Assembly: GCA_025449535.1 (NCBI GenBank) | Contig: JANWJF010000001.1 | Coordinates: 677,136-741,135, forward strand | Length of the DNA stretch: 64,000 bases | Origin: Candidatus Saccharimonadia bacterium | GTDB lineage: Bacteria > Patescibacteriota > SICC01 | Direction: 5' to 3' | Shown here: positions 1 through 64,000 of the stretch, piece after piece | How the letters are laid out: each line of letters begins with the position of its first letter | Numbering within the stretch: the first letter of the stretch is position 1 | The notes under the pieces: model-generated | Told to the model about the DNA's origin: nothing | What the model saw: the letters and a program-made list of their open reading frames with translations, nothing else | Databases searched by the model: none | Position numbers and translations under genes: made by a program

Positions 1-268
1 CGGCGACCGGCTGGGATCCGGCACCAAGGTCGGCCTGACCGGCAAGCTGAAGAAGTTCAAGGAACGTTCGCTCGAGGTCCAGAAGGAACCGATCTCCACC
101 CGGATGCTGGCGGTCGACGGCAACGACCTGATGCGGGAACTGGACCTGAAGCCGGGTCCGGAGGTCGGGCGCGTCCAGGACGCGTTGCTCGAGGAAGTAC
201 TCGACGATCCCAAGCGAAACACCAAGGAGCATCTGCTGGAGCGCGCCAAAGCGCTGCATCGCGGGTGA
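1..268 (+). CDS. 3' end of a gene (start outside window); the C-terminal tail resembles that of CCA-adding tRNA nucleotidyltransferases (…DLKPGPEVGRVQDALLEEVLDDPKRNTKEHLLERAKAL)
   Basis: Open frame from position 2 to the TGA at 266-268; a C-terminal motif typical of CCA enzymes is recognised by eye. Confidence 0.5.
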   Translation, partial: GDRLGSGTKVGLTGKLKKFKERSLEVQKEPISTRMLAVDGNDLMRELDLKPGPEVGRVQDALLEEVLDDPKRNTKEHLLERAKALHRG

Positions 269-316
269 CGGCTCGACGCCCCGGCCGGCTCTCGGTACAG
301 TAGAACGGTATCCGAC

Positions 317-529
317 ATGACCAAGGTCAAAGAAACCACAACCCGGCGCAAGGACTCCGAAGAGGAGTACTTCAAGCGGCACGAGGACCCCTACGTCCTG
401 CCGCCGGAGCTGAACATCAGCATCCGGGACGGCTTCCGGTTCGGGATTGGATTCATCCTGGCGATGCTGATCTTCTGGTCGGTTGTCATGCTCGGCGCGA
501 TCGCGACATTCAGCTTCGGTTTGGTGTAG
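317..529 (+). CDS. small hydrophobic membrane protein (70 aa), hypothetical
   Basis: ORF with a C-terminal transmembrane-like stretch, directly upstream of trxA. Confidence 0.35.
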   Translation: MTKVKETTTRRKDSEEEYFKRHEDPYVLPPELNISIRDGFRFGIGFILAMLIFWSVVMLGAIATFSFGLV

Positions 530-531
530 CC

Positions 532-849
532 ATGGCGCAGGCGGTCACCTCGGCATCGTTCCAGAAGACGGTCCTCGACTCGAAGCAGCCCGTGCTGGTG
601 GACTTCTGGGCGGTCTGGTGCGGCCCGTGCAAGGTGCTGGACCCGATCGTCGATGAGCTCGGCAAGTCCCTCGGCGACAAGCTAGGGGTCGTGAAGGTGA
701 ACGTCGACGAGGAGCCGGAACTCTCGCAGCGGTTCACCGTGATGAGCATCCCGACGCTGATCCTATTCAAGGACGGCCAGCCGGTCGAGACCGTCATCGG
801 CGTCCTGCCGAAACCCGAGCTCGAAGCGAAGATCAAACCGTACCTCTAG
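532..849 (+). CDS. trxA: thioredoxin
   Basis: WCGPC active-site motif; 105 aa; ATG at 532; ends with TAG. Confidence 0.9.
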   Translation: MAQAVTSASFQKTVLDSKQPVLVDFWAVWCGPCKVLDPIVDELGKSLGDKLGVVKVNVDEEPELSQRFTVMSIPTLILFKDGQPVETVIGVLPKPELEAKIKPYL

Positions 850-862
850 GAAAGACCGGGAC

Positions 863-1873
863 ATGGCGGACGCGAAGCAAACAAAACCCCGTGCCTACGA
901 CCTGGCGATCATCGGCGCCGGACCGGCCGGCCTGGCCGCCTCCGTCTACGCCTCGCGCTACAAGCTGTCCAACGTGGTGATCGGGCCGGAGCTCGGCGGC
1001 TATGTCTCGACCACCCACTTGGTCGAGGACTACCTGGGGTTCGAGACGATCACCGGCATGGACCTCGCGAACAAGTTCTCCGAGCACGCCAAGAAGTTCG
1101 GGGCGGAACTGGTCCAGGAGCAGGTTTCCAGCACCTCACGCGACGGCGACGATTGGGTACTTAAGACCTGGACGGACAAGGAGATCCGGGCCCGGGCCGC
1201 CTTGCTGGCCGTCGGCACCAAGCACAACAAGATCGGCGTTCCGGGCGAGGACAAGTTCGAAGGTCGGGGAGTCAGCTACTGCGTGACCTGCGACGCGGCG
1301 TTCTTTAAGGGCAAACCGGTGGTGATCGTCGGCGGCGGTGACTCGGCGCTGAAGGGCGCCTTGCATCTGACCGAGTTCGCGAGCCATCTCTACGTGGTGC
1401 ACCGCCGCAAGGACTTCCGTGCGGAGCCGACCTGGGTGGACCGGGTGAAGGAGAAGAAGAACGTGACGTTCGTGTTGGAGAATGAGCTGGTCGAGGTCCA
1501 GGGCGAACAGAAGGTCACCGGGGTGAAGCTGAAGCGGCCGTTCGAAGGCAAGGATACGCTCGAGGTCGACGGGGTCTTCATCGAGATCGGCTCTACGCCG
1601 GACCCGACGCTGTCCAAGGCGTTCGGCGCGGACATGGACGACGGCCAGTTCGTGCTCGTCGGCGACACCCAGCGTACCACCGCGGAGCGGGTCTGGGCGG
1701 CCGGGGACAACACCACCAACTCGGCGATGTTCCGGCAGATCGGGACCGCCTCGGCGGAAGGATCGGTGGCGGCCGGTGATATCTACGAGTACCTCAACGA
1801 CCCGAAAGCCCGGTGGTCCGACCGTGGCCCGGTCAGCGAGACAGCTCCAGTCCAGCGGATCGTCACGGATTAA
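863..1873 (+). CDS. trxB: thioredoxin-disulfide reductase
   Basis: N-terminal GAGPAG FAD-binding motif, redox CVTCD motif, second GGGDSA NAD(P)-binding motif; 336 aa. Confidence 0.9.
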   Translation: MADAKQTKPRAYDLAIIGAGPAGLAASVYASRYKLSNVVIGPELGGYVSTTHLVEDYLGFETITGMDLANKFSEHAKKFGAELVQEQVSSTSRDGDDWVLKTWTDKEIRARAALLAVGTKHNKIGVPGEDKFEGRGVSYCVTCDAAFFKGKPVVIVGGGDSALKGALHLTEFASHLYVVHRRKDFRAEPTWVDRVKEKKNVTFVLENELVEVQGEQKVTGVKLKRPFEGKDTLEVDGVFIEIGSTPDPTLSKAFGADMDDGQFVLVGDTQRTTAERVWAAGDNTTNSAMFRQIGTASAEGSVAAGDIYEYLNDPKARWSDRGPVSETAPVQRIVTD

Positions 1874-2014
1874 CCACATTCCGTCCACAAGGGGGACAAC
1901 GGCGGCTTGTATAGTGAAAGTGCGACTATCCGTCGTGCCGCGTTTCTACCCGAAACGCTCCCACTCGTCCACGGCATCACTGCCGTGCGTTTCCAAACAG
2001 GAGGAGGAAGGAAA

Positions 2015-2422
2015 GTGGCGACAGCTACCGCTGTAAAAAATGCCACCGCGCCATCCGGTCCGACGGTAGCCCCGGAGACCGCTGGCAGACGGGCAGTACG
2101 AATGCCATCACCCACGGCGCCGCAGCACATGCAGGCCTTGGCCCGCGCGAACCGCGTCCGGCTGGCCCGGGCGGAGCTCAAGCGCTCCATCGCCCGCGGT
2201 GACGCCGATGCGGCTGACGTCATCCGGGAGTGTCCCTGGGAGACCGAGACCATGACGCTGGCCGAGCTGCTCACCAGCCAACGTCGCTGGGGCCGTACCC
2301 GCGCCCGCAAGTTCCTGCTGGGCCTGGCGCTCAGCGAGAACAAGCGGCTCGGCACGCTCACGTCCCGCCAACGCGCCCTGATCAGCACCGAGCTTTCCAA
2401 CAGGAGCTCCGTGCTCGTCTGA
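2015..2422 (+). CDS. integration host factor mIHF-like DNA-binding protein, copy 1
   Basis: C-terminal region resembles actinobacterial mIHF (RARAELKR…TLAELL…GLG.RQR); GTG start after a strong aggaggaggaagga ribosome-binding site; alternative in-frame ATG at 2102. Confidence 0.55.
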   Translation: MATATAVKNATAPSGPTVAPETAGRRAVRMPSPTAPQHMQALARANRVRLARAELKRSIARGDADAADVIRECPWETETMTLAELLTSQRRWGRTRARKFLLGLALSENKRLGTLTSRQRALISTELSNRSSVLV

Positions 2423-2663
2423 GCACTCGAACAACGGCGGCCGGTCGGTCATCAACACGACCCCGGCCGCCCGCGTTCACCTCCTCCTGCTCACACATCT
2501 CGTATCCTTGCTTGCCGATTTACGGCCCGCTTTCGTTTTGCTACCGTTGGAATACGGAACCGCTGAAAACACACGGCGGCTTTCTTTTTGTCCGCGATTC
2601 GCTCTTGATCGGATTGCGTGTCTCACAATCAGGTCAGGAGAAGACGAACGAAGGGAGCAATGG

Positions 2664-3011
2664 ATGAGCCCCGCAGTTGCCGAAGCACCCTCAAGAACCA
2701 AGCTGGGGATTCCGGACCGGTCGCTGGACCAGCGCATGGACGCGCTGAAACATGCCAACGACATCCGGACCGCCCGAGCCAAACTCAAGAAGGACCTCAA
2801 AGCGAGAAAAGCGAGCATCCATGAGTTGCTGCTCGACCCGCCCGAGCACACGCTGACCATGAAGGTCTTCGATCTGCTGCTCGCAGTCCCGAAGTACGGG
2901 CGGATCAAGACCAACCGGGTGCTCAACCAATGCCGGATCTCGCCCTCCAAGACACTCGGCGGACTCTCGGAGCGGCAGCGCCTGGAGCTGGTCAACTATC
3001 TCCGCCGGTAG
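2664..3011 (+). CDS. integration host factor mIHF-like DNA-binding protein, copy 2 (tandem paralog)
   Basis: Same domain architecture as 2015..2422 (ARAKLKKDL…GGLSERQRLEL); ATG at 2664 with a GAAGGGA ribosome-binding site. Confidence 0.55.
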   Translation: MSPAVAEAPSRTKLGIPDRSLDQRMDALKHANDIRTARAKLKKDLKARKASIHELLLDPPEHTLTMKVFDLLLAVPKYGRIKTNRVLNQCRISPSKTLGGLSERQRLELVNYLRR

Positions 3012-3187
3012 GTCCGCCGATGTCCGTGCACGGAGCGGCCGGCCTGGTCAAACTGCGACCCCGCCGGCCGCTCCCCAGCACACCCTCCTGACCTGATTTC
3101 CTGAATACCCTCGTGTCACGCGGGTCGGGTTTCGATATCACACGACTCGCGATTCATTCGCAAGTCGACCCCGAAGCCAGTCGCGTC

Positions 3188-3221
3188 ATACACGTTCGAA
3201 ACCACGGTTTCGAACGTGTAT
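3188..3221. repeat. perfect palindrome with 16-bp arms and a 2-nt spacer (ATACACGTTCGAAACC ac GGTTTCGAACGTGTAT)
   Basis: Read directly from the sequence; lies between convergent genes and at the high-GC/low-GC boundary. Confidence 0.8.
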
Positions 3222-3228
3222 ACAGTCT

Positions 3229-3262
3229 GTGGAGTTGAGCGGGCGTCTTTCGAACCCCGCCT
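3229..3262. repeat. degenerate copy of the tRNA-Ala 3' end (putative att-like direct repeat bounding the islet)
   Basis: gtggagttgagcgggc…tcgaacc…gc matches the plus-strand image of the tRNA-Ala 3' end at 5218-5250 (gtggagctaagcgggctcgaaccgc), 14/16 identical in the first block. Confidence 0.5.
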
Positions 3263-3291
3263 TCAGGCAGAACCTGGCCAAGCTCCTAAGG

Positions 3292-3843
3292 CTAATCCGG
3301 CAGACTCGTTTTTAAATCGTTGAGGAAATCTGCGAGAGATACTATCCGGCAGTTGTACTGCCCAGTGTCTACTGCTTTGAAATCTTTGAGATTAGTGGTT
3401 ACAAGTACGTCACAGCCGAGACGTTCTGCAAGCGAGAAAATGGAAGCATCTGCTTGGCGTTGGTTACGATTCAACCACTGGCGGCTATCCAGTGGTGGTT
3501 TTCCTTGACGCTCGCGCTCCTCGTTGTGTGTGGAGAATGCTGCTTGAGTATCAGCCACTTCACGGCGAATCTCTGAATAGCCGTTTCCTCCTGCGAGTAT
3601 ATCTGGGCCGCCAATAGCTGAGACACCAATTGTGAAGTAACGAGTGTCGTCTTCTGTAAAGCGCTGCTGTAGCAACGTCCAATTACTTTGCCCCGATTCG
3701 GTAAGACGACTCTCGTCAAACTCATCGAGCACTGCACTGACGAGTATGTAATCGTATCCCTCAGGGCTACTGAGGATCGCTTTAGTCATGTGTTGATCCT
3801 GGCAAGCGTCGATTAGGGCGTTAGTGTCAAAAGCGATTAGCAT
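3292..3843 (-). CDS. PIN-domain protein (VapC-like nuclease toxin candidate), ~183 aa
   Basis: N-terminal IAFDTNALID acidic motif and C-terminal GCDVLVTTNLKDF motif typical of PIN domains; ATG at 3843, alternative TTG at 3903; low-GC islet. Confidence 0.6.
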   Translation of the reverse strand: MLIAFDTNALIDACQDQHMTKAILSSPEGYDYILVSAVLDEFDESRLTESGQSNWTLLQQRFTEDDTRYFTIGVSAIGGPDILAGGNGYSEIRREVADTQAAFSTHNEERERQGKPPLDSRQWLNRNQRQADASIFSLAERLGCDVLVTTNLKDFKAVDTGQYNCRIVSLADFLNDLKTSLPD

Positions 3844-3874
3844 CTCGTTTCTAGTATGCTCCAACACAGAGGCG

Positions 3875-4036
3875 CTAACGTTTCTGCTCTCGAACAGCCG
3901 CAAGAACCCTGACTAAATCAGTGAGGTGCCGCTCTCGCTCAACTTTCCGCAAGCTGTATTCGAGCAGCGCCTTCACGTAGCCATCCCAGTCGGGCGGATT
4001 ACGCCGTACGCCCTCGATAGAGAGATCAGAAAGCTT
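3875..4036 (-). CDS. small ORF immediately upstream of the PIN gene (possible antitoxin partner, ~53 aa from a GTG)
   Basis: Position and size fit a type II toxin-antitoxin layout; the N-terminal extension of the 126-aa stop-to-stop ORF looks non-coding (Arg-rich); start uncertain. Confidence 0.2.
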   Translation of the reverse strand, partial: KLSDLSIEGVRRNPPDWDGYVKALLEYSLRKVERERHLTDLVRVLAAVREQKR

Positions 4037-4274
4037 CACGCGCTGCCTCCGGAGCTTCTGTGGCCTCCTTGTTACCACCCAGGTGTATCCGGCAAAGACC
4101 CGAGCGCCGGAATGAAACAGCCGATGCGTGAGCGTGGCACTACAGAAAAGCACCGGTCGTGATCGCCGGCCGGTAGTAAGGGGATAGCGATAGTCAGCCT
4201 GCTGTTTGGAAGCAGTCCCGAACTCGACAGTGCGTGGCTTGCGCGGTCTTCCCACCTACCAACCATACGCTGAC

Positions 4275-4287
4275 GGGGGGGGGGGGG
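4275..4287. repeat. G13 homopolymer tract
   Basis: 13 consecutive G residues ~50 bp upstream of the ATG at 4336, in the divergent intergenic region. Confidence 0.9.
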
Positions 4288-4335
4288 CAATCAAGGTGCC
4301 TTGTAGCGTGTAACTGTCAGTCCTATGCTCGATCT

Positions 4336-5094
4336 ATGAGTAAAGACGATCCGAAGCAAGCCCTAACTACTGTTACAGCAACAGAGCTCAGTGAGCGCAA
4401 GCCAATCACACAGATAATTCACAGGCAGTTAGAAAATCTCCTCCAATACGTTCCAGGTTTACTCGAATCTACAAAGGGCGAGAACGCGACGCGTCTGAGT
4501 CGACTCCTTCAGGCTTTTAATTCTGGTCGATTCATCCAGCAACTTGATAAGGAGCTCGCAGACTTAAGGAAGAGCAGTTCTATTAAGGATGATTATTTCG
4601 TTCAAGAGCAAGCGCTTGAAGGTCTTCAGATTTTATTCGAGTTTATTGACGAGGACTCTCCTGACCTGGTGCGGTTCGAAGCTATGAAACAGGTGTTTCT
4701 AACAATGTGTCAGGAGAAAGACAATTTATCTGACCGAAACGATCCTATTCCTACGCAGTTACTCAGAATCTGCCGAGGACTATCTTCGGGCGAACTGATC
4801 GTCTTGACGACTGCCTATAAATTACGAACCGAAGTAAAAGAAGAACGTAAGCAGGGGAAGCAACCGATTGGGTACTGGCATGAGGAAATTGCGCAGGGCA
4901 GCGGTCTCGTATTTCCAGACCTCGTAGATTTTCACGAAAGAAAACTAATGGACAAGAACCTCATTACTCCGCGGTACCAAAATGACGACCTTATTTATTA
5001 CGGAGCGAAGAATCGTTTAACTGACCTAGGTGAAACACTTTGCGAGTTCATTGGCGAGCTTGATCCCCGCCACCCAAATCCTTTAGCTAAGTGA
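4336..5094 (+). CDS. hypothetical protein, 252 aa, carried on the low-GC islet
   Basis: Long ORF at ~40-45% GC with clear coding periodicity; no recognisable motif. Confidence 0.5.
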   Translation: MSKDDPKQALTTVTATELSERKPITQIIHRQLENLLQYVPGLLESTKGENATRLSRLLQAFNSGRFIQQLDKELADLRKSSSIKDDYFVQEQALEGLQILFEFIDEDSPDLVRFEAMKQVFLTMCQEKDNLSDRNDPIPTQLLRICRGLSSGELIVLTTAYKLRTEVKEERKQGKQPIGYWHEEIAQGSGLVFPDLVDFHERKLMDKNLITPRYQNDDLIYYGAKNRLTDLGETLCEFIGELDPRHPNPLAK

Positions 5095-5218
5095 TCAGTT
5101 TTTGATTTGACGACTGTTCAAGGGTTCGACAAAGGCCCTTTAACTAGTATTAATGGGACAAGAATCGAAACGCCGTAACTGCGGTATTTAATGAATTGTT
5201 CGAGAAACGTTTTGTCTG

Positions 5219-5291
5219 TGGAGCTAAGCGGGCTCGAACCGCTGACCTCCTGCATGCCATGCAGGCGCTCTACCAACTGAGCTATAGCCCC
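5219..5291 (-). tRNA. tRNA-Ala (anticodon GGC)
   Basis: Cloverleaf read from the reverse complement: GGGGCTA acceptor stem, anticodon loop AUGGCAU, T-arm GGTTCGAGCC; CCA not encoded. Confidence 0.9.
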
Positions 5292-5357
5292 AAGTGCATT
5301 TCTTATCCTAGCATCGGCCTCCGCTCTTTCTGTAGGCCATCTCGGCGCCTGCCGGCA

Positions 5358-5390
5358 GGCGGACACCACGATGCCAACTGAGCTATAGCC
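5358..5390 (-). pseudogene. truncated 5' fragment of tRNA-Ala (GGCTATAGCTCAGTTGG) followed by the shared junction motif CATCGTGGTGTCCGCC
   Basis: 17-nt exact copy of tRNA-Ala positions 3-19 lying ~85 nt upstream of the intact gene; the rest does not fold as a tRNA. Confidence 0.5.
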
Positions 5391-5925
5391 TCGCGCGTAA
5401 GAGTATACCGAAGAAAAAAGTTCGACCCGGACATGTCGCGTGAAAGCACACATTCGGGTCGAAGGAAGCCTGGCCCCGCCGCAGCTGGGAATCCACTTGG
5501 CAGTAGAGTGCCGCGGCGGGGCTGGCAAGCGCGTCCGGAGGATCCCTTGACCAGGGACATGTCGATCGCGCAAGTTTCGTGGGTCGTCTATCGGACAGGC
5601 CAAGTGGCTAAAGACGGTTTACAAACCGTCCTCTCCTTGGTGCCAGAGGACGTCCAGCCGGACCCACGCTGTTCGATCTCCAGCAGATGACGCGGCCTAC
5701 CAGCAGACAGGGAGGGATGGCTCGCGTAAATTCACCGCCAAAGAGAACAAGTCTGGTAAGGTGTTGGCAAAAGCCTTACCTTAGTAAAGCCGTTTTTCAT
5801 CATTGCCGCAACCATGTCGACGCGTGATAAGATTGAAGTGATGCATACCGTGAACCGAAACCGCTTTTTCTTTCCCACCTCCGGGCGGTCTTTGGCATGA
5901 GTTAATCACGAACGCATCCGTACGA

Positions 5926-5949
5926 GCCGCCCACCGGGCGGCGTTTTTG
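5926..5949 (+). terminator. intrinsic terminator or attenuator hairpin (GCCGCCC acc GGGCGGC GTTTTT) in the leader of the 5981 operon
   Basis: GC stem followed by a T-tract, 30 nt upstream of the ribosome-binding site and ATG at 5981. Confidence 0.55.
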
Positions 5950-5980
5950 TGAATCAACTAACCAAGGAAAGGAGACCATC

Positions 5981-6187
5981 ATGCATAGCTTCGTACGACG
6001 GATCGAGCAGCTGGATACGCCGGCACCCGCAGACGTGGGCGGCGAGGACTTGGAACCGCAAGTCCGCCAGGCCATCCGGTACGTCGAGCGGGACGACCCG
6101 GAACTGGCCCGGCTGCTGCTTGAGGAATGGCAGGAGCAGCGGGACGGCCGCGAGGCCGGTAATCTGGCGGACGAACCGGTACAATGA
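5981..6187 (+). CDS. small acidic hypothetical protein (68 aa)
   Basis: Strong ribosome-binding site aaggaaaggag; ATGA overlap with the next gene. Confidence 0.5.
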   Translation: MHSFVRRIEQLDTPAPADVGGEDLEPQVRQAIRYVERDDPELARLLLEEWQEQRDGREAGNLADEPVQ

Positions 6188-6648
6188 GACCGATGGCCAA
6201 AGCAAACGTCCTCTACGCCCACCTCGCCGACCAAGCCTTCCCGTCCGAAGGTGGGAAGCTCAACCTGATCGGGATGTTCGGCGGCGTGAACGCGCCGGGC
6301 CGAGTCGGCTTGGCACAGTTCCCGGCGATCTACCCCAGACTGGCTCTGGCGGTAGGCCTCGCTACCACCGAGGACAAGCTTCCGATTACCGTCACGTTCC
6401 GAACCGAGGATGGCAAGGACATCATCCAGCCGTTCAACGGGACGTTCGAGATCCAGCGTCAGGCTGGCGCTCCCAAGAAGGAAGCCGCGAACCTCAGCTT
6501 CAACCTGAACTTCGACACCATCCGGATCGAGAAGGCGGGCAAGCTCTACATCACGATCGAGTCGGAGAAGGACGAGCTGGCCGAGGTCGAGATCGAGGCC
6601 GTCCAGGCGCAGCAACAGCCCCCGCAAGAGTCGCCGAAAAAGCCATGA
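6184..6648 (+). CDS. hypothetical protein (154 aa)
   Basis: Translationally coupled by ATGA overlaps to both neighbours. Confidence 0.5.
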   Translation: MRPMAKANVLYAHLADQAFPSEGGKLNLIGMFGGVNAPGRVGLAQFPAIYPRLALAVGLATTEDKLPITVTFRTEDGKDIIQPFNGTFEIQRQAGAPKKEAANLSFNLNFDTIRIEKAGKLYITIESEKDELAEVEIEAVQAQQQPPQESPKKP

Positions 6649-7136
6649 GCGATTCGCAGAAGCTCCACGAGGTCGCGATCACGGCGATCATCCGGAACGG
6701 CGACGGCCAGTACCTGATCGTCCGGCGTTCGGCGGAGAAGAAGCGGTTCCCGAAGATGTGGACGGTGCCGGGCGGTCGGCTCGAGACCAAGGATTACACC
6801 TCGCTCAAGAAGGACACCAAGGACTACTGGTACAACGTGCTTGAGCGGACGCTGACCCGCGAGATCGATGAGGAAGTCGGGCTCAAGGTCACGCACGTCG
6901 AGTACCTCACCAGTCTGGCGACGGTCCATGCGGACGGCGCACCCTCGCTGGTGATCTCCTGCGTGGCCGACTACGAGAGCGGTGACGTCCGGCTGCAGGA
7001 AGGCGAGACGGATGACTTCGCCTGGGTGAGCTCGGAGGAAGCCAAGGACTACGACCTGATCGACGGGATCATGGACGAGCTGATGATGGCGGACAAGCAC
7101 TTCGCCGGCAGCAAGGCCGAGTGGGCACGTGCGTAG
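6645..7136 (+). CDS. NUDIX hydrolase
   Basis: Nudix box GRLE…REIDEEVG; the track ORF 5949..7136 is an upstream read-through, and the real start is the ATG at 6645. Confidence 0.8.
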   Translation: MSDSQKLHEVAITAIIRNGDGQYLIVRRSAEKKRFPKMWTVPGGRLETKDYTSLKKDTKDYWYNVLERTLTREIDEEVGLKVTHVEYLTSLATVHADGAPSLVISCVADYESGDVRLQEGETDDFAWVSSEEAKDYDLIDGIMDELMMADKHFAGSKAEWARA

Positions 7137-7173
7137 CTGACCCGGACAACGCCACGCGGTACGCTAGGAGGGT

Positions 7174-9639
7174 ATGAAGCGCTACGACCCGCAGTCGATC
7201 GAGCCGAAGTGGCAGGAGATCTGGGAGAAGACCGGGGTGTTCAAGACGCCGGACGAGCCGAAGGACAAGCAGTACGTGCTCGATATGTTCCCGTACCCGT
7301 CGGCGGACGGGCTGCATACCGGCCACCCGCGTGGCTACACCGCCACTGACGTCTTCGCCCACTACCGGCGCTTCACCGGGCACGACGTCCTGCACCCGAT
7401 CGGCTGGGACGCCTTCGGTCTGCCGGCCGAGAACGCGGCGATCAAGAAAGGCGTCCATCCGGCCGAGAACACGGCGCAGAACATCGAGAACTTCCGTCGC
7501 CAGCTCAAGCGGCTCGGGTACTCCTACGACTGGGATCGCGAGGTGAACACCTCCGATCCGGATTACTACAAGTGGACCCAGTGGATCTTCACGGAACTGT
7601 TCAAGGCGGGGCTCGTCTACCGGGCGGCAGGCCAGCAGTGGTGGTGCCCGAAGGACAAGACGGTCCTGGCCAACGAGCAGGTCGTCGACGGCCGCTGCGA
7701 GCGCTGCGGCAGTGAGGTCACCAAGAAGGAGCTGACGCAGTGGTATTTCAAGATCACCGAGTACGCGGACGAGCTGATCGACTCGTTGGACGAACTCGAC
7801 TGGCCGGAGCCGATCAAGGCGATGCAGCGGAACTGGATCGGTCGGAGCGAGGGCCTGTTGTTCTCCGCGCCGGTGAAGGACATGGACCTGGAGATCCAGA
7901 CGTTCTCCGCACACTATGAGGCGTTCCGGGCGGACACGTTCGTGGTGATCGCACCGGACCATCCGCTTCTACCTAGGCTGATCGAAGACACGGAGAACGA
8001 AGCGCAAGTCCGGCAGTTCTGCGACTACCTGATCGAGAAACGGATCAAACGGGGGTTCGAGGAAGAGAAGGAGTCCGAAGGTATCTTCACGGGCCGATAC
8101 GTCGTCGACCCGGTCGGCAACGGCGAACTGCCGATCTGGGTAGCAAGCTACGCATTGGCGGACTACGGAACCGGTATCGTGAAGTGCTCCGCGCATGACG
8201 AACGCGACTTCAAGTTCGCCAAGAAGTACCGGATCCCGCTCAAGGCGGTACTCATGCCGAAGGACGCCAAAGAACGCCGCCAAGTCGAGGCGTTCGAGGA
8301 GTGTTACACGGACTTCGACCAGGGCGTGCTCACTGAACCGGAGGAGTTGGCCGGTAAGCGCGCCCATGACGTCTCCGAGGAAGTGAAGGGCTACGCGGAG
8401 AAGCACGAACTGGCCAAGCGGCAGACGCAGTACAAACTCCGCGACTGGCTGATCTCCCGCCAGCGCTACTGGGGCACGCCGATCCCGATCATCCATTGCG
8501 ACAAGTGCGGCCCGCAGCCGGTGGCGGAAAAAGGCTTGCCGGTGGAGCTGCCGGACGTGAAGGACTACCTGCCGACCGGTGACGGCCGGAGCCCTTTGGC
8601 CAAGGTCACGGACTTCGTGAAGACGACCTGCCCGAAATGCGGGGGTCCGGCCGAGCGGGAGACGGACACCATGGATACCTTCGCCGACTCGAACTGGTAC
8701 TTCCTGCGGTACCCGAATCCGCGCAAGGAGGACGGTGCCTTCGACAAGGAAGCGCTGCGGCAGTGGTTGCCGGTGGACATGTACGTCGGCGGGGCCGAGC
8801 ATGCCGTCCTGCACCTGCTGTACGCGCGGTTCTGGACCAAGGCGCTGGCGGACCGGAAGTACCTCGGGTTCCGCGAGCCGTTCAAGAGTCTTCGCAACCA
8901 GGGGCTGATCATGGCCGAGGACGGCCGCAAGATGAGCAAGTCGCTCGGTAACGTCGTGAATCCGGACGACGTGATCAAGGCGTTCGGCGCGGACACGCTC
9001 CGGTTGTTCGAGCTATTCATCGGGCCGTTCGACCAGCCGGCGGCCTGGGACACCAAGGGCATCGAAGGCAGCTACCGGTTCCTGAAGCGCGTCTGGGCGT
9101 TCGGGCAAGGGTTGCTCGAGGCCCCGGACGGCGTCGACCAGGAGACCGATATCGCCGAGACGGGACTGGAGCGTGCCGTATCCAAGGCCACCAAGCGGAT
9201 CACGTCGTCCATCGAGCAGTTCCGGTTCAATACGGCCGTCAGCGGGCTGATGGAAGCGCTCAACGGCCTCCAGGAACAGGTAGCGAAGACGGGGCCGCAC
9301 GCCGTATACCGGCCGTACTTCGAGCGCTACCTCATCCTGCTGTCGCCATTCGCGCCGCACCTCGCAGAGGAACTCTGGCACGAGCTCGGCCATGAGGAAT
9401 CGATCTTCACGCAGGACTGGCCGACCGTCGATGAGTCGGCGATCAAGGACGAGACGGTCCCGATCCCCGTGCAGGTGAACGGCAAGCTTCGCGCGACGCT
9501 GGAACTGCCGGCGGACGGACTCTCCGAAGCCGTCGTGACCGAGGCAGCGCTGTCCGAAGCCGCGGTCAAGAAGCACTTGGCCGGCAAGCCGAAGAAGGCC
9601 ATCTATATCAACGGCAAGTTGCTGAACCTGGTCGGATGA
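7174..9639 (+). CDS. leuS: leucyl-tRNA synthetase
   Basis: Class I HxGH-type motif (HTGH) and KMSKS; 821 aa; ribosome-binding site ctaggaggg. Confidence 0.95.
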   Translation: MKRYDPQSIEPKWQEIWEKTGVFKTPDEPKDKQYVLDMFPYPSADGLHTGHPRGYTATDVFAHYRRFTGHDVLHPIGWDAFGLPAENAAIKKGVHPAENTAQNIENFRRQLKRLGYSYDWDREVNTSDPDYYKWTQWIFTELFKAGLVYRAAGQQWWCPKDKTVLANEQVVDGRCERCGSEVTKKELTQWYFKITEYADELIDSLDELDWPEPIKAMQRNWIGRSEGLLFSAPVKDMDLEIQTFSAHYEAFRADTFVVIAPDHPLLPRLIEDTENEAQVRQFCDYLIEKRIKRGFEEEKESEGIFTGRYVVDPVGNGELPIWVASYALADYGTGIVKCSAHDERDFKFAKKYRIPLKAVLMPKDAKERRQVEAFEECYTDFDQGVLTEPEELAGKRAHDVSEEVKGYAEKHELAKRQTQYKLRDWLISRQRYWGTPIPIIHCDKCGPQPVAEKGLPVELPDVKDYLPTGDGRSPLAKVTDFVKTTCPKCGGPAERETDTMDTFADSNWYFLRYPNPRKEDGAFDKEALRQWLPVDMYVGGAEHAVLHLLYARFWTKALADRKYLGFREPFKSLRNQGLIMAEDGRKMSKSLGNVVNPDDVIKAFGADTLRLFELFIGPFDQPAAWDTKGIEGSYRFLKRVWAFGQGLLEAPDGVDQETDIAETGLERAVSKATKRITSSIEQFRFNTAVSGLMEALNGLQEQVAKTGPHAVYRPYFERYLILLSPFAPHLAEELWHELGHEESIFTQDWPTVDESAIKDETVPIPVQVNGKLRATLELPADGLSEAVVTEAALSEAAVKKHLAGKPKKAIYINGKLLNLVG

Positions 9640-10124
9640 ACGCGATCGACATCAGGCCGCTCCTGGGGGCGGACCGGGGCGAGTCCCTTCCGTTCGCGCT
9701 TTCCGCCGACCGTCCGAAGCTGCCCGACGTACCGGCCCTGCGGGACTTGAAAGCTTCCGGCGATGTCTCGAAGGTCGACGCCGGGTTCCTGGTCGCCGGC
9801 ACGCTCACGGGAACGATCCGATTGGAATGCGCCCGGTGTCTCAAGCCGTTCGACCATCCGTTGTCACTGGCGTTCTCGGAGGAATTCGCCCTCGAGCCCG
9901 GCGACGAACAGTTTCCGGCCGGCAAGGAACGCCTCGACCCCAGTGCGATGTTCAGGTTCGTCATCCTGACGCACCTGCCCGAGCGGCCGCTCCATGATCC
10001 GGCGTGCCAAGGACTGTGCGCGACCTGTGGCAAGGACCTCAACGAGGAACCGCACGAGCATCCGCCGGAAGATACCGACGAGGACGGGAACCCGTTTTCG
10101 AAGCTCAAAAAGCTCAAGGACTAG
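9636..10124 (+). CDS. yceD: DUF177/YceD-family protein (large-subunit accumulation protein)
   Basis: CxxC…CxxC pairs (ECARC, CATCG); conserved position immediately upstream of rpmF; ATGA overlap with leuS. Confidence 0.75.
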   Translation: MNAIDIRPLLGADRGESLPFALSADRPKLPDVPALRDLKASGDVSKVDAGFLVAGTLTGTIRLECARCLKPFDHPLSLAFSEEFALEPGDEQFPAGKERLDPSAMFRFVILTHLPERPLHDPACQGLCATCGKDLNEEPHEHPPEDTDEDGNPFSKLKKLKD

Positions 10125-10140
10125 GGACTACTACCTCCCG

Positions 10141-10159
10141 GCGACTACCTGTAAGCTAG
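10141..10159 (+). promoter_or_regulatory. 19-nt motif GCGACTACCTGTAAGCTAG containing a TAAGCT -10-like hexamer 7 nt before the rpmF ATG (leaderless promoter candidate); identical copy at 43236-43254
   Basis: Exact 19-nt repeat at two loci, each 5-7 nt upstream of an ATG. Confidence 0.5.
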
Positions 10160-10164
10160 TACGT

Positions 10165-10338
10165 ATGGCCGTACCCAAGCAAAAGAAGTCCAAGTCGCGC
10201 ACTCGCCAGGGCAGGGCGCACTTGGCCGTGAAGCCGGCCGCTGCGGTGAAGACCGCGACGGGCCTCCGTCTCAGCCACCGGGTCGACCCGGATACCGGCA
10301 AGTACCGGGGCCGTGAGGTCGTCAAACCCAAGGACTGA
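10165..10338 (+). CDS. rpmF: 50S ribosomal protein L32
   Basis: MAVPKQKKSKSRTRQGRAH N-terminus; 57 aa. Confidence 0.85.
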   Translation: MAVPKQKKSKSRTRQGRAHLAVKPAAAVKTATGLRLSHRVDPDTGKYRGREVVKPKD

Positions 10339-10670
10339 TGGCGACGATAGACGATTTCGGGAAGCTCGACGTCCGCGTCGGGAAGATCGTGGCGGTCGAG
10401 GACTTCCCGGAGGCGCGGAAGCCCGCGTACAAGCTGCGGATCGACTTCGGCGGCGAGGTCGGCGAGAAGCGTTCCTGCGCCCAGTTGGTCAAGAATTACT
10501 CGAAGGACGACCTGCAGGACAAGCTCGTGCTCGGCGTGGTGAACCTGCCACCGCTCACGGTCGGCCCGGCCGTCTCCGAGGTCCTGGTCCTGGGAGTTCC
10601 CGACGTCGCCGGCGAGTGCGTCCTGGTGGAGCCCGGGAAGAACGTCTCCGTAGGGGCGAAATTATACTGA
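10338..10670 (+). CDS. tRNA-binding domain protein (CsaA/Trbp111-like)
   Basis: GKLDVRVGKIV…ARKPAYKLRIDFG motif typical of the tRNA-binding OB fold; ATGA overlap with rpmF. Confidence 0.7.
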   Translation: MATIDDFGKLDVRVGKIVAVEDFPEARKPAYKLRIDFGGEVGEKRSCAQLVKNYSKDDLQDKLVLGVVNLPPLTVGPAVSEVLVLGVPDVAGECVLVEPGKNVSVGAKLY

Positions 10671-10690
10671 ACTAACGGTAGGCTGGAACC

Positions 10691-11179
10691 ATGGCTAACC
10701 GACACGTGCTCCGTACCATCCTCATGCAGTCGCTGTATGAGCAGGAGTTCCATCCGAAGTCGCCGCTGAAGGACATCGCCGCGCGGTACCTCGGCCGCGA
10801 GCAGGTCAGCGAAGACGAGCGGGCCTACGTCGAGCACGCCGCCGCCGGCCTGGGCAAGCACCAGCAGGCGATCGACAAGCTGATCGTCAAGCACGCGCCG
10901 GAGTGGCCGCTCGACCAGATCGCGTCGATAGACCGGGCGGTGCTCAGGCTCGGCATCTACGAGGTGCTCTATTCCGAGGAGGTCCCGCCGAAGGTGGCGA
11001 TCAACGAGGCGGTGGAGATCGCCAAGGCGTTCGGCGGTGAGAACTCCGGTTCGTTCGTGAACGGGGTGCTCGGGACCGTCTATCGCAGCAGCGACAAGTA
11101 TGATGAGAAGGATGAAGACACAAAGACAACCGAATCCGCGGAAGCCGAAGCGTCCGCGCCGGCATCCGAGCCGGAGTAA
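10691..11179 (+). CDS. nusB: transcription antitermination factor NusB
   Basis: NusB-like fold signature (LRTILMQSLYE…AVLRLGIYE…INEAVEIAK). Confidence 0.85.
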   Translation: MANRHVLRTILMQSLYEQEFHPKSPLKDIAARYLGREQVSEDERAYVEHAAAGLGKHQQAIDKLIVKHAPEWPLDQIASIDRAVLRLGIYEVLYSEEVPPKVAINEAVEIAKAFGGENSGSFVNGVLGTVYRSSDKYDEKDEDTKTTESAEAEASAPASEPE

Positions 11180-11204
11180 CGGCAAGAAGCTGGTCAAGGC
11201 GGCC

Positions 11205-11633
11205 GTGGCTGGCGGCGTGGTGTTCGCCAAGATCGACGGCACGCTGAAGTACCTGATGATCCAGCACGCCTACAACCACCAGTGGTCATTGCCGAAGGGT
11301 CACGTCGACGAGAAGGAACCCACATTGGACGCGGGCATCCGCGAAGTGGAAGAAGAGACGGGGGTGCCGTGCAAAGTGATCGAATTCCTCGGCTTCACTA
11401 ACATCTGGACTTCCCATGAGGGGTATCATTTATTGAGACGGCAACACACCTACCTGATGGAGCCGTCCGGCGACCCGACCATCCACCGCGAGAAGATCGA
11501 TCCCGAGGAAGGCATGATCCGAGACGCCCGCTGGCTCACCTACGAGGAAACCATGCAGAAAGTGAAGTACAAGAATATCCGTCCGTTGATCCGGCAGGCC
11601 CATGCCCGGATAAAGGAGCTCGGCCGTGACTGA
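11205..11633 (+). CDS. NUDIX hydrolase (start uncertain; GTG 11205 or earlier)
   Basis: Nudix box GHVDEKE…REVEEETG; the in-frame ATG at 11100 would overlap nusB by 80 nt. Confidence 0.6.
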   Translation: MAGGVVFAKIDGTLKYLMIQHAYNHQWSLPKGHVDEKEPTLDAGIREVEEETGVPCKVIEFLGFTNIWTSHEGYHLLRRQHTYLMEPSGDPTIHREKIDPEEGMIRDARWLTYEETMQKVKYKNIRPLIRQAHARIKELGRD

Positions 11634-12339
11634 GCCGACCGACCTCAAGGTGCTCCAGAAGTCGCTGGGGCTGCGGTTCAAGGATGACGACCTGCTGCGC
11701 TCAGCGCTGGTCCACCGGAGCTACCTCAACGAGAACCGGGACTTCTCGCTGCCGCACAATGAGCGACTGGAGTTCCTGGGTGACGCCGTGCTCGAGCTCG
11801 TGGTAACGGATCATCTCTACAACACCTACAACCAGCCCGAGGGCGAGCTCACCAGCCTGCGTTCCGCACTGGTGCGCACCGAGCACCTGGCGAAGGTCGC
11901 CGGCGGTCTCGGACTCGGTCAGGCCCTGCTGATGTCCAAAGGGGAGGAGAAGAGCGGGGGACGTGAGCGTCCGGCGCTCCTGGCGAATACCTGCGAAGCG
12001 GTGATCGGCGCGATCTACCTCGACCAGGGGTATGCCACGGTGAACCGGTTCATCCACCAGCGGATCATCAGCGCGCTGGAAGGAATCATCGCCGAGGAAG
12101 CCCACCGCGACCCGAAGAGCCTGCTCCAGGAGGCGGCCCAGGAGCGGTTCAACCGGACGCCGCGCTACAAAGTACTGAAGGCGACCGGGCCCGACCATGC
12201 CAAGCACTTTACGGTGGCGGTCCAGGTCGGGGACAATGTGGTCGGCGAGGGCGAGGGCAATTCCAAGCAGACGGCCGAACGGGCCGCGGCCCAGGCGGCC
12301 CTCGACGGATCGTTCAAGCAACCGGACAAGAAGGGGTAA
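11626..12339 (+). CDS. rnc: ribonuclease III
   Basis: ERLEFLGDAVLE signature plus a C-terminal dsRNA-binding domain; GTG start overlapping the upstream stop. Confidence 0.9.
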   Translation: MTEPTDLKVLQKSLGLRFKDDDLLRSALVHRSYLNENRDFSLPHNERLEFLGDAVLELVVTDHLYNTYNQPEGELTSLRSALVRTEHLAKVAGGLGLGQALLMSKGEEKSGGRERPALLANTCEAVIGAIYLDQGYATVNRFIHQRIISALEGIIAEEAHRDPKSLLQEAAQERFNRTPRYKVLKATGPDHAKHFTVAVQVGDNVVGEGEGNSKQTAERAAAQAALDGSFKQPDKKG

Positions 12340-12355
12340 CCGGCTTTTCGTACCC

Positions 12356-14830
12356 ATGTTCCTGCAATCCTTAGAACTCACCGGTTTCAAATCGTTCGCC
12401 AAGCGGACCAAATTGGAATTCCAGCCCGGCATCACCGGCATCGTTGGCCCGAACGGCTCCGGCAAGTCGAACATCGCCGACGCGATCCGCTGGGTGCTCG
12501 GCGCGCAGTCGAAGAAGGCCGTGCGCGGCAAGGTCTCGACGGACGTGATCTTCTCTGGGACGTCCAAGCGCCCCGCGATGAGCCTGTCCGAGGTCTCGCT
12601 GACGTTCGACAATTCGCGCAAGCTGCTGCCGTACGACTACGACGAGGTCGTCGTCACGCGGCGCCTGTACCGAAGCGGCGACTCGGAGTACCTCGTCAAC
12701 GGCGGCAAGGTACGGCTGACGGACCTGCTGCACGCGTTCGCGGTGGCCGGAGTCGGTGCCGAGAACTACACGGTGATCTCCCAGGGGCTGGTGGACAAGG
12801 TCCTCAGCCAGACGCCGGAGCAGCGGCGCGGACTGTTCGAGGAAGCGGCCGGCGTCCGACAGTTCTACCTGAAGCGCGACGAAGCCAAGCGGAAGCTGGC
12901 GGAGACCGACCGCAACCTCGGCCGGGTGCATGACATCCTCAAGGAGCTCGGCCCGCGGCTGAAGTCGCTGGCCCGGCAGGCGGACGCGTTGGCCAAACGG
13001 GCGGAGGTCGAGCAGCGGTTGAAGGACGCGTTGCTCGGGTTCTACGGCCGCCGGTATCGGGATCTCTCCAAGGACGCGAAGGAGCGTCGCGCCAAGCGCG
13101 AGGAACTCGAGGGTGAGCTGGCCAAGCTCGGCACCGAGCTCGACGCGCTTGGCAAGGAAGTCGACGCGCTGCGATCGCGCCAGCAGGGCCTGACCCTGAA
13201 CAAGCTGTTCGCGGAGCGGAACGGCATCGCGCAAGAACGGGACGAACTGCGCGAACGGACGAACAAAGCGATCACCGCACGGGAGGTCGCCAAGGCGACG
13301 ATCGAGCGACTGCGGTCCGAGCGGAAGAACTTCGAGGCCCGGTTGGAACTGCTGCCGGAAGCCGGCGGCGGCAAGACGGTGGACACCAAGGATATCGATC
13401 GGAAGATAGCGGACGTCGAGAAGCGCATCGAGAGCCTGGAACGCCCCGTGGAAGGCGGATTGCCGTTGCTGCTGGATGAGATCGACGGGCTGGTGCACCA
13501 GTTGGAGGAAGCGGTACGCCGGGGCGATGCGACGGACGCGATCGAGCTGAAGATCGACGGCCTCCGAAACTTGCTCGGCCGGGCAAGGCGGATCGTGGAC
13601 GGCGAGCCCGACGACGCGATCGCGGAGCGCACAAAGCTGCAGGAAGAGCTGGCTTCGCTAAAGGTCCAGCGGGCGTCACGCGCCGAGGCTACCAAGCTGC
13701 GGAACGAACAGGCGAAACAGACCGGGAAGGAACGGGAGACGCTCGTCGCGCGGCTGGCGGAGATAAAGACGGAACTCGCCACGGCGGAACGCACTGTCGA
13801 GGAGTCGGCGACCGCGCTCGGCGGATCCGAGGAGCAGCTCAAGGAGCTCGAGTCCAAGATCGTGGCACTGGACAAGCAGGTCGCGACGGAACAACAGCGG
13901 AGCTTCGGCGAGTCCGACGAACTCAAGGGCAAGGAAGAGGCGCTCCGCGCCAAGCATCGGACGCAGGACGAGTATCGGCGCGAATTGGAAGCGCAGAACC
14001 TGGAGCTGGCCAAGCTGGAGACCAAGCTCGACGACCTCGTCCATGAGGCCAAGGGCAAGTTGGCGACGCTCAAGGGAGATACCGCGTTCCCGATGGCCGA
14101 CGATGTCCAGTTGCCGGCCGAGGAGGTAGACGAGGAGAAGATCGCCAAGCTGGAGCGCAGGCTCATGGAGATGGGCGGGATCGACCCGGCCGTCACCGCG
14201 GAGCACCAGGAGGTCGAGGAGCGACATCAGTTCCTGACGACCCAAGGCGAGGACCTGTCCAAGGCGAAGAAGGACCTCGAGCAGGTGATTCGCGAGCTCG
14301 AGCAGAAGAGCCGGATGCTCTTCACCGACGCGTTCGAGAAGATCGGGGCCGTCTTCAGCGAATACTTCGACAAGCTGTTCGGCGGGGGCAGGGCCTCGTT
14401 GGAACTGGTCGAGCCGAAGCTGGAGGATGTCGAGGAGTCCGAGGGGCCGCGCAAGCTGGACGCCGGCATCGAGATCAAGGCCGTGCCGCCCGGCAAGCGA
14501 CTGAAGTCGCTGGCCCAGTTGTCCGGCGGCGAGCGGGCGCTGACCTCCGTGGCACTGCTGTTCGCGATCCTCAAGGTGAACCCGTCGCCGTTCGTGATGC
14601 TCGACGAGGTCGACGCCGCGCTCGACGAAGCGAATACCGGCCGGTTCGCCAGCGTGCTCTCCGAGATGGGCGAGCTGACGCAATTCCTGGTCGTCACGCA
14701 TAACAGAGACACGATGAAGGCCGCGGCGATGCTCTACGGCGTCAGCATGGACTCCACGGGCGTCTCGACGATGCTGTCGCTGAAGCTGCCGGAAGCGGAG
14801 AAGGTCTCAAGTCCTAAAGTCCGTGCGTAG
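12356..14830 (+). CDS. smc: SMC-family chromosome partition ATPase, compact and hingeless (824 aa)
   Basis: Walker A GPNGSGKSN, ABC signature LSGGERAL, Walker B FVMLDEVDAALD; long coiled coil in between, but no recognisable hinge motif at mid-protein; the conserved rnc-smc adjacency supports the call. Confidence 0.75.
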   Translation: MFLQSLELTGFKSFAKRTKLEFQPGITGIVGPNGSGKSNIADAIRWVLGAQSKKAVRGKVSTDVIFSGTSKRPAMSLSEVSLTFDNSRKLLPYDYDEVVVTRRLYRSGDSEYLVNGGKVRLTDLLHAFAVAGVGAENYTVISQGLVDKVLSQTPEQRRGLFEEAAGVRQFYLKRDEAKRKLAETDRNLGRVHDILKELGPRLKSLARQADALAKRAEVEQRLKDALLGFYGRRYRDLSKDAKERRAKREELEGELAKLGTELDALGKEVDALRSRQQGLTLNKLFAERNGIAQERDELRERTNKAITAREVAKATIERLRSERKNFEARLELLPEAGGGKTVDTKDIDRKIADVEKRIESLERPVEGGLPLLLDEIDGLVHQLEEAVRRGDATDAIELKIDGLRNLLGRARRIVDGEPDDAIAERTKLQEELASLKVQRASRAEATKLRNEQAKQTGKERETLVARLAEIKTELATAERTVEESATALGGSEEQLKELESKIVALDKQVATEQQRSFGESDELKGKEEALRAKHRTQDEYRRELEAQNLELAKLETKLDDLVHEAKGKLATLKGDTAFPMADDVQLPAEEVDEEKIAKLERRLMEMGGIDPAVTAEHQEVEERHQFLTTQGEDLSKAKKDLEQVIRELEQKSRMLFTDAFEKIGAVFSEYFDKLFGGGRASLELVEPKLEDVEESEGPRKLDAGIEIKAVPPGKRLKSLAQLSGGERALTSVALLFAILKVNPSPFVMLDEVDAALDEANTGRFASVLSEMGELTQFLVVTHNRDTMKAAAMLYGVSMDSTGVSTMLSLKLPEAEKVSSPKVRA

Positions 14831-14851
14831 ATCGTATTCAGATAAAACCTA

Positions 14852-15574
14852 ATGGACCTGCTTCTTGTATTTATTGGGGGCTTCTTGGCGGCCTTATTTG
14901 GATCTATGGCTGGGGGCGGTGCTGCTTTCTTTGGTCTTTATGCGCTGCTTTTCTTAGGACTACCGCTTAATGCTGCAATTGCCACGAACAGTTTTGGAAG
15001 TCTCGGGTTTTTCATGACTTCAATTAGGAACTTCTTTAATCAAGGGCTTGTTAACAAGAGCATCATTATTACGCTATTGGCTCTTCAAGGAATAGGTGTC
15101 GCAATCGGAACATTTCTACTTATCCAATTAAGCGGCCTGGCGATTAAAGTCATCGTTACACTAATTATCGCTACGGCATTTTTGTTATTAGCATTTCAAC
15201 GAGGCCAGAACCATTCAGGTAAGGCTAATCCATTATGGAAACCCGTGTACTTTTTTTATGCGCTGTATTCAGGTTTAATCGGGACCGGATCAGGAGCAAT
15301 CAGAACATTTTGCCTCATTAGACTAAGGAAACTTCCTGCCTTACAAGCCGTCGCGAACGGTTTTGTGGCTACATTTCCCTTTGCTTTTTTATCAACTGGC
15401 GCGTTGTTATATGCAGGACTAGTAGACATTAGGCTAGGAGTCATGCTTCTGGCGGGTAATTTGTTAGGAGCCCATATTGGATCCAAAATTGCTATCAGAA
15501 AAGGTAATGATTTTGTGCGCCAGATGGTTTTGGTTTTTATGGTCATAACATTGATAGTGGTATGGACGTTGTAG
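14852..15574 (+). CDS. TSUP/TauE-SafE-family membrane transporter (DUF81), on a low-GC single-gene insert
   Basis: Polytopic membrane protein with a GGGAAFFG motif; GC ~42% against ~65% in the flanks. Confidence 0.7.
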   Translation: MDLLLVFIGGFLAALFGSMAGGGAAFFGLYALLFLGLPLNAAIATNSFGSLGFFMTSIRNFFNQGLVNKSIIITLLALQGIGVAIGTFLLIQLSGLAIKVIVTLIIATAFLLLAFQRGQNHSGKANPLWKPVYFFYALYSGLIGTGSGAIRTFCLIRLRKLPALQAVANGFVATFPFAFLSTGALLYAGLVDIRLGVMLLAGNLLGAHIGSKIAIRKGNDFVRQMVLVFMVITLIVVWTL

Positions 15575-15634
15575 AAAGTTGCCGCCTAGGCCGTTCTCGC
15601 GTAACCTAGACTCCGTACACAGGAGACACAGAAC

Positions 15635-16141
15635 TTGTTGGTTATCAGATTATCCCGAACCGGACGAACGAAGCGCCCCCATTACCGCGTCGTCGTCGCG
15701 GAGAAAAGCGCGGCCGTCAAAGGTCGCTACTTGGAGGTGCTCGGCCACTTCGATCCGCGGACCAAGGAACTGAAGGTCGACGAGGAACGGACCAAGGTCC
15801 GGCTCAAGGACGGTGCCCAGCCGAGCGAGACCGCGGAAATGCTGCTCGAGAAGGCCGGCGTCCTGAAGCGGGACAAGCTCAAGGACGAACACCGTCGCCC
15901 GACGCGCAAGAAGAAGAAGGACATCAAGGCGGAAGCCGAGGGCGGGGACGCGCCGGCCAAGCCCGCGGATGATGTCGCCGCTTCCGATGACGCGGCCGGT
16001 GATTCCAAGGACGACAAGCCGGTTGCAAAGGACGAAGCCAAGAAGGATGAAAAACCCGCCGCGCAGCCGGAAGAGAAGGCCGGGGCGGACAAACCCGAAG
16101 CCAAGAAGGAAGATAAGGATAACGAAAAAGGAGGCTCCTGA
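15635..16141 (+). CDS. rpsP: 30S ribosomal protein S16 with a Lys/Ala-rich C-terminal extension
   Basis: LVIRLSRTGRTKRPHYRVVVA N-terminus; TTG start after an aggaga ribosome-binding site. Confidence 0.9.
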   Translation: MLVIRLSRTGRTKRPHYRVVVAEKSAAVKGRYLEVLGHFDPRTKELKVDEERTKVRLKDGAQPSETAEMLLEKAGVLKRDKLKDEHRRPTRKKKKDIKAEAEGGDAPAKPADDVAASDDAAGDSKDDKPVAKDEAKKDEKPAAQPEEKAGADKPEAKKEDKDNEKGGS

Positions 16142-16659
16142 TGAGCGAAGACCAGGACAGGCAGTTCGTGGAGTTCGTGTTGAAGACCATCGTCGACCGA
16201 CCGGACGATGTAAAGGTGGAACGCACCGTAGATGAGATGGGCGTACTGCTGACCGTCACCGTACACCCGGAGGACATGGGCAAGGTGATCGGCAAGTCGG
16301 GCCAGACGGCCAAGGCGATCCGTTCGCTGCTCAAGGTCGTCGGAGCCAAGAACGACGCCCGGGTGAACATGAAGATCGTCGAACCGGACGGCGGCAAGGG
16401 TCCGAACGGCGGCGCTGCCGCAGTCGCGGGAACGACCGCGGCTGCGGATGACATCCCGGTCCAGGACCGCAGCGAGGAAGAGGCCGCCGCGGAGCAGCAG
16501 CAGACCACGGCCGACCAGCCGGACAACGAGGTGGCGATGGATTCCGACATCGACGACGCTACCGGTCAGCCTGCGGACGCTGCGGACGATGACGCACCCG
16601 AACATCGGGAAGCGGTCGACCAGGGCCTCAACGAGAAATCCCCGCTGGACGAGCTGTAA
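16141..16659 (+). CDS. KH-domain RNA-binding protein (YlqC/UPF0109 family) with an acidic C-terminal tail
   Basis: KH GxxG motif (VIGKSGQTAKAIRSLL); conserved position after rpsP. Confidence 0.75.
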   Translation: MSEDQDRQFVEFVLKTIVDRPDDVKVERTVDEMGVLLTVTVHPEDMGKVIGKSGQTAKAIRSLLKVVGAKNDARVNMKIVEPDGGKGPNGGAAAVAGTTAAADDIPVQDRSEEEAAAEQQQTTADQPDNEVAMDSDIDDATGQPADAADDDAPEHREAVDQGLNEKSPLDEL

Positions 16660-16679
16660 GCGACTCCTACGACCGGGAG

Positions 16680-16712
16680 AAAATGCCCTTGACGAGGGCA
16701 TTTTCTGTTGTT
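16680..16712 (+). terminator. intrinsic terminator (AAAATGCCC ttgacga GGGCATTTT)
   Basis: Perfect 9-bp stem followed by a T-rich tail, just after the KH gene stop. Confidence 0.7.
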
Positions 16713-16749
16713 ACAGTCTTCTGGCTGTCCTTTTAAAACGCATTTTTCA

Positions 16750-16798
16750 CTCACGCGACGCCAGCTGTGCTTATCGAGCATGCCTGGCGTCGCGTGAG
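16750..16798 (+). repeat. large hairpin: 15-bp perfect GC-rich stem (CTCACGCGACGCCAG / CTGGCGTCGCGTGAG) with a 19-nt loop
   Basis: Read directly; no T-tract; 16 nt upstream of the CUA tRNA. Confidence 0.8.
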
Positions 16799-16814
16799 CT
16801 TCACGTGACAACCC

Positions 16815-16910
16815 GGAGGAGTGGCAGAGCGGTTGAATGCAGCGGCCTCTAAAGCCGTCAGTTCCCCGCCGGGGAACTTCCCACCAAGGGTTCGAATCCC
16901 TTCTCCTCCG
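16815..16910 (+). tRNA. type-II (long variable arm) tRNA with anticodon CUA; Ser-like identity (G73 discriminator, GGAGGAG acceptor stem); predicted amber-suppressor tRNA-Ser(CUA), or a pseudogene
   Basis: Manual fold: acceptor GGAGGAG/CTCCTCC (an 8th C-G pair is possible), U8, 3-bp D stem with an AGCGG…GG loop, anticodon stem GCGGC/GCCGU, loop CUCUAAA (34-36 = CUA, A37 A38), ~27-nt variable arm with a GTTCCCC/GGGGAAC stem, T-arm AAGGG-TTCGAAT-CCCTT; one base away from a Ser-CGA anticodon loop. Confidence 0.55.
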
Positions 16911-17510
16911 TTCCGGGTGCTGGCGTTCATCGCTGGAACTCACTGTTTATGAGATTGCGGGTAACACCGCCCCCGGAGTCACTTGCTGCGCAAGCAGCAC
17001 CTGCTGCGTACGGACCCGTTCGACTGGGGACCGTACTCAGGTCGGCGCGTGGCTTTTAGAGCCAGGTCGCGTGCCGGATCTTCTCCCTCGGTCGATCCGA
17101 CCAGGGAAATCGTGCGCCGAACTGTCAGGGACGGCGTCCGCAGCGCGAACGAACCGCGCCGCGACCACGAAGCGATCCATCGGGCGATAGGGGCGATGGA
17201 ATCGCAGCAGTGCCGTCGTTTCGTCCGTGCTCCGAGACGACGGTGGGCCTCAACTCATCAGGCCTATGACGGTCCGGGAGCCGGTATCTGAGACCTCGAC
17301 CTCAGCTGCCACCAAAAGGCTCCCGGACCGGAACTTCCCCCAGCACGCGGCCACGACCCATCTCGGGTTCGACACATCAGCCGCTTTCCGACTTCGCAGA
17401 CCATCCAATCTCCGAAGACTTGAATACGAAGCTCGCAAGCCTTCACCGGCGCCCCACGCGAGCTTCTTTCAATTGTGCTCGGAATCCTGCCGGATAGTAC
17501 GATTAGGGGC

Positions 17511-18203
17511 ATGAAGATCGATGTCGTCACATTGTTTCCCGACTACCTGACCGGACCGCTCGGTCAAAGCATGATGCGCAAGGCCTCCGAATCCGGGTTG
17601 GTCGAGTTCGGCGTGCACGACCTCCGGCAGTGGGGCATCGGCAAGCGCCGGACGGTCGACGGGATCCCGTATGGCGGCGGCGCCGGCATGGTGCTGCGAC
17701 CGGAGCCGCTGTTCAGGGCGTTCACGGAGCTGCAGAGCCCGGACATGCACCGGATCTATCTGACACCGCAAGGCAAGCGGTTCGAACAGTCCGACGCGGA
17801 ACGACTCGCCAAGCACAAGCACCTGATCCTCCTGGCCGGCCGGTACGAGGGGGTCGACGGTCGCGTCCGCGACCGGCTGGTCGACGAGGAACTCTCAATC
17901 GGCGATTACGTCCTCACCGGCGGGGAACTACCGGCGTTGGTGGTGATCGACGCCGTGGTCCGGCACGTGCCGGGCGTGCTCGGCGACGAGCGTTCGAGCC
18001 AGGAAGAGACGTTCTCGGAACCGCTCGGCGGCGGTTTGGAATATCCGCACTATACCCGGCCGGAAATCTTCAAGGATCCCCAGACCGGCAAGCAGCTGAA
18101 GGTCCCGGACGTGCTACTCACCGGGCATCACGCGGACATCGAGAAGTGGCGGAAGGAGCAGTCCAAGGCCGCTACGCGGTCCCGGCGTCCCGACCTGACC
18201 TAG
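17511..18203 (+). CDS. trmD: tRNA (guanine37-N1)-methyltransferase
   Basis: MKIDVVTLFPDY…GYEGVD… SPOUT motifs; ATG at 17511, within the longer track ORF. Confidence 0.9.
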   Translation: MKIDVVTLFPDYLTGPLGQSMMRKASESGLVEFGVHDLRQWGIGKRRTVDGIPYGGGAGMVLRPEPLFRAFTELQSPDMHRIYLTPQGKRFEQSDAERLAKHKHLILLAGRYEGVDGRVRDRLVDEELSIGDYVLTGGELPALVVIDAVVRHVPGVLGDERSSQEETFSEPLGGGLEYPHYTRPEIFKDPQTGKQLKVPDVLLTGHHADIEKWRKEQSKAATRSRRPDLT

Positions 18204-18456
18204 ATTGCTCAAACACCCTATCCGGTGCTTGAATCATCGCGTTACTTACTCCATCGCTCAACGGGTCGATGGCATCCATGCCATGCACCAAACCTTCCCT
18301 GAGCACATGGGCCAAGTCGAACAGCGTCCGATCGAGCTCTTCGCGTGTTTCCGGGTCCAGAGCTTCGAGGTCGAGACCTTCGATTTCGAGCGTCAGTTTC
18401 GCGGCCGGCTTGGCGACCGCTTCGGCTTCGATCCGTCCTGCTGATTCTTCTGCCAT
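18172..18456 (-). CDS. small acidic hypothetical protein (94 aa)
   Basis: ORF whose 3' end overlaps the trmD 3' end in antisense; second gene of a two-gene minus-strand unit. Confidence 0.35.
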   Translation of the reverse strand: MAEESAGRIEAEAVAKPAAKLTLEIEGLDLEALDPETREELDRTLFDLAHVLREGLVHGMDAIDPLSDGVSNAMIQAPDRVFEQSRSGRDAGTA

Positions 18457-18489
18457 GAGCTTATAGGAGGTTCGTGGCCATAGTACCGC

Positions 18490-19206
18490 TCATTTCGTGA
18501 ACGCGTGGAGTGTCAGATGCTTCTCGATGGCCAAGGCGGCCCGGGCCAACCCGTGCCGTCCTTCCGTACCCGCGATCTCGGAGGCCCGCAACCGGACCGC
18601 CATACCCCGGCCTTCCGCTTCGATTTCACCTTGGCCTACCTCGATTTCTGCCAGATTCCTGCCGTTCTCGTCGAAGCAATACTGGGCCAGCACCCGACCG
18701 ATGACGGAGTGTTCCAGTCCCTCCGCTTCGCGTAAGCCGCGCCGTTCCAGCGTCCACTCCGCGTCGGGTCGCACTTGCCACTCCGGTGCCGCTCCCGCGA
18801 GCAATGATTCGAGCATGTCATCGGTGACCACCTCCGGTGCCGAACCTTCCAGGGCGAACTCGGCGCGTTCGATATCGAGTACCCGGGCGGCCACGGCGAC
18901 CTGTTCCGGCGTGGCGGGTTGGTGCGCAGCGGTCTCGATCTCCTCGGCCGTCTTGAGCAGTACCGCGGCCAGGCCCCGACGTTCCCGCGGCACGCGTTTG
19001 AAAAGGCCCTTCTTACGTTTGTCGTCCTTCGCGAAGTCCTTGCGCCAGCGATCGGCCCGCTTGCCCTCGTCGCGTTCCCCGGTTTCCAGCATGATCTCCA
19101 GATGTCGAGGGTCGATCGGCGGGCATCCCGAGTGCTCGCGCAGCCAGTCGTACGTCAGTTCCACCGTCCGACGTGACTGTGGGTCCTCCCGGACGAGAAC
19201 CAGCAA
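18490..19206 (-). CDS. hypothetical protein (238 aa; TTG start, N-terminus uncertain)
   Basis: Coding-like composition; the in-frame upstream stretch has no ATG or GTG. Confidence 0.45.
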   Translation of the reverse strand: MLVLVREDPQSRRTVELTYDWLREHSGCPPIDPRHLEIMLETGERDEGKRADRWRKDFAKDDKRKKGLFKRVPRERRGLAAVLLKTAEEIETAAHQPATPEQVAVAARVLDIERAEFALEGSAPEVVTDDMLESLLAGAAPEWQVRPDAEWTLERRGLREAEGLEHSVIGRVLAQYCFDENGRNLAEIEVGQGEIEAEGRGMAVRLRASEIAGTEGRHGLARAALAIEKHLTLHAFTK

Positions 19207-19392
19207 CGCTTGGATGCCCGGGTTGGCGAACGCTTCCTCGAACGTGTCCCGGTCCCAGGTGCCTGCTTCGCGCTCCTGTTCTCGCCGTGCTTCCCGGTAC
19301 CGGCGTAGCCGTTCCTCCCGTATCGGGTCCCAATCTCCGACTAATCCCTCTATGGTCGTTCCTTTCGCTTAACGGGCTATACTACCCTTCGC

Positions 19393-21396
19393 ATGCCGAA
19401 GTTTAAACTCCATTCCGAGTTCAAGCCCGCCGGCGACCAGCCGCAGGCGATCCGGCAGTTGGTGGCCGGATTAGGGAAGGGCGAGCGCGACCAGACGTTG
19501 CTCGGCGTGACCGGATCCGGGAAGACGTTCACGATGGCGAACATCGTCGAGCAGGTCCAGAAACCGACGCTGGTACTGGCGCACAACAAGACGCTGGCCG
19601 CACAACTGGCCGCCGAGTTCCGGGACTTCTTCCCGGAGAACGCGGTGCAGTACTTCGTGAGCTACTACGACTACTACCAACCGGAAGCGTACGTCCCGCA
19701 GTCCGACACCTACATTGAGAAGGACGCGGACATCAACGAGGAAATCGACAAGCTCCGCCACGCCGCGACGATGAGCCTGCTGACCCGGCCGGACGTCCTG
19801 ATCGTGGCGTCCGTCTCGTGCATCTACGGCCTCGGTTCGCCGTCCGACTACCAGAACGTGCACATCACCCTCAAGAAAGGCGACTCGCGAGATCGCGACA
19901 AACTGCTGCGCCAGATGATCGACCTGCAGTACGAGCGGAACGAGGTAGACTTCCGTCGCGGGCGGTTCCGGGTGAAGGGCGACGTCGTCGAGGTCTTCCC
20001 GGCGTACGAGGACTTCGCGTACAAGATCGACTTCTTCGGCGACGAGATTGAGAAGATCACCGCCATCGACTACCTCACCGGGGAGCTACTGGATGAGAAG
20101 GAGGAGCTGCATCTGTATCCCGCCAGCCACTGGGTGACCACTCCGGAGAAGCTGCCAGGGGCGATCAAGCAGATCGAGGCGGACCTGGACCTGCGGTTGA
20201 AGGAACTCACCGACATGGGCAAAGTCGTGGAAGCGGAACGGCTGAAGAGCCGGACGAACTACGACCTGGAGATGATCCGCGAGACCGGCTTCTGCTCCGG
20301 CATCGAGAACTACTCCCGGTACCTGGCCGGACGGAAGGCCGGGGAGCGCCCGAGCTGCTTACTCGACTACTTCCCGGACGACTACCTGATGTTCGTCGAC
20401 GAATCGCACATGACGATCCCGCAGGTCGGCGCGATGTACGAAGGGGACCGTTCGCGCAAACGGACGTTGGTGGACTTCGGGTTCCGGCTGCCCAGCGCGA
20501 TGGACAACCGCCCGCTCCGCTTCAGCGAGTTCGAGCGGCTCGTGAACCAGTCGATCTACGTCTCGGCCACACCGCGGGACTTCGAGATCTCGCGTTCGAA
20601 GGTCGTCGCCGAGCAAGTGGTCCGGCCGACGGGCCTGCTCGATCCGCCGGTGGACGTCCGGCCGACGGAAGACCAGATCGATGACCTGATCGGCGAGATC
20701 AAGGAGACGGTAAAGAAAGGCCAGCGCGCGTTGGTCACCACGCTGACGAAGAAGATGGCGGAGGACCTCTCCGAGTACCTGAAGGAAGCCGAGGTAAAGG
20801 TGACGTACCTGCACTCCGACATCGAGACGTTTGAACGGACGGAGATCCTGCGCGCCCTGCGGGCCGGCGAGTACGACGTCGTGGTCGGGATCAACCTGCT
20901 CCGGGAAGGCCTGGATCTGCCGGAAGTGTCGCTGGTGGCGATCCTGGACGCCGACAAGGAGGGCTTCCTGCGCAGTGATACCTCCCTGATCCAGACCATG
21001 GGCCGGGCCGCCCGGCACGTGGAAGGGCGGGTGATCATGTACGCCGACCGGGTCACCGACTCGATGCGGCGAGCGATGGACGAGACCAAGCGCCGCCGCG
21101 GGAAGCAGGAAACCTACAACAAGAAGCACGGCATCACGCCGCAAGGGATCAAGAAGAAGATCGCGGAAGGGATCCGAGCCGAGGAGCGCGTGGAGGAAGA
21201 GGAGGTCGCGGAGATACTTGCCGATGCGAAGAAGCACGTCGACCTGCCGCCGGAACAGATGCAGCGGTACCTGCACGACCTCAAGGTGCAGATGGAGATG
21301 GCGGCGGAGAATCTGGAGTTCGAGAAGGCGGCTGCGCTACGCGACAGGATCTCGGAACTCAAGAAGAAGTCGAAGCATACTGGCGCGGCGAAGTAG
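19393..21396 (+). CDS. uvrB: excinuclease ABC subunit B
   Basis: GVTGSGKT Walker A, helicase motifs, C-terminal UVR domain ([14 protein letters not shown]); TATACT hexamer 9 nt upstream of the ATG. Confidence 0.95.
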
Positions 21397-21399
21397 TCC

Positions 21400-21756
21400 T
21401 CACCCCGACGCTTCGCGAAGTACGCGGGTCAAATCTTTAATTAGGTCGAGACTAGCCTTTCGGCCATGCTCGTCGTATAGTCTGCCACCTCTCAGCTCCA
21501 ATTTGGTTGCCTTACCATTGCCGTCAGTATGGGTGGCTCGATAACCGTATACATTCACTTCCCAAGCTTTACGCCACGAATCGGTTGCTTTATCCCAGCT
21601 CGTAGGGATGTCAGTGACGTTGCCTTCTCCATCGTGTGGGATACCAGGACTCCAGGCATGTCCCAGCTCGAGTAGTAAATCGTCACGTTCACTCGGAACG
21701 TTCTGGATTTCGAGATCCTTGCTGCCTTCAATGCCCATGGCAAGCAATCCTTGCAA
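21400..21756 (-). CDS. hypothetical protein (118 aa) on a ~50% GC patch
   Basis: ORF convergent with uvrB; lower GC than the surroundings. Confidence 0.4.
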   Translation of the reverse strand: MQGLLAMGIEGSKDLEIQNVPSERDDLLLELGHAWSPGIPHDGEGNVTDIPTSWDKATDSWRKAWEVNVYGYRATHTDGNGKATKLELRGGRLYDEHGRKASLDLIKDLTRVLREASG

Positions 21757-21771
21757 AGATGAAGAAGGAAA

Positions 21772-22302
21772 TCAACTCTGGAACGGCAACGCGTGGATCA
21801 AGTCGTCTGTCGAGCCGGCGCCCTCCTGGAAGTGTTCATGCTCGGCCGGTGGCAGCCCGATCAACGGGTAGAAGTGGAGCACGTCCGTTCGGACCAGGAA
21901 TCCGATAGCGCCATCCCCGGAGCGCACCGGAGCGGGGGGCATGGCTTTCTTCGCCTGCTGCAGCTTCGTCGCGTAGTCCAGCGTCTCGTCCTTGCCTGCT
22001 GCTTCCGGCAGGCGCAATATGCTGATCGCCCGGTGGCCGGGCCCGTACACGATCGGGCCGTCCTCACCCGGCTCCGCCGTCGCGAAGACGAACTGCGGAT
22101 GGACGGTCTGGCCCGGTTGGGCCTCGGCGGCCGGGACCGTGGCTTCCAGCGCCATCCGTTCGCTGATGTGCGAGAGGTCGGGTACCGGTCGGTTCGGCGT
22201 CACCGACACCGTCAACTCGCCGCGCTTCCCGGAAAACCCGAAGACCACCCGGCGGGTGACGGGGGCTGTGTTTCCGTCTCCCCAGAACTCTCCGGTCATC
22301 AC
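21772..22302 (-). CDS. hypothetical protein (176 aa)
   Basis: ORF with coding composition; adjacent to a small upstream membrane peptide. Confidence 0.45.
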   Translation of the reverse strand: MMTGEFWGDGNTAPVTRRVVFGFSGKRGELTVSVTPNRPVPDLSHISERMALEATVPAAEAQPGQTVHPQFVFATAEPGEDGPIVYGPGHRAISILRLPEAAGKDETLDYATKLQQAKKAMPPAPVRSGDGAIGFLVRTDVLHFYPLIGLPPAEHEHFQEGAGSTDDLIHALPFQS

Positions 22303-22304
22303 GC

Positions 22305-22417
22305 TAGGTGATTAACAGGGCGCCGAGCAGGAGCGAGGAGATGACCACCGGCAGCAGCAGGAGCTTGATCGATCCGGCCGAGCGGTTGTCGAGGTCAGTC
22401 GTGTTTTCGATGTCCTT
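22305..22417 (-). CDS. small membrane peptide (37 aa, MKDIENTTDLDNRSAGSIKLLLLPVVISSLLLGALLIT)
   Basis: Short ORF with a hydrophobic C-terminus directly upstream of 21772..22302 on the same strand; below the track size cutoff. Confidence 0.25.
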
Positions 22418-22562
22418 CATGTGGTGTAAACGGTACCAAGACCCATACTACCCATAGATAGGGTCGGCGCAATATCGCGTACCGGGGCTATAACCTTGAC
22501 CTAGCACGCGATGCGACGATATACTGGGTCAATCTGTGATTGACTTATTTTTGGCTTCGTAA

Positions 22563-25433
22563 ATGCAGAAACTTACCGTCCGAGGTGCTCGCGAGCATAA
22601 CCTCCAGAATGTCGACCTGGAGATCCCGCGTGACAAGCTGGTGGTCTTCACCGGGCTGTCCGGATCCGGCAAAAGCTCGTTGGCGTTCGACACGATCTAC
22701 GCGGAAGGCCAGCGCCGGTACGTGGAGTCCCTGTCCGCGTATGCCCGTCAGTTCCTCGGGCTGATGGAGAAGCCGGACGTGGATCAGATCGACGGGCTCA
22801 GCCCCGCGATCTCGATTGACCAAAAGTCCGCTTCACGCAATCCGCGCTCGACCGTCGGCACCGTGACCGAGGTCTACGACTACCTGCGGCTGCTGTTCTC
22901 CCGGATCGGGACGCCGCACTGTCCGATTTGCACGGCGGAAGTGCGTCGCCAGACGCCGACCGAAGTGGCGGATCAAATCCGTAAACTCCCCGCCGGTACC
23001 AAGCTGATGCTGCTTGGACCGGTGGTCATCGACCGGAAAGGCGAGCACGAGAAGATCTTCGAGAAGCTTCAGAAGGGCGGCTTCTCGCGCGTCCGGGTGG
23101 ACGGTACCGTCCGGGAGCTGGCGGACGACTTCCCGAAGCTCGACAAGAAGAAGAAACATACGATCGAGGCCGTCGTCGACCGACTGATCATCAAGCCGGA
23201 CCTGGGCAACCGCCTGTTCGACTCCGTCCAGACGGCGCTCGGCGTCGGCGAAGGGACGATGTTCGTGGAATCGGTCGAGGGCGCCAAGAAGAAGCCCACG
23301 AAGTGGCGCTTCTCCGAGGATTACGCCTGTCCGAACGGCCACCCGTCGCTGCCGCCGCTGGAGCCGCGCTCCTTCTCGTTCAACAGTCCGCACGGCGCCT
23401 GCCCGCGCTGCACGGGACTCGGCTCGCGTCTGGAGGTCGACCCGAAGAAGTGCATCCCGAACACCCGGCTGACCCTGGCGGAAGGCGCGATCCGGCCCTG
23501 GAGTCGGACCACCTCCCGGATGACCTGGTACTCACGACTGCTCGAGGGCCTGTCGGAAGCGCTCGACTTCTCGCTGGACACGCCGGTCGGCGGCCTGCCG
23601 CCGGGCGTGATCAAGGCGATCTTCCACGGCGTCGAAGGTGAGATCACGGTCCGGCAGGGCAGCCGGACGTTCAAGACGACCTATGAAGGCGTCGCGCCGA
23701 ACCTGGAGCGCCGTCACCGCGAGACGGAATCCGACTACGTCCGCAAGGAGATCGAGAAGTACATGACGTTGAAGCCATGTCCGCTCTGCAAGGGCAAGCG
23801 GCTGCGGCCGGAAATCCTCGGCGTGAGCATCGCCGACAAGTCGATCGTCGACGTGTCCGAGCTACCGGTGGACGAGGCGCAGAAGTACTTCTCGGGACTC
23901 CAGCTCACGGACAAGCAGAAACAGATCGCCAAGCAGATCTGCAAGGAGATCCGGGAGCGCCTGAAGTTCCTGGAGGACGTCGGGCTCGGGTACCTGACCC
24001 TGTCCCGCGCGGCCAACACGCTCTCCGGCGGCGAGGCGCAACGGATCCGCCTGGCGACCCAGATCGGATCGGCGCTGATGGGGGTCCTCTACATCCTCGA
24101 CGAGCCGAGCATCGGCCTGCACCAGCGGGACAACGCCAAGCTGATCGCCACGCTGCAGACGCTGCGCGACCTCGGTAACACGGTGATCGTCGTCGAGCAC
24201 GACCGGGAGACGATGGAAGCCGCGGACTGGCTGGTGGACATCGGCCCGGGCGCCGGTGAGCACGGCGGGAAGATCATCGCCCAAGGTGCACCGAAGAAGG
24301 TACGCGAGTCCAAGCGTTCGATCACCGGGCGGTACCTGCGTGGCGAGGACGACATCGACCTGCCGGCCAAGCGGCGCGAGGGCAACGGTCATGCCATCCG
24401 GGTGGTCGGCGCCAAGGAGAACAACCTGTGTGACCTCACGGTGGAGTTCCCGCTCGGCAAGTTCGTGACGGTGACCGGCGTGTCCGGCTCCGGCAAGAGC
24501 TCGCTGGTCGACCAGATCCTCTCGAAGAAACTCGCCCAACACTTCCATCGGGCGCAGGAAGTCCCCGGGGAGCATGAGGCGGTGGAGGGCCTGGAGCACC
24601 TCAATAAAGTGATTACCATCGACCAGTCGCCGATCGGCCGGACGCCGCGATCCAATCCCGCGACCTACACCGGGGTCTTCACGAACATCCGTGACCTGTT
24701 CGCGGCTACCAACGAGGCGAAGATGCGCGGCTATTCCGCCGGGCGGTTCAGCTTCAACGTGAAGGGCGGCCGCTGCGAGCACTGCCGCGGGGACGGCGTG
24801 ATCAAGATCGAGATGCACTTCCTGCCGGACGTCTACGTTCCGTGCGAGGAATGCCATGGCAAGCGGTACAACAAGGAGGCGCTGGAGATCCACTACAAGG
24901 GCAAGACCATCGCCGACGTGTTGGAGATGACGATCGAGAAGGCGGCCGCGTTCTTCGAGCACATCCCGGTGATCAAGCAGAAGCTCGGCACGCTGAACGA
25001 CGTCGGACTCGGGTACATGCGGCTCGGCCAGCCGGCGACGACGCTCTCCGGCGGCGAGGCCCAACGGATCAAGTTGGCCACCGAGTTGTCCCGCCGGGCC
25101 ACCGGCCAGACGCTCTACATCCTCGACGAGCCGACCACCGGCCTGCACTTCGAGGACATCAAGCGGTTGCTCGAGGTCCTGAACCGACTGGTCGACATGG
25201 GCAACACGCTGCTCGTGATCGAGCACAACCTGGACGTGATCAAGACCGCCGACCACGTGATCGACCTCGGCCCCGATGGTGGCAACGCCGGGGGGCAGAT
25301 CGTCGCCCAGGGGACGCCGGAGACCGTCTCCAAGGTGAAGCAGTCCTACACCGGCAAGTACCTCGTCGACGAGCTCAAGCGCTCCAAGAAGGCGCCGCCG
25401 AAGAAGTACACCAGCCACCCGGTCACGGCGTAA
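22563..25433 (+). CDS. uvrA: excinuclease ABC subunit A
   Basis: Two ABC ATPase modules ([20 protein letters not shown]), LSGGEAQR signatures, zinc-finger CxxC pairs; 956 aa. Confidence 0.95.
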
Positions 25434-25610
25434 CCGGCGATTTGAGCACTTGACGGATAGGCTAAAAAAGCCTATGATTTAGCGCTTTCTGAGTAAGGGA
25501 GGCCGTACGTTAATCTGAGGCGACCGAGGTCGCCTGAGGTAGGCGGACGAAAAACCGTTGCAAGGCGGCGCCTTGCGTAACAACTCACGAAAACGAAAAG
25601 GAGGTGCGTG

Positions 25611-27065
25611 ATGCCACGCATCGACGCCGTACGCGGTTTCTTCTCCAAAAAGAACGAAGCCGAGAAAGACAAGGAAGGCCCCGACCCGCTTCGGCGGATG
25701 ATCGGCACGATCAAAGACCGGGCGGGGCGGAGCGAGGTGCTGGTCCGGATATCCAAGGAGGCACCGGTCTACCTGAAGTACGCTGGAATACCGGTAATCG
25801 CGCTCCTCGGGCTCGTCCTGATGCTCCTCGGTCACATCCCGCTGGTGCTCACGGTGACGGGCCTCGGCCTGATTCTGTACCGGAAGTACCTCTGGGCGGC
25901 CTTGCCGCTGTTCGTCCTCGGTGTACTGGGGATGTTCGGATACGTGCTGGAAGTCGGTTCCGGCGGCATGAGCGAGGACGTCGACAACGGCTTCTTCATG
26001 GCCGCGCTTGGCATCTCGGTGATGCTCGGCGCCGTCGCCTATCTCCTCCGAGAGGACCGTCCGGCGATCCTGCTGGCGGGGCTCCTCGGATTCCTGGAGT
26101 GGGTGGCCTTGCAAGCACTGAGCCTTAGCGACTACAGCAACCTGTTCTACGTGGTCGTGTTCCTGGCCCTCGTGGGGGTCGCCTTCGTGGCGATCCTGCT
26201 GTTCAGCGAGACGTGGGACTCTGCCGCGGTAGCTGCGATCGGCCTGGCGGCGTTCCACGCGCTCTGGCTGCTGCTGAGCTCCGGGTCCGGTACGAACTTC
26301 GACACCCTCGGAGACGGCCGGTTCGAGCAGTTCCTCTGCGGAGGGCTGCTGGTGCTCCTGGCGGCCACGTTGCTGCTCGTACCGCAGCGGACTGGCACCA
26401 AGGACAAGTCGGAGGAAGAGACCGAGGAAACGGAGGAACGGCCGGTCGACGAGCCTCCGGAGGACGAACCGCCCGCGAGGGTGTTCGCGATGCCTCCGGC
26501 GTCGGACGAAGAGCCGCCGTTGGCGGAACCGGAACACGCGATCGAACCGTCACCACCGGAACCCGCGGTGACGCGCTCTCCGGGTGTCGACTACGGGTAC
26601 GTGGAAGACCAGCCCGCCGCGATCCAGCGGATCTGGGCCACACTGACCGACGAGCAGCGGGAACTCATCCCGGAACTGCTCCATTGGCAGCTCTACCGCG
26701 GGCCGGCGGCCAACGGCAGCGACCGGTACAACGAGGCGTTGGACCCTGGCCTCCGGGAACGTGCCGAACGATGTGGCCTGACGCCTCAGCAGTTCGCTGG
26801 AATCGCAGGCTCTAAGGCCGCCACCATCCTGGCCGCGCATGCGGACCGTGATGGCAAAATCCCGGACGGGGTCTGGCACGAGCCAGGTTCGGGACCCAGG
26901 ATCCTCGACCGCCTCATGGGTGGACTCAACAGGTTCGTGGGCGACCGCTACAAAATCGAAAAAGCTCAGCCTGAACCAGACGGCATTCGTCCAGCCATCC
27001 TCACGGAGCTACACATCACTCCGCGGGAGGTCGTCGAAGCGCATCAGCGTTTGGCCTACGGCTGA
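25611..27065 (+). CDS. polytopic membrane protein with an acidic/Pro-rich linker and a C-terminal soluble domain, hypothetical (484 aa)
   Basis: Ribosome-binding site aaaggagg 6 nt before the ATG; ~6 predicted transmembrane segments; lies between uvrA and uvrC. Confidence 0.55.
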   Translation: MPRIDAVRGFFSKKNEAEKDKEGPDPLRRMIGTIKDRAGRSEVLVRISKEAPVYLKYAGIPVIALLGLVLMLLGHIPLVLTVTGLGLILYRKYLWAALPLFVLGVLGMFGYVLEVGSGGMSEDVDNGFFMAALGISVMLGAVAYLLREDRPAILLAGLLGFLEWVALQALSLSDYSNLFYVVVFLALVGVAFVAILLFSETWDSAAVAAIGLAAFHALWLLLSSGSGTNFDTLGDGRFEQFLCGGLLVLLAATLLLVPQRTGTKDKSEEETEETEERPVDEPPEDEPPARVFAMPPASDEEPPLAEPEHAIEPSPPEPAVTRSPGVDYGYVEDQPAAIQRIWATLTDEQRELIPELLHWQLYRGPAANGSDRYNEALDPGLRERAERCGLTPQQFAGIAGSKAATILAAHADRDGKIPDGVWHEPGSGPRILDRLMGGLNRFVGDRYKIEKAQPEPDGIRPAILTELHITPREVVEAHQRLAYG

Positions 27066-27179
27066 AAAAAAGAAAGGGGGAATACGGGGTTGCGTCGCGC
27101 AAGCATTTTTCATGCGCGATGCGACCCCTTTTCCATTTGTGTCCGCTTTCCCGTCGCCGCACCCGGTACAATTGGCCTG

Positions 27180-29000
27180 ATGCATCGCGTATCGCACCAA
27201 CTCGCGACGCTTCCGGCCAAGCCGGGCGTGTACCTGTTCAAGGACGAGACGGGGAAGATCCTCTACGTCGGCAAGGCCAAGCGCTTGCGGACCCGCGTCC
27301 GGAGCTACTTCTCGAAACGGGCCGAGGCCGAGCCGAAGACCCGCGTCTTCGTCCCCAAGATCCACCAGATCGACACGGTCGTCACCAAGAACGAGGTCGA
27401 GGCGTTGCTGCTGGAATCGAACTTCATCAAGCAGTATCGTCCGCCGTACAACGTCCGGCTTCGTGACGACAAGCAATACGTCTTTATCAAGGTGACGCTC
27501 GGCGACCGGTATCCGCGGGTGACCACCACCCGCCGGGTGACTGACAAGCGGGCCCGGTACTTCGGTCCGTACACCGACGGTCGGGCGGTCCGGGCGACGC
27601 TGAAGACGCTACGCAAGGTCTTCCCGCATTGTCTGCCGAACGACCCCTGCGACGACCCGTCACGCTCGCGGCCCTGTCTGTACTTCCACCTGGGGCTGTG
27701 CCCTTCGCCGCAGTACGGCAAGATCTCGGACACGGATTACCGCGCGAACATCGACGGCCTGATGCGGGCGCTGGACGGCAAGACGGACGACGTCCAGGAG
27801 CGGCTACGGACCGAGATGCGGGAGGCCTCGCAGCGGCATGCGTTCGAGCGGGCCGCGGCTTTGCGCGACCGGATCGGGAGCCTGGAAGCGCTACTGGCCC
27901 GACAGCAGGCGGTCGATCCCAAGCTCGCCAATCGGGATGTGATCGGCCAGGCACACGAAGGCCGCCATGCGGCGGCGATCCTGCTCACCGTACGGCAAGG
28001 TCGGGTGGTGGCGCGGAAGGACTTCGACTTCCAGAACGCCGACAAGAGCACCGAGGCCGAGCTGCTGGACGGTTTCCTCGGCCAGTACTACAAGGCCGCG
28101 ACCAATCTACCCGACGAGGTCCTGGTGCCGCTGAAGGTACCGGGCGCGGATACTGTCTCCGAGTACCTTTCGGAACGGTGCGGCCGGAAGGTGTCCGTCA
28201 GGGTGCCGCGCCAGGGTAACCGCCGGCAGTTGCTCGAACTGGCGGAGGAGAACGCGCGTGAGCACTTGGCACGCCTGAAGGCCCGGTGGAACTCCGACGT
28301 TTCCCGTCGTGAGCAGGGGCTGGCCGACCTGTCCCAGGCCCTCGGCATGTCCGCACCGCCGCCCCGGATCGAGTGCTACGACGTCTCGACCCTCGGCGGC
28401 ACCGCGACGGTCGGTTCGATGGTCGTGATGCGGGACGGGGCGCCGTCGCCGGCCCACTACCGACGGTTCCGGATCGCCACGGTGAAGGGAGTGGACGACT
28501 TCGGGGCGATGCGGGAGATGCTGGGCCGCCGGTTCAAACGGGTCAAGCGCAGCTCCGACGACGAATCCTTCGGCGCCTTGCCGGACCTCGTCGTCATCGA
28601 CGGGGGCAAAGGGCAGGTCTCGGCCGCCGCCGGCGTCCTGGAGGAACTCGGCTTGTCCGACGTGCCACTGATCGGCCTCGCCAAGCGGTTCGAAGAGGTC
28701 TGGCGTTGGGACGGGAAGGGGTCGACGCCCGTGCGCCTGCCAAAGGACGCGCCGGGATCGCTCCTGCTCCAGCAGCTTCGGGACGAGGCGCACCGCTTCG
28801 CGATCACCTACGGTCGCAAGACGGCCCGCAAGACCGTCCAAGGCTCCGTGCTGGACCGGGTCCCCGGCGTGGGTCCGGCCAAGAAGAAGCTGCTGATTCG
28901 GCACTTCGGATCGGTGCGGGGCGTCCGGGATGCCGACCTGTCCGCCATCCAGGCCGTCGTGGGCAAGGCGGCGGGACGGGCGGTGAAGGAGAACCTGTGA
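27180..29000 (+). CDS. uvrC: excinuclease ABC subunit C
   Basis: GIY-YIG N-terminus (PGVYLFKDETGKILYVGKAKRLRTRV), UVR domain, C-terminal HhH; ATG at 27180 chosen inside the longer track ORF. Confidence 0.9.
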   Translation: MHRVSHQLATLPAKPGVYLFKDETGKILYVGKAKRLRTRVRSYFSKRAEAEPKTRVFVPKIHQIDTVVTKNEVEALLLESNFIKQYRPPYNVRLRDDKQYVFIKVTLGDRYPRVTTTRRVTDKRARYFGPYTDGRAVRATLKTLRKVFPHCLPNDPCDDPSRSRPCLYFHLGLCPSPQYGKISDTDYRANIDGLMRALDGKTDDVQERLRTEMREASQRHAFERAAALRDRIGSLEALLARQQAVDPKLANRDVIGQAHEGRHAAAILLTVRQGRVVARKDFDFQNADKSTEAELLDGFLGQYYKAATNLPDEVLVPLKVPGADTVSEYLSERCGRKVSVRVPRQGNRRQLLELAEENAREHLARLKARWNSDVSRREQGLADLSQALGMSAPPPRIECYDVSTLGGTATVGSMVVMRDGAPSPAHYRRFRIATVKGVDDFGAMREMLGRRFKRVKRSSDDESFGALPDLVVIDGGKGQVSAAAGVLEELGLSDVPLIGLAKRFEEVWRWDGKGSTPVRLPKDAPGSLLLQQLRDEAHRFAITYGRKTARKTVQGSVLDRVPGVGPAKKKLLIRHFGSVRGVRDADLSAIQAVVGKAAGRAVKENL

Positions 29001-29668
29001 CCGGCATTCCGGATCGGGAGATTAAGATCTGTGGAACGACCACGGAGATCGATCTCCATATCGCAACGGATGCCGGTGCCGATGCGATCGGAATCATCTG
29101 CCCGCCGAAGACCCGGACCCGCCATTCGGTGGATGAAGCGCAGGCGGTACGCTTGGCGAAGGCCGTGCCCGATGGAGTGACGACGGTATTGATTCCACGG
29201 TTTGCCGAGTCCGAGCGGATTATTGAGCTCGCCAAGGCCGTACGGCCCGACCGGTTGCAATTAGGGGAAACGGAGGATTTGGGTGTGCTGAGAACCGTCG
29301 TCCAGGCGGGAGCCGCCCCCGTGGTAGCGCAAGTAATCCATGTCGACGGCCCGTCCGCGGTCGGAAGGGCAAAGGAATTCACCGAGTGGGCGGACGTCAT
29401 CCATCTCGACTCGGTCGGAGAAGAGCCGGGCGGGACCGGGCACGTCCACGATTGGGGTATCAGCCGGCAGGTCGCCGACGCGACGCATGCGCTCGGGAAA
29501 CCGGTCATCCTGGCCGGAGGACTGACTGCAAGAAACGTCGCCAAGGCGGTGGCGATTGTCCGACCGGATGGTGTGGACGTGGAGTCAGGAATCAAAGGCT
29601 CCGGGGCCGCGCACGATCCGGACCAGGTCACAGCGTTCGTACGAGCCGCTCGGGCCGCGTTCGCGTGA
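28997..29668 (+). CDS. trpF: phosphoribosylanthranilate isomerase
   Basis: IKICGTT…GGTGHVHDW…ILAGGLTARNV motifs; GTG start overlapping the uvrC stop (GTGA); no other trp genes nearby. Confidence 0.75.
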   Translation: MTGIPDREIKICGTTTEIDLHIATDAGADAIGIICPPKTRTRHSVDEAQAVRLAKAVPDGVTTVLIPRFAESERIIELAKAVRPDRLQLGETEDLGVLRTVVQAGAAPVVAQVIHVDGPSAVGRAKEFTEWADVIHLDSVGEEPGGTGHVHDWGISRQVADATHALGKPVILAGGLTARNVAKAVAIVRPDGVDVESGIKGSGAAHDPDQVTAFVRAARAAFA

Positions 29669-29714
29669 CGCATTTCGTTGTTAGCCCGGCCGTTTTTCGG
29701 TAAGGTAACGCTAC

Positions 29715-30107
29715 ATGGACTGGACTCGCATCGCCTACGGATTCGCCGCCAACCTGCTTGGCATCTTCGTGGCGGCGATGTTCGGGCTGGTCGACTACGG
29801 GACCAGCTTCCTCACGCTGGCCTTCGCGGCCCTGGCCTTCGGGATCATCAACGTCCTGATCCGGCCGGTGATCACCGTGCTCAGCCTGCCGGCGATCCTC
29901 CTGACGCTCGGCCTCTTCGTCTTCGTGGTGAACGCCTTCATGCTCTGGCTGACCAGCGTGGTCGTGCCGGGCTTCGAGACGCTCGGCTTCTGGCACACGG
30001 TGGCCGCCGCGATCGTCGTCGGTGCGGTGAACTTCGTCCTGCACGCGCTTCTGAAGGACATCACCAGTGACCACCTTGAGAAGGCACGCAAGGGGATCAA
30101 GGCATGA
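29715..30107 (+). CDS. DUF360 / phage-holin family IV-like small membrane protein
   Basis: Four hydrophobic segments; motif …INVLIRPVITVLSLPAILLTLGLF…. Confidence 0.55.
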   Translation: MDWTRIAYGFAANLLGIFVAAMFGLVDYGTSFLTLAFAALAFGIINVLIRPVITVLSLPAILLTLGLFVFVVNAFMLWLTSVVVPGFETLGFWHTVAAAIVVGAVNFVLHALLKDITSDHLEKARKGIKA

Positions 30108-30322
30108 GGACGACGCTCCAGGTCGTCCTGGCGATCGACGCGGTCTGGTTGGTCACGCTGATTCTGCTCCAGAACCGCGGCGTGGCGCTGTCCTCGACGT
30201 TCGGTGGCTCGGACAGCTCCGTGAACTACCAACGGCGCGGAGCGGAGAAGGTCCTGCACTACCTGACGATCGCGGCGGCCGTGATCTTCGTCGGGGTGGC
30301 ATTCGGCATTCTGTTTGTATAA
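30104..30322 (+). CDS. secG: preprotein translocase subunit SecG
   Basis: Two transmembrane segments flanking LLQNRG…FGG; ATGA overlap with the upstream gene. Confidence 0.7.
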   Translation: MRTTLQVVLAIDAVWLVTLILLQNRGVALSSTFGGSDSSVNYQRRGAEKVLHYLTIAAAVIFVGVAFGILFV

Positions 30323-30340
30323 TTGATTAAGTCCGTTCCT

Positions 30341-30424
30341 GCCGGAGTGGCGGAATTGGCAGACGCGCACGGTTCAGGGCCGTGTGGGGGCAACCCCGTG
30401 AAGGTTCGACTCCTTTCTCCGGCA
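30341..30424 (+). tRNA. tRNA-Leu (anticodon CAG)
   Basis: Type II cloverleaf, anticodon loop UUCAGGG, TATAAT hexamer upstream; CCA not encoded. Confidence 0.9.
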
Positions 30425-30443
30425 CAGCTGTTGAAAAAAGGTC

Positions 30444-30851
30444 TTGGTTACGGTACAATACGCAACCATGATTGAGAGTGAAGAAAAGTTCGTAGATCCG
30501 GATCTGGCTCGTGAGCTGACGGGCGAGGAACTTCCGGAGCCTGACCCGGAAGGCGACCCGTCGCTGGAAGAGAAGCCCGTCGAGGACTATGTCGGTGGCG
30601 AGTTCGTCGGCGACCGCCAGCTTACGGTTCTGGTCCGCGAGGACGAGGGTCCGATGGAGTATCGGATCGGGTTCTGCGATCAGGGAATCGTCTATGACAG
30701 ACGCCCTATGGGTACGTCGCCCGCAGACCGGCCGACCCCCATCGATCGGGATGCGGCGCCGAAGCTAGCCCAGGAGGCGGCTGATGGGTTGCTGATGCGG
30801 TATGTGCCGGAGGCCAGGGAAGTGCTCAGGAAACAGCAAGGGGCTGATTGA
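30444..30851 (+). CDS. acidic hypothetical protein (135 aa; the ATG at 30468 is also possible)
   Basis: ORF between two tRNA-Leu genes. Confidence 0.4.
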   Translation: MVTVQYATMIESEEKFVDPDLARELTGEELPEPDPEGDPSLEEKPVEDYVGGEFVGDRQLTVLVREDEGPMEYRIGFCDQGIVYDRRPMGTSPADRPTPIDRDAAPKLAQEAADGLLMRYVPEAREVLRKQQGAD

Positions 30852-30885
30852 GCTGCAAAAGCCCAACCCGTAGACTGGACTACAG

Positions 30886-30970
30886 GCCGAGGTGGCGGAA
30901 CTGGTAGACGCGCAGGCTTGAGGGGCCTGTGGGCATTATGCCCGTGGAGGTTCGAGTCCTCTCCTCGGCA
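30886..30970 (+). tRNA. tRNA-Leu (anticodon GAG)
   Basis: Type II cloverleaf, anticodon loop UUGAGGG, TAGACT hexamer upstream. Confidence 0.9.
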
Positions 30971-30976
30971 CAATCG

Positions 30977-31058
30977 ATATACATTTCCGGAGCCTCGGCT
31001 CCGGAAATGCGAGACGCTACCGGGCTCGGGTCGATTCGCAAGTGAATTGCGAATCGAG
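30977..31058 (+). ncRNA. 82-nt structured element, copy A (ATATAC, 13-bp hairpin, GCGAGACG…GGGCT.GGGTCGA linker, 11-bp hairpin, TCGAG), immediately 3' of tRNA-Leu(GAG)
   Basis: Paralogous to 32021-32102, with compensatory stem changes; function unknown. Confidence 0.45.
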
Positions 31059-31085
31059 ATGGTATCTAATCCCGATTGCATGATG

Positions 31086-31129
31086 TCGATGCTACGATAG
31101 TCTCGTTCGCGGGCACTTAGCTCAGTTGG
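31086..31129 (+). pseudogene. 44-nt duplicate of the tRNA-Val promoter region plus the first 21 nt of tRNA-Val (truncated 5' tRNA fragment), followed by CATCGTGATGTCCGCC
   Basis: Identical to 31186-31229; after GTTGGC it diverges into a 56-nt non-tRNA sequence. Confidence 0.6.
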
Positions 31130-31209
31130 CCATCGTGATGTCCGCCGAGTGAACGAGGGGCGATGCTTTTCCGCTTCTCATCGCGCCGATGCTACGATAG
31201 TCTCGTTCG

Positions 31210-31283
31210 CGGGCACTTAGCTCAGTTGGCTAGAGCGCCTCGTTTACACCGAGGAAGTCGGGGGTTCGAGTCCCTCAGTGCCC
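31210..31283 (+). tRNA. tRNA-Val (anticodon TAC)
   Basis: Cloverleaf with anticodon loop UUUACAC; TACGAT/TAGTCT promoter-like sequence upstream. Confidence 0.9.
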
Positions 31284-31716
31284 ACACGATTGAGTCGGTC
31301 AGTACTGGTTGTTACGATAGGGCTACGCTTTTGCAGCTTCAAAGTTTCACTGGCACGTGTCTTCGCCCAGTTAGTGCTCAGCCCTAGGGCAGTCGACGAT
31401 CCTCCTCTAGGCGAGCTTGGCACACGGCTCGTCATGTCCTGGACGCATCCCTGCCCGTTCAGGAGCGACCAGCCGGTGGAAAAAGACCTTTCGGAATCGT
31501 CTGCGAAGAGCGGCTCCGGAAGGCACCTCTTCAAAACCTTCTTCGACACCCACGGTCCCACACCTGTCGAAGAACCCGGATCCGGTCGTCTTGCGTGGCG
31601 CGAGAAGGGCACATCGCCGACACCCTTCGCTAACCGCGACAGCAGACGACCGGATCCATCTTCATTTTTGGGCATCCCTACGATGACCCTTCCTTCGGAA
31701 AGGGTAGATTGCGGGT

Positions 31717-31896
31717 ATGCCAGAGAAAGCCAAGACGGGAGACGAGGTGCGGACCGGCGGGCAGACCCGGACCGGCGAGGTCAAGAAAGTGAAGCCGGAT
31801 GGGACCCGGGTGATCAAGACGCGCACGGGGACGCTGCAGGAAGACAAGGATCCGCAGAAACCCGCCAAGCTGGACGCCGAGAAGGACGAGGACTGA
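31717..31896 (+). CDS. possible small basic/acidic protein (59 aa, MPEKAKTGDEVRTGGQTRTGEVKKVKPDGTRVIKTRTG…)
   Basis: Short ORF with protein-like composition inside an otherwise non-coding 660-bp tRNA spacer; no strong ribosome-binding site. Confidence 0.25.
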   Translation: MPEKAKTGDEVRTGGQTRTGEVKKVKPDGTRVIKTRTGTLQEDKDPQKPAKLDAEKDED

Positions 31897-31942
31897 GCGG
31901 ACCGGCCGCTTCCGGTATGATTGAGCGTGGATGCGAATCCAC

Positions 31943-32017
31943 GCCGGGATAGCTCAGTGGTAGAGCGCTGGCCTGAAGAGCCAGGCGTCCCCAGTTCGAA
32001 TCTGGGTCCCGGCACCA
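31943..32017 (+). tRNA. tRNA-Phe (anticodon GAA), CCA encoded
   Basis: Cloverleaf with anticodon loop CUGAAGA; TATGAT hexamer upstream. Confidence 0.9.
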
Positions 32018-32020
32018 TCC

Positions 32021-32102
32021 ATATACGTTTTTCAGCGCAAGCGCCGAAAAACGCGAGACGTCACTGGGCTGGGGTCGACTCACGGCGAAGCCGCGAGTCG
32101 AG
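32021..32102 (+). ncRNA. 82-nt structured element, copy B (same architecture as 30977-31058), immediately 3' of tRNA-Phe
   Basis: Shared ATATAC start, GCGAGACG…GGGCT.GGGTCGA core and TCGAG end; both hairpins are preserved by covarying sequence. Confidence 0.45.
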
Positions 32103-32154
32103 CTTCTATTCGATTTCGTGCACACGAGCACTAGTTGCTATACTTTAATCCGTT

Positions 32155-32228
32155 GCGGGTGTAGCTCAGTTGGCTAGAGCGTCTCCTTGCCATGGAGAAG
32201 GTCGTCGGTTCGAATCCGATCACCCGCT
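32155..32228 (+). tRNA. tRNA-Gly (anticodon GCC)
   Basis: Cloverleaf with anticodon loop UUGCCAU; TATACT hexamer upstream. Confidence 0.9.
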
Positions 32229-32233
32229 CAACG

Positions 32234-32256
32234 ACCGCCCTTCGGGGCGGTTTTCT
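32234..32256 (+). terminator. intrinsic terminator (ACCGCCC ttcg GGGCGGT TTTCT)
   Basis: GC stem with a UUCG tetraloop and a T-tract after tRNA-Gly. Confidence 0.7.
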
Positions 32257-32271
32257 ATACAATGACGATAC

Positions 32272-32342
32272 GGCGACGTGGCCGAGTGGTTAGGCAGGGG
32301 TCTGCAAAACCCCGTACGGCGGTTCAATTCCGCCCGTCGCCT
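32272..32342 (+). tRNA. tRNA-Cys (anticodon GCA)
   Basis: Cloverleaf with anticodon loop CUGCAAA; TATACAAT sequence upstream. Confidence 0.9.
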
Positions 32343-32354
32343 CAGGGTTAACAT

Positions 32355-32436
32355 GCCGGGATGGCGGAATTGGCAGACGCAGCGGACTTAAAATCCGCGG
32401 CCGCAAGGCGTGCAGGTTCGAGTCCTGCTCCCGGCA
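32355..32436 (+). tRNA. tRNA-Leu (anticodon TAA)
   Basis: Type II cloverleaf with anticodon loop CUUAAAA; co-transcribed with tRNA-Cys (12-nt spacer, no promoter). Confidence 0.9.
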
Positions 32437-32455
32437 CTGAAGTATAGTGAAAGCG

Positions 32456-32869
32456 ATGAGCGACTATTTCGCACGGGAACTCCTGGCTAGTCTGGACGCG
32501 GACGATCCGAACGCCGTGATGTTGCACTCGAACGCCCAAGCCCGCGCCGCGGGATTCCGCTATCAGGACGACGAGGAAGTCATTGGGCAGCTGCGCTCCG
32601 AGACGGCGGAGTTAATCGAGGCGTTCCGCGGTGGCTCCGTACAGGCGATCGAGGACGAGGGAATCGACGTCGTCCGGGTCGTGCTTGAGATGATCAGGTT
32701 GCGCGGGGGTGACTACCGACGGGCCCAACGGGAGAATATCCGCAAGTACCTGCGGCGTCTGGCATTCGTGGAACAAGAGCTGGAGGATCGCGGACTGGCG
32801 TGGAAAGACGTCAAATGGCCAGACGACATCAAGCCGATCTGGAAGCGGGCCAAGGCGGCCAAGTCCTAG
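32456..32869 (+). CDS. MazG-like nucleotide pyrophosphohydrolase-domain protein (tentative)
   Basis: EAELIEAF…EDEGIDVVRVVLEMIR helix pair resembling the MazG EExxE/D motifs; TATAGT hexamer 7 nt before the ATG. Confidence 0.4.
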   Translation: MSDYFARELLASLDADDPNAVMLHSNAQARAAGFRYQDDEEVIGQLRSETAELIEAFRGGSVQAIEDEGIDVVRVVLEMIRLRGGDYRRAQRENIRKYLRRLAFVEQELEDRGLAWKDVKWPDDIKPIWKRAKAAKS

Positions 32870-32886
32870 TGCGCTAAACTGTCCGC

Positions 32887-33591
32887 ATGGGGGACGAAGA
32901 CCAACAGCAACCGCATTATGTCGGCCGACCCTCGCCAGGTGATCATCCGGATTCGGACAAGCCCGGGTCGGAGGAAGCCGGCCTGCATGAGGAATCCGGA
33001 TCAAGCGTCAGCATGCCCGAATGGGCCGACAGCCTGAGCAAGGGGGTCGGTACTTCCCGGTCGAGGGTAGACGTCGACCTGGCCCGGCGGCTCAGGGAGG
33101 AGGAAGCCCGGATTGCTCGCGAACGCGCCGAAGCGGCCCGTCGCGCGGCGGAAAAAGTCGCCCGGAGGCAAGCCGCCGAGGAAGCCGCCCGCCGCCAGGC
33201 CGCCCAGCAGGCGGCGTCCGCCGAAGCGGCCCGGCGCCCCAAGCGTGTCTCCAAGTGGCCGTCCATGCTGGCGGCGGCCGTCGTGATCCTACTCGGTGCT
33301 TTCGTGGGTCAACGCATCATCAGCTCGGACGAGGTGCCGCAGCAAGCCGGTACGCCGTACCCGATCGTCACGGCGCCTCCGGCGGAGTCGAATCCTCCGG
33401 AGACAACGCCGGCCAAGCCGCCTGCCGGTTCCGGCGGCATTCGTCTGGATACGTACACGGTCAAGCCCGGTGATACACTTGAATCGATTGCCCAGCAATT
33501 CGACCGGACGCCGGTGGAGGTTTCCCAGGCGAACGGGGCGTACGGCGGGCTGATCCGGATACGCACCGGACAAGTGATCAATATCCCCTGA
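32887..33591 (+). CDS. LysM-domain membrane protein (coiled-coil, one transmembrane segment, Pro-rich linker, C-terminal LysM)
   Basis: YTVKPGDTLESIAQQF…IRTGQVINIP LysM motif. Confidence 0.7.
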   Translation: MGDEDQQQPHYVGRPSPGDHPDSDKPGSEEAGLHEESGSSVSMPEWADSLSKGVGTSRSRVDVDLARRLREEEARIARERAEAARRAAEKVARRQAAEEAARRQAAQQAASAEAARRPKRVSKWPSMLAAAVVILLGAFVGQRIISSDEVPQQAGTPYPIVTAPPAESNPPETTPAKPPAGSGGIRLDTYTVKPGDTLESIAQQFDRTPVEVSQANGAYGGLIRIRTGQVINIP

Positions 33592-34049
33592 TGGTACGAG
33601 TACGAATCAGCCAGGACGGCAAGCACCCGGAGCGCCGGCAGCACAAGCCGGAATCCGAAGTCGTCATCCGTGAGGACAAGGAGACGCCCGAGGATCCCAA
33701 AGAGTCCCCGGGTCCGAAGGTCGGCGCTTGGCGCGGGATGTCGGAACGGCAGTGGTTCATCGGTCTGCTGGTGGTGTCCGCATTGCTGCTGCTGGTCGCG
33801 TTTCGCGGTTGCGTGCTGCCGTCCGGGATCGGGCCGAAGGAGCAGGAGAAGCGTCCCGCGCAGCAGGAACAGACGACGCCGACCCCGGTCTCGACCGCCG
33901 CGTCCGGATCCACGTACACGGTCCAAGCTGGCGATAACCTAGGCAAGATCGCCCAGAAGACCGGCGCGTCCATCGACGCGATCGCCGAAGAGAACGGCAT
34001 CACCCGGAACACGATCCTGCGGGTCGGCCAGGAACTGAAGATTCCGTAA
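33591..34049 (+). CDS. LysM-domain membrane protein, second tandem copy
   Basis: YTVQAGDNLGKIAQKTG…LRVGQELKIP LysM motif; ATGA overlap with the upstream gene. Confidence 0.7.
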   Translation: MVRVRISQDGKHPERRQHKPESEVVIREDKETPEDPKESPGPKVGAWRGMSERQWFIGLLVVSALLLLVAFRGCVLPSGIGPKEQEKRPAQQEQTTPTPVSTAASGSTYTVQAGDNLGKIAQKTGASIDAIAEENGITRNTILRVGQELKIP

Positions 34050-34077
34050 GGAACATTTCGGGGTATACTGGCCGGTC

Positions 34078-34560
34078 ATGGCAGAAACCACCGAGCGAGT
34101 CTTCAACTTCGGCACGGTCGATATGCAGGAAGGTTCCCGCGTCGATTCTACGACTGTCCATCTGGACGAGCGCGAGTTTCCGCTCGCGGAGTGCGTCGAG
34201 TCCCATCAGGACCATCCGTTCCGACCTCTGCTTGAACTCGGGTTCGAACAGGTGAGGGTCGGCGGGAACATTACCGATGGCGAAGTCGTCCACTTGCGTA
34301 TCACGGCGTCTCTGTCGATCAGGATTGCCGAAGCGGACTCCGAGTACCAGCTGGAGGCCCACTACGACGAGAACGGGACCCGGCAGTTGTTACTCAGCGG
34401 TGAGCGCACCGGCCCCCAGTCACCGTCGATACCGATTGACCCCGCCGTCTGGGATGCGCTCCAGGAGTTACACGACAGTCTGACCGCATCACTGGTGACG
34501 CCGGAGGTAGCGGCCAAGGCTGAACATGCCACCGCAGCCGTTAACGGCTATGCCACGTAG
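34078..34560 (+). CDS. hypothetical protein (160 aa)
   Basis: ORF with coding composition. Confidence 0.45.
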   Translation: MAETTERVFNFGTVDMQEGSRVDSTTVHLDEREFPLAECVESHQDHPFRPLLELGFEQVRVGGNITDGEVVHLRITASLSIRIAEADSEYQLEAHYDENGTRQLLLSGERTGPQSPSIPIDPAVWDALQELHDSLTASLVTPEVAAKAEHATAAVNGYAT

Positions 34561-34673
34561 CGTTCCCGTGTCAGAGCCCGAAGCCCGTCCGAACACCTCG
34601 GCCAAGCACGAAGGTGAGCCTGCATAGCGAACAGGGACTGGTGCCGTATGGCGATCCAATCCCTGCTGCCCTT

Positions 34674-35084
34674 TCAGTGGGTCTCGGTTGGTTGGCCGTA
34701 GTAGGACGGAAGCCCACCAACTGGGCCGATCGAGAACTCCAGATGCCCGGTTGCCGAAGGGCTGAATGCGGGAGCCCTCCAGGTGAGATAGAGCGCCACG
34801 CCGTCTTGCGGTGATTTGAATTCGTGACTTCGGAACGGGTGGCGCCTTGCCAGCTTCTCGGCTTCGCCATTCTGGATTAGCTCGTTCGCGAACTCCTCGA
34901 ACAAGAGATTGCGGAGGTCAAGCAGTCCGTGACTCTCATCCCAGCGCATCCCGCAAACCAGGGTGCTCGAGTCGCAGATATCGCCCGGTCCCAATGGGGT
35001 GACCCAGCCCGATTCCGCCTGGCGAAACGCCTGTCGGATGGCGTCTTCCAGCCGAACCCTGTCGGTAGCTATAAGGCTCATCAT
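34674..35084 (-). CDS. hypothetical protein (137 aa; ATG at 35084 with a GGAGAGG ribosome-binding site; the track ORF extends further)
   Basis: ORF convergent with the upstream gene; start chosen to avoid overlap with ligA. Confidence 0.4.
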   Translation of the reverse strand: MMSLIATDRVRLEDAIRQAFRQAESGWVTPLGPGDICDSSTLVCGMRWDESHGLLDLRNLLFEEFANELIQNGEAEKLARRHPFRSHEFKSPQDGVALYLTWRAPAFSPSATGHLEFSIGPVGGLPSYYGQPTETH

Positions 35085-35135
35085 ACCTCTCCCTTGGTCG
35101 CGGTTCTCAGGAATAAGATGTGAAAGGGGAGTTAA

Positions 35136-37645
<2,510 letters not shown>

Positions 37646-37649
<4 letters not shown>

Positions 37650-37780
37650 AGTCCCAGCTCCTCGTCGGTTTCCTCGTGCTCAGCGATCTCGTCCGCATGT
37701 TGCAACACGTCGCTGAGCGGGAGCGTGTCTTGCTCGTCGTCGAAGTCGAAAGACTGCTGTTGCTGTTGGTTAGGACCCAT
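37646..37780 (-). CDS. small acidic peptide (44 aa, MGPNQQQQQSFDFDDEQDTLPLSDVLQHADEIAEHEETDEELGL)
   Basis: Short ORF translationally coupled (ATGA) to 37131..37649; below the track cutoff. Confidence 0.25.
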
Positions 37781-37918
37781 GTTCAAGATTTCACTAATTG
37801 GCGAATAATAGCGCAGTTAAGCGGTTTTGTCAAGCCTAGGTAGGCGTCAAGGAGGGTTTTTGACGAATGGACGCACGCCTGCGTTGGTCCGGCGCGGTCG
37901 AGACGCTAAGCTGAGAAG

Positions 37919-38206
37919 GTGGAAATCGACAGACAAGCGGTGGAAAAGGTGGCACGACTGGCGCGATTGGCTCTGTCGGACGATGACGTCGCAGCGAATC
38001 AACGGCAACTCTCTAAGATCTTGGAGTACATCGACCAGTTGAACGAGGTCGATACCAAGGGCGTCCCACCTACCGCCCAGGTGACCGGGACGGTGAACGC
38101 CTTGGCCGACGACGAAGTCAGGAACGAACGTCGGGACGAACTGCCGATCGATGCGCCGGCCACTGACGGCGGCAGCATCAAGGTAAAGGGAGTCTTCGAT
38201 GGCTGA
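37919..38206 (+). CDS. gatC: Asp/Glu-tRNA amidotransferase subunit C
   Basis: [11 protein letters not shown]…[13 protein letters not shown] motif; GTG start. Confidence 0.85.
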
Positions 38207-39557
38207 CGCTGCGAGTCCGTACCTAGGGACCGTCCCGAAGCCGGCGGATATCGGTGTCGCCCGGAAGGCGCTCGACCAGGGCAGCCTGCAGAGCGTGCCG
38301 GTCGCGATGAAGGACATCATCGTCACGGCGGACGGACGGAAGAGTACGGCCGCTTCCAAGATGCTTGCGCCATACGGAAGCCCTTATGACGCGACGGTAG
38401 TGCGGAAGATGCTCAAGGCCGGCGCGGAAGTCGTAGGCAAGACCAATCTTGACGAGTTCGCGATGGGCGCGTCGACCGAGAACTCAGCCTTGGGCAAGAC
38501 CGTAAACCCGTGGGATCCGGAACGAGTACCCGGCGGCAGTTCGGGAGGGTCGGCGGCCGCGGTGGCCAGCCGCTCGGTTCCGGTTGCGCTCGGGACCGAC
38601 ACCGGCGGCTCGGTCCGCCAACCCGCCGCGTTCTGCGGAGTAGTCGGCCTGAAACCGACCTATGGTCGCGTCTCGCGCTACGGCCTGATCGCCATGGCCA
38701 GCTCGCTGGACCAGGCGGGGACGTTCACGACGACCGTCGCCGACGCCGCCACGGTACTCGGTACGATCGCCGGACCGGACCCGTTGGACGCGACCAGCGT
38801 GGACCGGGAAGTACCGGATTACCGCAAGGCGCTGACCGGGGACGTGAAAGGACTCACCGTTGGCATCCCCAAGGAGTACTTTGAGGTCGAGGGCGGCGTG
38901 CAGCTGGAGATCGGCGAGGCGATCGAACAGGCCAAGGGGGATCTCCGGAAGGCCGGCGCGAAGGTCGTTGACGTCAGCCTGCCGCATACGAAGTACGCCG
39001 TCTCGGTCTATTACCTGGTGATGCCCGCCGAGGCGTCATCCAACCTGGCCCGGTACGACGGCATCCGGTATGGCCATTCAGTGGAACGGGACGCGGACTG
39101 GCAGGGATCGCTTGAGGACGTCTACTTCCAGAGCCGGGCCCAGGGCTTCGGACCGGAGGTGCAGCGGCGGATCATGCTGGGTACGTACGCGTTATCCGCT
39201 GGGTACTACGACGCGTACTACAAGAAGGCGATGCAGGTTCGGACGCTGGTGACGCGGGACTTCGAGCAGGCGTTTGAGAAGGTGGACCTGTTACTTACAC
39301 CGACTACCCCGACGACTGCGTTCAAGTTCGAAGAGAAAGCCGATGATCCGCTGGCGATGTACCTGGCGGATATCTTCACGGTACCCGCGAGCCTGGCCGG
39401 CCTGCCGGCGGTCTCGGTCCCGGCTGGATTCGACAAGCAGAACCTGCCGATCGGGCTGCAGTTGATCGGCAAACACTGGGGAGAGGCAACGGTCCTGCGG
39501 GCCGCTCACGCGTACGAACAGCGTCACGACTGGCACACAAAGGAGCCGCCACGATGA
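38199..39557 (+). CDS. gatA: Asp/Glu-tRNA amidotransferase subunit A
   Basis: Amidase signature [12 protein letters not shown]; 452 aa. Confidence 0.95.
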
Positions 39558-39976
39558 TGGAGCTGCTGGTTCTCGTCGTAATCCTGACCGTCGTGGTCGG
39601 CGTCGCGCTGGCAGTACGTCAGCATCAGGCGCTGCCGCGGACGTTGTCCGCCGACGACAAGGGGTTCGCCCACGTGCGCTGGCACGAGATCCAACAGCAA
39701 CTGCAGAAGGGCGGGCCGGCACACCTCCGGCAGGCGGTGATCTCCGCGGACAACCTGATCGACCATTGCCTGAAGGCCCTCGGCGTTCCCGGCGAGACGA
39801 TGGGCGAACGGTTGAAGGCTTCCGGGGGACGCTTCTCCGACCTGGACGGCCTCTGGTCAGCGCACAAGACCCGCAACCAGATCGTCCACGAGGCGGACAA
39901 GGAACTACTGAGCTTCGAGGCGAAGTCGGCGCTCGACAAGTTCGAGCGGGCGCTCAAGGACCTGGGGGCGCTGTGA
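39554..39976 (+). CDS. membrane-anchored protein with a C-terminal Rx4H motif (RNQIVHE; HEPN-like), inserted between gatA and gatB
   Basis: N-terminal transmembrane helix; ATGA/GTGA overlaps on both sides; motif-level resemblance only. Confidence 0.45.
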
Positions 39977-41469
39977 GCGGCGCATCGAGGTACGAAGCCG
40001 TCATCGGTCTGGAGATCCACGTCCAGCTGCGGACGAAGTCCAAGATGTTTTGCCGGTGCGACAACCAGGCGGACGGCGCCAAGCCGAACGAGCTGACCTG
40101 TCCGGTCTGTCTCGGCCTGCCGGGCGCCTTGCCGGTCCCGAACCGGACGGCGGTGGAATGGGCGATCAAGGCGGCGTTAGCGCTCGGTTGCGCGATCCCG
40201 GACGAGTCGAAGTTCGACCGCAAGCAGTACTTCTATCCGGATCTCCCGAAGGGCTACCAGATTTCGCAGTACGACCAACCGTTCGGTGGGCCGGGGACGT
40301 TCGAATTCGACATGGTCGAGGACGGGAAGACCGTCACCAAGCAGATCGGCATCACCCGGCTGCACTTAGAAGAGGACGCCGGCAAGCTGACGCACCCCAA
40401 GGGCGCGGACTACTCGCTAGTCGACCTGAACCGGGCCGGCACGCCGCTGGCGGAGATCGTCACCGAGCCGGACCTGCGCAGTCCGGCCGAAGCGAAGCGG
40501 TTCCTGCAAGAGCTGCGGCGGCTGATGCGGTACCTCGGCATATCGGACGCGGACATGGAAAAGGGGCACCTTCGTGCGGACGCCAACATCTCGCTCCGGA
40601 AGCCTGGCGAGAAGAAGCTCGGCACCAAGACCGAACTGAAGAACCTCAACAGCTTCCGGTTCGTGGAGCGGGGCTTGGCGGCCGAGATCGAACGACAGAC
40701 GGAACTGCTCGATGCGGGCAAGTCAGTGGACCAGGAGACGCGCGGGTTCGACGAGGACGGCAACCGGACGGTCAGCCAACGTGGCAAGGAAGAAGCGCAC
40801 GATTACCGCTACTTCCCCGAGCCGGATATCCCGCCGCTGGAGCCGAAGGCGCTCGGAATTAAAAAGCTTGTCAAAGGGCTGCCAGAACTGCCCGTGGAAG
40901 TTAAGAGGCGGTTTATTACGGAGTATGGACTTCAACCAGATCAAGCTGAGCTTCTCACTGATTCTCTAGATGATGTGGAGTATTTTGAAGCAAGTTTGAA
41001 AGCTGCCATGTCTGGAAAAAATAAAATTAATGATCGAACAAAAGCGGCACAGAATATTTCCAAAATAGCTTATGGGATTGGCAGGCAAATCATGACAAAG
41101 AAAATGCTTAACAGTTTCATGGAATTGGATTGGCCAGGTTCTTATCCTTCTGTGACAGGAGTAGGTGCGCGATATCTGGCTTCTGGTGAATACACAATGT
41201 CGACCTTGAACCCTGTAATGGAAAGAATTTGGGAAGAAGATCTAGATCCCGAAAAAACTTTGGAGAAAGAAAAACCTCAAAAACTTGGACAATCCGATCT
41301 AGACAAGATCATCGACCAAGCCATCGCTGACAACCCCAAGCCAGCTGCCGACTTCAAGGCCGGTAACGAGAACGCCAAGCAAGTGATCGTCGGCGCGGTG
41401 ATGAAGGCGACCAAGGGAGCGGCCAACGCTCGTGAGGTTGCACAACTCGTCGAGAAAAAGTTGTCATAA
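39973..41469 (+). CDS. gatB: Asp/Glu-tRNA amidotransferase subunit B (3' ~430 nt is a low-GC mosaic segment)
   Basis: N-terminal YEAVIGLEIHVQL…CRCDN motifs and a C-terminal YqeY-like tail; GTG start at 39973; GC drops to ~40% across 40860-41290. Confidence 0.9.
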   Translation: MSGASRYEAVIGLEIHVQLRTKSKMFCRCDNQADGAKPNELTCPVCLGLPGALPVPNRTAVEWAIKAALALGCAIPDESKFDRKQYFYPDLPKGYQISQYDQPFGGPGTFEFDMVEDGKTVTKQIGITRLHLEEDAGKLTHPKGADYSLVDLNRAGTPLAEIVTEPDLRSPAEAKRFLQELRRLMRYLGISDADMEKGHLRADANISLRKPGEKKLGTKTELKNLNSFRFVERGLAAEIERQTELLDAGKSVDQETRGFDEDGNRTVSQRGKEEAHDYRYFPEPDIPPLEPKALGIKKLVKGLPELPVEVKRRFITEYGLQPDQAELLTDSLDDVEYFEASLKAAMSGKNKINDRTKAAQNISKIAYGIGRQIMTKKMLNSFMELDWPGSYPSVTGVGARYLASGEYTMSTLNPVMERIWEEDLDPEKTLEKEKPQKLGQSDLDKIIDQAIADNPKPAADFKAGNENAKQVIVGAVMKATKGAANAREVAQLVEKKLS

Positions 41470-41476
41470 CGTTTAG

Positions 41477-41512
41477 TTGACAACGTCCTCGCCTGCTGTG
41501 AGAGAATGGGGG
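41477..41512 (+). promoter_or_regulatory. sigma-70-like promoter (TTGACA, N17, GAGAAT) driving the small acidic gene
   Basis: Perfect -35 hexamer with 17-nt spacing to a -10-like hexamer, ~55 nt upstream of the ribosome-binding site. Confidence 0.4.
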
Positions 41513-41568
41513 TGATGCCGTCTTGGTACGGTATATGTCGTAGCAACTAATTTAGGGAGGGCAACACT

Positions 41569-41748
41569 ATGTTGATCAACCTTCTGGGTGACGCGGGCGA
41601 CGAAGCTGCTGCGAACCCGACCCCTGGCGCCGACGAGAACGACGGCGCCGAAGGCGGCGAGGGCGCAGAAGCCCCCGCCACGGAGGAGACTCCGGCCGAA
41701 GGCGGCGACTCTGACGAGTCCGGCGACGGCGAGACTCCGGCCGCGTAG
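41569..41748 (+). CDS. small highly acidic, disordered protein (59 aa)
   Basis: Strong ribosome-binding site tagggaggg; followed by an intrinsic terminator; below the track cutoff. Confidence 0.45.
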   Translation: MLINLLGDAGDEAAANPTPGADENDGAEGGEGAEAPATEETPAEGGDSDESGDGETPAA

Positions 41749-41766
41749 TTCCGGCTACGTGCCTCG

Positions 41767-41798
41767 AAAAGCCCCGTTCGCGGGGCTTTTCCTTTTTG
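41767..41798 (+). terminator. intrinsic terminator (AAAAGCCCCG ttcg CGGGGCTTTT CCTTTTT)
   Basis: Perfect stem, UUCG loop and T-tract. Confidence 0.75.
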
Positions 41799-41846
41799 TA
41801 GGATCGCACTTGTGCGGCGCCGCGAAACCGCTACGCTAGTAACCAT

Positions 41847-42143
41847 ATGACCGAAGTGCCCAGCGCCATCCTCTGGATCGCCTCGATCGGACTGATCACG
41901 ATGACCGTCCTGATGTGCTTGATGCTGCTGGCGATCACTGTCCTGATCCGCCGGGTGCGGAAGCTGGTAGACAAGCTGTACGAGGTAGCGGAGCCGCTCA
42001 AGGGCGCGGCCGAGCGAGCCGGCGACACCGTCAACGCTTACAGTAGCAACCTGCTGCGGCCGCTGGCGACGGTGGTCGGCGCGCTGGCGGGGTTCAACAA
42101 GGGCGTGAAGTCCGTAAGCCGTAAAGCCAAAGGGAGGAAGTAA
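41847..42143 (+). CDS. small membrane protein (98 aa; DUF948-like, tentative)
   Basis: N-terminal transmembrane segment plus an amphipathic helix. Confidence 0.45.
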   Translation: MTEVPSAILWIASIGLITMTVLMCLMLLAITVLIRRVRKLVDKLYEVAEPLKGAAERAGDTVNAYSSNLLRPLATVVGALAGFNKGVKSVSRKAKGRK

Positions 42144-42145
42144 CC

Positions 42146-42541
42146 ATGGTCAGGACCGAATCACGGACGGAAGTCGAAGAGACGCGTGAAACTAATGCGA
42201 CTAACGCGACCGCCGAGCGGTCCGACGATCGGCGGGTCCGCAAGGTCGAGGACATCATTTGGTTCATTATCGCGGTGATCATCGCCGTGATCCTGATCCG
42301 TTTCGTCCTGCTGCTGTTCGGCGCTCGTACCGGCGTGCCGTTCGTCGACTTCTGGTACGGCATGACTGCGCCGCTGATCGCCCCGTTCGCGGGTATCTTC
42401 GGCAGCCTCGACACCTACAACGATTACACCGGACAGCGCATCGAGCTCGAGGCCCTGGTCGCGATGCTGATCTACGGGGTGCTCGGATACCTGGTGGTCT
42501 GGGCCACCCGGCTGCTGCGCCACGAACCCAAGTCGGAATAA
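42146..42541 (+). CDS. YggT-family membrane protein
   Basis: Conserved FVDFWYG…APFAG motif between transmembrane segments. Confidence 0.6.
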   Translation: MVRTESRTEVEETRETNATNATAERSDDRRVRKVEDIIWFIIAVIIAVILIRFVLLLFGARTGVPFVDFWYGMTAPLIAPFAGIFGSLDTYNDYTGQRIELEALVAMLIYGVLGYLVVWATRLLRHEPKSE

Positions 42542-42557
42542 GCAAGGAGGATTTGAT

Positions 42558-42938
42558 ATGGCCAAACGAGGTAAGTTCGTAAAAGGTACGTTCCTGGGAG
42601 CGCTCGTCGGAGCGGTCGCCGGATTGTTGCTGGCGCCGAAGTCCGGCAAGGAGACCCGTCGGGACATCGAGCGGAAGACCAAGGAAGTCAGCGACGAGGC
42701 CGGCAAGCAGGTGAAGGGCGCCGAACGGCGCGCCCGCCGCGAGGTCAAGCGCGCCAAGCGCACGGCGACCAAGACGGTTCGGCAGGCCAAGCGCACGGCA
42801 GACAAGACCGTCCGGCAAGCGAAGCGGACCGGGCGCCGGGCCAAACGCTCCGCGGACCGGGCGACTCGCGAGGTCAAGCGGACGGCCAAGTCGACGACCC
42901 GCCAAGCCCGGGGTACCCGTCCGCGACGGAGCAAGTAA
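42558..42938 (+). CDS. YtxH-domain protein (Lys/Arg-rich repeats after an N-terminal GxxxGAxxGLLLAPKSGKETR motif)
   Basis: YtxH signature at the N-terminus; repeated KRTA.KTVRQAKRT units. Confidence 0.55.
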   Translation: MAKRGKFVKGTFLGALVGAVAGLLLAPKSGKETRRDIERKTKEVSDEAGKQVKGAERRARREVKRAKRTATKTVRQAKRTADKTVRQAKRTGRRAKRSADRATREVKRTAKSTTRQARGTRPRRSK

Positions 42939-43225
42939 TGGCGAAGCGGAAGCCTTCCCGCGATTCGGCCACCGCAATCGAACAGTTCGCCTTGGCGCTG
43001 GAACGTGGCCGGTTCATCGATTACATCCAGCAGCTCCAGAGCACCCGGACGCTCCTCTGGAAGAACTTCCTGACCGGGCTGGCCCGTGGGTTCGGCGCGA
43101 TCGTCGGGGCGACCGTGGTCGTGGCCATCGTGGTGACGATCCTCGGACTGCTGGGCGACAACCTGCCCGGCGAATTCGGCGACTTCTTCACGAACACCAG
43201 CAAGCAGATCCAACCGTCGCCGTAG
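42938..43225 (+). CDS. small membrane protein (95 aa), hypothetical
   Basis: ATGA overlap with the upstream gene; one or two transmembrane segments. Confidence 0.45.
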   Translation: MAKRKPSRDSATAIEQFALALERGRFIDYIQQLQSTRTLLWKNFLTGLARGFGAIVGATVVVAIVVTILGLLGDNLPGEFGDFFTNTSKQIQPSP

Positions 43226-43235
43226 CTAGCCGCCA

Positions 43236-43254
43236 GCGACTACCTGTAAGCTAG
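43236..43254 (+). promoter_or_regulatory. second copy of the GCGACTACCTGTAAGCTAG motif, 5 nt upstream of the ATG at 43259
   Basis: Exact 19-nt repeat of 10141-10159. Confidence 0.5.
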
Positions 43255-43258
43255 ACCC

Positions 43259-43867
43259 ATGGCGACCATCGATTGGACCTCCGTCGAGGAGGCGGAGAAG
43301 GAGAACACGGCCAGCTCGTACAAGCTGGCGCTGCTTGAGGCGGCCAAATTGTTCGAAGGCCGGATGTCCGACGAGCGCATCCCGGGCCGTACCCCGGCCG
43401 AACGTTTGGAGGCGGTGAAGTTGCACCTGACGCGTCCGGCGGACGTGACCAAGGCGTACGCGTTCGTCGAGCGACTGCGACACGGCAGCACCGGCGCGCT
43501 CACGAAGGCGCGGGCCAAGGATTACGTGCAGGCGTTTCGGCAAGGCGTCGCAGACCTGAACGACCTGACCCGTCAGCGCGATTCGTTCGGCGCCCAGGCG
43601 AAGCTCTACTGGGGGCTGGTCCGGGCCCGGCAGCGCTGGTTGATCCGCGCCCTGGTCGGCTTGGGCGGGTTCTTCCTGCTCGTCCTGTTCCTGGACGGCA
43701 CGGGAATCGGCCGGGGAATCGTGGACGGGATCGTCAGCCTGGTGCACGGCTTCTTCAGCTGGATCGCGGTGCTGCTCGCGGCCTTGGCGGCCGTCCTGTT
43801 GGCTGTGATCGGCACGGCGGTCTACCTCGACCGGCGCGGCGGGACGGTCCGGGGTGAGGATGAGTGA
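43259..43867 (+). CDS. hypothetical protein with C-terminal transmembrane segments (202 aa)
   Basis: ORF starting 6 nt after the TAAGCT hexamer. Confidence 0.5.
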   Translation: MATIDWTSVEEAEKENTASSYKLALLEAAKLFEGRMSDERIPGRTPAERLEAVKLHLTRPADVTKAYAFVERLRHGSTGALTKARAKDYVQAFRQGVADLNDLTRQRDSFGAQAKLYWGLVRARQRWLIRALVGLGGFFLLVLFLDGTGIGRGIVDGIVSLVHGFFSWIAVLLAALAAVLLAVIGTAVYLDRRGGTVRGEDE

Positions 43868-44318
43868 CGGACCGGCGGTCGTGGCGGCCGACGTCCTGCT
43901 GCTCAAGGATGGGAAAGTCCTGCTTAACTTGCGCGATAACACCTGGGGTGCGGGATATTATGGGGTCCCAGGAGGCCACGTTGAGTCGGGGGAAGACTTC
44001 GAGACCGCCGCGATCCGCGAGATGTCCGAAGAACTCGGGATCACCATACAGAGGCCGGATCTCCGGTTGGTGCATGTCATGTATCGACCCGGGAGCGACC
44101 GGGACAAGGAACGGGTCAATCTAAAGTTCGTCTGCGAACGGTGGAGCGGCGAACCTCGCAACGTCGAACCCGACAAGTCAAAGCACATACTTTGGGTCGA
44201 TCCCCAGGATCTGCCGGAAAACACGTTGCCGCATGAGCGGCAGTTCCTGCAATGCTATCGCGACGGCATCCTGACCTCGAAGTTCACCGGGTACATGTCC
44301 GGTTCCCTGGAACTGTAG
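43854..44318 (+). CDS. NUDIX hydrolase (MutT-like)
   Basis: Nudix box GHVESGEDFETAAIREMSEELGI. Confidence 0.75.
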   Translation: MRMSDGPAVVAADVLLLKDGKVLLNLRDNTWGAGYYGVPGGHVESGEDFETAAIREMSEELGITIQRPDLRLVHVMYRPGSDRDKERVNLKFVCERWSGEPRNVEPDKSKHILWVDPQDLPENTLPHERQFLQCYRDGILTSKFTGYMSGSLEL

Positions 44319-44373
44319 CTCCGTGCCGCTCCAGCAACCAAGCTCCGGGACCTGCCCGGACTCGGTAAGATGA

Positions 44374-47300
44374 ATGGGTATGCCAAAGCCCAAGTTCGTC
44401 CATCTTCACGTCCACTCCCACTACAGCCTGCTGGACGGGCTCAGCAAGCTGCCCGACCTTTCCGCGACGGTGAAGAAGCAGGGCATGGACGCGTTGGCGC
44501 TCACCGACCACGGCGTGCTGTATGGGGCGGTCGAGTTCTACCAAGCGGCCACCAAGGCCGGAATCAAGCCGATCATCGGCTGCGAGGTCTACGTCGCGCG
44601 CCGCGGCCGCAAGGACAAGGATCCGCAGGCCGACGTAAATCCGTACCACCTGATCCTCCTGGCGCAGAACAAGACCGGATACAAGAACCTGCTCAAGCTG
44701 GTGACCGCGGCGCACCTGGAAGGCTTCTACTACAAGCCGCGGATAGACTGGGACCTGTTGCAGGAGCATCACGAAGGACTGATCTGCACCTCGGCCTGCC
44801 TGCAGGGCGAGGTCGCGAACCGCTTGCGCGACAGCGGGGAGGCGGAGGCCAAGAAGGTCGTCGACAAGTTCGCGAAGCTGTTCGGCGACCGCTACTACCT
44901 GGAGCTCCAGCATCATCCGAACATCCCCGAGCAGGGAGAACTCAACGCCGCTCTGGTGCGGATTGCCAAGGAGAAGGGCCTGCCGCTGATCGGCACCAAC
45001 GACGCGCACTACGTCCGGCCCGACGACTCCGAGGCCCAGGACGTCTTGGTCTGCATCCAGACCGGCAAGCAGCTCGACGACACCGACCGGCTCAACATGA
45101 CCAACGAGGACTTCTCGTTACAGACGCCCCAGCAGATGGCGCAGCACTTCGCGGACACGCCGGAAGCCGTCAGTAACACCGCCGCCATCGCCGGCCGCTG
45201 CGACCTGGAGCTCGACCTCGGCAAGATCATCCTCCCGAAGTTCGAGGTGCCGGAGGGCGAGACCGAACGGAGCCTGCTCCGGAAGCAGGTCGCGAAGGGC
45301 GTCGAGACGCGGTACGGTGCATCCCCGGGCAATGAGGTCACCGAACGGATCGAATACGAGCTTGGGGTCATCGAGAAGATGGGCTTCGAGAGCTACTTCC
45401 TGATCGTCGGGGACCTGGTCCGCGAGGCGAAGAGCCGTGGGATCTGGGTCGGACCGGGACGCGGCAGCGCGGCCGGCAGCCTGGTCTCGTACGTGCTCGA
45501 CATCACCACGCTGGACCCGCTGGAGTACGACCTGCTCTTCGAGCGATTCCTAAACCCCGATCGAATCTCGATGCCGGATATCGACATGGACTTCGCGGAC
45601 GATCGTCGACAGGAAGTGATCGACTACACGGCCGAGAAGTACGGCAAGGACCGGGTGGCCCAGATCATCACCTTCGGTACGATGGCCGCTCGGGCGGCGG
45701 TGCGCGACACCGGCCGGGTGATGGGCCTGACGTACGGCGAGGTCGACCAGGTCGCCAAGCTGATCCCGTTCGGCATGGACCTCAAGGAGGCCCGTAAGCA
45801 GCCTGAGCTCAAGGAACTGGCCTCGCAAAGCCAATCGGTGGACCGGTTGCTGGACCTCGCGTCCCGGATCGAGGGGTCCGTCCGGCATGCCTCGACCCAC
45901 GCTGCCGGCGTGGTGATCGGCGACCGGCCGTTGGTCGACCACGTGCCGCTCCAGCACGGCACCCGTGGCGACGACCAGACGATCGTCACCCAATACTCGA
46001 TGTACCCGATTGAGGACATCGGGCTGCTGAAGATGGACTTCCTCGGACTTTCCAATCTGACGATCCTCCGGAACGCGACGGAAATCATCGAGGCCGTGCA
46101 CGGTGACAAGATCGATGTCGAGAAGATTCCGCTCGACGACGCGAAGACGTTCGAACTGCTCTGCGAAGGCCGGACTTACGGCATCTTCCAACTGGAGTCC
46201 GAGGGTATGCGCCGCTACATTAAGGAGCTGCGGCCGACCCAGTTCGAGGATATCGTGGCGATGGTCTCGCTGTACCGGCCGGGCCCGATGCAGTGGATCG
46301 ACTCCTTCATCAAGCGGAAGCACGGCCGCGAGCGGGTGACCTACGTCCATCCCAAGGTCGAGAACGCGCTCAAGGAAACGTACGGCGTGATCGTCTATCA
46401 GGAGCAGGTGATGCAGATATCGAAGGACCTGGCCGGGTTCACGGGCGGGGAGGCGGACACGCTCCGCAAGGCCGTCGGTAAGAAGATCGCCTCGCTGTTG
46501 GCGGAGCAGAAAGAGAAGTTCGTCAGCGGCGCGGTAGAGAACGGTGGGATGGAACGCGGTCAAGCCACCCAGCTCTTCGGGCAGCTCGAGGATTTCGCGC
46601 GGTACGCGTTCAACAAGTCGCACGCTGCCTGTTACGCCCTGATCGCGTACCAGACGGCGTACCTCAAGGCGCGTTACCCGAGCGCGTTCATGGCCGCCCT
46701 GATGACTAGCGAACAGGAGGACCTGGATAAGCTCTCCGCGGCGATCACCGATGCGGAATCGATCGGCATCAAGGTGCTGCCGCCGGACGTCAACGAGTCG
46801 TTCCAGGACTTCGCGGTGGCGTCGGACAAGAAGAGCATTCGGTTCGGCCTTAATGCGATCAAGAACCTCGGCAAGAACACCGCGGCGGCGATCGTCGCTA
46901 GCCGGAAGGCGGACGGTCCGTTCAAGGGCCTTAACGACTTCCTGTCCCGGCTCCCGGACGGGACCGCCAACAAGAAGTCGTTGGAGGCGCTGATCAAGGC
47001 GGGCGCCTTGGACGGCCTGGCGAAACGCGGCCAGCTGCTGGCCGGCCTGGAGGCGATGGCCCGGTACGCCGCCGCCCGTGCCGCGGAGAACCGCAGCGGC
47101 CAATCCAGCCTGTTCGGGGACGCGCCGGATTCCGGTACCGGGTTCACGCTGCCGTCCGGCGGGGAAGTGGACCAACGACAGAAGCTCGAGTGGGAACGGG
47201 AGTTGCTCGGCATGTACGTTTCCGAGCACCCGCTCAGCTCGTACGGCGACGTGGTGAAGCGGTTCGCGGCGATCAGCGTCATCGCCAACCTGCCGGACAA

Positions 47301-47937
47301 GCGGCCGGTGGAGATCGCCTGCCTGGTCTCGATCGCCAAACGGATAAACACCAAGAAGGGCGACCCGATGGCGTTCGTGACGGTCGAGGACCGGAACCGG
47401 AAGATAGAGGTGATCGTCTTCCCGAAGCTGTACCTCGATGTCCGGGATCGCCTGCACCCCGGCACCGCCCTGAAGATCAGCGGCAAGATCTCGCGCAAGG
47501 ACGACGAGCCGAAGATCCTGGCGGACAAGGTCGAACCGTTGGACGAGGAGGCCCGCCCGGAACGGCCGGCGAACCTGGAGCCGGCCGCGGATATCGGGAT
47601 AGACAACCTCGACGCGATGGTCGCCGGCGGCACGCCGACCGCCCCGCACCAAGGCCCGGTCACCGACGCCGAGACCGCCGAGACGTCGGCAGGCGAGGAC
47701 GCGACGATCACCTACGAGTCGCTGACCGTCCGTCTCGGTCCCAACACGACGTTGGCCGTACTGGAGCAGGTGAAGGGCGTGCTCTCCGAACACCGCGGGG
47801 AATCCCCGGTGTACCTGATCCTGACACACGGTGAATCCGAAAAGAAGCTCAAGCTGGCCCACGGCGTGCGGTACTCCAAGGGCCTGATCGATGACCTTGA
47901 GGTGGTCGACTGGAACGTCTCGGTCGAAGCGCGGTAA
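44374..47937 (+). CDS. dnaE: DNA polymerase III alpha subunit
   Basis: PHP domain HLHVHSHYSLLDG; polymerase core; OB fold; 1187 aa. Confidence 0.95.
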   Translation: MGMPKPKFVHLHVHSHYSLLDGLSKLPDLSATVKKQGMDALALTDHGVLYGAVEFYQAATKAGIKPIIGCEVYVARRGRKDKDPQADVNPYHLILLAQNKTGYKNLLKLVTAAHLEGFYYKPRIDWDLLQEHHEGLICTSACLQGEVANRLRDSGEAEAKKVVDKFAKLFGDRYYLELQHHPNIPEQGELNAALVRIAKEKGLPLIGTNDAHYVRPDDSEAQDVLVCIQTGKQLDDTDRLNMTNEDFSLQTPQQMAQHFADTPEAVSNTAAIAGRCDLELDLGKIILPKFEVPEGETERSLLRKQVAKGVETRYGASPGNEVTERIEYELGVIEKMGFESYFLIVGDLVREAKSRGIWVGPGRGSAAGSLVSYVLDITTLDPLEYDLLFERFLNPDRISMPDIDMDFADDRRQEVIDYTAEKYGKDRVAQIITFGTMAARAAVRDTGRVMGLTYGEVDQVAKLIPFGMDLKEARKQPELKELASQSQSVDRLLDLASRIEGSVRHASTHAAGVVIGDRPLVDHVPLQHGTRGDDQTIVTQYSMYPIEDIGLLKMDFLGLSNLTILRNATEIIEAVHGDKIDVEKIPLDDAKTFELLCEGRTYGIFQLESEGMRRYIKELRPTQFEDIVAMVSLYRPGPMQWIDSFIKRKHGRERVTYVHPKVENALKETYGVIVYQEQVMQISKDLAGFTGGEADTLRKAVGKKIASLLAEQKEKFVSGAVENGGMERGQATQLFGQLEDFARYAFNKSHAACYALIAYQTAYLKARYPSAFMAALMTSEQEDLDKLSAAITDAESIGIKVLPPDVNESFQDFAVASDKKSIRFGLNAIKNLGKNTAAAIVASRKADGPFKGLNDFLSRLPDGTANKKSLEALIKAGALDGLAKRGQLLAGLEAMARYAAARAAENRSGQSSLFGDAPDSGTGFTLPSGGEVDQRQKLEWERELLGMYVSEHPLSSYGDVVKRFAAISVIANLPDKRPVEIACLVSIAKRINTKKGDPMAFVTVEDRNRKIEVIVFPKLYLDVRDRLHPGTALKISGKISRKDDEPKILADKVEPLDEEARPERPANLEPAADIGIDNLDAMVAGGTPTAPHQGPVTDAETAETSAGEDATITYESLTVRLGPNTTLAVLEQVKGVLSEHRGESPVYLILTHGESEKKLKLAHGVRYSKGLIDDLEVVDWNVSVEAR

Positions 47938-47965
47938 CTTTTCGTATTTGTTATGATATTCGGTC

Positions 47966-48814
47966 ATGGAAAGTGAAACCCTACAATCTGACTCAGCGGT
48001 CGTTGTTGATGGCGCACGCGATGGCCTGGCCCGGCAAGTCTGGGAAACCGCTCGGAGTGCCTGGGCCGAGTCTCCGAAGGGGGGAAAGGACGAAGCTCTG
48101 GAGTCGGCACTGCGCACCTGTGCCGAAGCTTATCCGGAATTGCTTCCGGGGGTATTCCAGCGTGGCATCGACTCGTCCCGGCCGGCTCCGGAACAACGGG
48201 CATTCGCTGGACAGCTCGTACGGCTGGCAGAGCACGATCCTGGTCAGGCTGCGGACATTTATCGTGAACTGGTAAAGCGGACCGATCGCAAGCCGGGCGT
48301 CGTGACCGCCGCGCTCGGCGCAGTCGAGATGATGCGTGAACGCGACCCGGATACGTTCGCATTGCTGATCGCCGAGACCAAGGTCGTGCTTGGCGTCGAG
48401 AGTGCCGAGTGGAAGAAAGCGCGGTCGCTTCTCTTCGACGGATCGCATTCCGGCTATGCCGCGCACAACGTCATCGAACCGGCGTTGCGCAGCGAGAACG
48501 AGGTAGTCCGACGCATGACGGCCCGGCATCTATTGCCTGAGTTGACGACCAAGGCCCAGTACGGTCGGGAGATTCTAGACATGATCGAAGATCGGCTGGG
48601 ACAGGACGACGATTCATTGACAGTCCGGGCTTGCGTTGCCCACCTTCCGGAAGTGTATGACCGTCGGCCGGGACAAGCACGTCGAATCGCCGAATCGGCC
48701 TATGGCCACTCGATCGCCGTGCGGGAAACTGTGGTTAGGGCGATGACCGAGGCCGGGATGGCTGACAAGCTGCCGATCGGGCAAGGATTTTCTGAGGATT
48801 TACGTCTCGTCTGA
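47966..48814 (+). CDS. hypothetical helical-repeat protein, paralog A (282 aa)
   Basis: ~45% identical to the downstream gene; shared WKKARSLLFDGSHSG…RRPGQARRI…AGMADKLP blocks. Confidence 0.55.
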   Translation: MESETLQSDSAVVVDGARDGLARQVWETARSAWAESPKGGKDEALESALRTCAEAYPELLPGVFQRGIDSSRPAPEQRAFAGQLVRLAEHDPGQAADIYRELVKRTDRKPGVVTAALGAVEMMRERDPDTFALLIAETKVVLGVESAEWKKARSLLFDGSHSGYAAHNVIEPALRSENEVVRRMTARHLLPELTTKAQYGREILDMIEDRLGQDDDSLTVRACVAHLPEVYDRRPGQARRIAESAYGHSIAVRETVVRAMTEAGMADKLPIGQGFSEDLRLV

Positions 48815-48871
48815 GCGCTTCGCCGTCTACTATCTTCTTCAGGTAGAAGTCTTCTTGTATAATGCCCGGTC

Positions 48872-49705
48872 ATGGCTCCTGAAGAACAATCCGACGCCGA
48901 ATCCCCGGTCGACCGCGTTCTTGTAAGTCATGCTGCCGAACGTGCCTGGGAAGACGCTCATATCGCTTGGTCGGACGCACTGCAAGGCGACAAAGGTGAG
49001 ACCGTTCGGGAGTCACTCGGTGTCTGCGTCGAACACGCTCCTGGCTTGCTGCGGAAAGTACTAGAACAGGGCGTCGCCCTGGAGCGGCCGCTCGCGGAGC
49101 AGAGGGCGTTTGCCAGGCAGTTGGATTTGCTGGCGGAGCATGACCCTAGGAGTGCTGAGGCGTTGTACCGAGATATCGTCATGCGTGACGGAGGCAAACC
49201 GACAGTAGTCACTGCTGCCTTAGAGGGAGTTGGTGAAATCAAGGAAATCCACTTGGAGACCTTCGCCATGATGATCGCGATAACCCTGTCCAAGTTCGCG
49301 GAAGGATCTATCGAATGGAAGAGAGCGCGGTCGTTGTTATTCGGCGGGTCACATTCGGGGCAGGCTGCCGTGGACCCGATCACGGAGGGACTCCGGAGCG
49401 AGCGGGAGGACATACGTCGCCTGACCGCCCGCTGGCTACTTCCGGAACTGGCCAAGAAGAAGCAGCTCGGCACAACGATCCTGGATTTGATCGAAGAACG
49501 CTTGGAGGTCGACCGGGATCCGGTGACGGCCCGGCATTGCGTCGAGCAGCTACCCGCGGTGTTCGGTAGGCGCCCGGGCCAAGCACGGCGAATCGTCACG
49601 AAAGCTTGGCACTATCCGGATCCGACCGGCGCGGAAGCCGTGCGGGATGCCCTGGTCCGCGGCATGCACCGGGCCGGCATGGCCGATAAGTTGCCAGTAG
49701 AGTAA
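48872..49705 (+). CDS. hypothetical helical-repeat protein, paralog B (277 aa)
   Basis: Tandem paralog of 47966..48814; TATAAT hexamer 8 nt upstream of the ATG. Confidence 0.55.
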   Translation: MAPEEQSDAESPVDRVLVSHAAERAWEDAHIAWSDALQGDKGETVRESLGVCVEHAPGLLRKVLEQGVALERPLAEQRAFARQLDLLAEHDPRSAEALYRDIVMRDGGKPTVVTAALEGVGEIKEIHLETFAMMIAITLSKFAEGSIEWKRARSLLFGGSHSGQAAVDPITEGLRSEREDIRRLTARWLLPELAKKKQLGTTILDLIEERLEVDRDPVTARHCVEQLPAVFGRRPGQARRIVTKAWHYPDPTGAEAVRDALVRGMHRAGMADKLPVE

Positions 49706-49711
49706 TCAGAC

Positions 49712-50068
49712 TTAAGCAGTCTCAGCCCAGTCACGTTGCTGCTGGGCAAGTTGCCCAATCCAGGCGTCGTTGCCGTTCTCGACCTGCTCCCGCAACCAAC
49801 CTAGGAATTCTTGGTTGGCTTCGCAGCTTGCCGCTAGCCATTGCTGGTTGGCCTGACTTAATTGCAATGGCGTCTCTCCGGCAGTCGTCCGGTACCGCGG
49901 CCAGACCGACGGCAGGCTTCGTTCACCGGAGTGCCAATCGCGCAGCTTCGTTTCCGGGTCTTCTTCCTCCAGTCGGCGCTGGATGTACGCCAGTGCCAAC
50001 TCGGTGTTCTCGGCGTTGCCGGTGGGTTGGGTGCCTTCTGCTGATCCTGGTTCACTCATAACGAACAA
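49712..50068 (-). CDS. hypothetical protein (118 aa)
   Basis: ORF convergent with the paralog pair. Confidence 0.35.
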   Translation of the reverse strand: MFVMSEPGSAEGTQPTGNAENTELALAYIQRRLEEEDPETKLRDWHSGERSLPSVWPRYRTTAGETPLQLSQANQQWLAASCEANQEFLGWLREQVENGNDAWIGQLAQQQRDWAETA

Positions 50069-50112
50069 TCGTAATCCATCGTGGTATCATCGTCTAGTAA
50101 CTTAGATTAGCC

Positions 50113-50649
50113 ATGAGCCAAGCAATCCTCAGGAAGGTCGCGGCCAAGCAGGTCAAACCGATGTTCACGGACGTCAGGTCCGGCGACCGCGTGCGCGTCT
50201 ACACGACCGTCAAAGAAGGTAGCAAGGAGCGGACGCAGTATTTCGAAGGCCTGGTCATCCGCCGCCGCGGCGGTATCGGCCCGGAGGCGACGTTCACCGT
50301 CCGGCGGATCAGCTCCGGTATCGGCGTGGAACGGATCTTCCCGCTACATTCGCCGAAGATCACGAAGATCGAGGTCCAGCGGGCAGCCAAGGTGCGCCGC
50401 GCGAAGCTGCACTACATGCGCGAGCGCGCTGGCAAGGCGGCCCGGATGAAGGAAGTCCCGGTCAAGCAGGCCGACCGCGAGGTCATCCACCCGTGGACCG
50501 AGGTCAAGGCGAAGCCGGCCCCGTCCAGTCAGGCAAGCGACAAGCAGGCGCCGGTGAAAACGGCTACGGTGGAAACGAAGGCGAAACCCGCAGTAGCGAA
50601 AGCCAAGTCCGATGTCGCCGACGAAACGAAACCAGCTGAGAAAAAGTAA
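50113..50649 (+). CDS. rplS: 50S ribosomal protein L19 with a C-terminal Lys/Ala-rich extension
   Basis: Conserved L19 core (…[15 protein letters not shown]…[17 protein letters not shown]…). Confidence 0.9.
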
Positions 50650-51271
50650 CGCGCCGGGAAGGATCCGAGAGCGGCACTGGTCGGGTACCGGTGCGGTCGT
50701 CTGTGGCGTGGACGAGGTCGGCCGAGGGGCCTGGGCAGGTCCGTTGGTGGCCGCCGCGGTGGTGCTTGATCCCGACTCCCGGTTGCACGGTATCCGAGAC
50801 TCGAAGCTGCTCCCTAAGAAGGACCGGGAGCGGATCGCCGCGTACGTCCGCCACCGGGCGGTAGCCGTCGGGGTCGGCACGGTCGACATCGGTGAGTTCA
50901 ACGAGCACGGGTTTTCCTGGGCCTTGCGTGAGGCCGGCCGGCGGGCGGTCGAAGGGCTCGGGGTCGAGCCGGGCCGGGTCCTGCTCGACGGCCACCATGA
51001 CTACTTCGGCGGCATGTATCCCTGCGAGACGATCATCAAAGGCGACCTGACGGAACTGTGCATCGCGGCCGCGTCCGTGGTCGCGAAGGTCCACCGCGAC
51101 GGCCTGATGGCGGAACTCGCCGAGGAGCACCCGCGGTACGGGTTCGCCAGTAACGTCGGATACGGCACGCCGGACCACCGGCGCGCCCTGCAGGAGCACG
51201 GCCCCTGTGCGCTGCACCGCACGGACTGGGCGCCGGTCGCGGCCGCGGCGCAGCAACGGCTCGCCGTCTGA
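50612..51271 (+). CDS. rnhB: ribonuclease HII
   Basis: [23 protein letters not shown]-terminal motif; start overlaps the rplS 3' end by 38 nt. Confidence 0.8.
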
Positions 51272-51287
51272 CTGCTACAATACGCTT

Positions 51288-51629
51288 GTGATAAGCAAGC
51301 GACAGTACGGTGCTCGCGGCGAACTGCGGGCACAGGCATACTTGGTCGGCAAAGGCTTCAGGCCGGTCGCGGCCAACTACCATGCCCGGTATGGTGAGAT
51401 CGACCTGGTCATGCGGGACGGCCGGGAACTCGTGTTCGTGGAAGTGAAGACCCGGCGCGACGGGGCAGCCGGGCACCCGGCCGAGGCGGTCACCGCGACC
51501 AAGCTCCGGAACGCGGTCAGGGCGGCGGTCCTGTTCCGCCGCGAGCACGCCGTCCGGGGCCCGTGGCGGATCGACGTAGTCGCGATCACCGGCGAAGCGG
51601 TCGAGCACTACCGGAACGTGACCGCCTGA
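51288..51629 (+). CDS. yraN: YraN-family (UPF0102) endonuclease-like protein
   Basis: GARGE…AQAYL…GEIDLVMRDG…VFVEVKTR motif; GTG start 6 nt after a TACAAT hexamer. Confidence 0.7.
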   Translation: MISKRQYGARGELRAQAYLVGKGFRPVAANYHARYGEIDLVMRDGRELVFVEVKTRRDGAAGHPAEAVTATKLRNAVRAAVLFRREHAVRGPWRIDVVAITGEAVEHYRNVTA

Positions 51630-51651
51630 CCGTGGTATACTGGCCCCGTAT

Positions 51652-51673
51652 GGAGCCTCAGGCTCCGTTTTTT
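51652..51673 (+). terminator. intrinsic terminator or leader hairpin (GGAGCC tca GGCTCC GTTTTTT) 14 nt upstream of nusA
   Basis: Perfect 6-bp stem plus a T-tract. Confidence 0.6.
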
Positions 51674-51686
51674 ATCATCCGAAATC

Positions 51687-53267
51687 ATGAAACTCGACAT
51701 CGACCCCAAGGCGTTCTCGGAAGCGATCGAACAGATCGCCTACGACCGGAAGATCCCCAAGGAGCGGATCTTCGAGACCGTGGCCTCGGCGATCGCCGCG
51801 GCGTACCGGAAGGATTACGGCTACCCGGAGCAGCACGTCCGGGCCGACTTTAATCCGGAGAACGGCGAGACCAAGCTCTTCATCGTGCACGAACTGGTTG
51901 CCAAGAAGGACGACGTCGAGAACGAACACGTCCAGATGACCGTCACCGAGGCACGCAAACAGGGCGTGAAGAGCCCGAAGGCCGGCGAGAACTGGGAAGA
52001 GCCGGTCGAGCCGCCGTCCGGATTCGGACGGATCGCGGCCCAGACCGCCAAGCAGGTGATCATCCAGCGGATCCGCGAGGTCGAGCGGGAAATCGTCCGC
52101 GACGAGTTTACCGACCGCACGGGCGAGCTGATGACCGGTTCGGTCCAGCGGATCGAAGGTCGGAACGTCTTCGTCGAAGTCGGCCGTGCCGTCGGAGTGC
52201 TCGCCCCCGGCGACCAGATCGAGCGCGAACGCTACTACATCGGCCAGCGCCTGCGGGTGATGCTTCGCGAGGTGGACCCGGAGGGTCGGGCCGCCCAGCT
52301 GCTCTTGACCCGGTCGCATCCGGACTTCGTGCGCCGGCTGTTCGAGCTGGAGGTCCCGGAGATCCACGCCGGTACGGTCGAGATCAAGTCGGTCGCCCGG
52401 GAAGCGGGCGTTCGCAGCAAGGTCGCCGTGGCGTCCAACCAGGAAGGCGTCGACCCGGTCGGCACCTGCGTCGGACAGCGCGGCACCCGGGTCCAGGCGA
52501 TCATGGCCGAGCTCGGCGACGAGAAGATCGACATCGTACTCTTCGACGAGGACTCCAAGACCTACATCGAGAACGCGCTCAGCCCCGCCAAGATCTCGAA
52601 GATCGAACTCGACGAGAAGACGAAGACGGCCACGTTGAAGGTCGCGGACGACCAGCTGTCGCTGGCGATCGGCCGCGGCGGCCAGAACGTCCGCCTGGCG
52701 GGCGACCTTACCGGTTGGCAGATCGACATCGACAAATCGGAGTCACAGCGGAGGGCGGGCGAAGGCGAGGACGCCGACGCGTCCGGCGTGATCGCCAGCA
52801 TCCCGATCGGTACGGTTGACGGCGTCACTGAGGACGAAGCCAAGGCGTTCGACGGCGCGAAGCTCGAATCCGCCCAGAAGATCGTGGCCGCAGAGGACGC
52901 GGACCTCGACAAGATCAAGAGCGTCGAGCCGGACCGTCGCAAGGAGATCCAGCAGCTGGCCGCCCAGGCGGTGAGCGAGGCCGACGACGGCGGGGCCGGG
53001 GAACCGGACGCGGATAAGGCATCGAAGGACGAGAAGGAAGACAAGGACGCGCCGGCCGACCCGAAGGAATCCGACGGTGACGCGTCGGACACCGCTGATA
53101 CGAAGGGCGAGACCTCCGCACCGGCGAAGGACGCCCAGGAAGACGCGCCGGTAGCCGATACGGGCGATACGGACGAAGCCTCCGGAGAAAAGAAGCCTGC
53201 CGAGAAACAGGCCCAGGATTCGGAAGAGAAGGCCGAGCCGTCCGAAGACGAAAAGAAGCCCGAATAG
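51687..53267 (+). CDS. nusA: transcription termination/antitermination factor NusA with an acidic C-terminal extension
   Basis: N-terminal domain, S1 domain, two KH domains; 526 aa. Confidence 0.9.
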   Translation: MKLDIDPKAFSEAIEQIAYDRKIPKERIFETVASAIAAAYRKDYGYPEQHVRADFNPENGETKLFIVHELVAKKDDVENEHVQMTVTEARKQGVKSPKAGENWEEPVEPPSGFGRIAAQTAKQVIIQRIREVEREIVRDEFTDRTGELMTGSVQRIEGRNVFVEVGRAVGVLAPGDQIERERYYIGQRLRVMLREVDPEGRAAQLLLTRSHPDFVRRLFELEVPEIHAGTVEIKSVAREAGVRSKVAVASNQEGVDPVGTCVGQRGTRVQAIMAELGDEKIDIVLFDEDSKTYIENALSPAKISKIELDEKTKTATLKVADDQLSLAIGRGGQNVRLAGDLTGWQIDIDKSESQRRAGEGEDADASGVIASIPIGTVDGVTEDEAKAFDGAKLESAQKIVAAEDADLDKIKSVEPDRRKEIQQLAAQAVSEADDGGAGEPDADKASKDEKEDKDAPADPKESDGDASDTADTKGETSAPAKDAQEDAPVADTGDTDEASGEKKPAEKQAQDSEEKAEPSEDEKKPE

Positions 53268-53430
53268 TCCAGTTGTACAGCAGGCAGGGAAACGCTTGAC
53301 TCTTGGCAGGCTTGCTATACTGTAATGGCGCAACCCAAAATAGGCTGCGTGAACAAAAACCACATTACGATTTTTTAGCAGTCCTTCCAACGAAGGAACT
53401 TCTCGCACCATCCATACTTGAGGAGGAATC

Positions 53431-55944
<2,514 letters not shown>

Positions 55945-55971
55945 GCGAGCTTCCTGGAGTACACTGGTTCC

Positions 55972-56895
55972 GTGGACCAAGACGCGATCCAACTAGTCAT
56001 ATTCATCGGCCTACTGACGGTACTGGCGCTGGTCGTCACCCGACGGATCGTCCGTTCGCACACCAAGTCGCTGTTGACCACGTTCGTCGGGGTGCTGGTC
56101 GGGCTGGTAGTCGGGGCGCTACTATCGCTACCGCTGGCAACCTTGCCGACACCGTATGGCACCGCGCTGCCGATCGCGGTGACGATGATCACCGTGGCGA
56201 TGTTCGGGACGCTGTTCGCGGTCCGCGGGTCGCTGTTCGTCTCGTTCCTCTACCAGGCGGTCACCGGGCGAGGCACGCCCGCTGGCCGGGAGATCGTGGT
56301 GGATACCAGCGCGATCATCGACGCCCGGATGCTCGATGTCGCCAACGCGGGGTTTCTCTCCGGCACGCTGCTGGTCCCCAGGATCGTCCTGGAGGAACTG
56401 CAGCATATCGCCGATTCGACCGATCCGCTGCGCCGTGCCAAGGGCCGCCGAGGACTGGAGACGTTGACCGCCCTGGAGAAACATTCGGAGGTGCTCGTCG
56501 AGATCGTCGAGGTCACCGGCCGGGTGAAGGCGGTGGACAGCAAACTCGTCGAGATCGCCAAGCGCCGCAAGGCCGCGATCATGACCACCGACTACAACCT
56601 CAACCGCGTCGCCGAGATCGAGCGCGTGCCTGTGCTCAACGTGAACGAACTGGCCGGCGCGCTCCGGCCTCCGGTGTTGCCTGGGGAGGAGCTGGAACTG
56701 AAGGTCGTCGGGAAGGGCAAGGAGCGAGGACAAGGCGTCGGCTATCTGCCCGATGGCACGATGATCGTCGTCGAGAACGGCGACAAGCTGGTCGGCAAGG
56801 AAATCACCGGCGAAGTCAGCCGTTCGCTCCAGACCGTGGCAGGCAAGATGATCTTCGTCAGTCCGAAGAAGACGAAACCGGTCCGTCAGAAGTAG
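55972..56895 (+). CDS. PIN/TRAM-domain membrane protein (YacL-like)
   Basis: N-terminal transmembrane segments, a PIN-like core (VVDTSAIIDARM…TDYNLNRVA) and a C-terminal TRAM β-barrel (GEELELKVVGKGKERGQGVGYLPDGTMIVVENGDKLVGKEITGEV). Confidence 0.7.
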   Translation: MDQDAIQLVIFIGLLTVLALVVTRRIVRSHTKSLLTTFVGVLVGLVVGALLSLPLATLPTPYGTALPIAVTMITVAMFGTLFAVRGSLFVSFLYQAVTGRGTPAGREIVVDTSAIIDARMLDVANAGFLSGTLLVPRIVLEELQHIADSTDPLRRAKGRRGLETLTALEKHSEVLVEIVEVTGRVKAVDSKLVEIAKRRKAAIMTTDYNLNRVAEIERVPVLNVNELAGALRPPVLPGEELELKVVGKGKERGQGVGYLPDGTMIVVENGDKLVGKEITGEVSRSLQTVAGKMIFVSPKKTKPVRQK

Positions 56896-57361
56896 GCTCA
56901 TCCTCGCCGAACTCCGCTTCGTAAGCGGCCTCCAGTCTGTCTAGCGTCCTCAGGAGCGGGTCGTGGTTCCGGCCGTTCCGCGGAATCGCTCGCCGTCGCT
57001 CACCGACAGTCCGTCTCAGCGCTTGGGTACGGATATCGCCCTCATGCTCCTGTGCATACCATTCGCCGAACGTCAGCACCATGAGGCCCCGGACCTCCTT
57101 GAGTTCCCGGACGTACGTCTCGTCGAATGCCGTCGCAAGGGCGCAGGCTTCGTACAGGCCCGGCAGGCGGTCCCGTGCCTCAGCCTGTTCCCGTGAGGTC
57201 TCTGCCCCGACGCACGCGTCCATTGCGGCCACGCTCCGTGCCGCAAGCTCGGAGACGCACGCTCGCACCGGTCCGTCCTTCCGGCACCCCTGAAAGTACC
57301 GGACCATGTCGAAGGCCTGTCCGTCGATTCCCTGGACTCCCGCGGCTTCGGTCGGAGTCAT
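56858..57361 (-). CDS. hypothetical protein (167 aa; ATG at 57361)
   Basis: ATGA-coupled to the upstream gene on the same strand; 3' end overlaps the yacL-like gene. Confidence 0.4.
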   Translation of the reverse strand: MTPTEAAGVQGIDGQAFDMVRYFQGCRKDGPVRACVSELAARSVAAMDACVGAETSREQAEARDRLPGLYEACALATAFDETYVRELKEVRGLMVLTFGEWYAQEHEGDIRTQALRRTVGERRRAIPRNGRNHDPLLRTLDRLEAAYEAEFGEDEPTSDGPVSSSSD

Positions 57362-57855
57362 GTGGCGTCCTTGCGGTACAACTTCGATATCTCGCACAGC
57401 GCCGTCAGTTCATGCTGCAGGGGCAGGAGCTTGGTTGCGGCCCGGCTCCTTTTCCTGACCACGTCCTCGAGCGTCCGCGCGATGGCTCGCTCGGGGTTCA
57501 GGATGTCTTCGTCAATTAGTTTTTCCGCCAACTCGCTGAATTCATCGATCAGTCTGACGTAAAGCAGGCCCTGTGCGTACAGTTCCGGGCGCTGGTGGGC
57601 CGTGTGCTGCACTCCGGGACCGGACAACCAGCCACTTACCTGGCGCGGGGCGTTGTTGTCCCGTACCCGAATTGCCCATTCGTACAAATCCTTGATTTGC
57701 GGGCGATGGAAAATGCGTTCGAGTACGGGATCTGGTTCGGCCGTCTCCTGCTCAGAAGCCGTGTCGGATCCTTTCGTCTCCCGGTCCCATAGCTCATCGA
57801 GCCCAGCGCCGACCGCATCCACGGAGAGTCCATCCTGTTTGGCGCGTTTGCTCAT
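57358..57855 (-). CDS. hypothetical protein (165 aa)
   Basis: Well-formed ORF inside the longer track ORF 57358..58464; divergent from tgt. Confidence 0.45.
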   Translation of the reverse strand: MSKRAKQDGLSVDAVGAGLDELWDRETKGSDTASEQETAEPDPVLERIFHRPQIKDLYEWAIRVRDNNAPRQVSGWLSGPGVQHTAHQRPELYAQGLLYVRLIDEFSELAEKLIDEDILNPERAIARTLEDVVRKRSRAATKLLPLQHELTALCEISKLYRKDAT

Positions 57856-57867
57856 CTTGCTTCCTAG

Positions 57868-59091
<1,224 letters not shown>

Positions 59092-59116
59092 GCTGGATTC
59101 CGTGAGGGCAAAAACC

Positions 59117-59521
59117 ATGGCACTGTCGGTCGTAGCGCTGGTAATCGTCGCCGGCGTGGTGGCGTACCTGCTGTCGCAGAACCGCAGCGAGACGGCCGTG
59201 GTCGAGACCGGCGCGCCCACCGCGGCGCCGACCGGTTCGGCGAGCCCGGAGGCGTCGGACATCGTGACGGTCCGGGTCGGCGCGGACGGCTTCGAACCGG
59301 ACCGGATCACGGTCAAATCCGGCGAGGAAATCGTCTTCGTCGCCTCGTCCGAGTTCGAGGTGGCGAGCGAGCCGCATCCTGTACATACCAGTAACAGCGA
59401 ACTGAACATGCCGCCGCTCCAGGCCGGACAGACGGCCCGGGCGACCGTCACCAAGAAAGGGACGTTCGGAATCCACAACCATAACGACTCGTCCCAGAAA
59501 GCGACGGTGGTAGTCGAATGA
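59117..59521 (+). CDS. exported small protein with a cupredoxin-like β-sandwich signature (tentative)
   Basis: N-terminal signal/transmembrane segment; H/N-rich C-terminal motif; low certainty. Confidence 0.4.
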   Translation: MALSVVALVIVAGVVAYLLSQNRSETAVVETGAPTAAPTGSASPEASDIVTVRVGADGFEPDRITVKSGEEIVFVASSEFEVASEPHPVHTSNSELNMPPLQAGQTARATVTKKGTFGIHNHNDSSQKATVVVE

Positions 59522-60048
59522 ACGTCGTCAGCGACCTGCCGATCGGCAACCCGCCCGACGAGATCAACGTGTTGATCGAGATTCCGCGCGGTTCCAAGAA
59601 CAAGTACGAAGTGGACAAGGGCACCGGCCTGGTGACGCTGGACCGCGTGCTGTACAGCTCGTACGCGTATCCGGCGGACTACGGGATGCTCCCGCAGACG
59701 CACTGGCATGACGACGATCCCTTGGACGCGTTGATCATCAACACCGCCGAACCGTACTATCCGGGCGTCGTCGTGCCCTGCCGGCCGATCGCGGTCATCC
59801 GGATGGTCGACGCCGGTGAAAAGGACGAGAAGATCATCTGCGTGCCGCAGGACGATCCGCGCCTGGAACAGCTGAAGGACAAGGGCGACATCGCTCCGCA
59901 CGTCCTCAAGGAGTTCACCGACTTCTACGAGAACTACAAGAAGCTGCAGGGCAAGGAAGCGAAGATCGAAGGCATCGACGGCGTCGCCGCGGCCAAGAAG
60001 GTCATCCAAGAGGCCGTCGCGCTGTACCAGAAAAAGATTGCCGGCTAA
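59518..60048 (+). CDS. ppa: inorganic pyrophosphatase
   Basis: EIPRGSKNKYEVDKGTG…DDDPLDALI motifs. Confidence 0.9.
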   Translation: MNVVSDLPIGNPPDEINVLIEIPRGSKNKYEVDKGTGLVTLDRVLYSSYAYPADYGMLPQTHWHDDDPLDALIINTAEPYYPGVVVPCRPIAVIRMVDAGEKDEKIICVPQDDPRLEQLKDKGDIAPHVLKEFTDFYENYKKLQGKEAKIEGIDGVAAAKKVIQEAVALYQKKIAG

Positions 60049-60652
60049 GAAGCTCCCGCGCTCGTTTTACGTCCGGCCCACGCTGACCGTGGCCCGAGAC
60101 CTATTGGGCAAGCGGATGGTCCGGCGGTACCGGGGTAAGCGGCTCGCCGGGATCATCGTGGAGACGGAAGCGTACATGGGTCCGGAAGACGTCGCGTCGC
60201 ATGCCCGCCACGGCGAGGACTCCAAGGCCGCGCCGATGTTCGGCGAGCCGGGGCATGCGTACGTCTACTTCACTTATGGCATACACTACTGCATGAACTG
60301 TGTCACTGAGCCTAAGGGATCGGGGACCGGTGTGCTGCTCCGGGCGCTGGAGCCGGCCGAGGGCGCCGGGGCCATGCGTCGCAACCGATACCGGCGCAGC
60401 GTCCATCTGAAGGACGCGCCGGATCAGGAACTGACCAACGGACCGGCCAAGCTCTGCCAGGCGCTCAATTTGGACAAGCGTTTGAACCGGGAGGACTTGC
60501 TTGGCGACACGCTCTGGCTCGAGGACGCGCCGGCCGTCCCTTCACACAAGGTGGAGCGATCTGCCCGTGTCGGCATCCGTCGTGGGCGCGAGCATCAGTG
60601 GCGGTTCTATCTCAAGGACAGCCCGTTCGTCTCGGCACATCCGCGATACTAG
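60038..60652 (+). CDS. mpg: DNA-3-methyladenine glycosylase (AAG/MPG family)
   Basis: TEAYMG…PMFGEPGHAYVYFTYGIHYCMN motif. Confidence 0.8.
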   Translation: MPAKKLPRSFYVRPTLTVARDLLGKRMVRRYRGKRLAGIIVETEAYMGPEDVASHARHGEDSKAAPMFGEPGHAYVYFTYGIHYCMNCVTEPKGSGTGVLLRALEPAEGAGAMRRNRYRRSVHLKDAPDQELTNGPAKLCQALNLDKRLNREDLLGDTLWLEDAPAVPSHKVERSARVGIRRGREHQWRFYLKDSPFVSAHPRY

Positions 60653-63315
60653 GCGAACCGCGAACGCCGCTGGTCATCACGGAGGTACCCGAGCGGGTTG
60701 CCAGGCCCGACGGTCACCCCGCCGCCCGATGTCGGTGACGGCTCGGGCGTAGGCTCGTCCCCGCCGACGGTCACTCGCACGGAGTCCGTCGCGGTCTCGG
60801 TATCGCCGGAGTTGCCGAACGAAAGGCCGTGGGCCCGGATCCAAGCCTGGACCGGATCCTCCCAGTTGGGGTTGTTCGGCCGTTCGCTATGCAGGGCGCC
60901 GGCATTGTCGATGTCATCGGTGCAGTCGCCGCCGGTGGCGGTCGCGGTGATGGTGTGCGACCCGTCGCTAAGCGTGGTGCTGGCGGAGAACGGCGGGGCG
61001 GTGTCGGTCGCGATCACGGCACCGTCCACGCTGAACTGGACCTGCTCGATTCCCGCGCCGTCGCGCGGGGTCGTGGCCGTGGCGGAGATATTCACCGTGC
61101 CGGGATCGATCGTGCCGCCGGTCGGGCTGGTCAGGGATACGTCCGGCTTGCATTCCTCGGGGTTCGGACCCTCGCCGGACTCGCTCTTCTGCTTCGGCGC
61201 GTTGCCGTTCGTGAAGACGTCCGTCTTGGTCTGGCGGGTGAATTGGCTCGGCAGCAAGCCGGTCAACCGGTCGACGCGCAGCTCCTTGATGCCGCTCGGA
61301 CGTTCGAACGGCGTTACCGTATCCTCTGCCAGGACGCGCTGCATGAAGTCGTGCCAGATCGGTGCTGCCGCCCGGCTGCCGCCGGTCTCGTTCATCGGGG
61401 TGTTGTCGTTGTTCCCGACCCAGACGCCGGCGGAGAGCTGCGGCGTATACCCGACCGTCCAGGCGTCCCGGAAGCTGTCGGTGGTACCGGTCTTGGCGGC
61501 CGTGTCCGGTCGGCCGGGCAAGGTCAGCGGGCCGCCGCTGCCGAACTGTGGCGCCCGGGCCTGGTCGTCGGAGAGGACATCCGAGATCTGGTAGGCGAGG
61601 TCCTTGGAGACCACCTCCTCGCCCTTCCGGAAGTCCCCGGTGATGTCGTCCGTCACGTCGTCGCCGTCCCGGTCGGTCACCTTGATGATCGCCGTGGCCG
61701 TGGTGTGGGTCCCGTTGGGGTTGCTCCGCCGGACCGCGGCCACGCCCTGGTTGGCCAGGACGTTGTACGCCGAGGTCAACTCGAGCAGCTTCACCTCGCC
61801 GCCGCCGAGTACCAGCGAGTCGCCGTAACGGTCGGGGTCGTTCAGCGTAGTGATGCCGAGCTCATGCGCCAGGTCGGTGGCCGTCCGGACGCCGATCAAG
61901 TCGAGTACCTTCACGGCAGGGACGTTCAACGATTGCTGCAGCGCGTCCCGGGCGCTGACCGGCCCGCGGAACGTGCGGTCGTAGTTGTTCGGGGCGTACC
62001 CGCCGCCGAAGTCCGTCTTCACGTCCCAGAGCAGGGTGGCCGGGTTCATCGCCAAAGGCTTCTCAAGGTTGTTGAGCTGGCCCTTCTTGAACGCGGCCAG
62101 GTAGACGATCGGCTTGAAGGAGGATCCCGGCTGCCGGTCGGCGGTAGACACGTTCACGTTCCCGTCGCCGGCCGTGTCGAAGAAGTCCACGCTGCCGACC
62201 ATCGCCTCGATCTGGCCGTTCTTCGGGTTGACCGCGGTCAGCCCGGCGTTCGACGCGCCGTACAGCCCGAAGTTGCCCCGGGCTTGGGTGATCACGTCCT
62301 CGGCGATATCCTGCTTCTGCGGGTCGAGGGTAGTGACGACCTTGTAGCCGCCTTCCTGGACCGCCTTCGCGCCGAGCTCACGCTCCAGCTGCTGCCGGAC
62401 ATAGAAGACGAAGTGCGGCGCCCTGATGTCCTCGCCCCGGGCGGCCGCGAACTGCAGGCCTTTCTTCACCTGGGCCACGGCCCGGTCGTACTCGGCCTGG
62501 TCGACGTGCTTCTCGTTCTTCATCTGCTCGAGTACGAACAGCGTCCGTTCGCGCAGCCGGTCCTTGTCGCCGATATACGGCGAGTAGAGGCTGGGGGCTT
62601 GCGGCAGCGCGGCCAGCGTCGCGCACTCCGGAAGCGTCAGCGCCGCGGCCGGCTTGGCGAAGTACGTCTGGGAGGCCGCCTCGATGCCGTAGGCGTTGTG
62701 GCCGTAGGGGATCTCGTTGAGGTAGAGCTTGAGGATCTGGTCCTTGGAGAACATCTGCTCGATCTCCAGCGAGAGGATCAGCTCCTTGGCCTTCCGGGTG
62801 TATGTCCGCTCCGGGGAGAGCAAGGCGTTCTTCACCAACTGCTGGGTGATCGTCGAGCCGCCCTGGCTGGTCTGGCCGAACTCCAGGTTGACGATCAGGG
62901 CGCGGGCCATGCCGCGCGGATCGAGTCCCTGGTGCTTGTAGAAGCTCTTGTCCTCGGTGGCGACGGTGGCCTCCTTGATGCACTTCGGCATCTGGCTGAA
63001 GAGGATCCGGCTGCGGTTCTTGTCGCCGCGGATCTTGTAGAGCAGGGTCTTGCCGTCGCGGGCGTAGACCGAGGTCGCTTCGGCCCGGGCGTCGTTGACC
63101 CGGCCGGGCAGGGGGAGGCCGATCGAAGCGATCGCCAGGAACAGGCAGAGCACGAAGAACCCGCCGGAGCCGGAAAGCTTCAGGACGCGCTTCTTGCGCC
63201 ATTGGCCCTGGGCATCCTTCCAGACCTTCCCGCCGTCGGCGGTCAGTCGGTCCTTGGCGAACAGGTCCACGATTGCGTTTTTGATCCTACCCATGTACGG
63301 TGCAGCGCTAGCCAT
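60649..63315 (-). CDS. bifunctional penicillin-binding protein 1A (glycosyltransferase + transpeptidase) with C-terminal Ig-like/Pro-Thr-rich extensions
   Basis: GT51 motifs (EDKSFYKHQG, GGSTITQQL), transpeptidase SxxK/SxN/KTG; ATG at 63315 (the track start at 63342 is a TTG). Confidence 0.9.
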   Translation of the reverse strand: MASAAPYMGRIKNAIVDLFAKDRLTADGGKVWKDAQGQWRKKRVLKLSGSGGFFVLCLFLAIASIGLPLPGRVNDARAEATSVYARDGKTLLYKIRGDKNRSRILFSQMPKCIKEATVATEDKSFYKHQGLDPRGMARALIVNLEFGQTSQGGSTITQQLVKNALLSPERTYTRKAKELILSLEIEQMFSKDQILKLYLNEIPYGHNAYGIEAASQTYFAKPAAALTLPECATLAALPQAPSLYSPYIGDKDRLRERTLFVLEQMKNEKHVDQAEYDRAVAQVKKGLQFAAARGEDIRAPHFVFYVRQQLERELGAKAVQEGGYKVVTTLDPQKQDIAEDVITQARGNFGLYGASNAGLTAVNPKNGQIEAMVGSVDFFDTAGDGNVNVSTADRQPGSSFKPIVYLAAFKKGQLNNLEKPLAMNPATLLWDVKTDFGGGYAPNNYDRTFRGPVSARDALQQSLNVPAVKVLDLIGVRTATDLAHELGITTLNDPDRYGDSLVLGGGEVKLLELTSAYNVLANQGVAAVRRSNPNGTHTTATAIIKVTDRDGDDVTDDITGDFRKGEEVVSKDLAYQISDVLSDDQARAPQFGSGGPLTLPGRPDTAAKTGTTDSFRDAWTVGYTPQLSAGVWVGNNDNTPMNETGGSRAAAPIWHDFMQRVLAEDTVTPFERPSGIKELRVDRLTGLLPSQFTRQTKTDVFTNGNAPKQKSESGEGPNPEECKPDVSLTSPTGGTIDPGTVNISATATTPRDGAGIEQVQFSVDGAVIATDTAPPFSASTTLSDGSHTITATATGGDCTDDIDNAGALHSERPNNPNWEDPVQAWIRAHGLSFGNSGDTETATDSVRVTVGGDEPTPEPSPTSGGGVTVGPGNPLGYLRDDQRRSRFA

Positions 63316-63351
63316 ATAAGTATAGCTATAATGGGATGGCAAGGCAGAGAG

Positions 63352-64000
63352 ATGGCAAATTCCTCAACCAAGGCGGATTCCGAGAAGGACGCGCGTATCG
63401 CGCGGCTGATCGACCGTGGCACGGACACGATCTACCCGTCGCGTGAAGCGCTCCTGAAGCTGCTGCAAGGCAAGCGCAAGCTCAAGGTATACCTCGGGAT
63501 GGACCCGACCTCGCCGGACCTGCACATCGGGCATCTGATCGTGCTGCAGAAGATGCGGCACTTCCAGGAGCTCGGCCACGAGGTGATCCTGGTATTCGGG
63601 GACTTCACGGCCCGGACCGGCGACCCCACCGACAAGCAGGCGACCCGGAAGCCGCTGACCAAGACCCAGGTGGTCCGGAACGCCCGGGCGTACAAACGCC
63701 AGGTGAAGGCCTTCCTCAAGTTCCGCGGCGCCAACCCGGCTCGGGTCGAGTTCAACTCGAGCTGGCTGGAGCCGATGGACTTCGCCGACGTCGCCGAGCT
63801 GGCACAGCACTTCACCGTACAGCAGCTGTTGGAGCGCGACATGTTCGAACGCCGGATGAACCAGAACAAGCCGATCAGCCTCCGGGAGTTCCTCTACCCG
63901 CTGATGCAGGGATACGACTCGGTGGCCCTGAACGTGGACGTGGAAGTCGGCGCCACCGACCAGACTTACAACATGCTGCAGGGCCGGAAGCTCCTCAAGG
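63352..64000 (+). CDS. tyrS: tyrosyl-tRNA synthetase, 5' part (runs off the window)
   Basis: HIGH motif (PDLHIGHL); TATAAT hexamer and an aaggcagagag ribosome-binding site upstream. Confidence 0.85.
   Translation, partial: MANSSTKADSEKDARIARLIDRGTDTIYPSREALLKLLQGKRKLKVYLGMDPTSPDLHIGHLIVLQKMRHFQELGHEVILVFGDFTARTGDPTDKQATRKPLTKTQVVRNARAYKRQVKAFLKFRGANPARVEFNSSWLEPMDFADVAELAQHFTVQQLLERDMFERRMNQNKPISLREFLYPLMQGYDSVALNVDVEVGATDQTYNMLQGRKLLK

Follow-up and report, generated by a model that had tools for sequence, protein, structure and literature searches.

A compositionally foreign islet flanked by att-like repeats at the 3' end of a Patescibacteria tRNA-Ala gene, probably the outer module of a composite insertion

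The stretch analysed here (the window, 64 kb) comes from a high-GC member of the Patescibacteria with a genome of ~0.8 Mb. An intact tRNA-Ala(GGC) gene lies on the minus strand at 5219-5291 (ARAGORN; Rfam, 67.5 bits), so that its 3' end, at 5219, faces a TrxB gene whose stop is at 1873. Two modules occupy the DNA between these points, namely an inner module on the plus strand (1874-3224) with two genes related to mIHF, the actinobacterial integration host factor, and a low-GC islet (3225-5218), of which the first base, 5218, directly adjoins the tRNA 3' end. On the minus strand the islet carries a gene for a PIN-like protein of 183 aa (3292-3843) and, upstream of it, a candidate gene that we refer to as ORF126 (3875-4255). 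A gene for a 252-aa protein follows on the plus strand (4336-5094) and is separated from the tRNA end by an AT-rich spacer (5095-5213; GC ~0.39) in which no feature was recognised. The 80-nt divergent intergenic region between ORF126 and the 252-aa gene holds a 13-nt poly-G tract (4275-4287); no other homopolymer in the window reaches 8 nt.

The islet DNA at the tRNA-Ala 3' end is foreign. Its GC content (0.497 over 1989 nt) was the lowest among all 2-kb segments of the window (mean 0.628, sd 0.032), and its tetranucleotide distance (0.54) was the largest (mean 0.23, sd 0.055), lying ~5.6 sd above the mean. In 300-nt steps, GC ran at 0.44-0.58 from ~3150 to ~5250 and at ~0.63 elsewhere. The two islet genes had GC3 values of 0.47 and 0.46, as against 0.84-0.93 (about 0.88) for the neighbouring host genes. 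A uniform profile was not seen with any of these measures, in keeping with the foreign composition claimed in a preliminary description of this DNA. The figure of ~45% GC given there fits the 252-aa gene (0.455) and the spacer to its right (0.39), but is too low for the islet as a whole, for the PIN-like gene (0.49) and for the central 460 nt of the islet (3875-4335; 0.58). The cargo consists of two unrelated, intact genes from lower-GC donors; contigs bearing homologues of the islet proteins have GC contents of 0.448 (L003) and 0.323 (L084).

A segment of the tRNA 3' end is directly repeated at the two ends of the islet. The right att-like repeat (5214-5240, minus strand) comprises 5 nt of 3' flank and, from the intact tRNA, the T-arm and the acceptor 3' strand. 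The left att-like repeat, F2 (3225-3256, minus strand), is an imperfect copy of the same T-arm and acceptor 3' strand, i.e., the last ~22 nt of the tRNA, and of the 5 flanking nt; its T-loop carries 5 inserted nt. Aligned, the pair reads GTCTGTGGAG[TTG/CTA]AGCGGGC[+GTCTT]TCGAACC, with 25 of 27 positions identical, two substitutions and the one 5-nt insertion. Its local alignment score of 31 compares with a maximum of 24 among 2000 random 300-nt chunks, and a 20-mer of the repeat, allowing up to three mismatches, was found at these two sites only (0.00 expected). Chance does not account for this similarity. Alignment thus bore out the earlier claim of a degenerate tRNA 3'-end copy at the far end of the islet, but moved its start from 3229 to 3225. 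Given that the repeat extends 5 nt beyond the tRNA end, it was copied from this locus rather than from a different tRNA; as the left copy is short and imperfect, however, its origin as an att site is likely rather than proven. Directly outside it lies a perfect palindrome of 16 bp around a 2-nt loop (3188-3221; ATACACGTTCGAAACC ac GGTTTCGAACGTGTAT), unique in the window, which might act as a terminator or bind a protein.

The other side of the tRNA gene bears a further fragment, F1 (5374-5390, minus strand), an exact 17-nt copy of the tRNA 5' part located 101 nt upstream of the intact gene (score 34, null maximum 24). F1 adjoins a conserved AAAAGTATA box, which in the related genome L004 abuts the tRNA 5' end. 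Integration at the 3' end of the tRNA does not account for this fragment, and its presence points to a further rearrangement of the tRNA locus, beyond one simple integration.

Three related species of Patescibacteria (L004, L005/L173 and L172) provided a comparison for the site. They share with the window the gene order TrxA-TrxB ... DUF6941-NUDIX at 75-93% protein identity, and LeuRS is also common to L004 and L005. In these relatives the TrxB stop is followed by 10-24 nt and then by the tRNA-Ala 3' end, confirming the expectation that related genomes would have an empty tRNA-Ala site. What they lack is not just the islet but the inner module too. The empty site being the junction of the TrxB stop and the tRNA, the lineage-specific insertion spans 1874-5218 (3.3 kb), and the islet is its outer module. 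Accordingly, the islet is absent from relatives, as befits the insertion it was first taken for, but it is not the whole of that insertion, which also includes the two mIHF genes. By tRNA sequence the window groups with L005, from whose tRNA-Ala it differs in a single compensatory pair in the anticodon stem, while L004 groups with L172; with relatives thus lying on both sides, the empty site is most parsimoniously ancestral.

The reverse history, an ancestral region that the relatives lost by deletion, would need independent and near-precise deletions in both tRNA-sequence groups, and a gene with a GC3 of 0.46 in a 0.88 genome does not resemble an ancestral one, although the comparison is limited to three related species. 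The low-GC stretch might alternatively have been misjoined during assembly at the poly-G tract, where two of four assemblies of this organism break. Against this, both flanks are the syntenic neighbours found in the relatives, and the four assemblies, which share the islet sequence, run on into one common sequence, either through the tract or as far as the tract. We regard an explanation along either of these lines as very improbable.

The inner module has a host-like GC content (0.57-0.66). Its first gene (2015-2422; called by JGI at 2129-2422) is mIHF-like, matching the NCBIfam model actino_IHF (NF041260) at 46.6 bits, which is under the cut-off of 60, whereas the second (2664-3011), an mIHF gene, reached 70.2 bits with the same model. 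A hairpin follows each gene (2429-2478 and 3032-3074), the latter folding at -41 kcal/mol (z -7), and a perfect 14-nt inverted repeat (2627-2640 and 3085-3098) flanks the second gene. Compared with the chromosomal mIHF genes of high-GC contigs, which stand in the context carB-pyrD-mIHF-gmk-coaBC, mIHF gene 2 showed ~80% protein and 80-83% DNA identity. The presence of actinobacterial-type mIHF genes in a Patescibacterium is a side observation; a search of the literature on mIHF in Saccharibacteria found nothing relevant.

Whether the two modules arrived together bears on how the repeat at 3225-3256 is read. If the whole of 1874-5218 (or 1874-5373, with the present tRNA copy) came in one step, this repeat would be an internal relic; variants of such an origin are a pre-assembled mosaic and an insertion without site-specific recombination. 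The relatives have nothing between TrxB and the tRNA, and no relative with the mIHF module but without the islet was found, so that a two-step origin is not demonstrated. That the 5' tRNA fragment lies beside a box which in L004 adjoins the tRNA suggests, moreover, that the tRNA itself was displaced, and whole tandem arrays are known to transfer (PMC5704250). However, the modules differ sharply in GC3 (0.81-0.82 in the inner module, 0.46-0.47 in the islet), with the shift located precisely at the repeat, while the near-identity of the intact tRNA to that of L005 over its whole length argues for a native tRNA. Neither a repeat nor a tRNA remnant was found at the TrxB junction, where the best local score with the tRNA was 13, under the null mean; a 10-nt tRNA match at 2557-2566, considered as a remnant, scored 20 and was not significant. 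Strict tandem accretion, for its part, predicts a third tRNA remnant beside TrxB, and none was found. On balance, arrival in one step seems to us possible but not likely.

We favour as the likely reading that the region between the TrxB stop and tRNA-Ala is a lineage-specific composite insertion, the outer 2 kb of which is a decayed, att-flanked islet like a cis-mobilizable element (CIME), with independent cargo. The islet (3225-5218) would have been horizontally acquired by site-specific recombination with the tRNA 3' end, and integration would have left an imperfect direct repeat at either end, made up of T-arm, acceptor and 5 flanking nt. We infer that its tandem neighbour, the module bearing the two actinobacterial-type mIHF genes, is older or was acquired separately.

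None of the ORFs in 1874-5218 matched a recombinase family in Pfam, NCBIfam or PHROGs, in line with the absence of an integrase reported earlier. The higher-GC core of the islet (3875-4335) was considered as a possible integrase remnant and rejected, having no recombinase or other family match at E<=1. The footprint of integration at a tRNA gene that had been recognised at the outset, i.e., a tRNA 3' end, an att-like repeat and no integrase, was upheld. Lacking a recombinase, the islet is not an autonomous integrative element and fits the definition of a CIME, an att-flanked element without an integrase (PMC5704250), and it is in this sense that it is a decayed att-flanked remnant. The same article describes tandem accretion at tRNA 3' ends and summarises the concept of accretion and CIMEs from Pavlovic et al. 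(2004).

The islet resembles CIMEs in its place at a tRNA 3' end with the tRNA 3' segment directly repeated at both ends, in its foreign composition without integration or transfer genes, and in having a second foreign module in tandem at a site that is empty in relatives. It differs from known CIMEs in being very small (2 kb), in the imperfection of its repeat (25/27 plus a 5-nt insertion), in having no third repeat at the outer junction and in the extra 5' tRNA fragment upstream; in addition, its host is a Patescibacterium and no cognate integrase-bearing element is known. Searches of phage and plasmid DNA with the islet returned the tRNA as the only match. By tblastn, nothing was found with both islet proteins in PLSDB plasmids or with the 252-aa protein and its family consensus in INPHARED phages, and scans of IMG/VR with protein patterns and the GGPDILAGG motif likewise yielded nothing.

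The PIN-like protein starts with MLIAFDTNAL and has the PIN-type order of beta strands and alpha helices, interrupted by an inserted segment of ~60 aa with the conserved motif FTIGVSxIGGPDILAGG. A PIN fold was its best structural match, on a model of low confidence (pLDDT 54). Sequence models scored it under their thresholds: the Pfam PIN model (PF01850) gave 13.5 bits (cut-off 23.6), with a match confined to the last 30 aa, and the NCBIfam PIN model gave E 0.03 and 14 bits against a threshold of 170. PDB sequence searches with the islet proteins returned nothing useful, and no match for the PIN-like protein. The "PIN-domain (VapC-like)" label originally given to this gene can thus be kept as far as a PIN-like fold on a low-confidence model is concerned, but the protein is not a recognisable VapC. 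Among 5.8 billion proteins it had one distant homologue, P0002, which brings the known members of the family to two. D6, E41/E44 and D132 are conserved in both, with N151 at the usual fourth position and D154 close by; judged by their positions in the motifs, these residues (D6, E41/E44, D132 and N151/D154) may be those of the active site. The protein is like VapC and other PIN toxins in its N-terminal motif (hhhhDTNxhI), its C-terminal motif (D..I...AE....D.LVT.N.KDF) and the beta-alpha-beta order of its secondary structure. It is unlike them in its sub-threshold Pfam and NCBIfam scores, in the ~60-aa insertion with the conserved GGPDILAGG motif, in the Asn that replaces the fourth acidic residue in both known members, and in belonging to a family of two without a recognisable or conserved antitoxin.

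ORF126, when read from the GTG at 4255, encodes 126 aa with a basic N-terminus (MGRPRKPR) and ends 31 nt ahead of the PIN-like start; JGI calls its last 67 aa only. Its GC content is 0.585 and its codon-position GC pattern is not clear. Family searches with ORF126 gave no matches, no homologues and no antitoxin family. At the P0002 locus there is no same-strand upstream ORF and no neighbour of the 252-aa family. The small ORF put forward as a possible upstream partner has no homologue, no family match and no counterpart upstream of P0002.

The 252-aa protein combines an N-terminal helical domain with a C-terminal winged helix of a MarR/DtxR-like fold. It belongs to a large uncharacterised family of at least 603 clusters, for which there is no Pfam model. 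Three of the five informative loci of its homologues adjoin restriction-modification genes, within islands of a mobile or defence kind, and none of the five has a PIN neighbour; a 207-aa gene that follows the homologue P0004 was considered as a relative of the PIN-like gene but is unrelated and looks like a membrane protein. With a family of this size and no PIN neighbour at 5/5 informative loci, the suggestion that the protein is the novel third component of a PIN module was not sustained. Eight of 106 relatives of the protein gave weak matches to Abi_alpha (PF14337; E down to 6.5e-5), but membership in that family was rejected for the 252-aa protein, as neither the protein nor the family consensus matches PF14337. 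Abi-alpha (EF2833, PF14337/DUF4393) is encoded by prophage 6 of Enterococcus faecalis and acts in abortive infection as a single gene (PMC6356687). The 252-aa protein resembles it in size (252 vs 272 aa), in being mostly helical and in being encoded by a solitary gene in mobile or defence neighbourhoods, and differs from it in the C-terminal MarR-like winged helix.

These findings can be set against a reading of the islet as a VapBC-like toxin-antitoxin or abortive-infection module, with ORF126 (or its 67-aa version, ORF67) as the antitoxin, the PIN-like protein as the toxin and the 252-aa protein as a third component. The arrangement is suggestive in that an ORF lies upstream on the same strand, 31 nt ahead of a gene whose product best matches a PIN fold, and in that the divergent 252-aa gene encodes a winged helix that could be a regulator; the weak matches of 8/106 relatives to Abi_alpha, a single-gene abortive-infection family (PMC6356687), may be added. 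Yet the sole homologue of the PIN-like protein has neither an upstream partner nor a 252-aa-family neighbour, homologues of the 252-aa protein have no PIN neighbour at 5/5 informative loci (the 207-aa neighbour of P0004 being unrelated), and ORF126 matches no antitoxin family and has no clear coding signal. PADLOC found no match for the three islet ORFs and only scattered single matches in the 252-aa family, whose consensus does not match Abi_alpha. A search for co-occurrence, covering the five informative loci and the P0002 locus, thus did not find PIN-like and 252-aa homologues together, which leaves a toxin-antitoxin or three-component reading unsupported, and we consider it unlikely. The module proposed in the preliminary description was in this respect abandoned: there is no conserved antitoxin, and the homologues do not co-occur. 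According to the reading that we prefer, the PIN-like and 252-aa genes would be independent accessory genes of a defence or addiction type, the former encoding a putative metal-dependent RNase effector and the latter a putative DNA-binding protein.

The poly-G tract measured 13, 14, 15 and 16 nt in the four assemblies. As two of these lengths come from contig ends at the tract, sequencing or assembly error could explain the differences. On the minus strand, the sequence near the tract reads TTGCCC-17 nt-TATGGT-6 nt-GTG(4255). TTGCCC and TATGGT may represent a promoter for the ORF126/PIN-like unit, with the poly-G in the spacer between -35 and -10, although a scan with the sigma-70 consensus found no promoter sites. 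In Neisseria, the promoters of porA and opc are phase-variable and hold a poly-G/C tract between -35 and -10; they exemplify homopolymeric-tract contingency loci. The islet tract is like these loci in being a long G/C homopolymer, unique in the window, in lying in a divergent promoter region within the spacer of promoter-like sequence, and in differing in length between assemblies of the same organism; it is unlike them in that its promoter is a predicted one and its length differences may be sequencing error. No paper linking Saccharibacteria, phase variation and homopolymeric tracts was found in the literature. Slipped-strand changes in the tract might switch the ORF126/PIN-like unit on and off. 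In its fullest form, this idea would make the poly-G a true slipped-strand switch that sets the -35/-10 spacing of a leaderless ORF126/PIN-like unit, and would have the mIHF genes captured from the host and serving recombination at the tRNA hot spot. We consider that combination improbable.

As a decayed remnant of a mobile element, the islet is rather ordinary, apart from a few unusual details. Small remnants flanked by att sites at tRNA genes are a well-known route to bacterial accessory genes. Since such remnants are well known and genomic islands are documented, and indeed common, in Patescibacteria (PMC12455944), the islet itself is unsurprising. Its value lies in being a clean and well-bounded case within a ~0.8-Mb genome, for which three related species show the empty site. 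The islet also highlights two functionally unannotated families. One is the near-orphan PIN-like family; the other, with over 600 clusters, combines a helical domain with a winged helix and is repeatedly met next to restriction-modification genes. A further side observation is a tRNA-Ser-like gene whose anticodon is amber. Together with the hypervariable poly-G tract and the occurrence of mIHF in a Patescibacterium, this gene is among the side observations that could prove more rewarding to follow than the islet. If the poly-G tract were a true switch, the locus would represent a defence or addiction module subject to phase variation in an ultra-small Patescibacteria genome, and its core would be a family of PIN-like nucleases not described before.

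The preliminary description had placed a low-GC islet at the 3' end of tRNA-Ala(GGC), and this was confirmed by windowed GC, 2-kb tetranucleotide and third-position GC (GC3) analyses, with coordinates (3225-5218) and GC values slightly corrected. From a window background of ~0.63, GC in 300-nt windows drops to 0.44-0.58 across ~3150-5250. The 1989 nt at 3229-5217 have the minimum GC among all 2-kb windows (0.497; mean 0.628, sd 0.032) and, in tetranucleotide usage, lie furthest from the average of the whole window (distance 0.54; mean 0.23, sd 0.055). The dip is uneven along the islet, GC being 0.49 in the PIN-like gene (3292-3843, minus strand), 0.455 in the 252-aa gene (4336-5094, plus strand), 0.39 in the right spacer between the 252-aa gene and the tRNA, and 0.58 in a 460-nt core at 3875-4335. 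GC3 is 0.47 and 0.46 in these two islet genes and 0.84-0.93 in TrxA, TrxB, DUF6941, NUDIX and LeuRS. The contigs bearing homologues of this cargo have a GC of 0.32-0.45, which fits lower-GC donors. Elsewhere, a TauE/SafE-family exporter gene (14852-15574) is a single low-GC gene (0.41-0.47) amid high-GC core genes (SMC, S16, KH protein), and is a further candidate acquired gene.

tRNA-Ala occupies 5219-5291 on the minus strand and so has its 3' end towards the islet. The degenerate copy of this end reported at the far boundary was also found, starting at 3225. This left repeat, GTCTGTGGAGTTGAGCGGGCGTCTTTCGAACC at 3225-3256, shares 25 of 27 aligned positions with 5214-5240 and carries an extra 5 nt in the T-loop; the local alignment scores 31, whereas none of 2000 random chunks exceeded 24. 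A search for a 20-mer of the repeat, tolerating up to three mismatches, returned the left and right repeats alone; no occurrence was expected. Given that the repeat extends 5 nt past the tRNA end, it was copied from this very locus. In agreement with the earlier statement that no integrase is left, there was no recombinase among the islet features.

Identical copies of the PIN-like and 252-aa proteins are present on JGI metagenome contigs (681-813 kb). Scanning by LeuRS identified L004 (75% identity) and L005 (78%) as close relatives, and TrxB homologues added L172 and L173, the latter nearly identical to L005. These loci, from three related Patescibacteria species, share the gene order TrxA, TrxB, tRNA-Ala(GGC), DUF6941, NUDIX, with LeuRS as well in L004 and L005. 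The TrxB stop and the tRNA 3' end are separated by 10-24 nt in the relatives versus 3345 nt in the window. The site is thus empty in all three species, as expected under the islet reading; the gap, however, is wider than the islet, and the whole of 1874-5218 is a lineage-specific insertion. The tRNA sequences pair the window with L005 and L004 with L172, so that the empty state occurs on both sides of this grouping and is most simply ancestral. A tRNA remnant was sought at the TrxB junction by local alignment and none was found.

On the other side, 101 nt upstream of the intact gene, positions 5374-5390 repeat 17 nt of the 5' part of tRNA-Ala exactly (score 34). A conserved box, AAAAGTATA, adjoins this fragment in the window and abuts the tRNA directly in L004, which suggests that the tRNA has moved by 101 nt. 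Neither this displacement nor the 5' fragment is accounted for by integration at the 3' end. Between tRNA-Ala and DUF6941, two of the relatives share with the window a conserved non-coding stretch of ~550 nt (window 5391-5950, L004 7702-8205, L005 7140-7645), which includes conserved hairpins and a block, AGGACGTCCAGnCGGAcCCACGcTG. It is missing in L172, has no Rfam match, and may be an undescribed structured RNA. Another tRNA, of 96 nt at 16815-16910 (58 bits in Rfam), combines a Ser-like D-loop with a long variable arm and has G as its discriminator. Its anticodon, CUA, reads the amber codon UAG, and ARAGORN calls it tRNA-Pyl; yet TAG is the commonest stop of 25 long high-GC3 ORFs (12 TAG, 7 TGA, 6 TAA). 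It is possibly a suppressor tRNA-Ser(CUA).

The inner module of the insertion (1874-3224) resembles the host in GC (0.57-0.66; GC3 0.81-0.82) and carries two genes for mIHF-type proteins. The gene at 2664-3011 passed the NCBIfam actinobacterial IHF model with 70.2 bits (cut-off 60), and that at 2015-2422, with 46.6 bits and 34% identity to the former, is a diverged paralogue. The gene at 2664-3011 has many counterparts on contigs with a GC of 0.66-0.72, at ~80% protein and 80-83% DNA identity, the DNA similarity being restricted to the coding region. One such contig carries carB, pyrD, mIHF, gmk and coaBC in a row, the usual actinobacterial arrangement, and the gene was probably captured from Actinobacteria by the Patescibacterium. 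Each mIHF gene is followed 3' by a GC-rich hairpin and by one of two related 27-nt stretches (2463-2489 and 3064-3090). A perfect 14-nt inverted repeat (2627-2640/3085-3098), a length reached in 0 of 300 shuffles, encloses the second mIHF gene and its hairpin; together with the 27-nt stretches, it points to a ~605-nt unit that is either cassette-like or duplicated. Just outside the left repeat, at 3188-3221, lies a perfect 16-bp palindrome with a 2-nt loop, unique in the window. No relative carrying the mIHF module without the islet was found; the two may have arrived separately, as argued by the abrupt compositional shift, which coincides with the repeat.

The start of the PIN-like protein (MLIAFDTNAL, ATG at 3843, 183 aa) was set by alignment with its only distant homologue, and another gene call concurs. 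Among 5.8 billion proteins, its relatives comprised itself and this one protein, at 33% identity. The Pfam PIN model (E 0.11, C-terminal 30 aa only) and the NCBIfam PIN model (E 0.03) both fell below threshold, and a PDB sequence search returned nothing. Both members keep D6, E41/E44, D132 and the motif TxNLKDF, and share an inserted segment with FTIGVSxIGGPDILAGG. The PIN fold proposed earlier is likely, but the protein is not recognisable as VapC. The upstream ORF (3875-4255, minus strand; 126 aa, or 67 aa in the JGI call) has no family match, no clear coding signal and no counterpart at the locus of the distant homologue (L003), where the neighbours are a divergent HTH gene and a gene for a 408-aa protein. 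The latter (L003 1546-2772, minus strand) has no Pfam match and carries a C-terminal D...ECK motif that by eye resembles PD-(D/E)xK nucleases.

The 252-aa protein, first described as having no recognisable motif, matches no Pfam, NCBIfam, PHROG or PADLOC model. An exhaustive profile search nonetheless placed it in a family of at least 603 cluster representatives, mostly of 220-250 aa. The Abi_alpha model was weakly matched by 8 of 106 relatives and not by the family consensus, and is a hint only; Abi-alpha itself is encoded by an enterococcal prophage and acts in abortive infection as a single gene (PMC6356687). The suggested toxin-antitoxin or Abi module is unsupported. Homologues lie beside a Type IIG restriction enzyme and a TraG-like ATPase island (L084), a BsuBI/PstI restriction enzyme (L176), a DUF4760 gene (L177), or a Type ISP enzyme, AlpA, a DnaB-like gene and a toxin-antitoxin pair (L179). 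None of the homologue loci examined had a PIN neighbour. The 252-aa gene is therefore a stand-alone gene of the kind common in mobile or defence islands, and not the new third component of a PIN system once envisaged.

The 80-nt region between the divergent units contains a run of 13 G (4275-4287), the sole homopolymer of at least 8 nt in the 64 kb. In other assemblies of the organism the tract measures 14 nt (L001, its only difference from the window in 13.8 kb), 15 nt (L002) and 16 nt (L182), the last two contigs ending at the tract. The minus strand reads TTGCCC, 17 nt (10 C and GTCAGCG), TATGGT, 6 nt and GTG at 4255; the plus strand, ahead of the 252-aa gene, reads TTGTAG-17-TATGCT-6-ATG. 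Both pairs are putative promoters, and a consensus promoter scan found none. Tract length would alter the spacer of the minus-strand promoter-like sequence, and a homopolymer in the spacer is the arrangement of known phase-variable promoters. Homopolymer length is also error-prone in sequencing, and the tract may be either a phase-variable switch or a sequencing artefact.

At the sensitivity used, no relatives of the islet DNA (tRNA aside) or the 252-aa protein were found in INPHARED phages, PLSDB plasmids or IMG/VR, nor any of the PIN-like protein in PLSDB and IMG/VR. With foreign DNA abutting the 3' end of a tRNA, a directly repeated segment running from the T-arm to that end, no recombinase, and relatives whose site is empty, the anatomy of the islet is consistent with a cis-mobilizable element (PMC5704250): a remnant that has decayed between att sites at a tRNA gene, here arranged in tandem with a further foreign module. 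The original evolutionary reading was largely right; its boundaries need widening. The imperfect left repeat need not mean great age: had the crossover fallen inside the GTCTGTGGAG/AGCGGGC core common to both repeats, the part that diverges would be the element's own imperfect tRNA-like arm. Judged against their homologues, the two cargo genes are complete, and their composition has not drifted to that of the host, which points to recent acquisition or to selection. Genomic islands are a common feature of Patescibacteria (PMC12455944); from fold and neighbourhood only, we propose that the PIN-like and 252-aa genes would work independently of each other, as accessory genes for defence or addiction.

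What the first reader, a model, noticed from the sequence alone, without database searches (positions are those of the whole stretch)
5292..7136. 690-bp noncoding leader with a terminator hairpin upstream of an overlapping three-gene operon ending in a NUDIX hydrolase
Between tRNA-Ala and 5981 there is no credible ORF. The region contains several hairpins (for example GACGGTTT-aca-AACCGTC and GGTAAGG…CCTTACC), direct repeats containing the palindrome ACATGT (GGACATGTCG twice), and a GGTCGAAGGAAGC stretch reminiscent of the SRP-RNA GGAA motif. It ends in an intrinsic terminator (5926-5949) only ~30 nt before a strong Shine-Dalgarno site. That arrangement is typical of a riboswitch or attenuator expression platform. 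The CCGGGCGG at 5883 could form an alternative pairing with the terminator arm.

The downstream genes (68-aa acidic, 154-aa unknown, NUDIX) are all joined by ATGA overlaps. This may be a ligand-controlled nucleotide-housekeeping or detoxification unit, or the region hosts an independent small RNA.
Basis: partly seen in the sequence, partly recalled or inferred. Interest (0 to 1): 0.55.

Follow-up and report, generated by a model that had tools for sequence, protein, structure and literature searches.

The report
Unannotated structured RNA gene, not leader
The supposed 690-base "leader" is mostly a structured RNA gene, absent from Rfam, that is probably read from the opposite strand, plus a dead tRNA copy; it is shared by a small clade of uncultured Saccharibacteria, whereas the terminator and the tiny gene beside it are an insertion seen only in this strain.

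Summary

- **5292-5392:** a decayed tRNA-Ala copy on the minus strand.
- **5393-5812:** homologous to the tRNA-Ala/DUF6941 spacer of 11 other distinct Saccharibacteria (candidate phyla radiation, CPR) loci. It is non-coding and has no Rfam match. Its helices covary: 95% of cells paired against 85-90% in shuffles, 0/500 shuffles as high.
- **Strand of that block:** a promoter-like TTGC-17 nt-TT(T/A)ACT motif, a GC hairpin plus T-run, and the G·U wobbles all point to the minus strand. I read it as an independent RNA of about 365 nt, running from about 5777 down to about 5411.
- **About 5813-6155:** present only in this strain. It carries the 5926-5949 terminator, a strong Shine-Dalgarno (SD) site and the 68-aa ORF, which has no homologue among 1.8 billion representative proteins. 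A real alternative pairing and a 28-codon mini-ORF with three consecutive Phe codons (FFF) give it a textbook attenuator geometry, but this cannot be tested by comparison.
- **DUF6941:** in relatives it sits 6 nt downstream of a conserved -10 box, so it is probably leaderless, and its likely start in the window is 6193, not the ATGA at 6184.

Verdict: a probable new small-RNA family of unknown function.

The parts
5218..5291 (-). Intact tRNA-Ala(GGC). It is 96-98% identical to the tRNA of relatives L010 and L009 but only 80% identical to that of the closest relative L006/L017.
5292..5392 (-). Decayed tRNA-Ala copy. Its first 20 nt are intact, and 5374-5390 is an exact copy of 5273-5289. It is followed by a promoter-like GCCGATGCTAGGATAAGA box for the intact tRNA. 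The same unit precedes the tRNA-Ala of L025.
5402..5407 (-). TATACT -10 box of the ancestral tRNA-Ala promoter. It is present (TATACT or TATAAT) in every full-length relative.
5411..5463 (-). Intrinsic terminator of the RNA gene: a hairpin with arms 5421-5436 and 5448-5463, followed on the minus strand by TTTTTTCTT (5419 down to 5411). Every full-length relative has a GC hairpin plus T-rich tract here on the minus strand, although the stem sequences differ between groups.
5411..5777 (-). Proposed RNA transcription unit of about 365 nt, homologous to the tRNA-Ala/DUF6941 spacer of 11 other distinct loci.
5457..5469 (-). CU-rich segment GCUUCCUUCGACC just 5' of the terminator. Group A has AACUUCCUU here and group B has AACUCUCUGAGA.
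5473..5522 (-). Long GC hairpin (GCCCCGCCGC...GCGGCGGGGC). The CCGCCGC/GCGGCGG stem is kept in group A around a variable interior.
5572..5590 (-). Most conserved block, GACCCACGAAACUUG. It contains the 3' arm of helix P-a (plus-strand 5580-5590).
5657..5667 (-). 5' arm of helix P-a (CGUGGGUCCGG). Across 11 sequences P-a has 9 pairs, 4 of them with compensatory changes, 6 G·U cells and no A·C cell on the minus strand.
5591..5656 (-). Its size and sequence vary widely among relatives, and the domain is deleted in L015.
5668..5752 (-). Helix H2 (arms 5737-5752 and 5668-5683) closing a variable insert. It covaries (UUGUUC/GAACAG, UUGCC/GGCAA, CUUcGUCCG/CGGACAAG). In the window it is far more stable on the minus strand (-15.7 against -7.4 kcal/mol).
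5766..5775 (-). 5'-terminal hairpin H1 (GGC-UUUU-GCC). It is kept with different stem sequences in relatives (GGGC/GCCC, GGCC/GGCC, GGAC/GUCC, AGGCU/AGCCU, GCC/GGC) and is missing in L033.
5777..5811 (-). Promoter-like element: -35 TTGCGG (5811 down to 5806), a 17-nt spacer, -10 TTTACT (5788 down to 5783), and a conserved T|A at the predicted start (about 5777). In the 11 sequences with the 17-nt spacer, TTGC is 91-100% conserved and TT(T/A)ACT 91% on average, while the spacer is 48%. The spacer is 17 nt in 11 of 12 sequences.
5813..6155 (+). Insertion seen only in this strain, lying between the RNA promoter and the DUF6941 promoter. It is absent from all relatives. The ancestral sequence resumes at 6156.
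5814..5900 (+). Mini-ORF of 28 codons, MSTRDKIEVMHTVNRNRFFFPTSGRSLA. The three Phe codons are at 5865-5873 and there is no SD.
5849..5899 (+). Predicted helix between region 1 (5849-5866) and region 2 (5883-5899). Region 2 (GGGCGG 5883-5888) can instead pair with the terminator 5' arm 5927-5932, forming an antiterminator.
5926..5949 (+). Intrinsic terminator: 7 GC pairs, loop ACC, tail GTTTTTG.
5964..6187 (+). SD AAGGAAAGGAG followed by the 68-aa acidic orphan ORF (5981-6187). Its last 10 or so codons run into ancestral sequence.
6180..6648 (+). TACAAT -10 box (6180-6185), then 7 nt, then the DUF6941 gene. Its likely start is 6193 (MAKAN...), and it is probably leaderless.
6645..7136 (+). Generic NUDIX hydrolase. 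Its start overlaps the DUF6941 stop codon in an ATGA.

Best explanation
The tract 5292-5980 is three unrelated things placed side by side.

(1) 5292-5392 is a decayed minus-strand tRNA-Ala copy, left where a replacement tRNA-Ala plus a low-GC island entered the resident tRNA gene.

(2) About 5411-5811 is an independent gene for a highly structured non-coding RNA of about 365 nt, transcribed on the MINUS strand. Transcription starts from a promoter-like TTGCGG-17 nt-TTTACT element placed back to back with the DUF6941 promoter. The RNA begins near 5777 with a 5' hairpin, folds into two or three helix-closed domains whose interiors vary freely, and ends at a GC hairpin plus U-run just upstream of the old tRNA promoter. 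The same gene sits in the same place in a small clade of uncultured Saccharibacteria.

(3) About 5813-6155 is an insertion seen only in this strain. It brought a mini-ORF, an intrinsic terminator, an SD and an orphan 68-aa ORF.

DUF6941 and NUDIX have their own promoter, probably of the leaderless type, and are not controlled by a 690-nt leader.

Shown: the homology, the lack of coding signal, the covarying helices, the terminators, and the strain-specificity of the insertion.

Inferred: the strand, the transcript ends, and the function. My committed guess on function is a trans-acting RNA that uses its conserved unpaired CU-rich segments (ACCUUA after the 5' hairpin, CUUCCUU before the terminator) to pair with purine-rich ribosome-binding sites. 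That step is weakly supported, at about 0.2.
For: **Homology**
- nhmmer aligns window 5381-5797 to L011 (E = 1e-19) and 5393-5685 to L006/L017 (E = 5e-13). The profile built from the window, L017 and L011 also picks up L027, L029, L031 and L032.
- L033 has the same architecture when read by eye.

**No known family and not coding**
- No Rfam match in the window or in the relatives.
- No codon periodicity and no consistent frame.

**Structure**
- Group A: 33 pairs, 95.4% of cells paired against 90.1 +/- 1.2 in shuffles (0/500), and 8 pairs with changes on both sides (2/500). Sliding the partners drops pairing to 29-50%.
- P-a plus the H2 core in 11 sequences: 95.4% against 84.7 +/- 1.6 (0/500), and 6 compensatory pairs (0/500).
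- Group B, folded independently, gives the same H1-H2-P-a order.
- The window sequence folds better than shuffles on both strands: z = -4.5 on minus, -3.3 on plus.

**Strand**
- All 9 full-length loci have a GC hairpin plus a T-rich tract on the minus strand only, with one exception: L012 (and its near-identical copy L008) also has a T-run on the plus strand. In L029 the tract is weaker. The stems themselves are not conserved between groups.
- TTGC-17 nt-TT(T/A)ACT is conserved around a variable spacer.
- P-a has 6 G·U and 0 A·C cells on the minus strand.
- Helices predicted with G·U forbidden give 18 G·U against 8 A·C for the minus strand.
- Summed duplex energies favour minus: H2 -150.8 against -139.4, P-a -162.3 against -149.8 kcal/mol.

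**Insertion**
- It is absent from all relatives.
- The right edge realigns to ancestral sequence with score 38, against a maximum of 29 in shuffles.
- ORF68 has no homologue.

**DUF6941 promoter**
- (T/G)AAGCT-N6-ATG is present in all 12 relative loci read. The window has TACAAT-N7-ATG at 6193.
Against: - There are no expression data, so strand and transcript ends rest on motifs.
- The proposed -10 (TTTACT/TTAACT) lacks the near-invariant A at position 2, and the simple sigma-70 scan found no promoter.
- RNAalifold energies do not separate the strands, and a few helices are more stable on the plus strand (L017, L014 and L016 H2).
- The G·U events are few and partly inherited, amounting to about 4 independent events in P-a.
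- Only 12 distinct sequences from one narrow clade are available, and shuffle controls can be beaten by relatedness alone.
- Parts of the RNA are dispensable: the P-a domain is deleted in L015 and H1 is missing in L033.
- The sister lineages L025 and L028, and all loci where the tRNA is in plus orientation, lack it.
- MAFFT alignments across groups are unreliable, and helices were partly placed by hand.
Confidence: 0.65

Rival explanations
1. An add-on to the best explanation rather than an alternative to it. The last 170 nt or so (5814-5980) would be a working leader-peptide transcription attenuator for the 68-aa ORF. Ribosomes stalled at the three Phe codons (5865-5873) would cover region 1 and free region 2 (5883-5899). 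Region 2 would then pair with 5927-5932, block the terminator hairpin and allow read-through. Ribosomes that reach the stop codon at 5898-5900 would cover region 2, and the terminator would form.
For: - The terminator is strong (-15.1 kcal/mol, z = -2.8).
- The antiterminator fold is -20.2 kcal/mol, z = -2.4, and it is the minimum-energy fold of 5875-5950.
- The 1:2 helix appears in the minimum-energy fold of 5840-5985.
- The mini-ORF with FFF ends inside region 2.
- The upstream copy of the 3' arm is a 13/16 direct repeat (D8).
- I found no promoter between the terminator and the SD, so ORF68 seems to depend on read-through.
Against: - The mini-ORF has no SD and no convincing promoter upstream.
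- The whole 146-nt region folds no better than shuffles, z = -0.4.
- The downstream genes (an orphan ORF, DUF6941, NUDIX) have no visible link to phenylalanine.
- No second sequence exists to test conservation.
- The FFF run may simply be a T-rich tract.
- ORF68 itself may be an accidental ORF: it ends in ancestral sequence, and its antisense frame scores as well.
Confidence: 0.25
2. One reading: the whole of 5292-5980 is one plus-strand cis-regulatory leader (a riboswitch or attenuator) controlling an operon of the 68-aa ORF, DUF6941 and NUDIX.
For: - The region is long, non-coding and structured.
- A terminator lies next to the SD.
- The genes abut or overlap.
Against: - The first 100 nt are a minus-strand tRNA pseudogene.
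- The terminator, the SD and the 68-aa ORF are missing from all relatives that keep DUF6941 and NUDIX.
- No aptamer family matches.
- Terminators and a promoter-like motif in the conserved part face the other way.
- The DUF6941 -10 box lies 6 nt from the ATG in relatives.
Confidence: 0.05
3. The conserved structured RNA is real but is transcribed on the plus strand, either as a small RNA or as a long 5' UTR reaching DUF6941 in relatives.
For: - The helices are nearly strand-symmetric.
- RNAalifold finds about 100 pairs on the plus strand, with G·U pairs.
- The plus strand folds with z = -3.3.
- Some H2 duplexes are more stable on the plus strand.
- Conservation in group B runs right up to the DUF6941 ATG.
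Against: - There is no plus-strand promoter, because the space between the tRNA 5' end and the first hairpin is only about 30 nt.
- The plus strand lacks a T-run after the hairpins in 7 of 9 loci.
- P-a has A·C and C·A mismatches on the plus strand in L011, L029, L033 and group B.
- The conservation next to the ATG is explained by the two back-to-back promoters.
Confidence: 0.15
4. The conserved spacer is a non-functional relic, for example the scar of a mobile element at the tRNA-Ala integration site. Its similarity would reflect recent common descent, and its helices would be DNA palindromes.
For: - The locus is an integration hot spot: an island, a pseudo-tRNA and unrelated orphan cargo in L025 and L028.
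- The distribution is narrow, insertions and deletions are large, and whole domains can be lost.
Against: - Compensatory changes keep the helices while the interiors are replaced. Examples are AAAGG/CCUUU against GGGAU/AUCCC, and GGAGAC/GUCUCU against GGAGAU/AUCUCU (statistics).
- A terminator function is kept with unrelated stems.
- The promoter hexamers are conserved around a free spacer.
Confidence: 0.1

Closest known systems
Bacterial small or medium non-coding RNA genes with their own promoter and intrinsic terminator. Examples recalled from my own knowledge, not tested by any model here: C/CU-rich SD-targeting sRNAs of the RsaE/RoxS type, and the larger structured orphan RNAs catalogued in Rfam.
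   Same: - It is a discrete unit bounded by a promoter-like motif and a hairpin plus U-run.
- It is non-coding.
- It has a 5' hairpin and conserved helices that covary.
- It has conserved unpaired CU-rich segments.
- Its interior evolves fast.
   Different: - None of the 4227 Rfam models matches it in the window or in the relatives.
- It is large for a small RNA: about 365 nt here, and spacers of about 500-660 nt in group B.
- It is confined to one narrow Saccharibacteria clade.
- No target, partner or transcript is known.
Leader-peptide transcription attenuators of amino-acid operons (trp, his, pheA, pheST leaders; from my own knowledge)
   Same: A short ORF with tandem codons for one amino acid (FFF) overlaps region 1. 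The pairings 1:2, 2:3 and 3:4 are mutually exclusive. A terminator lies about 30 nt before the first SD.
   Different: - The leader ORF has no SD.
- The downstream genes are unrelated to phenylalanine.
- It is not conserved anywhere and sits inside a strain-specific insertion.
Riboswitches and T-box leaders
   Same: A long structured non-coding tract lies upstream of genes, with LeuRS a little further downstream, and ends in a terminator.
   Different: No aptamer or T-box match at E <= 10. The structured, conserved part faces away from the genes, and the terminator part is not conserved.
SRP (4.5S) RNA
   Same: It contains a GGAAGGAAG-like string (5460-5469).
   Different: No SRP model matches on either strand. 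On the likely coding strand the string reads CUUCCUU and directly precedes the terminator.
Genomic islands integrated at tRNA genes
   Same: An 18/20 direct repeat of the tRNA-Ala 3' end (3225-3244 and 5214-5233) brackets about 2 kb at 45-52% GC, against about 63% in the flanks. A duplicated tRNA 5' end is present.
   Different: No integrase or any recognisable gene lies in the island. The element seems to carry its own complete tRNA-Ala and to have split the resident one.

Membership tests
Known riboswitch or cis-regulatory RNA family (Rfam) | Sequence and structure match to a curated aptamer or leader model | tested here: not met
   Only tRNA reaches a gathering score. At E <= 10 over 5100-6100 the only other hits are chance-level ones, 10.8-17.2 bits against gathering scores of 32-47. 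Nothing was found in 8 relatives' loci.
Known riboswitch or cis-regulatory RNA family (Rfam) | The leader is conserved upstream of the same genes in relatives | tested here: not met
   The terminator, SD and ORF68 segment 5813-6155 is absent from all relatives. The conserved part faces the other way.
Leader-peptide transcription attenuator | Intrinsic terminator shortly upstream of the first structural gene | tested here: met
   5926-5949: 7 GC pairs plus a T-run, -15.1 kcal/mol, z = -2.8.
Leader-peptide transcription attenuator | A mutually exclusive antiterminator pairing | tested here: met
   5883-5888 pairs with 5927-5932. The fold is -20.2 kcal/mol, z = -2.4, and is the minimum-energy fold of 5875-5950. 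This is in silico only.
Leader-peptide transcription attenuator | A short leader ORF with tandem regulatory codons over region 1 and a stop codon near region 2 | tested here: met
   ORF 5814-5900, Phe codons at 5865-5873, stop at 5898-5900.
Leader-peptide transcription attenuator | The leader ORF has a translation start signal and a promoter upstream | tested here: not met
   No SD lies before 5814, and no promoter-like site was found by scan. A near-leaderless start cannot be excluded.
Leader-peptide transcription attenuator | The regulated genes belong to the pathway of the sensed amino acid | tested here: not met
   The downstream genes are an orphan 68-aa ORF, DUF6941 and a generic NUDIX.
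SRP RNA | Match to the SRP covariance models (domain IV hairpin with its conserved loops) | tested here: not met
   No SRP hit at E <= 10 on either strand.
T-box leader (considered because LeuRS lies downstream) | Match to the T-box model (specifier stem and T-box sequence) | tested here: not met
   No hit.
Independent bacterial non-coding RNA gene | Non-coding | tested here: met
   No GC periodicity by codon position. tblastx frames are inconsistent. No Pfam match for the ORFs.
Independent bacterial non-coding RNA gene | Conserved secondary structure with covariation | tested here: met
   0/500 shuffles reach the observed pairing or covariation score, and slid controls give 26-50% pairing. 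The caveat is that only 6-11 related sequences were available.
Independent bacterial non-coding RNA gene | Own terminator | tested here: met
   A hairpin plus T-rich tract on the minus strand in all 9 full-length loci, weaker in L029.
Independent bacterial non-coding RNA gene | Own promoter | tested here: inconclusive
   TTGC-17 nt-TT(T/A)ACT and a T|A start are conserved around a variable spacer. However, the -10 lacks A at position 2 and the consensus scan is negative.
Independent bacterial non-coding RNA gene | A discrete transcript is detected | not testable with these tools
tRNA-targeted genomic island | Direct repeats derived from the tRNA, and deviating base composition | tested here: met
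   Repeats D2 and D4. GC is 0.44-0.53 over about 3150-5250, against about 0.63 in the flanks.
tRNA-targeted genomic island | An integrase or recombinase gene | tested here: not met
   The island ORFs have no Pfam, NCBIfam or PADLOC hit.

The most novel reading that the evidence does not exclude
The spacer between tRNA-Ala and DUF6941 encodes a new family of large, multi-domain structured RNAs, about 365 nt here with spacers of up to about 660 nt in relatives. The family is specific to a clade of high-GC environmental Saccharibacteria (CPR), has its own promoter and terminator, and has no counterpart among the 4227 Rfam families. Few non-coding RNAs have been described in CPR bacteria (my own recollection), so such an RNA could be an entry point to post-transcriptional control in these reduced genomes. 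Separately, a textbook Phe-codon leader-peptide attenuator may have arisen inside a strain-specific insertion in an organism that, like other CPR bacteria (my own knowledge, not tested here), probably lacks phenylalanine biosynthesis.
Probability: 0.5. Interest if true: 0.55.

Novelty: new member of a known kind. Interest (0 to 1): 0.45.

Why it matters
If the minus-strand RNA is real, it adds a covariation-supported, fairly large structured RNA to a phylum for which no non-coding RNA surfaced in four full-text literature searches. It also gives a concrete target, with predicted ends, helices and conserved unpaired motifs, for metatranscriptome mapping and covariance-model searches.

The case also shows why a long "empty" spacer next to a tRNA gene should not be read as a leader of the next gene. 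Here it hides three things: an opposite-strand gene, a dead tRNA, and a strain-specific insertion that happens to look like an attenuator.

The practical limits are the narrow distribution and the unknown function.

Tried and rejected
**Known RNA families**
- SRP RNA, RNase P RNA, tmRNA, 6S, T-box, riboswitches and group I/II introns: no Rfam or ARAGORN hit in the window or in 8 relatives' loci.
- I also compared the sequence by eye with the E. coli M1, 4.5S and tmRNA sequences as I recall them, and found no hallmark motif. This is my own knowledge, not a test.

**Coding explanations**
- Coding by the 85-aa and 161-aa ORFs is rejected.
- The ORF68 homologue searches came back empty, as did the search for its antisense ORF.

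**The GGACATGTCG repeat**
- It occurs at about the rate expected by chance, and its second copy is not conserved.

- A fuzzy search for the conserved 16-mer found no second copy in the window or in any locus.
- MAFFT alignments across groups A and B misalign the variable domains, so the cross-group helices were placed by anchors and by hand.
- RNAalifold energies did not discriminate the strands.

**Other leads**
- I considered a closing helix between the tRNA-promoter region and the DUF6941 SD region. I rejected it because its columns never vary, and two promoters explain why.
- The DUF6941 fold (a beta-sandwich weakly like PDE6-delta/UNC119, TM 0.4-0.5) gave no link to RNA.
- The literature searches found nothing relevant.


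Full report
**Source and layout.**
The window comes from an uncultured Patescibacteria/Saccharibacteria genome. The DUF6941 protein encoded at 6193-6648 is identical to a protein that NCBI labels "MAG TPA ... Patescibacteria group bacterium", carried on an 813-kb contig. Five Logan contigs are 100% identical to the window. Three of them break at 5242-5244, inside the tRNA gene.

Around the finding the order is:
- two H2TH-domain ORFs;
- a decayed tRNA 3' half at 3225-3270;
- a low-GC island, 3245-5217, at 45-52% GC against about 63% in the flanks;
- tRNA-Ala(GGC) on the minus strand, 5218-5291;
- the 690-nt tract;
- the 68-aa ORF, DUF6941, NUDIX and LeuRS.

**Check of the observation.**
These points hold up:
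- The terminator at 5926-5949 is called by the scan and folds at -15.1 kcal/mol, z = -2.8.
- The proposed alternative pairing is real in silico. GGGCGG 5883-5888 pairs with CCGCCC 5927-5932 in a -20.2 kcal/mol fold (z = -2.4), which is the minimum-energy structure of 5875-5950.
- No ORF in 5292-5980 looks coding. GC by codon position is flat (0.62/0.59/0.63), against 0.62/0.39/0.88 for real genes here.

These points do not hold up:
- The GGACATGTCG repeat is about what chance gives (my arithmetic: about 0.2 expected).
- The GGAA stretch has no SRP match.
- The last 146 nt as a whole are no more stable than shuffled sequence (z = -0.4).

**Relatives.**
DUF6941 homologues, their contigs and two collection scans gave about 25 loci. 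tRNA-Ala(GGC) lies upstream of DUF6941 in all but one of the loci whose contigs reach that far; L009's contig ends in a partial copy, and short contigs end before it. There are two arrangements.

In the first, the tRNA has the same orientation as DUF6941. It is either directly upstream (L010, L013, L019, L020) or separated from it by unrelated cargo (L018, L021-L023, L025, L028).

In the second, the tRNA is inverted and a spacer of about 420-660 nt follows. nhmmer shows that the spacers of this second set are homologous to window 5393 to about 5812. The window aligns to L011 at E = 1e-20 and to L006/L017 at E = 5e-13, and profile searches add L027, L029, L031 and L032.

I call the window, L017, L027, L031, L011, L029 and L032 group A. 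L012 (with its near-identical copy L008), L014, L016 and L015 form group B. L033 is a more diverged member with the same architecture. No locus of the first arrangement has a match.

**The first 100 nt.**
In L006/L017 the intact tRNA-Ala sits exactly where the window has only the first 20 nt of a tRNA (5373-5392), followed by about 80 nt of degenerate sequence. The stretch 5374-5390 is an exact copy of 5273-5289.

The same unit precedes the tRNA-Ala of L025: a tRNA 5' end, a CGCCTGC...GCAGGCG remnant, and GCCGATGCTA(G/C)GATAAGA. The window's intact tRNA resembles those of L009 and L010 (96-98%), not that of L017 (80%). An 18/20 repeat of its 3' end bounds the low-GC island.

I infer that a cassette carrying its own tRNA-Ala split the resident gene. 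No integrase is present.

**The conserved block is a structured, non-coding element.**
Rfam finds nothing in it, in the window or in the relatives. tblastx matches jump between frames.

A long-range helix, P-a, covaries: CGUGGGUC/GACCCACG in the window, CGUGAGUC/GACUCACG in L017 and group B, and CGUGGAUY/RAUYCACG in L011, L029 and L032. A second helix, H2, closes a variable insert: UUGUUC/GAACAG, UUGCC/GGCAA, UUGCUC/GAGCAG, and CUUcGUCCG/CGGACAAG in group B. Inside the P-a domain of group B, whole helix segments are swapped: AAAGG/CCUUU against GGGAU/AUCCC, and GGAGAC/GUCUCU against GGAGAU/AUCUCU.

The counts are as follows:

| Alignment | Pairs | Cells paired | Shuffled control | Pairs changed on both sides | Slid-partner control |
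|---|---|---|---|---|---|
| Group A | 33 | 95.4% | 90.1 +/- 1.2 (0/500 as high) | 8 (2/500) | 29-50% |
| 11 sequences, P-a plus H2 core | 12 | 95.4% | 84.7 +/- 1.6 (0/500) | 6 (0/500) | 26-45% |

In the second alignment the covariation score is 0.41 against 0.20 in shuffles. Group B, folded on its own, gives the same order H1, H2, P-a.

The interiors of the domains vary in length and sequence. L015 has lost the P-a domain and L033 has lost H1.

**Strand.** Four lines of evidence point to the minus strand.
1. All nine full-length loci have a strong GC hairpin immediately followed, on the minus strand, by a T-rich tract, 20-70 nt before the tRNA's TATACT/TATAAT box. The tract is weaker in L029. 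The stems of groups A and B are not alignable, so what is conserved is the terminator-like function, not the sequence.
2. At the other end, TTGC-N2-N17-TT(T/A)ACT is conserved (TTGC 91-100%, the -10-like hexamer 91% on average). The 17-nt spacer is only 48% conserved but has a fixed length in 11 of 12 sequences. A T|A step follows 5-7 nt downstream, and a 5' hairpin follows directly after that.
3. In P-a, which is defined by Watson-Crick complementarity and therefore strand-neutral, there are 6 G·U and 0 A·C cells on the minus strand. Helices predicted with G·U forbidden give 18 G·U against 8 A·C for the minus strand.
4. Summed duplex energies favour the minus strand for both H2 and P-a, and the z-score of the window sequence is -4.5 on minus against -3.3 on plus.

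The caveats are these. The -10-like hexamer lacks A at position 2. The consensus scan is negative. RNAalifold energies do not separate the strands. The wobble events are few.

The resulting model for the window is:
- -35 at 5811 down to 5806;
- -10 at 5788 down to 5783;
- transcription start at about 5777;
- H1 at 5766-5775;
- H2 at 5737-5752 with 5668-5683;
- P-a at 5657-5667 with 5580-5590;
- the conserved block CACGAAACUUG;
- a GC hairpin at 5473-5522;
- CUUCCUU;
- the terminator hairpin at 5421-5463;
- the U-run at 5419 down to 5411.

That gives an RNA of about 365 nt.

**DUF6941 needs no leader.**
In all 12 relative loci read, (T/G)AAGCT lies exactly 6 nt before the ATG of MAKAN.... In group A it is preceded by TGn, an extended -10. 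In group B it is preceded by TTGCAT at 17 nt. That is the geometry of a leaderless mRNA; this is an inference.

The window has TACAAT (6180-6185), then 7 nt, then the ATG at 6193. The ATGA at 6184-6187 therefore probably joins ORF68 to a non-native upstream start codon. The DUF6941/NUDIX ATGA overlap is also present in L006 (4-nt overlap by coordinates). The arrangement varies elsewhere: NUDIX is inverted in L007 and L009.

**The terminator, SD and 68-aa ORF are an insertion.**
Relatives go from the RNA's -35 box to the DUF6941 -10 box within a few nucleotides. The window has about 345 extra nucleotides there. Window 6156-6204 realigns to the ancestral promoter region with score 38, against a maximum of 29 in shuffles.

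ORF68 has no homologue among 5.8 billion proteins in the word-indexed search, nor among 1.84 billion representatives read exhaustively. In its favour, it has a good SD and a period-3 GC pattern. Against it, its antisense frame scores equally well, and its last 10 or so codons lie in ancestral sequence.

L025 and L028 carry a different small orphan ORF, also preceded by a terminator and an SD, at the equivalent place. The site therefore collects small cargo.

**Attenuator reading of the insertion.**
The insertion begins with a 28-codon ORF (5814-5900) that contains FFF at 5865-5873 and stops inside region 2. Folding gives a 1:2 helix (5849-5866 with 5883-5899), a 2:3 antiterminator and the 3:4 terminator. 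I found no promoter between the terminator and the SD.

This is the classical trp/pheA design, which I recall from my own knowledge. Against it:
- the mini-ORF has no SD;
- there is no convincing promoter upstream;
- the region is no more stable than shuffled sequence overall;
- the downstream genes have no link to phenylalanine;
- nothing comparable exists elsewhere to test it.

I give it about 0.25.

**Function of the RNA.**
Nothing here shows its function. The conserved unpaired parts are A/C/U-rich. After H1 the sequence is AC(C/U)UU(A/C)A. Before the terminator it is AACUUCCUU in group A and AACUCUCUGAGA in group B. By analogy with CU/C-rich small RNAs that pair with ribosome-binding sites (my own knowledge), I commit to that mechanism, at low confidence. 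A protein-binding scaffold is equally open.

The predicted DUF6941 fold, a beta-sandwich weakly resembling PDE6-delta/UNC119, suggests no RNA link.

**Verdict.**
The "690-nt leader of a three-gene operon" is not supported.

The RNA is a probable new family of a known kind, a bacterial non-coding RNA gene, with narrow distribution and unknown function. I score interest at 0.45.

Noticed in passing
window 16814-16911 (+): A type-II tRNA (long variable arm, Ser/Leu-like D-arm) with anticodon loop CUCUAAA, so the anticodon is CUA, which reads the UAG stop codon. ARAGORN labels it tRNA-Pyl, and the Rfam tRNA model scores it at 58 bits. It may be an amber suppressor in a Saccharibacteria genome.
   Followed up: partly
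window 3225-5233: A low-GC island of about 2 kb (45-52% GC against about 63%) lies between a decayed tRNA-Ala 3' half (3225-3270) and the intact tRNA-Ala, bounded by an 18/20 direct repeat. Its three ORFs (3292-3903 minus, 3875-4255 minus, 4234-5094 plus) have no Pfam, NCBIfam or PADLOC hit, and there is no integrase. Three of the 100%-identical public contigs break inside the tRNA, which suggests the island is polymorphic.
   Followed up: partly
window 5292-5392 and L025 313-410: A conserved pseudo-tRNA unit immediately precedes the intact tRNA-Ala in two lineages, in opposite orientations relative to DUF6941. It consists of the first 20 nt of tRNA-Ala, a CGCCTGC...GCAGGCG remnant, and a GCCGATGCTA(G/C)GATAAGA box.
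   Followed up: partly
window 1907-2422 and 2508-3011 (+): Two paralogous ORFs with an S13-like H2TH domain sit where relatives have thioredoxin and thioredoxin reductase upstream of the tRNA. I judged them similar to mycobacterial integration host factor (mIHF) from memory only. L025 has a similar small ORF upstream of its tRNA.
   Followed up: no
L025 486-925 and L028 788-1227: Between tRNA-Ala (plus orientation) and DUF6941 these relatives carry a different cargo: a terminator, an SD and an unrelated 59-aa orphan ORF. This mirrors the window's terminator-SD-orphan arrangement.
   Followed up: partly
window 6193-6648: The DUF6941 model (pLDDT 81.5) is an all-beta sandwich. Its best PDB neighbours are the lipid-binding PDE6-delta and UNC119 proteins, at a weak TM-score of 0.4-0.5.
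   Followed up: partly
window 4270-4287: A run of about 12 G residues (acgggggggggggggca) lies inside the island near the start of the 286-aa ORF. It could be a slippage-prone tract or an assembly artefact.
   Followed up: no
window 5954-6205 (-): An 83-aa ORF lies antisense to the 68-aa ORF in the same triplet phase. Its codon-usage score is equal or slightly better (0.49 against 0.39), and it too has no homologues, so which strand codes, if either, remains open.
   Followed up: partly

Follow-up and report, generated by a model that had tools for sequence, protein, structure and literature searches.

Suppressor and accessory tRNAs in bacteria

The amber suppressor supD of Escherichia coli is the tRNA-Ser gene serU with its anticodon changed from CGA to CUA. 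Seryl-tRNA synthetase (SerRS) does not read the tRNA anticodon and, to our knowledge, natural chromosomal amber suppressors are rare in standard-code bacteria outside the pyrrolysine (Pyl) system. The tRNA-Pyl is characterized by a 3-nt variable loop, a 6-bp anticodon stem, a short D loop without G18G19 and the lack of T-Psi-C (PMC7609411). In Salmonella, equipping a tRNA-Ser with a CUA anticodon leads to 20-25% UAG read-through; such a tRNA is tolerated with unimpaired growth and raises stress tolerance (PMC11848022). The known bacterial stop-codon reassignments all involve UGA (PMC8629427). The allo-tRNAs combine an 8/4 or 9/3 acceptor/T-stem configuration with a D arm resembling that of tRNA-Sec (PMC5389517), and have been reported together with "polycistrons of irregular tRNAs" in Clostridia, Proteobacteria and Acidobacteria (Mukai et al., 2017; PMC5389517). 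Bacteria can also carry accessory tRNA arrays of 20-43 genes, often on mobile elements (PMC4758250; PMC8421152).

The gene described here lies in the chromosome of an uncultured Patescibacterium, within the 64,000-nt stretch of DNA that was analysed as a whole (the window). It is a genuine and structurally intact serine-type tRNA gene with a CUA anticodon, located between the genes of a KH-domain protein and TrmD. The features of this locus are the following.

16141-16659, + strand: KH-domain (KhpA/B-type) protein gene, the upstream neighbour, with a TAA stop (Pfam PF13083 on an identical product; ORF list)
16678-16706, + strand: perfect 12-bp hairpin AGAAAATGCCCT / AGGGCATTTTCT after the KH gene (inverted repeat)
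16689-16717, + strand: sigma-70-like putative promoter, TTGACG, 17 nt, TG-n-TACAGT (promoter scan)
16749-16799, + strand: leader hairpin with an outer stem of 12-15 bp, an inner stem and an apical GCUU...GAGC (folding; model R1)
16815-16910, + strand: class II Ser-type tRNA gene, anticodon CUA (ARAGORN; Rfam; five identical assemblies)
16859-16885, + strand: irregular variable region of this tRNA, 27 nt (RNAfold)
16911-17474, + strand: non-coding, hairpin-rich spacer from the tRNA to trmD (folding)
17511-18203, + strand: trmD (tRNA m1G37 methyltransferase), the downstream neighbour, with a TAG stop (PF01746)

A promoter and leader hairpin between the KH gene and trmD

The tRNA gene sits in a housekeeping neighbourhood (rpsP-KH-trmD-uvrB). 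The sequence-only reading had drawn attention to the missing rimM at this position. The gap indeed holds no protein gene, with none in the JGI gene calls and no Pfam match on its ORFs, but this is not special to the window because rimM is absent between KH and trmD in all 11 related loci. ORFs of about 100 amino acids in the gap of three relatives (L090, L091 and L006) were rejected as RimM as they contain no Pfam domain and have no counterpart in the window. Two low-threshold ARAGORN calls ("Val gac" at 16662-16730 and "Stop tta" at 17026-17098) were also discarded, both being below the default score and lacking a T loop or Rfam support. At permissive E-values, Rfam returned only tRNA from the locus and its relatives, weak matches to miRNA, YrlA and plastid families being taken as chance. 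The variable neighbours of trmD, which encode small proteins, have no match in Pfam, PADLOC or NCBIfam that would connect them with toxin-antitoxin or defence systems.

The 12-bp hairpin that follows the KH gene looks like a terminator and may function as such. Its loop holds the -35 hexamer of the next promoter, an arrangement that is kept in L086, L087, L089 and L274. The promoter scan produced this one site against 0.2 expected, both hexamers are kept in four relatives, and a conserved block (GCTGTCCTTTnAAAAC) follows the predicted promoter. The earlier statement that the gene has no obvious promoter is thus contradicted by TTGACG-17-TGnTACAGT at 16689-16717 and, because this promoter is conserved, the CUA tRNA is probably transcribed. 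The upstream hairpin with a 15-bp stem, also noticed previously, is real. Its arms (16750-16771 and 16777-16798) form a hairpin of 22 pairs, composed of a perfect 15-bp outer stem and an inner stem, with a folding energy of -38.9 kcal/mol (z = -7.7). Model R1 finds this structure in 8 genomes, solely in the KH-trmD gap and always with a higher score on the + strand. In nine sequences, compensatory double changes are present at 15 of the 19 pairs, and G.U pairs occur on the + strand; judged by this covariation, the hairpin represents an RNA motif that is conserved and specific to the lineage, and for which Rfam has no family. The spacer downstream of the tRNA also folds strongly (MFE -259.6 kcal/mol, z = -6.1), and has no similarity to the relatives, no Pfam match on its ORFs and no Rfam match. 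Since no intrinsic terminator was detected on its + strand, the CUA tRNA and trmD may be co-transcribed.

Anatomy and serine identity of the CUA tRNA

ARAGORN calls a tRNA of 98 nt with anticodon cta at 16814-16911 (+), and Rfam family RF00005 matches 16815-16910 with 58.1 bits (gathering score 29; E ~6e-10), which falls inside the 52-71 bits of the other tRNAs in the window. RF00005 is also the top-scoring family of its clan for this tRNA. The sequence forms a cloverleaf with a 7-bp acceptor stem (GGAGGAG/CTCCTCC) followed by G73 at 16910, U8, a D arm (GCA-GAGCGGTTGAA-TGC) that contains G18G19 and, like that of ordinary tRNA-Ser, consists of a 3-bp stem and an 11-nt loop, an anticodon stem of 5 bp (GCGGC/GCCGT), and a T arm (AAGGG-TTCGAAT-CCCTT) with a 5-bp stem and a loop of the TTCRANY type. 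All nucleotides involved in tertiary interactions are intact, CCA is not encoded, and the GC content (62%) equals that of the genome. The anticodon loop C-U-C-U-A-A-A occupies 16847-16853, with the anticodon CTA at 16849-16851, and is fully canonical (C32, U33, A37 and A38). When folded, the anticodon arm gives the same 5-bp stem and open 7-nt loop as a CGA control, so that CUA is displayed as in supD, the 7-nt loop being open and having U33 and a purine 3' of the anticodon at position 37. The anatomy (T-loop, U8, GG-containing D loop and long variable arm) and the CUA anticodon one base away from a CGA loop, both proposed in the sequence-only reading, are therefore confirmed. A sequencing error had been named as a possible source of the CUA loop. 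The locus is not an assembly error, since positions 16640-17480 are 100% identical in five assemblies (two from JGI, one NCBI MAG and two from Logan), which represent one Patescibacteria population.

In E. coli, the identity set of tRNA-Ser includes G73, G1-C72, G2-C71, A3-U70 and C11-G24. The CUA tRNA carries this entire set together with a long, stem-containing variable arm, whereas a Ser anticodon (NGA or GCU) is absent. The tRNA would be serylated by the SerRS of the organism. The serine assignment, which had been based on G73 and the GGAGGAG acceptor stem, also agrees with the tRNAs retrieved by the 5' 27-nt pattern (GGAGRRGTGGCAGAGCGGNNNAATGCA). This 5' half is that of the common bacterial tRNA-Ser(UGA), and scanning metagenomes and viral records with it returned generic tRNA-Ser and tRNA-Tyr, with no member of the clade among the matches listed. 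The 144 ordinary tRNA-Ser genes among the matches listed served as comparison set, of which 141 have G73; the anticodon CUA is found in none of the 155 tRNAs sharing the 5' half among the matches listed. The variable region of the CUA tRNA is the part that departs from this set. It contains an 8-bp stem (16860-16878; RNAfold) and then seven unpaired nucleotides (TCCCACC, 16879-16885) before the T stem. In the 144 tRNA-Ser among the matches listed, the variable region has 14-22 nt with 1-2 unpaired nucleotides at its 3' side, and the CUA tRNA, with 27 nt of which seven are unpaired, lies outside this range.

Comparison with described tRNA systems

Like supD and engineered tRNA-Ser(CUA), the window gene combines a class II Ser body and G73 with a loop (CUCUAAA) that is one base from CUCGAAA, and Ser would be expected at UAG because SerRS does not read the anticodon. 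In contrast to supD, which is a laboratory mutant of an essential isoacceptor, this gene is natural and chromosomal, has an abnormal variable region and has no CGA ancestor among the sequences found; suppression by it is a prediction. The earlier likening to supD thus holds for the loop, and the variable region prevents the tRNA from being a clean supD analogue.

With the allo-tRNAs, the window tRNA shares a Ser-type identity (long V arm and G73) combined with non-Ser anticodons, nonsense anticodons included, that vary among relatives. In both cases irregular tRNAs are clustered under one promoter, and their role may be translational or regulatory. Unlike the allo-tRNAs, however, the window tRNA belongs to the CPR and is of the 7/5 type, and its D arm is that of an ordinary tRNA-Ser instead of the Sec-like form with a long stem and a tetraloop; an optional C-1:G73 pair would make it 8/5, not 8/4. 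Moreover, its site between KH and trmD is fixed. Pfam, PADLOC and NCBIfam detected no toxin-antitoxin or transposon gene among the neighbouring small proteins. Suppressor tRNAs of recoded phages similarly place a CUA tRNA alongside a standard-code host, and a Ser-type CUA tRNA does occur in a phage (L273, 948-1035 of an 88.7-kb IMG/VR contig). The window gene differs in being surrounded by housekeeping genes, in having no close phage homologue and in belonging to a module inherited with the host lineage. BLAST against 50,697 phage records gave generic tRNA-Ser only (best match 74% over full length), and a viral scan with the exact 17-nt anticodon arm gave six matches, none of them inside a tRNA. 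There is no att-like repeat of the tRNA 3' end, and no integrase or phage genes are found nearby. The accessory tRNA arrays resemble the KH-trmD site in being composed of extra, partly aberrant tRNA genes at one locus that vary between strains and go beyond the canonical set. They differ from it in size and position, as the single syntenic intergenic site considered here contains 1-3 genes downstream of a conserved leader hairpin, and the anticodon loops of these genes are often not competent for decoding. The remaining candidates were rejected: tRNA-Pyl because of the 27-nt variable region, the 5-bp anticodon stem, the GG of the D loop and the TTCGAAT loop (the ARAGORN label "Pyl" reflects the anticodon alone), and tRNA-Sec (UCA, 8/5, 6-bp D stem) because the anticodon is CUA and the D stem has 3 bp.

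Orthologous and irregular tRNAs in related genomes

An orthologous Ser-like gene is located behind the same promoter in L086 (TrmD 88% identical) and L087/L088 (85%). These orthologues have GGAGAGGTGGCAGAGCGG..AATGCA and GGGTTCGAATCCCTCCCTCTCCG in common with the window tRNA and differ from it by compensatory changes at pairs 5-68, 6-67, 49-65, 27-43 and 31-39. Because the flanking intergenic DNA cannot be aligned between the window and the orthologues while the tRNA body is kept, the body is under selection; by this comparison, it is the acceptor, D and T arms that selection maintains and not the anticodon. The anticodon arms of the orthologues are closed by stems of 8 bp and 7 bp that leave loops of 3 nt, their nominal anticodons are ACC (L086) and UCG (L087), and their scores drop to 44.1 and 38.5 bits, one of them having a T stem of 3 bp. 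The Ser-like gene is interrupted in L089 and absent from L274. Comparison with sister genomes, which had been suggested as a check on the CUA loop, thus shows an anticodon that is not conserved. As the closest orthologues have different, closed loops, the conserved role of the gene is not UAG reading. The window copy is the sole orthologue with an open, fully canonical anticodon loop, which could equally mean that decoding is under selection in the window genome. Neither CUA nor CGA occurs at the locus in the relatives examined and only three intact Ser-like orthologues were recovered, so a history of one step from CGA is deduced from the loop sequence itself. The relatives are single metagenome contigs, with only L087 and L088 replicated.

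In more distant relatives, the KH-trmD locus contains arrays of irregular tRNAs, with 6-nt loops, no U33 and an AUA anticodon in L090, L091, L265 and L275, and the accessory tRNAs of related loci have a lower GC content than canonical tRNAs. In L090 and L275, which are 97% identical, the second tRNA is an Ala-GGC tRNA with G3.U70 in one and a Thr-CGU tRNA in the other, and in L274, L266, L092 and L006 the locus has no tRNA. From these comparisons, the cargo of the locus is one that turns over fast. A TrmD-anchored scan of GTDB species genomes yielded one close relative, L006 (73%), which lacks the tRNA; the other 79 loci belong to distant phyla, and in none of the ten that were checked is there a tRNA near trmD.

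UAG usage in the window genome

In the window genome, UAG is an ordinary stop codon and the genetic code is the standard one. Of the ~50-60 stops in the window, 15-18 (~30%) are TAG, and this codon terminates SMC, TrmD and UvrB at their conserved C-termini, in agreement with the earlier view of UAG as a genuine stop. UvrB has 667 aa in every relative, and TrmD and SMC have 228-232 and 823-830 aa, respectively, in most of them, the TAG-ended window copies being close or identical to these lengths. The search for in-frame TAG and the stop-codon census that had been proposed as tests of recoding gave no support to it: within the 64-kb window no coding-like segments are joined by an in-frame TAG, and there is no signature of backup stops downstream of TAG, the median read-through extension of window genes being 36 codons after TAG versus 41.5 after TAA and 40.5 after TGA. 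The CUA tRNA is hence no evidence for an altered genetic code. Since UCG makes up 35% of the Ser codons, a canonical Ser-CGA or Ser-UGA decoder must presumably exist elsewhere in the genome, and it is plausible that the CUA gene is redundant with it.

Origin and possible function of the CUA tRNA

On balance, with a confidence somewhat above even, we favour the view that this gene is an accessory tRNA freed from decoding constraint that has reached a supD-like CUA state and is at most a weak Ser amber suppressor. Located in a high-GC Patescibacteria (CPR) genome with the standard code, it would be one of a lineage-specific set of accessory tRNAs and tRNA-like genes, carried as variable cargo between the promoter-plus-leader-hairpin module after KH and trmD. 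The loop would have arisen from a Ser-CGA loop by one substitution (CUCGAAA to CUCUAAA, with T instead of G at 16850), the same change as in E. coli supD. Following transcription from the conserved promoter, the tRNA would be excised by RNase P and a 3' nuclease, receive CCA and be serylated by SerRS, which ignores the anticodon, and it would then compete with RF1 for UAG, where it would insert Ser. Because ~30% of the genes end in UAG, the 64 kb show no adaptation to read-through and the variable arm is abnormal, we take amber suppression to be weak, incidental or recent, and not a recoding system. Of the readings proposed from sequence alone, a recently mutated duplicate or an element of the allo-tRNA type comes closer to this evidence, and a recoding tRNA does not fit it. 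What selection maintains in the RNA body is probably a role that does not involve the anticodon; speculatively, the body could be a processing element in a trmD leader transcript or a carrier of Ser.

A more active role is envisaged if the gene is a dedicated, selected amber suppressor that inserts Ser at UAG for programmed read-through or a stress-linked change of the proteome, perhaps expressed conditionally with the leader hairpin controlling maturation. The canonical open loop with U33 and A37 (found in no other orthologue), the conserved promoter, the intact tRNA core and the fixation of CUA in five assemblies are consistent with it, as are the tolerance of a tRNA-Ser(CUA) and the increase in stress tolerance in Salmonella (PMC11848022). 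We nevertheless consider it unlikely, as no relative has CUA and the orthologue loops are closed, the variable region is abnormal, the five assemblies are a single population, and the 64 kb contain neither in-frame TAG nor a bias for backup stops, while efficient suppression would be costly with TAG ending ~30% of the genes. The same module allows for a further view, in which the KH-trmD gap is a dedicated cassette site whose promoter and hairpin drive interchangeable, reprogrammed accessory tRNAs, with Ser-CUA as a functional product. Anticodons and identities would then be reprogrammed even between 97%-identical strains, as from Ala-GGC to Thr-CGU, the Ser bodies carrying CUA or closed loops, and Ser-CUA would not have arisen by accident but might serve as an amber suppressor with conditional maturation, or as a decoy or replacement in a conflict with anticodon nucleases or phages. 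This proposal seems rather doubtful to us.

Decay offers another account, in which a redundant tRNA-Ser copy acquired CUA as a neutral accident and has no current function. The low-scoring orthologues, the 3-bp T stem of one of them, the interruption or loss of the gene in L089 and L274 and the extra 7-nt segment of the variable region point in this direction. Double compensatory changes that keep the helices next to intergenic DNA diverged past alignment, the conservation of promoter and leader hairpin, and a window copy that scores 58 bits like canonical tRNAs with its tertiary nucleotides intact argue against it, which makes a pseudogene a rather unlikely explanation. It is quite improbable that the gene is a foreign suppressor tRNA left by a phage or mobile element in which TAG is a sense codon. 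The Ser-type CUA tRNA of L273, the lower GC of accessory tRNAs in related loci and the quick turnover of the cargo would suit such an origin, but the locus lacks integrase, phage genes and att-like repeats, the best match in the phage records reaches 74% and no viral tRNA has the 17-nt anticodon arm, the GC of the tRNA matches the genome, and relatives share the promoter-hairpin-tRNA module by vertical descent. Hardly any credence can be given to a pyrrolysine, selenocysteine or allo-tRNA or to an assembly or annotation artefact: although the ARAGORN output reads "tRNA-Pyl" and shows an acceptor stem extended to 8 bp by C-1:G73, the label derives from the anticodon only and the molecule is unlike tRNA-Pyl (PMC7609411), the anticodon and the 3-bp D stem do not correspond to tRNA-Sec, the 5-bp T stem is at odds with the 8/4 or 9/3 of allo-tRNAs (PMC5389517), and five assemblies have an identical sequence.

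In the CUA tRNA, codon capture may be seen at its earliest stage, with a Ser tRNA that has a stop anticodon in a genome not yet adapted to it. Should the tRNA be active, the stage of the "ambiguous intermediate" in code evolution becomes testable in a natural population; should it be inactive, automated annotation as "tRNA-Pyl" or suppressor could wrongly imply an altered code. The locus also adds two previously undescribed features of this CPR lineage, namely a leader hairpin that covaries and is confined to the KH-trmD gap, and what seems to be a hot spot for accessory tRNAs in which the anticodon arm evolves far more quickly than the body.

The tRNA gene and its neighborhood

Nine tRNA genes are called in the window by ARAGORN, one of which (16814-16911, +, anticodon cta) lies between the KH-protein gene and trmD and is labeled 'Pyl' because of its cta anticodon only. 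The Rfam tRNA model matches 16815-16910 with 58.1 bits (gathering score 29), inside the range of the other tRNAs of the window (52-71 bits), and the gene can be read as follows:

Acceptor 5' strand (+): GGAGGAG, then U8 and G9
D arm (+): GCA/GAGCGGTTGAA/TGC
Anticodon stem (+): GCGGC/GCCGT
Anticodon loop, 16847-16853 (+): CUCUAAA, with anticodon CUA at 16849-16851
Variable region (+): 27 nt
T arm (+): AAGGG/TTCGAAT/CCCTT
Acceptor 3' strand (+): CTCCTCC and G73; CCA not encoded

The Ser-like gene with a CUA anticodon proposed by the sequence-only reading is thus real and structurally intact in its core, and it stands behind a conserved predicted promoter. Positions 16640-17480 are 100% identical in five assemblies of one population (two JGI metagenomes, the NCBI MAG GCA_036560925.1 and two Logan assemblies), and therefore the CUA is not an assembly error, which excludes the artifact that had been considered.

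The gene order, in DNA of 62.8% GC, is LeuRS, YceD, L32, a tRNA-binding-domain protein (PF01588), NusB, NUDIX, RNase III, SMC, TauE, S16 and KH, followed by the gap, TrmD and, further along, UvrB and UvrA; the longest contig carrying identical TrmD and KH proteins measures 812,893 bp. As in the initial reading, the KH-trmD gap is free of called protein genes; the ORFs within it give no match to Pfam. The absence of rimM from this position, also remarked then, holds but is not special to this genome: rimM is found between KH and trmD in none of the 11 related loci examined, and its absence is a lineage trait unconnected to the tRNA.

Comparison with ordinary tRNA-Ser

In metagenomes and viral contigs, the pattern GGAGRRGTGGCAGAGCGGNNNAATGCA is matched by at least 155 tRNAs. 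The 155 matches listed carry the anticodons Ser-UGA (130), CGA (10), GGA (2), GCU (2) and Tyr-GUA (11) and are thus mostly tRNA-Ser, which makes the 5' half of the Ser-CUA gene of the standard bacterial tRNA-Ser type. None of these listed matches has a CUA anticodon, the longest has at most 93 nt, and 141 of their 144 Ser members have G73. The E. coli serine identity set consists of G1-C72, G2-C71, A3-U70, C11-G24 and a long variable arm, all of which are borne by the Ser-CUA tRNA. Its 27-nt variable region, with 7 unpaired nucleotides between V stem and T stem (TCCCACC, 16879-16885), is an outlier relative to the 144 tRNA-Ser among the matches listed (14-22 nt, 1-2 unpaired). V-arm orientation is regarded as the chief determinant for SerRS (PMC7609411), so serylation is plausible but not assured.

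Promoter, leader hairpin and spacer

Although the gene had been described as having no obvious promoter, a promoter scan finds a promoter-like site composed of TTGACG (16689-16694), 17 nt and TG-n-TACAGT (ending at 16717), with the -35 hexamer in the loop of a perfect 12-bp hairpin 3' of the KH gene. In four related contigs (L086, L087, L089 and L274) the two hexamers are conserved together with the block GCTGTCCTTTnAAAAC downstream of them; the intergenic DNA around these elements is unalignable between the window and relatives.

The hairpin noticed 5' of the tRNA is recovered by an inverted-repeat search, with arms at 16750-16771 and 16777-16798 (-38.9 kcal/mol, z = -7.7). A covariance model built on five copies, with which 155 kb were searched, finds additional copies in the related loci L265 (two), L266, L091 and, weakly, L275. 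All copies lie in the KH-trmD gap and always score higher on the + strand, and no copy occurs outside this gap in the 155 kb. Double compensatory changes at 15 of 19 pairs in nine sequences, with G.U pairs on the + strand, point to a conserved RNA motif. No Rfam family matches it, and the canonical tRNA genes of the window lack a comparable leader hairpin.

No + strand terminator was found after the Ser-CUA tRNA, so co-transcription with trmD is possible. The spacer between both genes (563 nt, 16911-17474) is packed with hairpins, e.g., a perfect 13-bp stem at 17270-17282/17318-17330. As a whole it is predicted to be far more stable than its shuffled versions (z = -6.1 on + and -4.3 on -), and it lacks conservation even among relatives whose TrmD is 85-88% identical.

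UAG as a stop codon

In the window, TAG ends 18 ORFs of a rough census (TGA 25, TAA 17) and 15 of a cleaned set (TGA 20, TAA 14). The TAG-ended SMC, TrmD and UvrB have lengths near or equal to those of their homologs (UvrB 667 aa in all relatives, TrmD 228-232 aa, SMC 823-830 aa in most). With TAG read as sense, nowhere in the 64 kb does a TAG join one coding-like segment (high GC3, low GC2) to another; candidate in-frame joins were all antisense shadow frames. The median read-through extension of window ORFs is the same after TAG (36 codons) as after TAA (41.5) and TGA (40.5), with no backup-stop adaptation. As first proposed, this genome uses UAG as an ordinary stop codon, and the 64 kb show no trace of the recoding then envisaged.

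The locus in relatives

The comparison of the KH-trmD locus across relatives, mostly single metagenome contigs, decides how the Ser-CUA gene is to be interpreted (percentages are TrmD identity to the window). An orthologous Ser-like gene with the same promoter is intact in three of them, L086 (88%) and L087/L088 (85%, two assemblies), with the same D, T and acceptor arms as in the window and compensatory changes at pairs 5-68 and 6-67 (G-C/A-U in the window versus A-U/G-C), 49-65 (A-U versus G-C), 27-43 and 31-39. This pattern indicates that the helices are maintained by compensatory change and that the anticodon is not conserved. In folding predictions the anticodon arm has an 8-bp stem and a 3-nt loop in L086, a 7-bp stem and a 3-nt loop in L087 (loop CUUCGGG), and a 5-bp stem and an open 7-nt loop in the window and in a CGA control; the L086 and L087 arms are predicted not to be decoding-competent. 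Both orthologs score lower in Rfam terms, at 44.1 and 38.5 bits.

In L089 (83%), ~120 nt interrupt the Ser-like gene; next comes a gene resembling tRNA-Lys(UUU), with U1-A72 and G73, which L086 also has. L274 keeps promoter and hairpin with no tRNA, and L092 and L006 have no tRNA at the locus. L090, L275 and L091 carry three-gene tRNA arrays and L265 one irregular tRNA plus Thr(UGU); among the tRNAs of these more distant relatives, some have 6-nt loops, some lack U33 in the loop, and an AUA anticodon also occurs. Over 4.7 kb, L090 and L275 share 97.4% identity (~97% in the gap), yet between the two strains tRNA #2 (L090 9348-9420, L275 6749-6822) is altered at 6 of the 7 loop positions, in the acceptor at 2-3 and 70-71, and at position 73: one strain has Ala-GGC with G3.U70 and U73, the other Thr-CGU with A3-U70 and A73. 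This coordinated switch reflects either recombinational cassette exchange or tRNA identity remolding. The counterpart in L091 (9350-9423) has an AUA anticodon.

A tRNA-like family with the unusual acceptor UCCGG(R)G (U1-A72) and G73 occurs in L086 (758-833), L089 (2019-2093), L090 (9248-9321), L091 (9258-9331) and L275 (6648-6723); two of the genomes have a canonical Lys-UUU loop, the other three a 6-nt loop or one that lacks U33 (CCC-type). L089 (1143-1307) and L086 (1-160) also contain a second promoter-plus-leader-hairpin module with a ~165-nt RNA, ~80% conserved between both, whose tRNA-like ends (acceptor GCCGAGG/CCTCGGC, D-arm start TAGCTCAGT, T arm CACGGGTTCGAGTCCCGTC) enclose an insert of ~110-130 nt. 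It matches no Rfam family or group I intron, and a tRNA score (28 bits) is obtained in its 3' part only.

Interpretation

The Ser-CUA gene is best read as a natural supD-like candidate suppressor that belongs to a cluster of irregular accessory tRNAs. It does not amount to a change of the code; known bacterial stop reassignments all concern UGA (PMC8629427). UCG is the commonest Ser codon (35%), so that its canonical decoder must exist elsewhere, and we infer that the gene is an accessory tRNA-Ser paralog freed from decoding a Ser codon. Its loop CUCUAAA is, as already recognized, one base from that of Ser-CGA, which would place it in a state like that of supD, the E. coli CGA-to-CUA amber suppressor. 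If matured and serylated, the tRNA would compete with RF1 at UAG and insert Ser there, like engineered tRNA-Ser(CUA), which gives 20-25% read-through (PMC11848022). TAG is used heavily, adaptation is lacking and the variable region is odd; on these three grounds suppression is most likely weak, incidental or recent. The anticodon loop appears to have closed independently in two sister lineages with the body kept, which suggests, speculatively, a use of the body independent of the anticodon (e.g., as trmD-leader processing signal or Ser carrier) and selection against a mis-decoding loop.

A dedicated amber suppressor would fit the window loop, uniquely open and canonical, but is unlikely, since the anticodon is not conserved and no target codons were found in the 64 kb. 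The compensatory changes and the conserved promoter make a dead pseudogene quite unlikely too. An origin from a phage has a precedent in the Ser-type CUA tRNA of the IMG/VR viral contig L273, but with no phage context, att repeat or close phage homolog it is very improbable. The L273 gene (IMGVR_UViG_3300028805_000089, 88.7 kb; 948-1035), a predicted phage-borne serine amber suppressor of 88 nt with loop CUCUAAA and anticodon CUA, adjoins a tRNA-Asn and has the same D arm as the window gene and a different body.

Pyl, Sec and allo-tRNA identities were excluded on structure (PMC5389517, PMC7609411). While the likeness to supD is functional, that to the allo-tRNAs and 'polycistrons of irregular tRNAs' (Mukai et al., PMC5389517) lies in evolutionary behavior: irregular tRNAs occur in clusters, with Ser identity and non-Ser anticodons that are polymorphic, and their part in translation is uncertain. 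Of the allo-tRNA-type element suggested earlier this behavior stands, but the defining 8/4 or 9/3 stems and Sec-like D arm are missing, and the gene is therefore not to be filed under allo-tRNAs. Literature searches turned up no description of a Ser-CUA gene from Patescibacteria. More novel are the leader hairpin, which is conserved, and the tRNA cargo of the KH-trmD locus, which is hypervariable.

Other features of the region

Between SMC and rpsP, the gene for a TauE/SafE-family membrane protein (14852-15574) has a GC content of 41-44% versus ~63% in the window. It has the look of a gene recently acquired by horizontal transfer at a second variable site, where relatives carry other genes, encoding a Ser hydrolase or unknown proteins. 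S16 (15635-16141) has a long C-terminal extension rich in Lys/Glu/Ala/Asp, and the KH protein (16141-16659) ends in a long, acidic tail of low complexity; every relative of the lineage has both tails, in variable form. The trmD-uvrB interval is a third variable spot flanking the locus, with two minus-strand genes in the window (18172-18456 and 18490-19206, 94 and 238 aa) and others of varying number and size in relatives (136, 162, 165, 166 and 272 aa); none of these genes, in window or relatives, has a Pfam, NCBIfam or PADLOC match. Within the canonical tRNA cluster, a ~650-nt gap between tRNA-Val and tRNA-Phe (31286-31942), covered only by a doubtful 224-aa GTG ORF, contains an inverted repeat with 23-nt arms (31578-31600/31635-31657).

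Follow-up and report, generated by a model that had tools for sequence, protein, structure and literature searches.

A small structured element recurs three times in the 64,000-nucleotide stretch of DNA analysed here (the window), each time behind a tRNA gene and at the same distance from it. In all three copies, the TATAC start lies exactly 8 nt past the tRNA discriminator base, leaving a 7-nt spacer, and the element is oriented as its tRNA (A and B on the plus strand, C on the minus strand). Since the copies lie on both strands and each matches its tRNA, orientation follows the tRNA and not the strand. We tentatively propose, at slightly less than even probability, that the element is a small non-autonomous repeat which inserted or recombined at a fixed point behind tRNA genes and is carried as their 3' trailer. 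The family is undescribed and belongs to a known broad kind of small structured intergenic repeats; its unusual feature is the fixed 7-nt spacing to the tRNA end.

The window (G+C about 63%) is chromosomal DNA from a metagenome-assembled genome of the Patescibacteria (CPR), with open reading frames that include LeuRS, SMC, UvrA/B/C, LigA, GatA, DnaE and ClpC. Its cumulative GC skew rises monotonically over most of its length, with no sustained reversal. Together with 16 kb of extra flank (L038, L039), about 80 kb of a genome of about 0.81 Mb was covered; this DNA holds 10 tRNA genes, and the element stands behind 3 of them. Copies A and B lie in a tRNA cluster downstream of secG, ordered Leu(CAG), a 127-aa ORF, Leu(GAG), Val, about 430 nt of non-coding DNA with a 59-aa ORF, Phe, Gly, Cys and Leu(TAA). 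The copies and the tRNA features next to them are the following.

3111-3223, minus strand: copy C, newly found, 63 bits with model R1; its hairpin 1 forms a flawless palindrome of 13 bp, a single U.G pair occurs in hairpin 2, and the 3' extension is TATCGAAACCCGA.
3230-3275, minus strand: remnant of a tRNA-Ala 3' part, now decayed, that repeats the end of the live tRNA-Ala (5214-5240) in att-like fashion; its discriminator A is at 3230, and the 7-nt spacer CAGACTG (3229-3223) leads to TATAC of copy C.
5218-5291, minus strand: live tRNA-Ala, 2 kb from the decayed fragment.
30886-30970, plus strand: tRNA-Leu(GAG); discriminator A at 30970, 7-nt spacer CAATCGA (30971-30977), then TATAC of copy A.
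30977-31089, plus strand: copy A, 125.6 bits with model R2; lead ATATA, hairpin 1 at 30982-31009 (12-13 bp), linker at 31010-31030, hairpin 2 at 31031-31057, G at 31058, motif TATCTAATCCCGA of the 3' extension at 31063-31075, and a weakly similar tail past about 31075.
31943-32014, plus strand: tRNA-Phe(GAA); discriminator A at 32014, 7-nt spacer CCATCCA (32015-32021), then TATAC of copy B.
32021-32133, plus strand: copy B, 116.5 bits with model R2, with the architecture of copy A; hairpin 1 at 32026-32053, then the linker, hairpin 2 at 32075-32101, extension TATTCGATTTCGT at 32107-32119.

The initial annotation had reported A and B as paralogous, structured 82-nt copies (30977-31058 and 32021-32102), oriented with the upstream tRNA, A after tRNA-Leu(GAG) and B after tRNA-Phe, each ahead of the promoter of the next tRNA. 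All of this was borne out. The two 82-nt sequences align without gaps over 50 invariant columns, the stem sequences quoted for them were correct, and both hairpins are predicted in each copy. The shared core was also recovered as a 26-nt pattern (GCGAGACGNNACNGGGCTNGGGTCGA) that occurs twice in the window, where 0.01 occurrences are expected by chance; its spacing had to be corrected, as GCGAGACG is separated from GGGCT by N5 and not by N6. A covariance model (R1), built from copies A and B only and searched without filters, detected a further match on the minus strand, copy C (3141-3223; 63 bits, E ~2e-13), so that the absence of further copies, named beforehand as a result that would speak against the proposal, is not what was observed. 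The covariance-model search found no fourth copy above noise in the window or in the 16 kb of extra flank. The similarity among the copies runs about 20-30 nt beyond hairpin 2, through the motif TATYnRAnYYCG (where A and C agree at 11 of 13 bases), before it fades; the unit is therefore about 100-113 nt long.

Folding predictions gave two long hairpins for copy A (-45 kcal/mol, z = -6.6) and two hairpins for copy B (-33 kcal/mol, z = -2.7 on the plus strand and -5.4 on the minus strand), with one A.C mismatch in each hairpin of B. The stems measure 12 and 11 bp and contain G+C, as do the hairpins of intrinsic terminators. Over the three copies 95.7% of the cells were paired, against 21-45% in slid registers, and both sides had changed in 13 of the 23 pairs; hairpin 1 contributes 10 of these, out of its 12 pairs. 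In 500 shuffles the observed values were never attained. Two further pairings were rejected: a third helix around the 3' motif, suggested by RNAalifold, has inconsistent pairs in A and is register-shifted in C and was kept out of the model, and a central linker stem (GAC/GUC or CGAG/CUCG) is unsupported, since it either does not vary or is not kept in B.

In copies A and C, the two 13-nt arms of hairpin 1 form a perfect DNA palindrome around a centre of 2 nt; copy B has one mismatch there. On the sense strand the non-standard pairs are two A.C in copy B and one U.G in copy C, all the others being Watson-Crick, and they show no strand bias and yield no strand call. To take compensatory change as the mark of a functional RNA structure was too strong for such a near-perfect palindrome. 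Covariation here is no proof of a functional RNA, because hairpin 1 is a perfect DNA palindrome and copy C keeps its hairpin beside a decayed pseudo-tRNA. Replication template switching is reported to perfect quasipalindromes, to keep such stems perfect and to make apparently compensatory changes in a single event (PMC8794818, PMC7202029). Correction of this kind, acting on the DNA, could account for most of the upkeep of the palindromy of hairpin 1, rather than selection on RNA.

Overall identity among the copies is 50-62% and differs by region: between A and B the linker is 81% identical, hairpin 2 59% and hairpin 1 39%. The 21-22-nt linker is conserved; hairpin 1 is free in sequence, with 32-57% identity between copies. 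The linker of copy C is the most diverged of the three, at 59-64% identity to A and B. Hairpin 2 retains its lower stem (TCGAYT/ARTCGA) and a GAA on the 3' side of its loop, and the two hairpins within one copy are unrelated to each other. The linker together with the foot and loop of hairpin 2 is probably the recognition site of a putative protein. A micro-ORF in the linker (RD(A/V)TGLGS) was discarded: it has a start codon in A only, and indels in C break the frame.

Downstream of A and of B stands a TGnTAnnnT promoter-like box of the next tRNA, and the box before tRNA-Gly (AGTTGCTATACT) is kept in the relatives L012 and L036. On inspection, a promoter within the element was rejected, its TATACA lacking the final T conserved in the local TAnnnT boxes. 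At the third locus, 2 kb of low-GC DNA (44-51% G+C) separates the live tRNA-Ala from its decayed 3' fragment, and a 20-nt repeat, 90% identical, is shared by the two. Islands that integrate into a tRNA 3' end usually leave such a pattern, which implies that copy C once directly followed tRNA-Ala. Copy C lies outside the 2-kb island, on the chromosomal side, and has kept perfect hairpins despite its present distance of 2 kb from the live tRNA-Ala and its place beside the decayed pseudo-tRNA.

The same tRNA genes bear other insertion scars, namely the 2-kb island with its att-like repeats and X/Y promoter-plus-5'-fragment duplications. This companion X/Y module would supply tRNA genes with a new promoter on their 5' side.

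UvrC and LysM homologues gave access to the syntenic loci of relatives. L036 and L037 (UvrC 85% identical) have the same tRNA order with only 25 nt between Leu(GAG) and Val and 41 nt between Phe and Gly, and no element. In L012 (UvrC 78%), again with the same order, the corresponding spacers are 23 and 47 nt and hold no element; in L014 (UvrC 74%, same order) the first spacer is 23 nt and other DNA is inserted between Phe and Gly, also with no element. Models R1 and R2 found no copy in 92 kb of relatives. The count of absences covers these genomes; in two other relatives at 84-85% (L016, L034) the contigs end at tRNA ends, outside it. When copy B is compared with L036, the flanking sequences ATCCA (left) and AGTTGCTATACT (right) are conserved, and about 110 nt (block 32022-32132) stand in place of 13 nt of the L036 spacer. 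The tRNA cluster is an insertion hot spot in the relatives as well.

Because relatives with the same tRNA order have short spacers that lack the element, A and B are most simply read, from these alignments, as insertions in the lineage of the window. Loss in the relatives rather than gain in this lineage is the less simple alternative, the polarity being read from unrooted comparisons. The suggestion that the element is a conserved part of these tRNA operons failed on the same comparison, as none of the relatives obtained has it in the orthologous spacers. The copies thus have the distribution of an interspersed repeat: three non-homologous loci, with sites empty in L012, L014, L036 and L037.

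No homologue of the element was found outside this genome in the collections and relatives searched. The exact core GCGAGACG-N5-GGGCT-N-GGGTCGA gave two chance matches in genome contigs, both in coding sequence only (L009 in frame, L010 apparently coding), and one match, also coding, in metagenome contigs; the genome and metagenome collections scanned evidently lack the window's own contig. A relaxed three-copy core matched 14 loci on viral contigs, none with the structure of the element, and the N6 spacing matched viral contigs once (L001), in coding sequence with no hairpins. These public-collection scans were exact matches to a core derived from two or three copies and would miss diverged relatives. 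Searches with blastn returned nothing meaningful for copy B in phage and plasmid collections and, for the 8-kb neighbourhood in phages, only tRNA, ligase and unannotated fragments covering at most 5% of the query. A neighbouring MazG-like ORF has no homologue on record.

Rfam 15 at gathering thresholds reported tRNAs only over the whole window; with the E limit raised to 10, the three copies drew nothing beyond the noise that hairpins attract (8-10 bits for ALIL, no more than 23 bits for microRNA models). The Rfam search foreseen in the initial annotation thus matched no family and did not identify the copies as ordinary terminators. There is no U-tract 3' of either hairpin: hairpin 1 is followed by GCGAGACG in A and B, and hairpin 2 by GATGG, GCTTC or TGTGA, with no U-run. 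A terminator scan did not report the elements and found canonical sites elsewhere; canonical terminators with clear T-runs stand at 5926, 32233 (after tRNA-Gly), 41766 and 51650. An ordinary terminator was rejected on these grounds, having no U-tract in a genome that uses canonical terminators. Among the candidates listed initially, the tRNA-associated repeat fits best.

Signs of known mobile DNA were equally sought. On inspection no copy has terminal inverted repeats, its ATATAC end and its YCGA or tail end not being reverse complements. No direct repeat flanks A, B or C as a target-site duplication, and comparison with the empty site of L036 (ATCCA|GGTAGG...|AGTTGC) revealed no duplicated bases at the junctions of copy B. 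A MITE of a DDE transposon was rejected for want of terminal inverted repeats and a target-site duplication. An integron attC site was rejected as well, the element having two separate hairpins and neither RYYYAAC nor GTTRRRY boxes. The window ORFs scanned include no Y1/HUH (RAYT-like) or transposase gene, and Pfam, PHROG and PADLOC searches of the ORFs beside the copies disclosed no partner enzyme. An element derived from IS200/IS605, or a REP, was set aside in view of the unconserved hairpin 1, the copies on both strands, which follow their tRNAs in a window whose GC skew has no sustained reversal, and the absence of a partner gene among the ORFs scanned. No integrase lies near any copy in the window, and neither A nor B has a displaced tRNA 3' fragment on its far side. 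A simple att remnant was dismissed, with no tRNA fragment beyond A or B and copy C outside the only recognisable island.

Several of these results count against the mobile-repeat reading itself, for which no terminal inverted repeats, target-site duplication or partner enzyme were found. The three known copies are old and diverged, with no direct sign of recent mobility, and a linker between covarying helices with strict tRNA coupling is equally expected of a co-transcribed RNA. A serious rival, possible although on the whole unlikely, holds that the element works as an RNA module within the tRNA 3' trailer and is made together with the upstream tRNA. Such a module could serve in processing or in stabilising the 3' end, in U-tract-independent termination or insulation between neighbouring tRNA transcription units, or as the source of a stable trailer-derived small RNA, and the linker would be its functional part, binding a protein or base-pairing. 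The conserved unpaired linker between two covarying helices (13 of 23 pairs changed on both sides), the 7-nt distance and tRNA orientation fixed in 3 of 3 copies, the position of A and B where the next tRNA has its own promoter and the strong folding z-scores are all consistent with this proposal. It is harder to reconcile with the absence of the element from the same spacers in every relative obtained; the element is therefore not needed for these tRNAs, and 7 of the 10 tRNAs in the roughly 80 kb do without it. Copy C, cut off from its tRNA by the 2-kb island, has perfect hairpins and the most diverged linker. The palindromy, moreover, reaches into the loop, with G.U pairs nearly absent and no strand bias, and a U-tract is missing though canonical terminators are in use, as is any Rfam match at E up to 10.

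It is a good deal less likely that the copies are remnants of the attachment-site-proximal arm of tRNA-integrating elements, left beside the restored tRNA 3' end when their islands were later deleted. Three independent deletions would have had to leave the same piece of about 100 nt, arm-type sites are not expected as covarying hairpins, A and B lack a displaced tRNA 3' fragment on their far side, the one island that can be recognised does not include C, and no integrase occurs near any copy in the window. What speaks for such remnants is that tRNA genes here have been integrated into (the 2-kb island at tRNA-Ala, with its 20-nt, 90% identical repeat), that every copy abuts a tRNA 3' end and that the tRNA cluster attracts insertions in relatives too. 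The idea of ordinary intrinsic terminators that arose independently, or of hairpins alike by chance, is effectively refuted: hairpin 1 of copy A (GGAGCC-loop-GGCTCC) resembles the terminator stem at 51650 and the position after a tRNA is natural for a terminator, but the 26-nt core occurs twice against 0.01 expected, the full-length model scores 63-126 bits, the three loci have length, register, linker, hairpin-2 foot and 3' motif in common, and neither hairpin has a U-tract.

Under the preferred reading of a small repeat carried behind tRNA genes, the family would consist of lineage-restricted, interspersed structured repeats of about 100-113 nt, built of an AU-rich lead, hairpin 1, a linker, hairpin 2 and a short conserved 3' motif. 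Insertion would occur in tRNA orientation, 7 nt past the discriminator, at no fewer than three tRNA genes (at least Leu-GAG, Phe and Ala). A trans-acting enzyme may recognise the conserved linker and the foot and loop of hairpin 2, and the same enzyme may also read the invariant geometry of the tRNA gene 3' end as a 'safe-haven' target. Once in place, the repeat would be transcribed as part of the 3' trailer of the tRNA precursor, because no terminator lies between the tRNA and the element. The AU-rich 7-12 nt and the very stable hairpin after them could then offer a cleavage site to an endonuclease and stop 3' exonucleases, and the trailer element would not be required for tRNA maturation.

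A bolder proposition, which we consider rather improbable, is that the element homes to a point 7 nt behind the discriminator by reading the tRNA gene or transcript and not a DNA word, or else that it represents a Patescibacteria-specific class of tRNA-trailer RNA modules with the X/Y module as companion. Eukaryotic retroelements with tRNA-targeted insertion are known, and a homing element of this kind would be their prokaryotic counterpart.

The closest known parallels differ from the element in instructive ways. Proteobacteria carry REP/BIME sequences, including RIP/BIME-1, in which two palindromes surround a conserved linker. These resemble the present family in being about 100 nt long, non-coding, intergenic and transcribed in operons, with two stem-loops and a conserved linker; they likewise have no inverted terminal repeats or target duplication, and they can block 3' exonucleases. 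Their palindromes, however, are conserved and they number hundreds of copies, whereas here hairpin 1 is free, the linker is conserved and three copies are known. The element also differs in standing at a fixed distance behind the tRNA end, with no RAYT-like gene in the window. Palindromic elements derived from IS200/IS605, and HUH mobile DNA more generally, share subterminal hairpins, the lack of inverted terminal repeats and target duplication, and orientation-specific insertion beside a short target. Theirs is a constant hairpin sequence with an orientation set by the replication strand, whereas here hairpin 1 varies and orientation follows the tRNA, and no transposase was found. A Rho-independent terminator also places a perfect stem containing G+C, closed by a tetraloop, right behind a gene, but the element has two hairpins, a conserved linker and a 3' motif, and no U-tract.

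Double-hairpin elements and repetitive hairpin-forming elements are also described in mitochondrial genomes (for example PMC2800124). Hairpin repeats of this kind are likewise very small and defined by structure rather than sequence, they invade spacers often beside tRNA genes, and their presence or absence varies between close relatives. They are organellar, based on AT or GC clusters and present in many copies, and offer an analogy only. We know of no mitochondrial hairpin repeat described with a conserved linker or a fixed spacing to the tRNA end.

For RNA-motif discovery, these copies are a warning that perfect-palindrome hairpins near tRNAs can mimic textbook compensatory change without a conserved RNA gene. 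With no more than three known copies, all from one lineage, the practical reach of the finding is limited. If the targeting is true, reduced genomes of Patescibacteria (about 0.8 Mb) would carry small structured repeats that colonise the flanks of tRNA genes and remodel tRNA operons; in the present lineage, a compact, co-transcribed Leu-Leu-Val / Phe-Gly cluster would have become a set of separately promoted units.

Across this clade, the tRNA cluster is a hot spot for insertions. An ORF of 112-127 aa, with its own promoter (TTGAAA-17-TACAAT), lies between two tRNA-Leu genes in the window and in two relatives, L034 and L036, and is absent from this position in L012 and L014, two relatives sharing the same tRNA order:
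window 30444-30851, ORF between the tRNA-Leu genes
L034 4631-4975, ORF between the tRNA-Leu genes
L036 8874-9212, ORF between the tRNA-Leu genes
Different ORFs occupy the Phe-Gly and Gly-Cys intervals of L014 (5539-6625). In two relatives that are 84-85% identical, the contigs end exactly at tRNA-Leu 3' ends (L016, 5692 of 5702; L034, 5114 of 5115), which is consistent with, but not proof of, repeated or polymorphic DNA right behind these tRNAs in both genomes.

A low-GC island of ~2 kb is flanked by the live tRNA-Ala on one side and a decayed tRNA-Ala 3' fragment on the other, with an att-like repeat (3225-3244 / 5214-5233) of 90% identity:
window 3231-5213, low-GC island (44-51% GC)
window 3292-3903, minus strand, island ORF 1
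window 3875-4255, minus strand, island ORF 2
window 4234-5094, plus strand, island ORF 3
None of the three ORFs had a match in Pfam, PHROG or PADLOC, and no integrase was found. Directly downstream of copy C, the two-hairpin repeat next to the decayed fragment, and convergent with it, lies one further ORF:
window 2508-3011, plus strand, ORF with an S13-like H2TH domain (PF22525, E = 5e-8)
The H2TH fold is also found in actinobacterial integration-host-factor-like proteins. The neighbouring ORF (1907-2422) is similar in size and gave no match in the domain search.

tRNA-Val and tRNA-Ala each carry, on their 5' side, a copy of another small repeated module, distinct from the hairpin repeat:
window 31087-31230, plus strand, Val copy
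window 5273-5420, minus strand, Ala copy
In each copy, a truncated tRNA 5' fragment that stops in the D-loop (...AGCTCAGTTGGC) is followed by ~56 nt and then by the whole tRNA; the ~56-nt part starts with ATCGTGRTGTCCGCC and ends with GCCGATGCTASGATA, a promoter-like box. The resulting direct repeat measures 44 nt at Val (31087-31130 / 31187-31230) and 17 nt at Ala (5374-5390 / 5273-5289). The module is not present in the three relatives compared (L012, L014 and L036), and looks like an insertion that split the tRNA gene, bringing a new promoter and 5' part.

Two gene-free stretches were found near these tRNAs:
window 31286-31716, plus strand, ~430 nt between tRNA-Val and a 59-aa ORF / tRNA-Phe
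window 5420-5950, minus strand, ~500 nt of non-coding, self-complementary sequence upstream of tRNA-Ala
The first is preceded by a promoter-like TTGTTACGATAGG. The matching place is also gene-free in L012 (12845-13282) and L014 (4723-5200), which have motifs in common, and the interval is just 55 nt in L036. Rfam returned no match to the window stretch, which may therefore be an unannotated RNA. The second shows visible self-complementarity and a T-run at its end, with no credible Rfam match.

ARAGORN and Rfam also detected a tRNA with anticodon CUA:
window 16814-16911, plus strand, class II tRNA of 98 nt with a long variable arm
ARAGORN labelled it 'Pyl', and its Rfam tRNA score was 58 bits. 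Even so, TAG is the most frequent stop codon among 52 long ORFs (TAG 20, TGA 19, TAA 13), and SMC, UvrB and NusA are among those ending in it. It is possible that this gene encodes an amber-suppressor-type tRNA.
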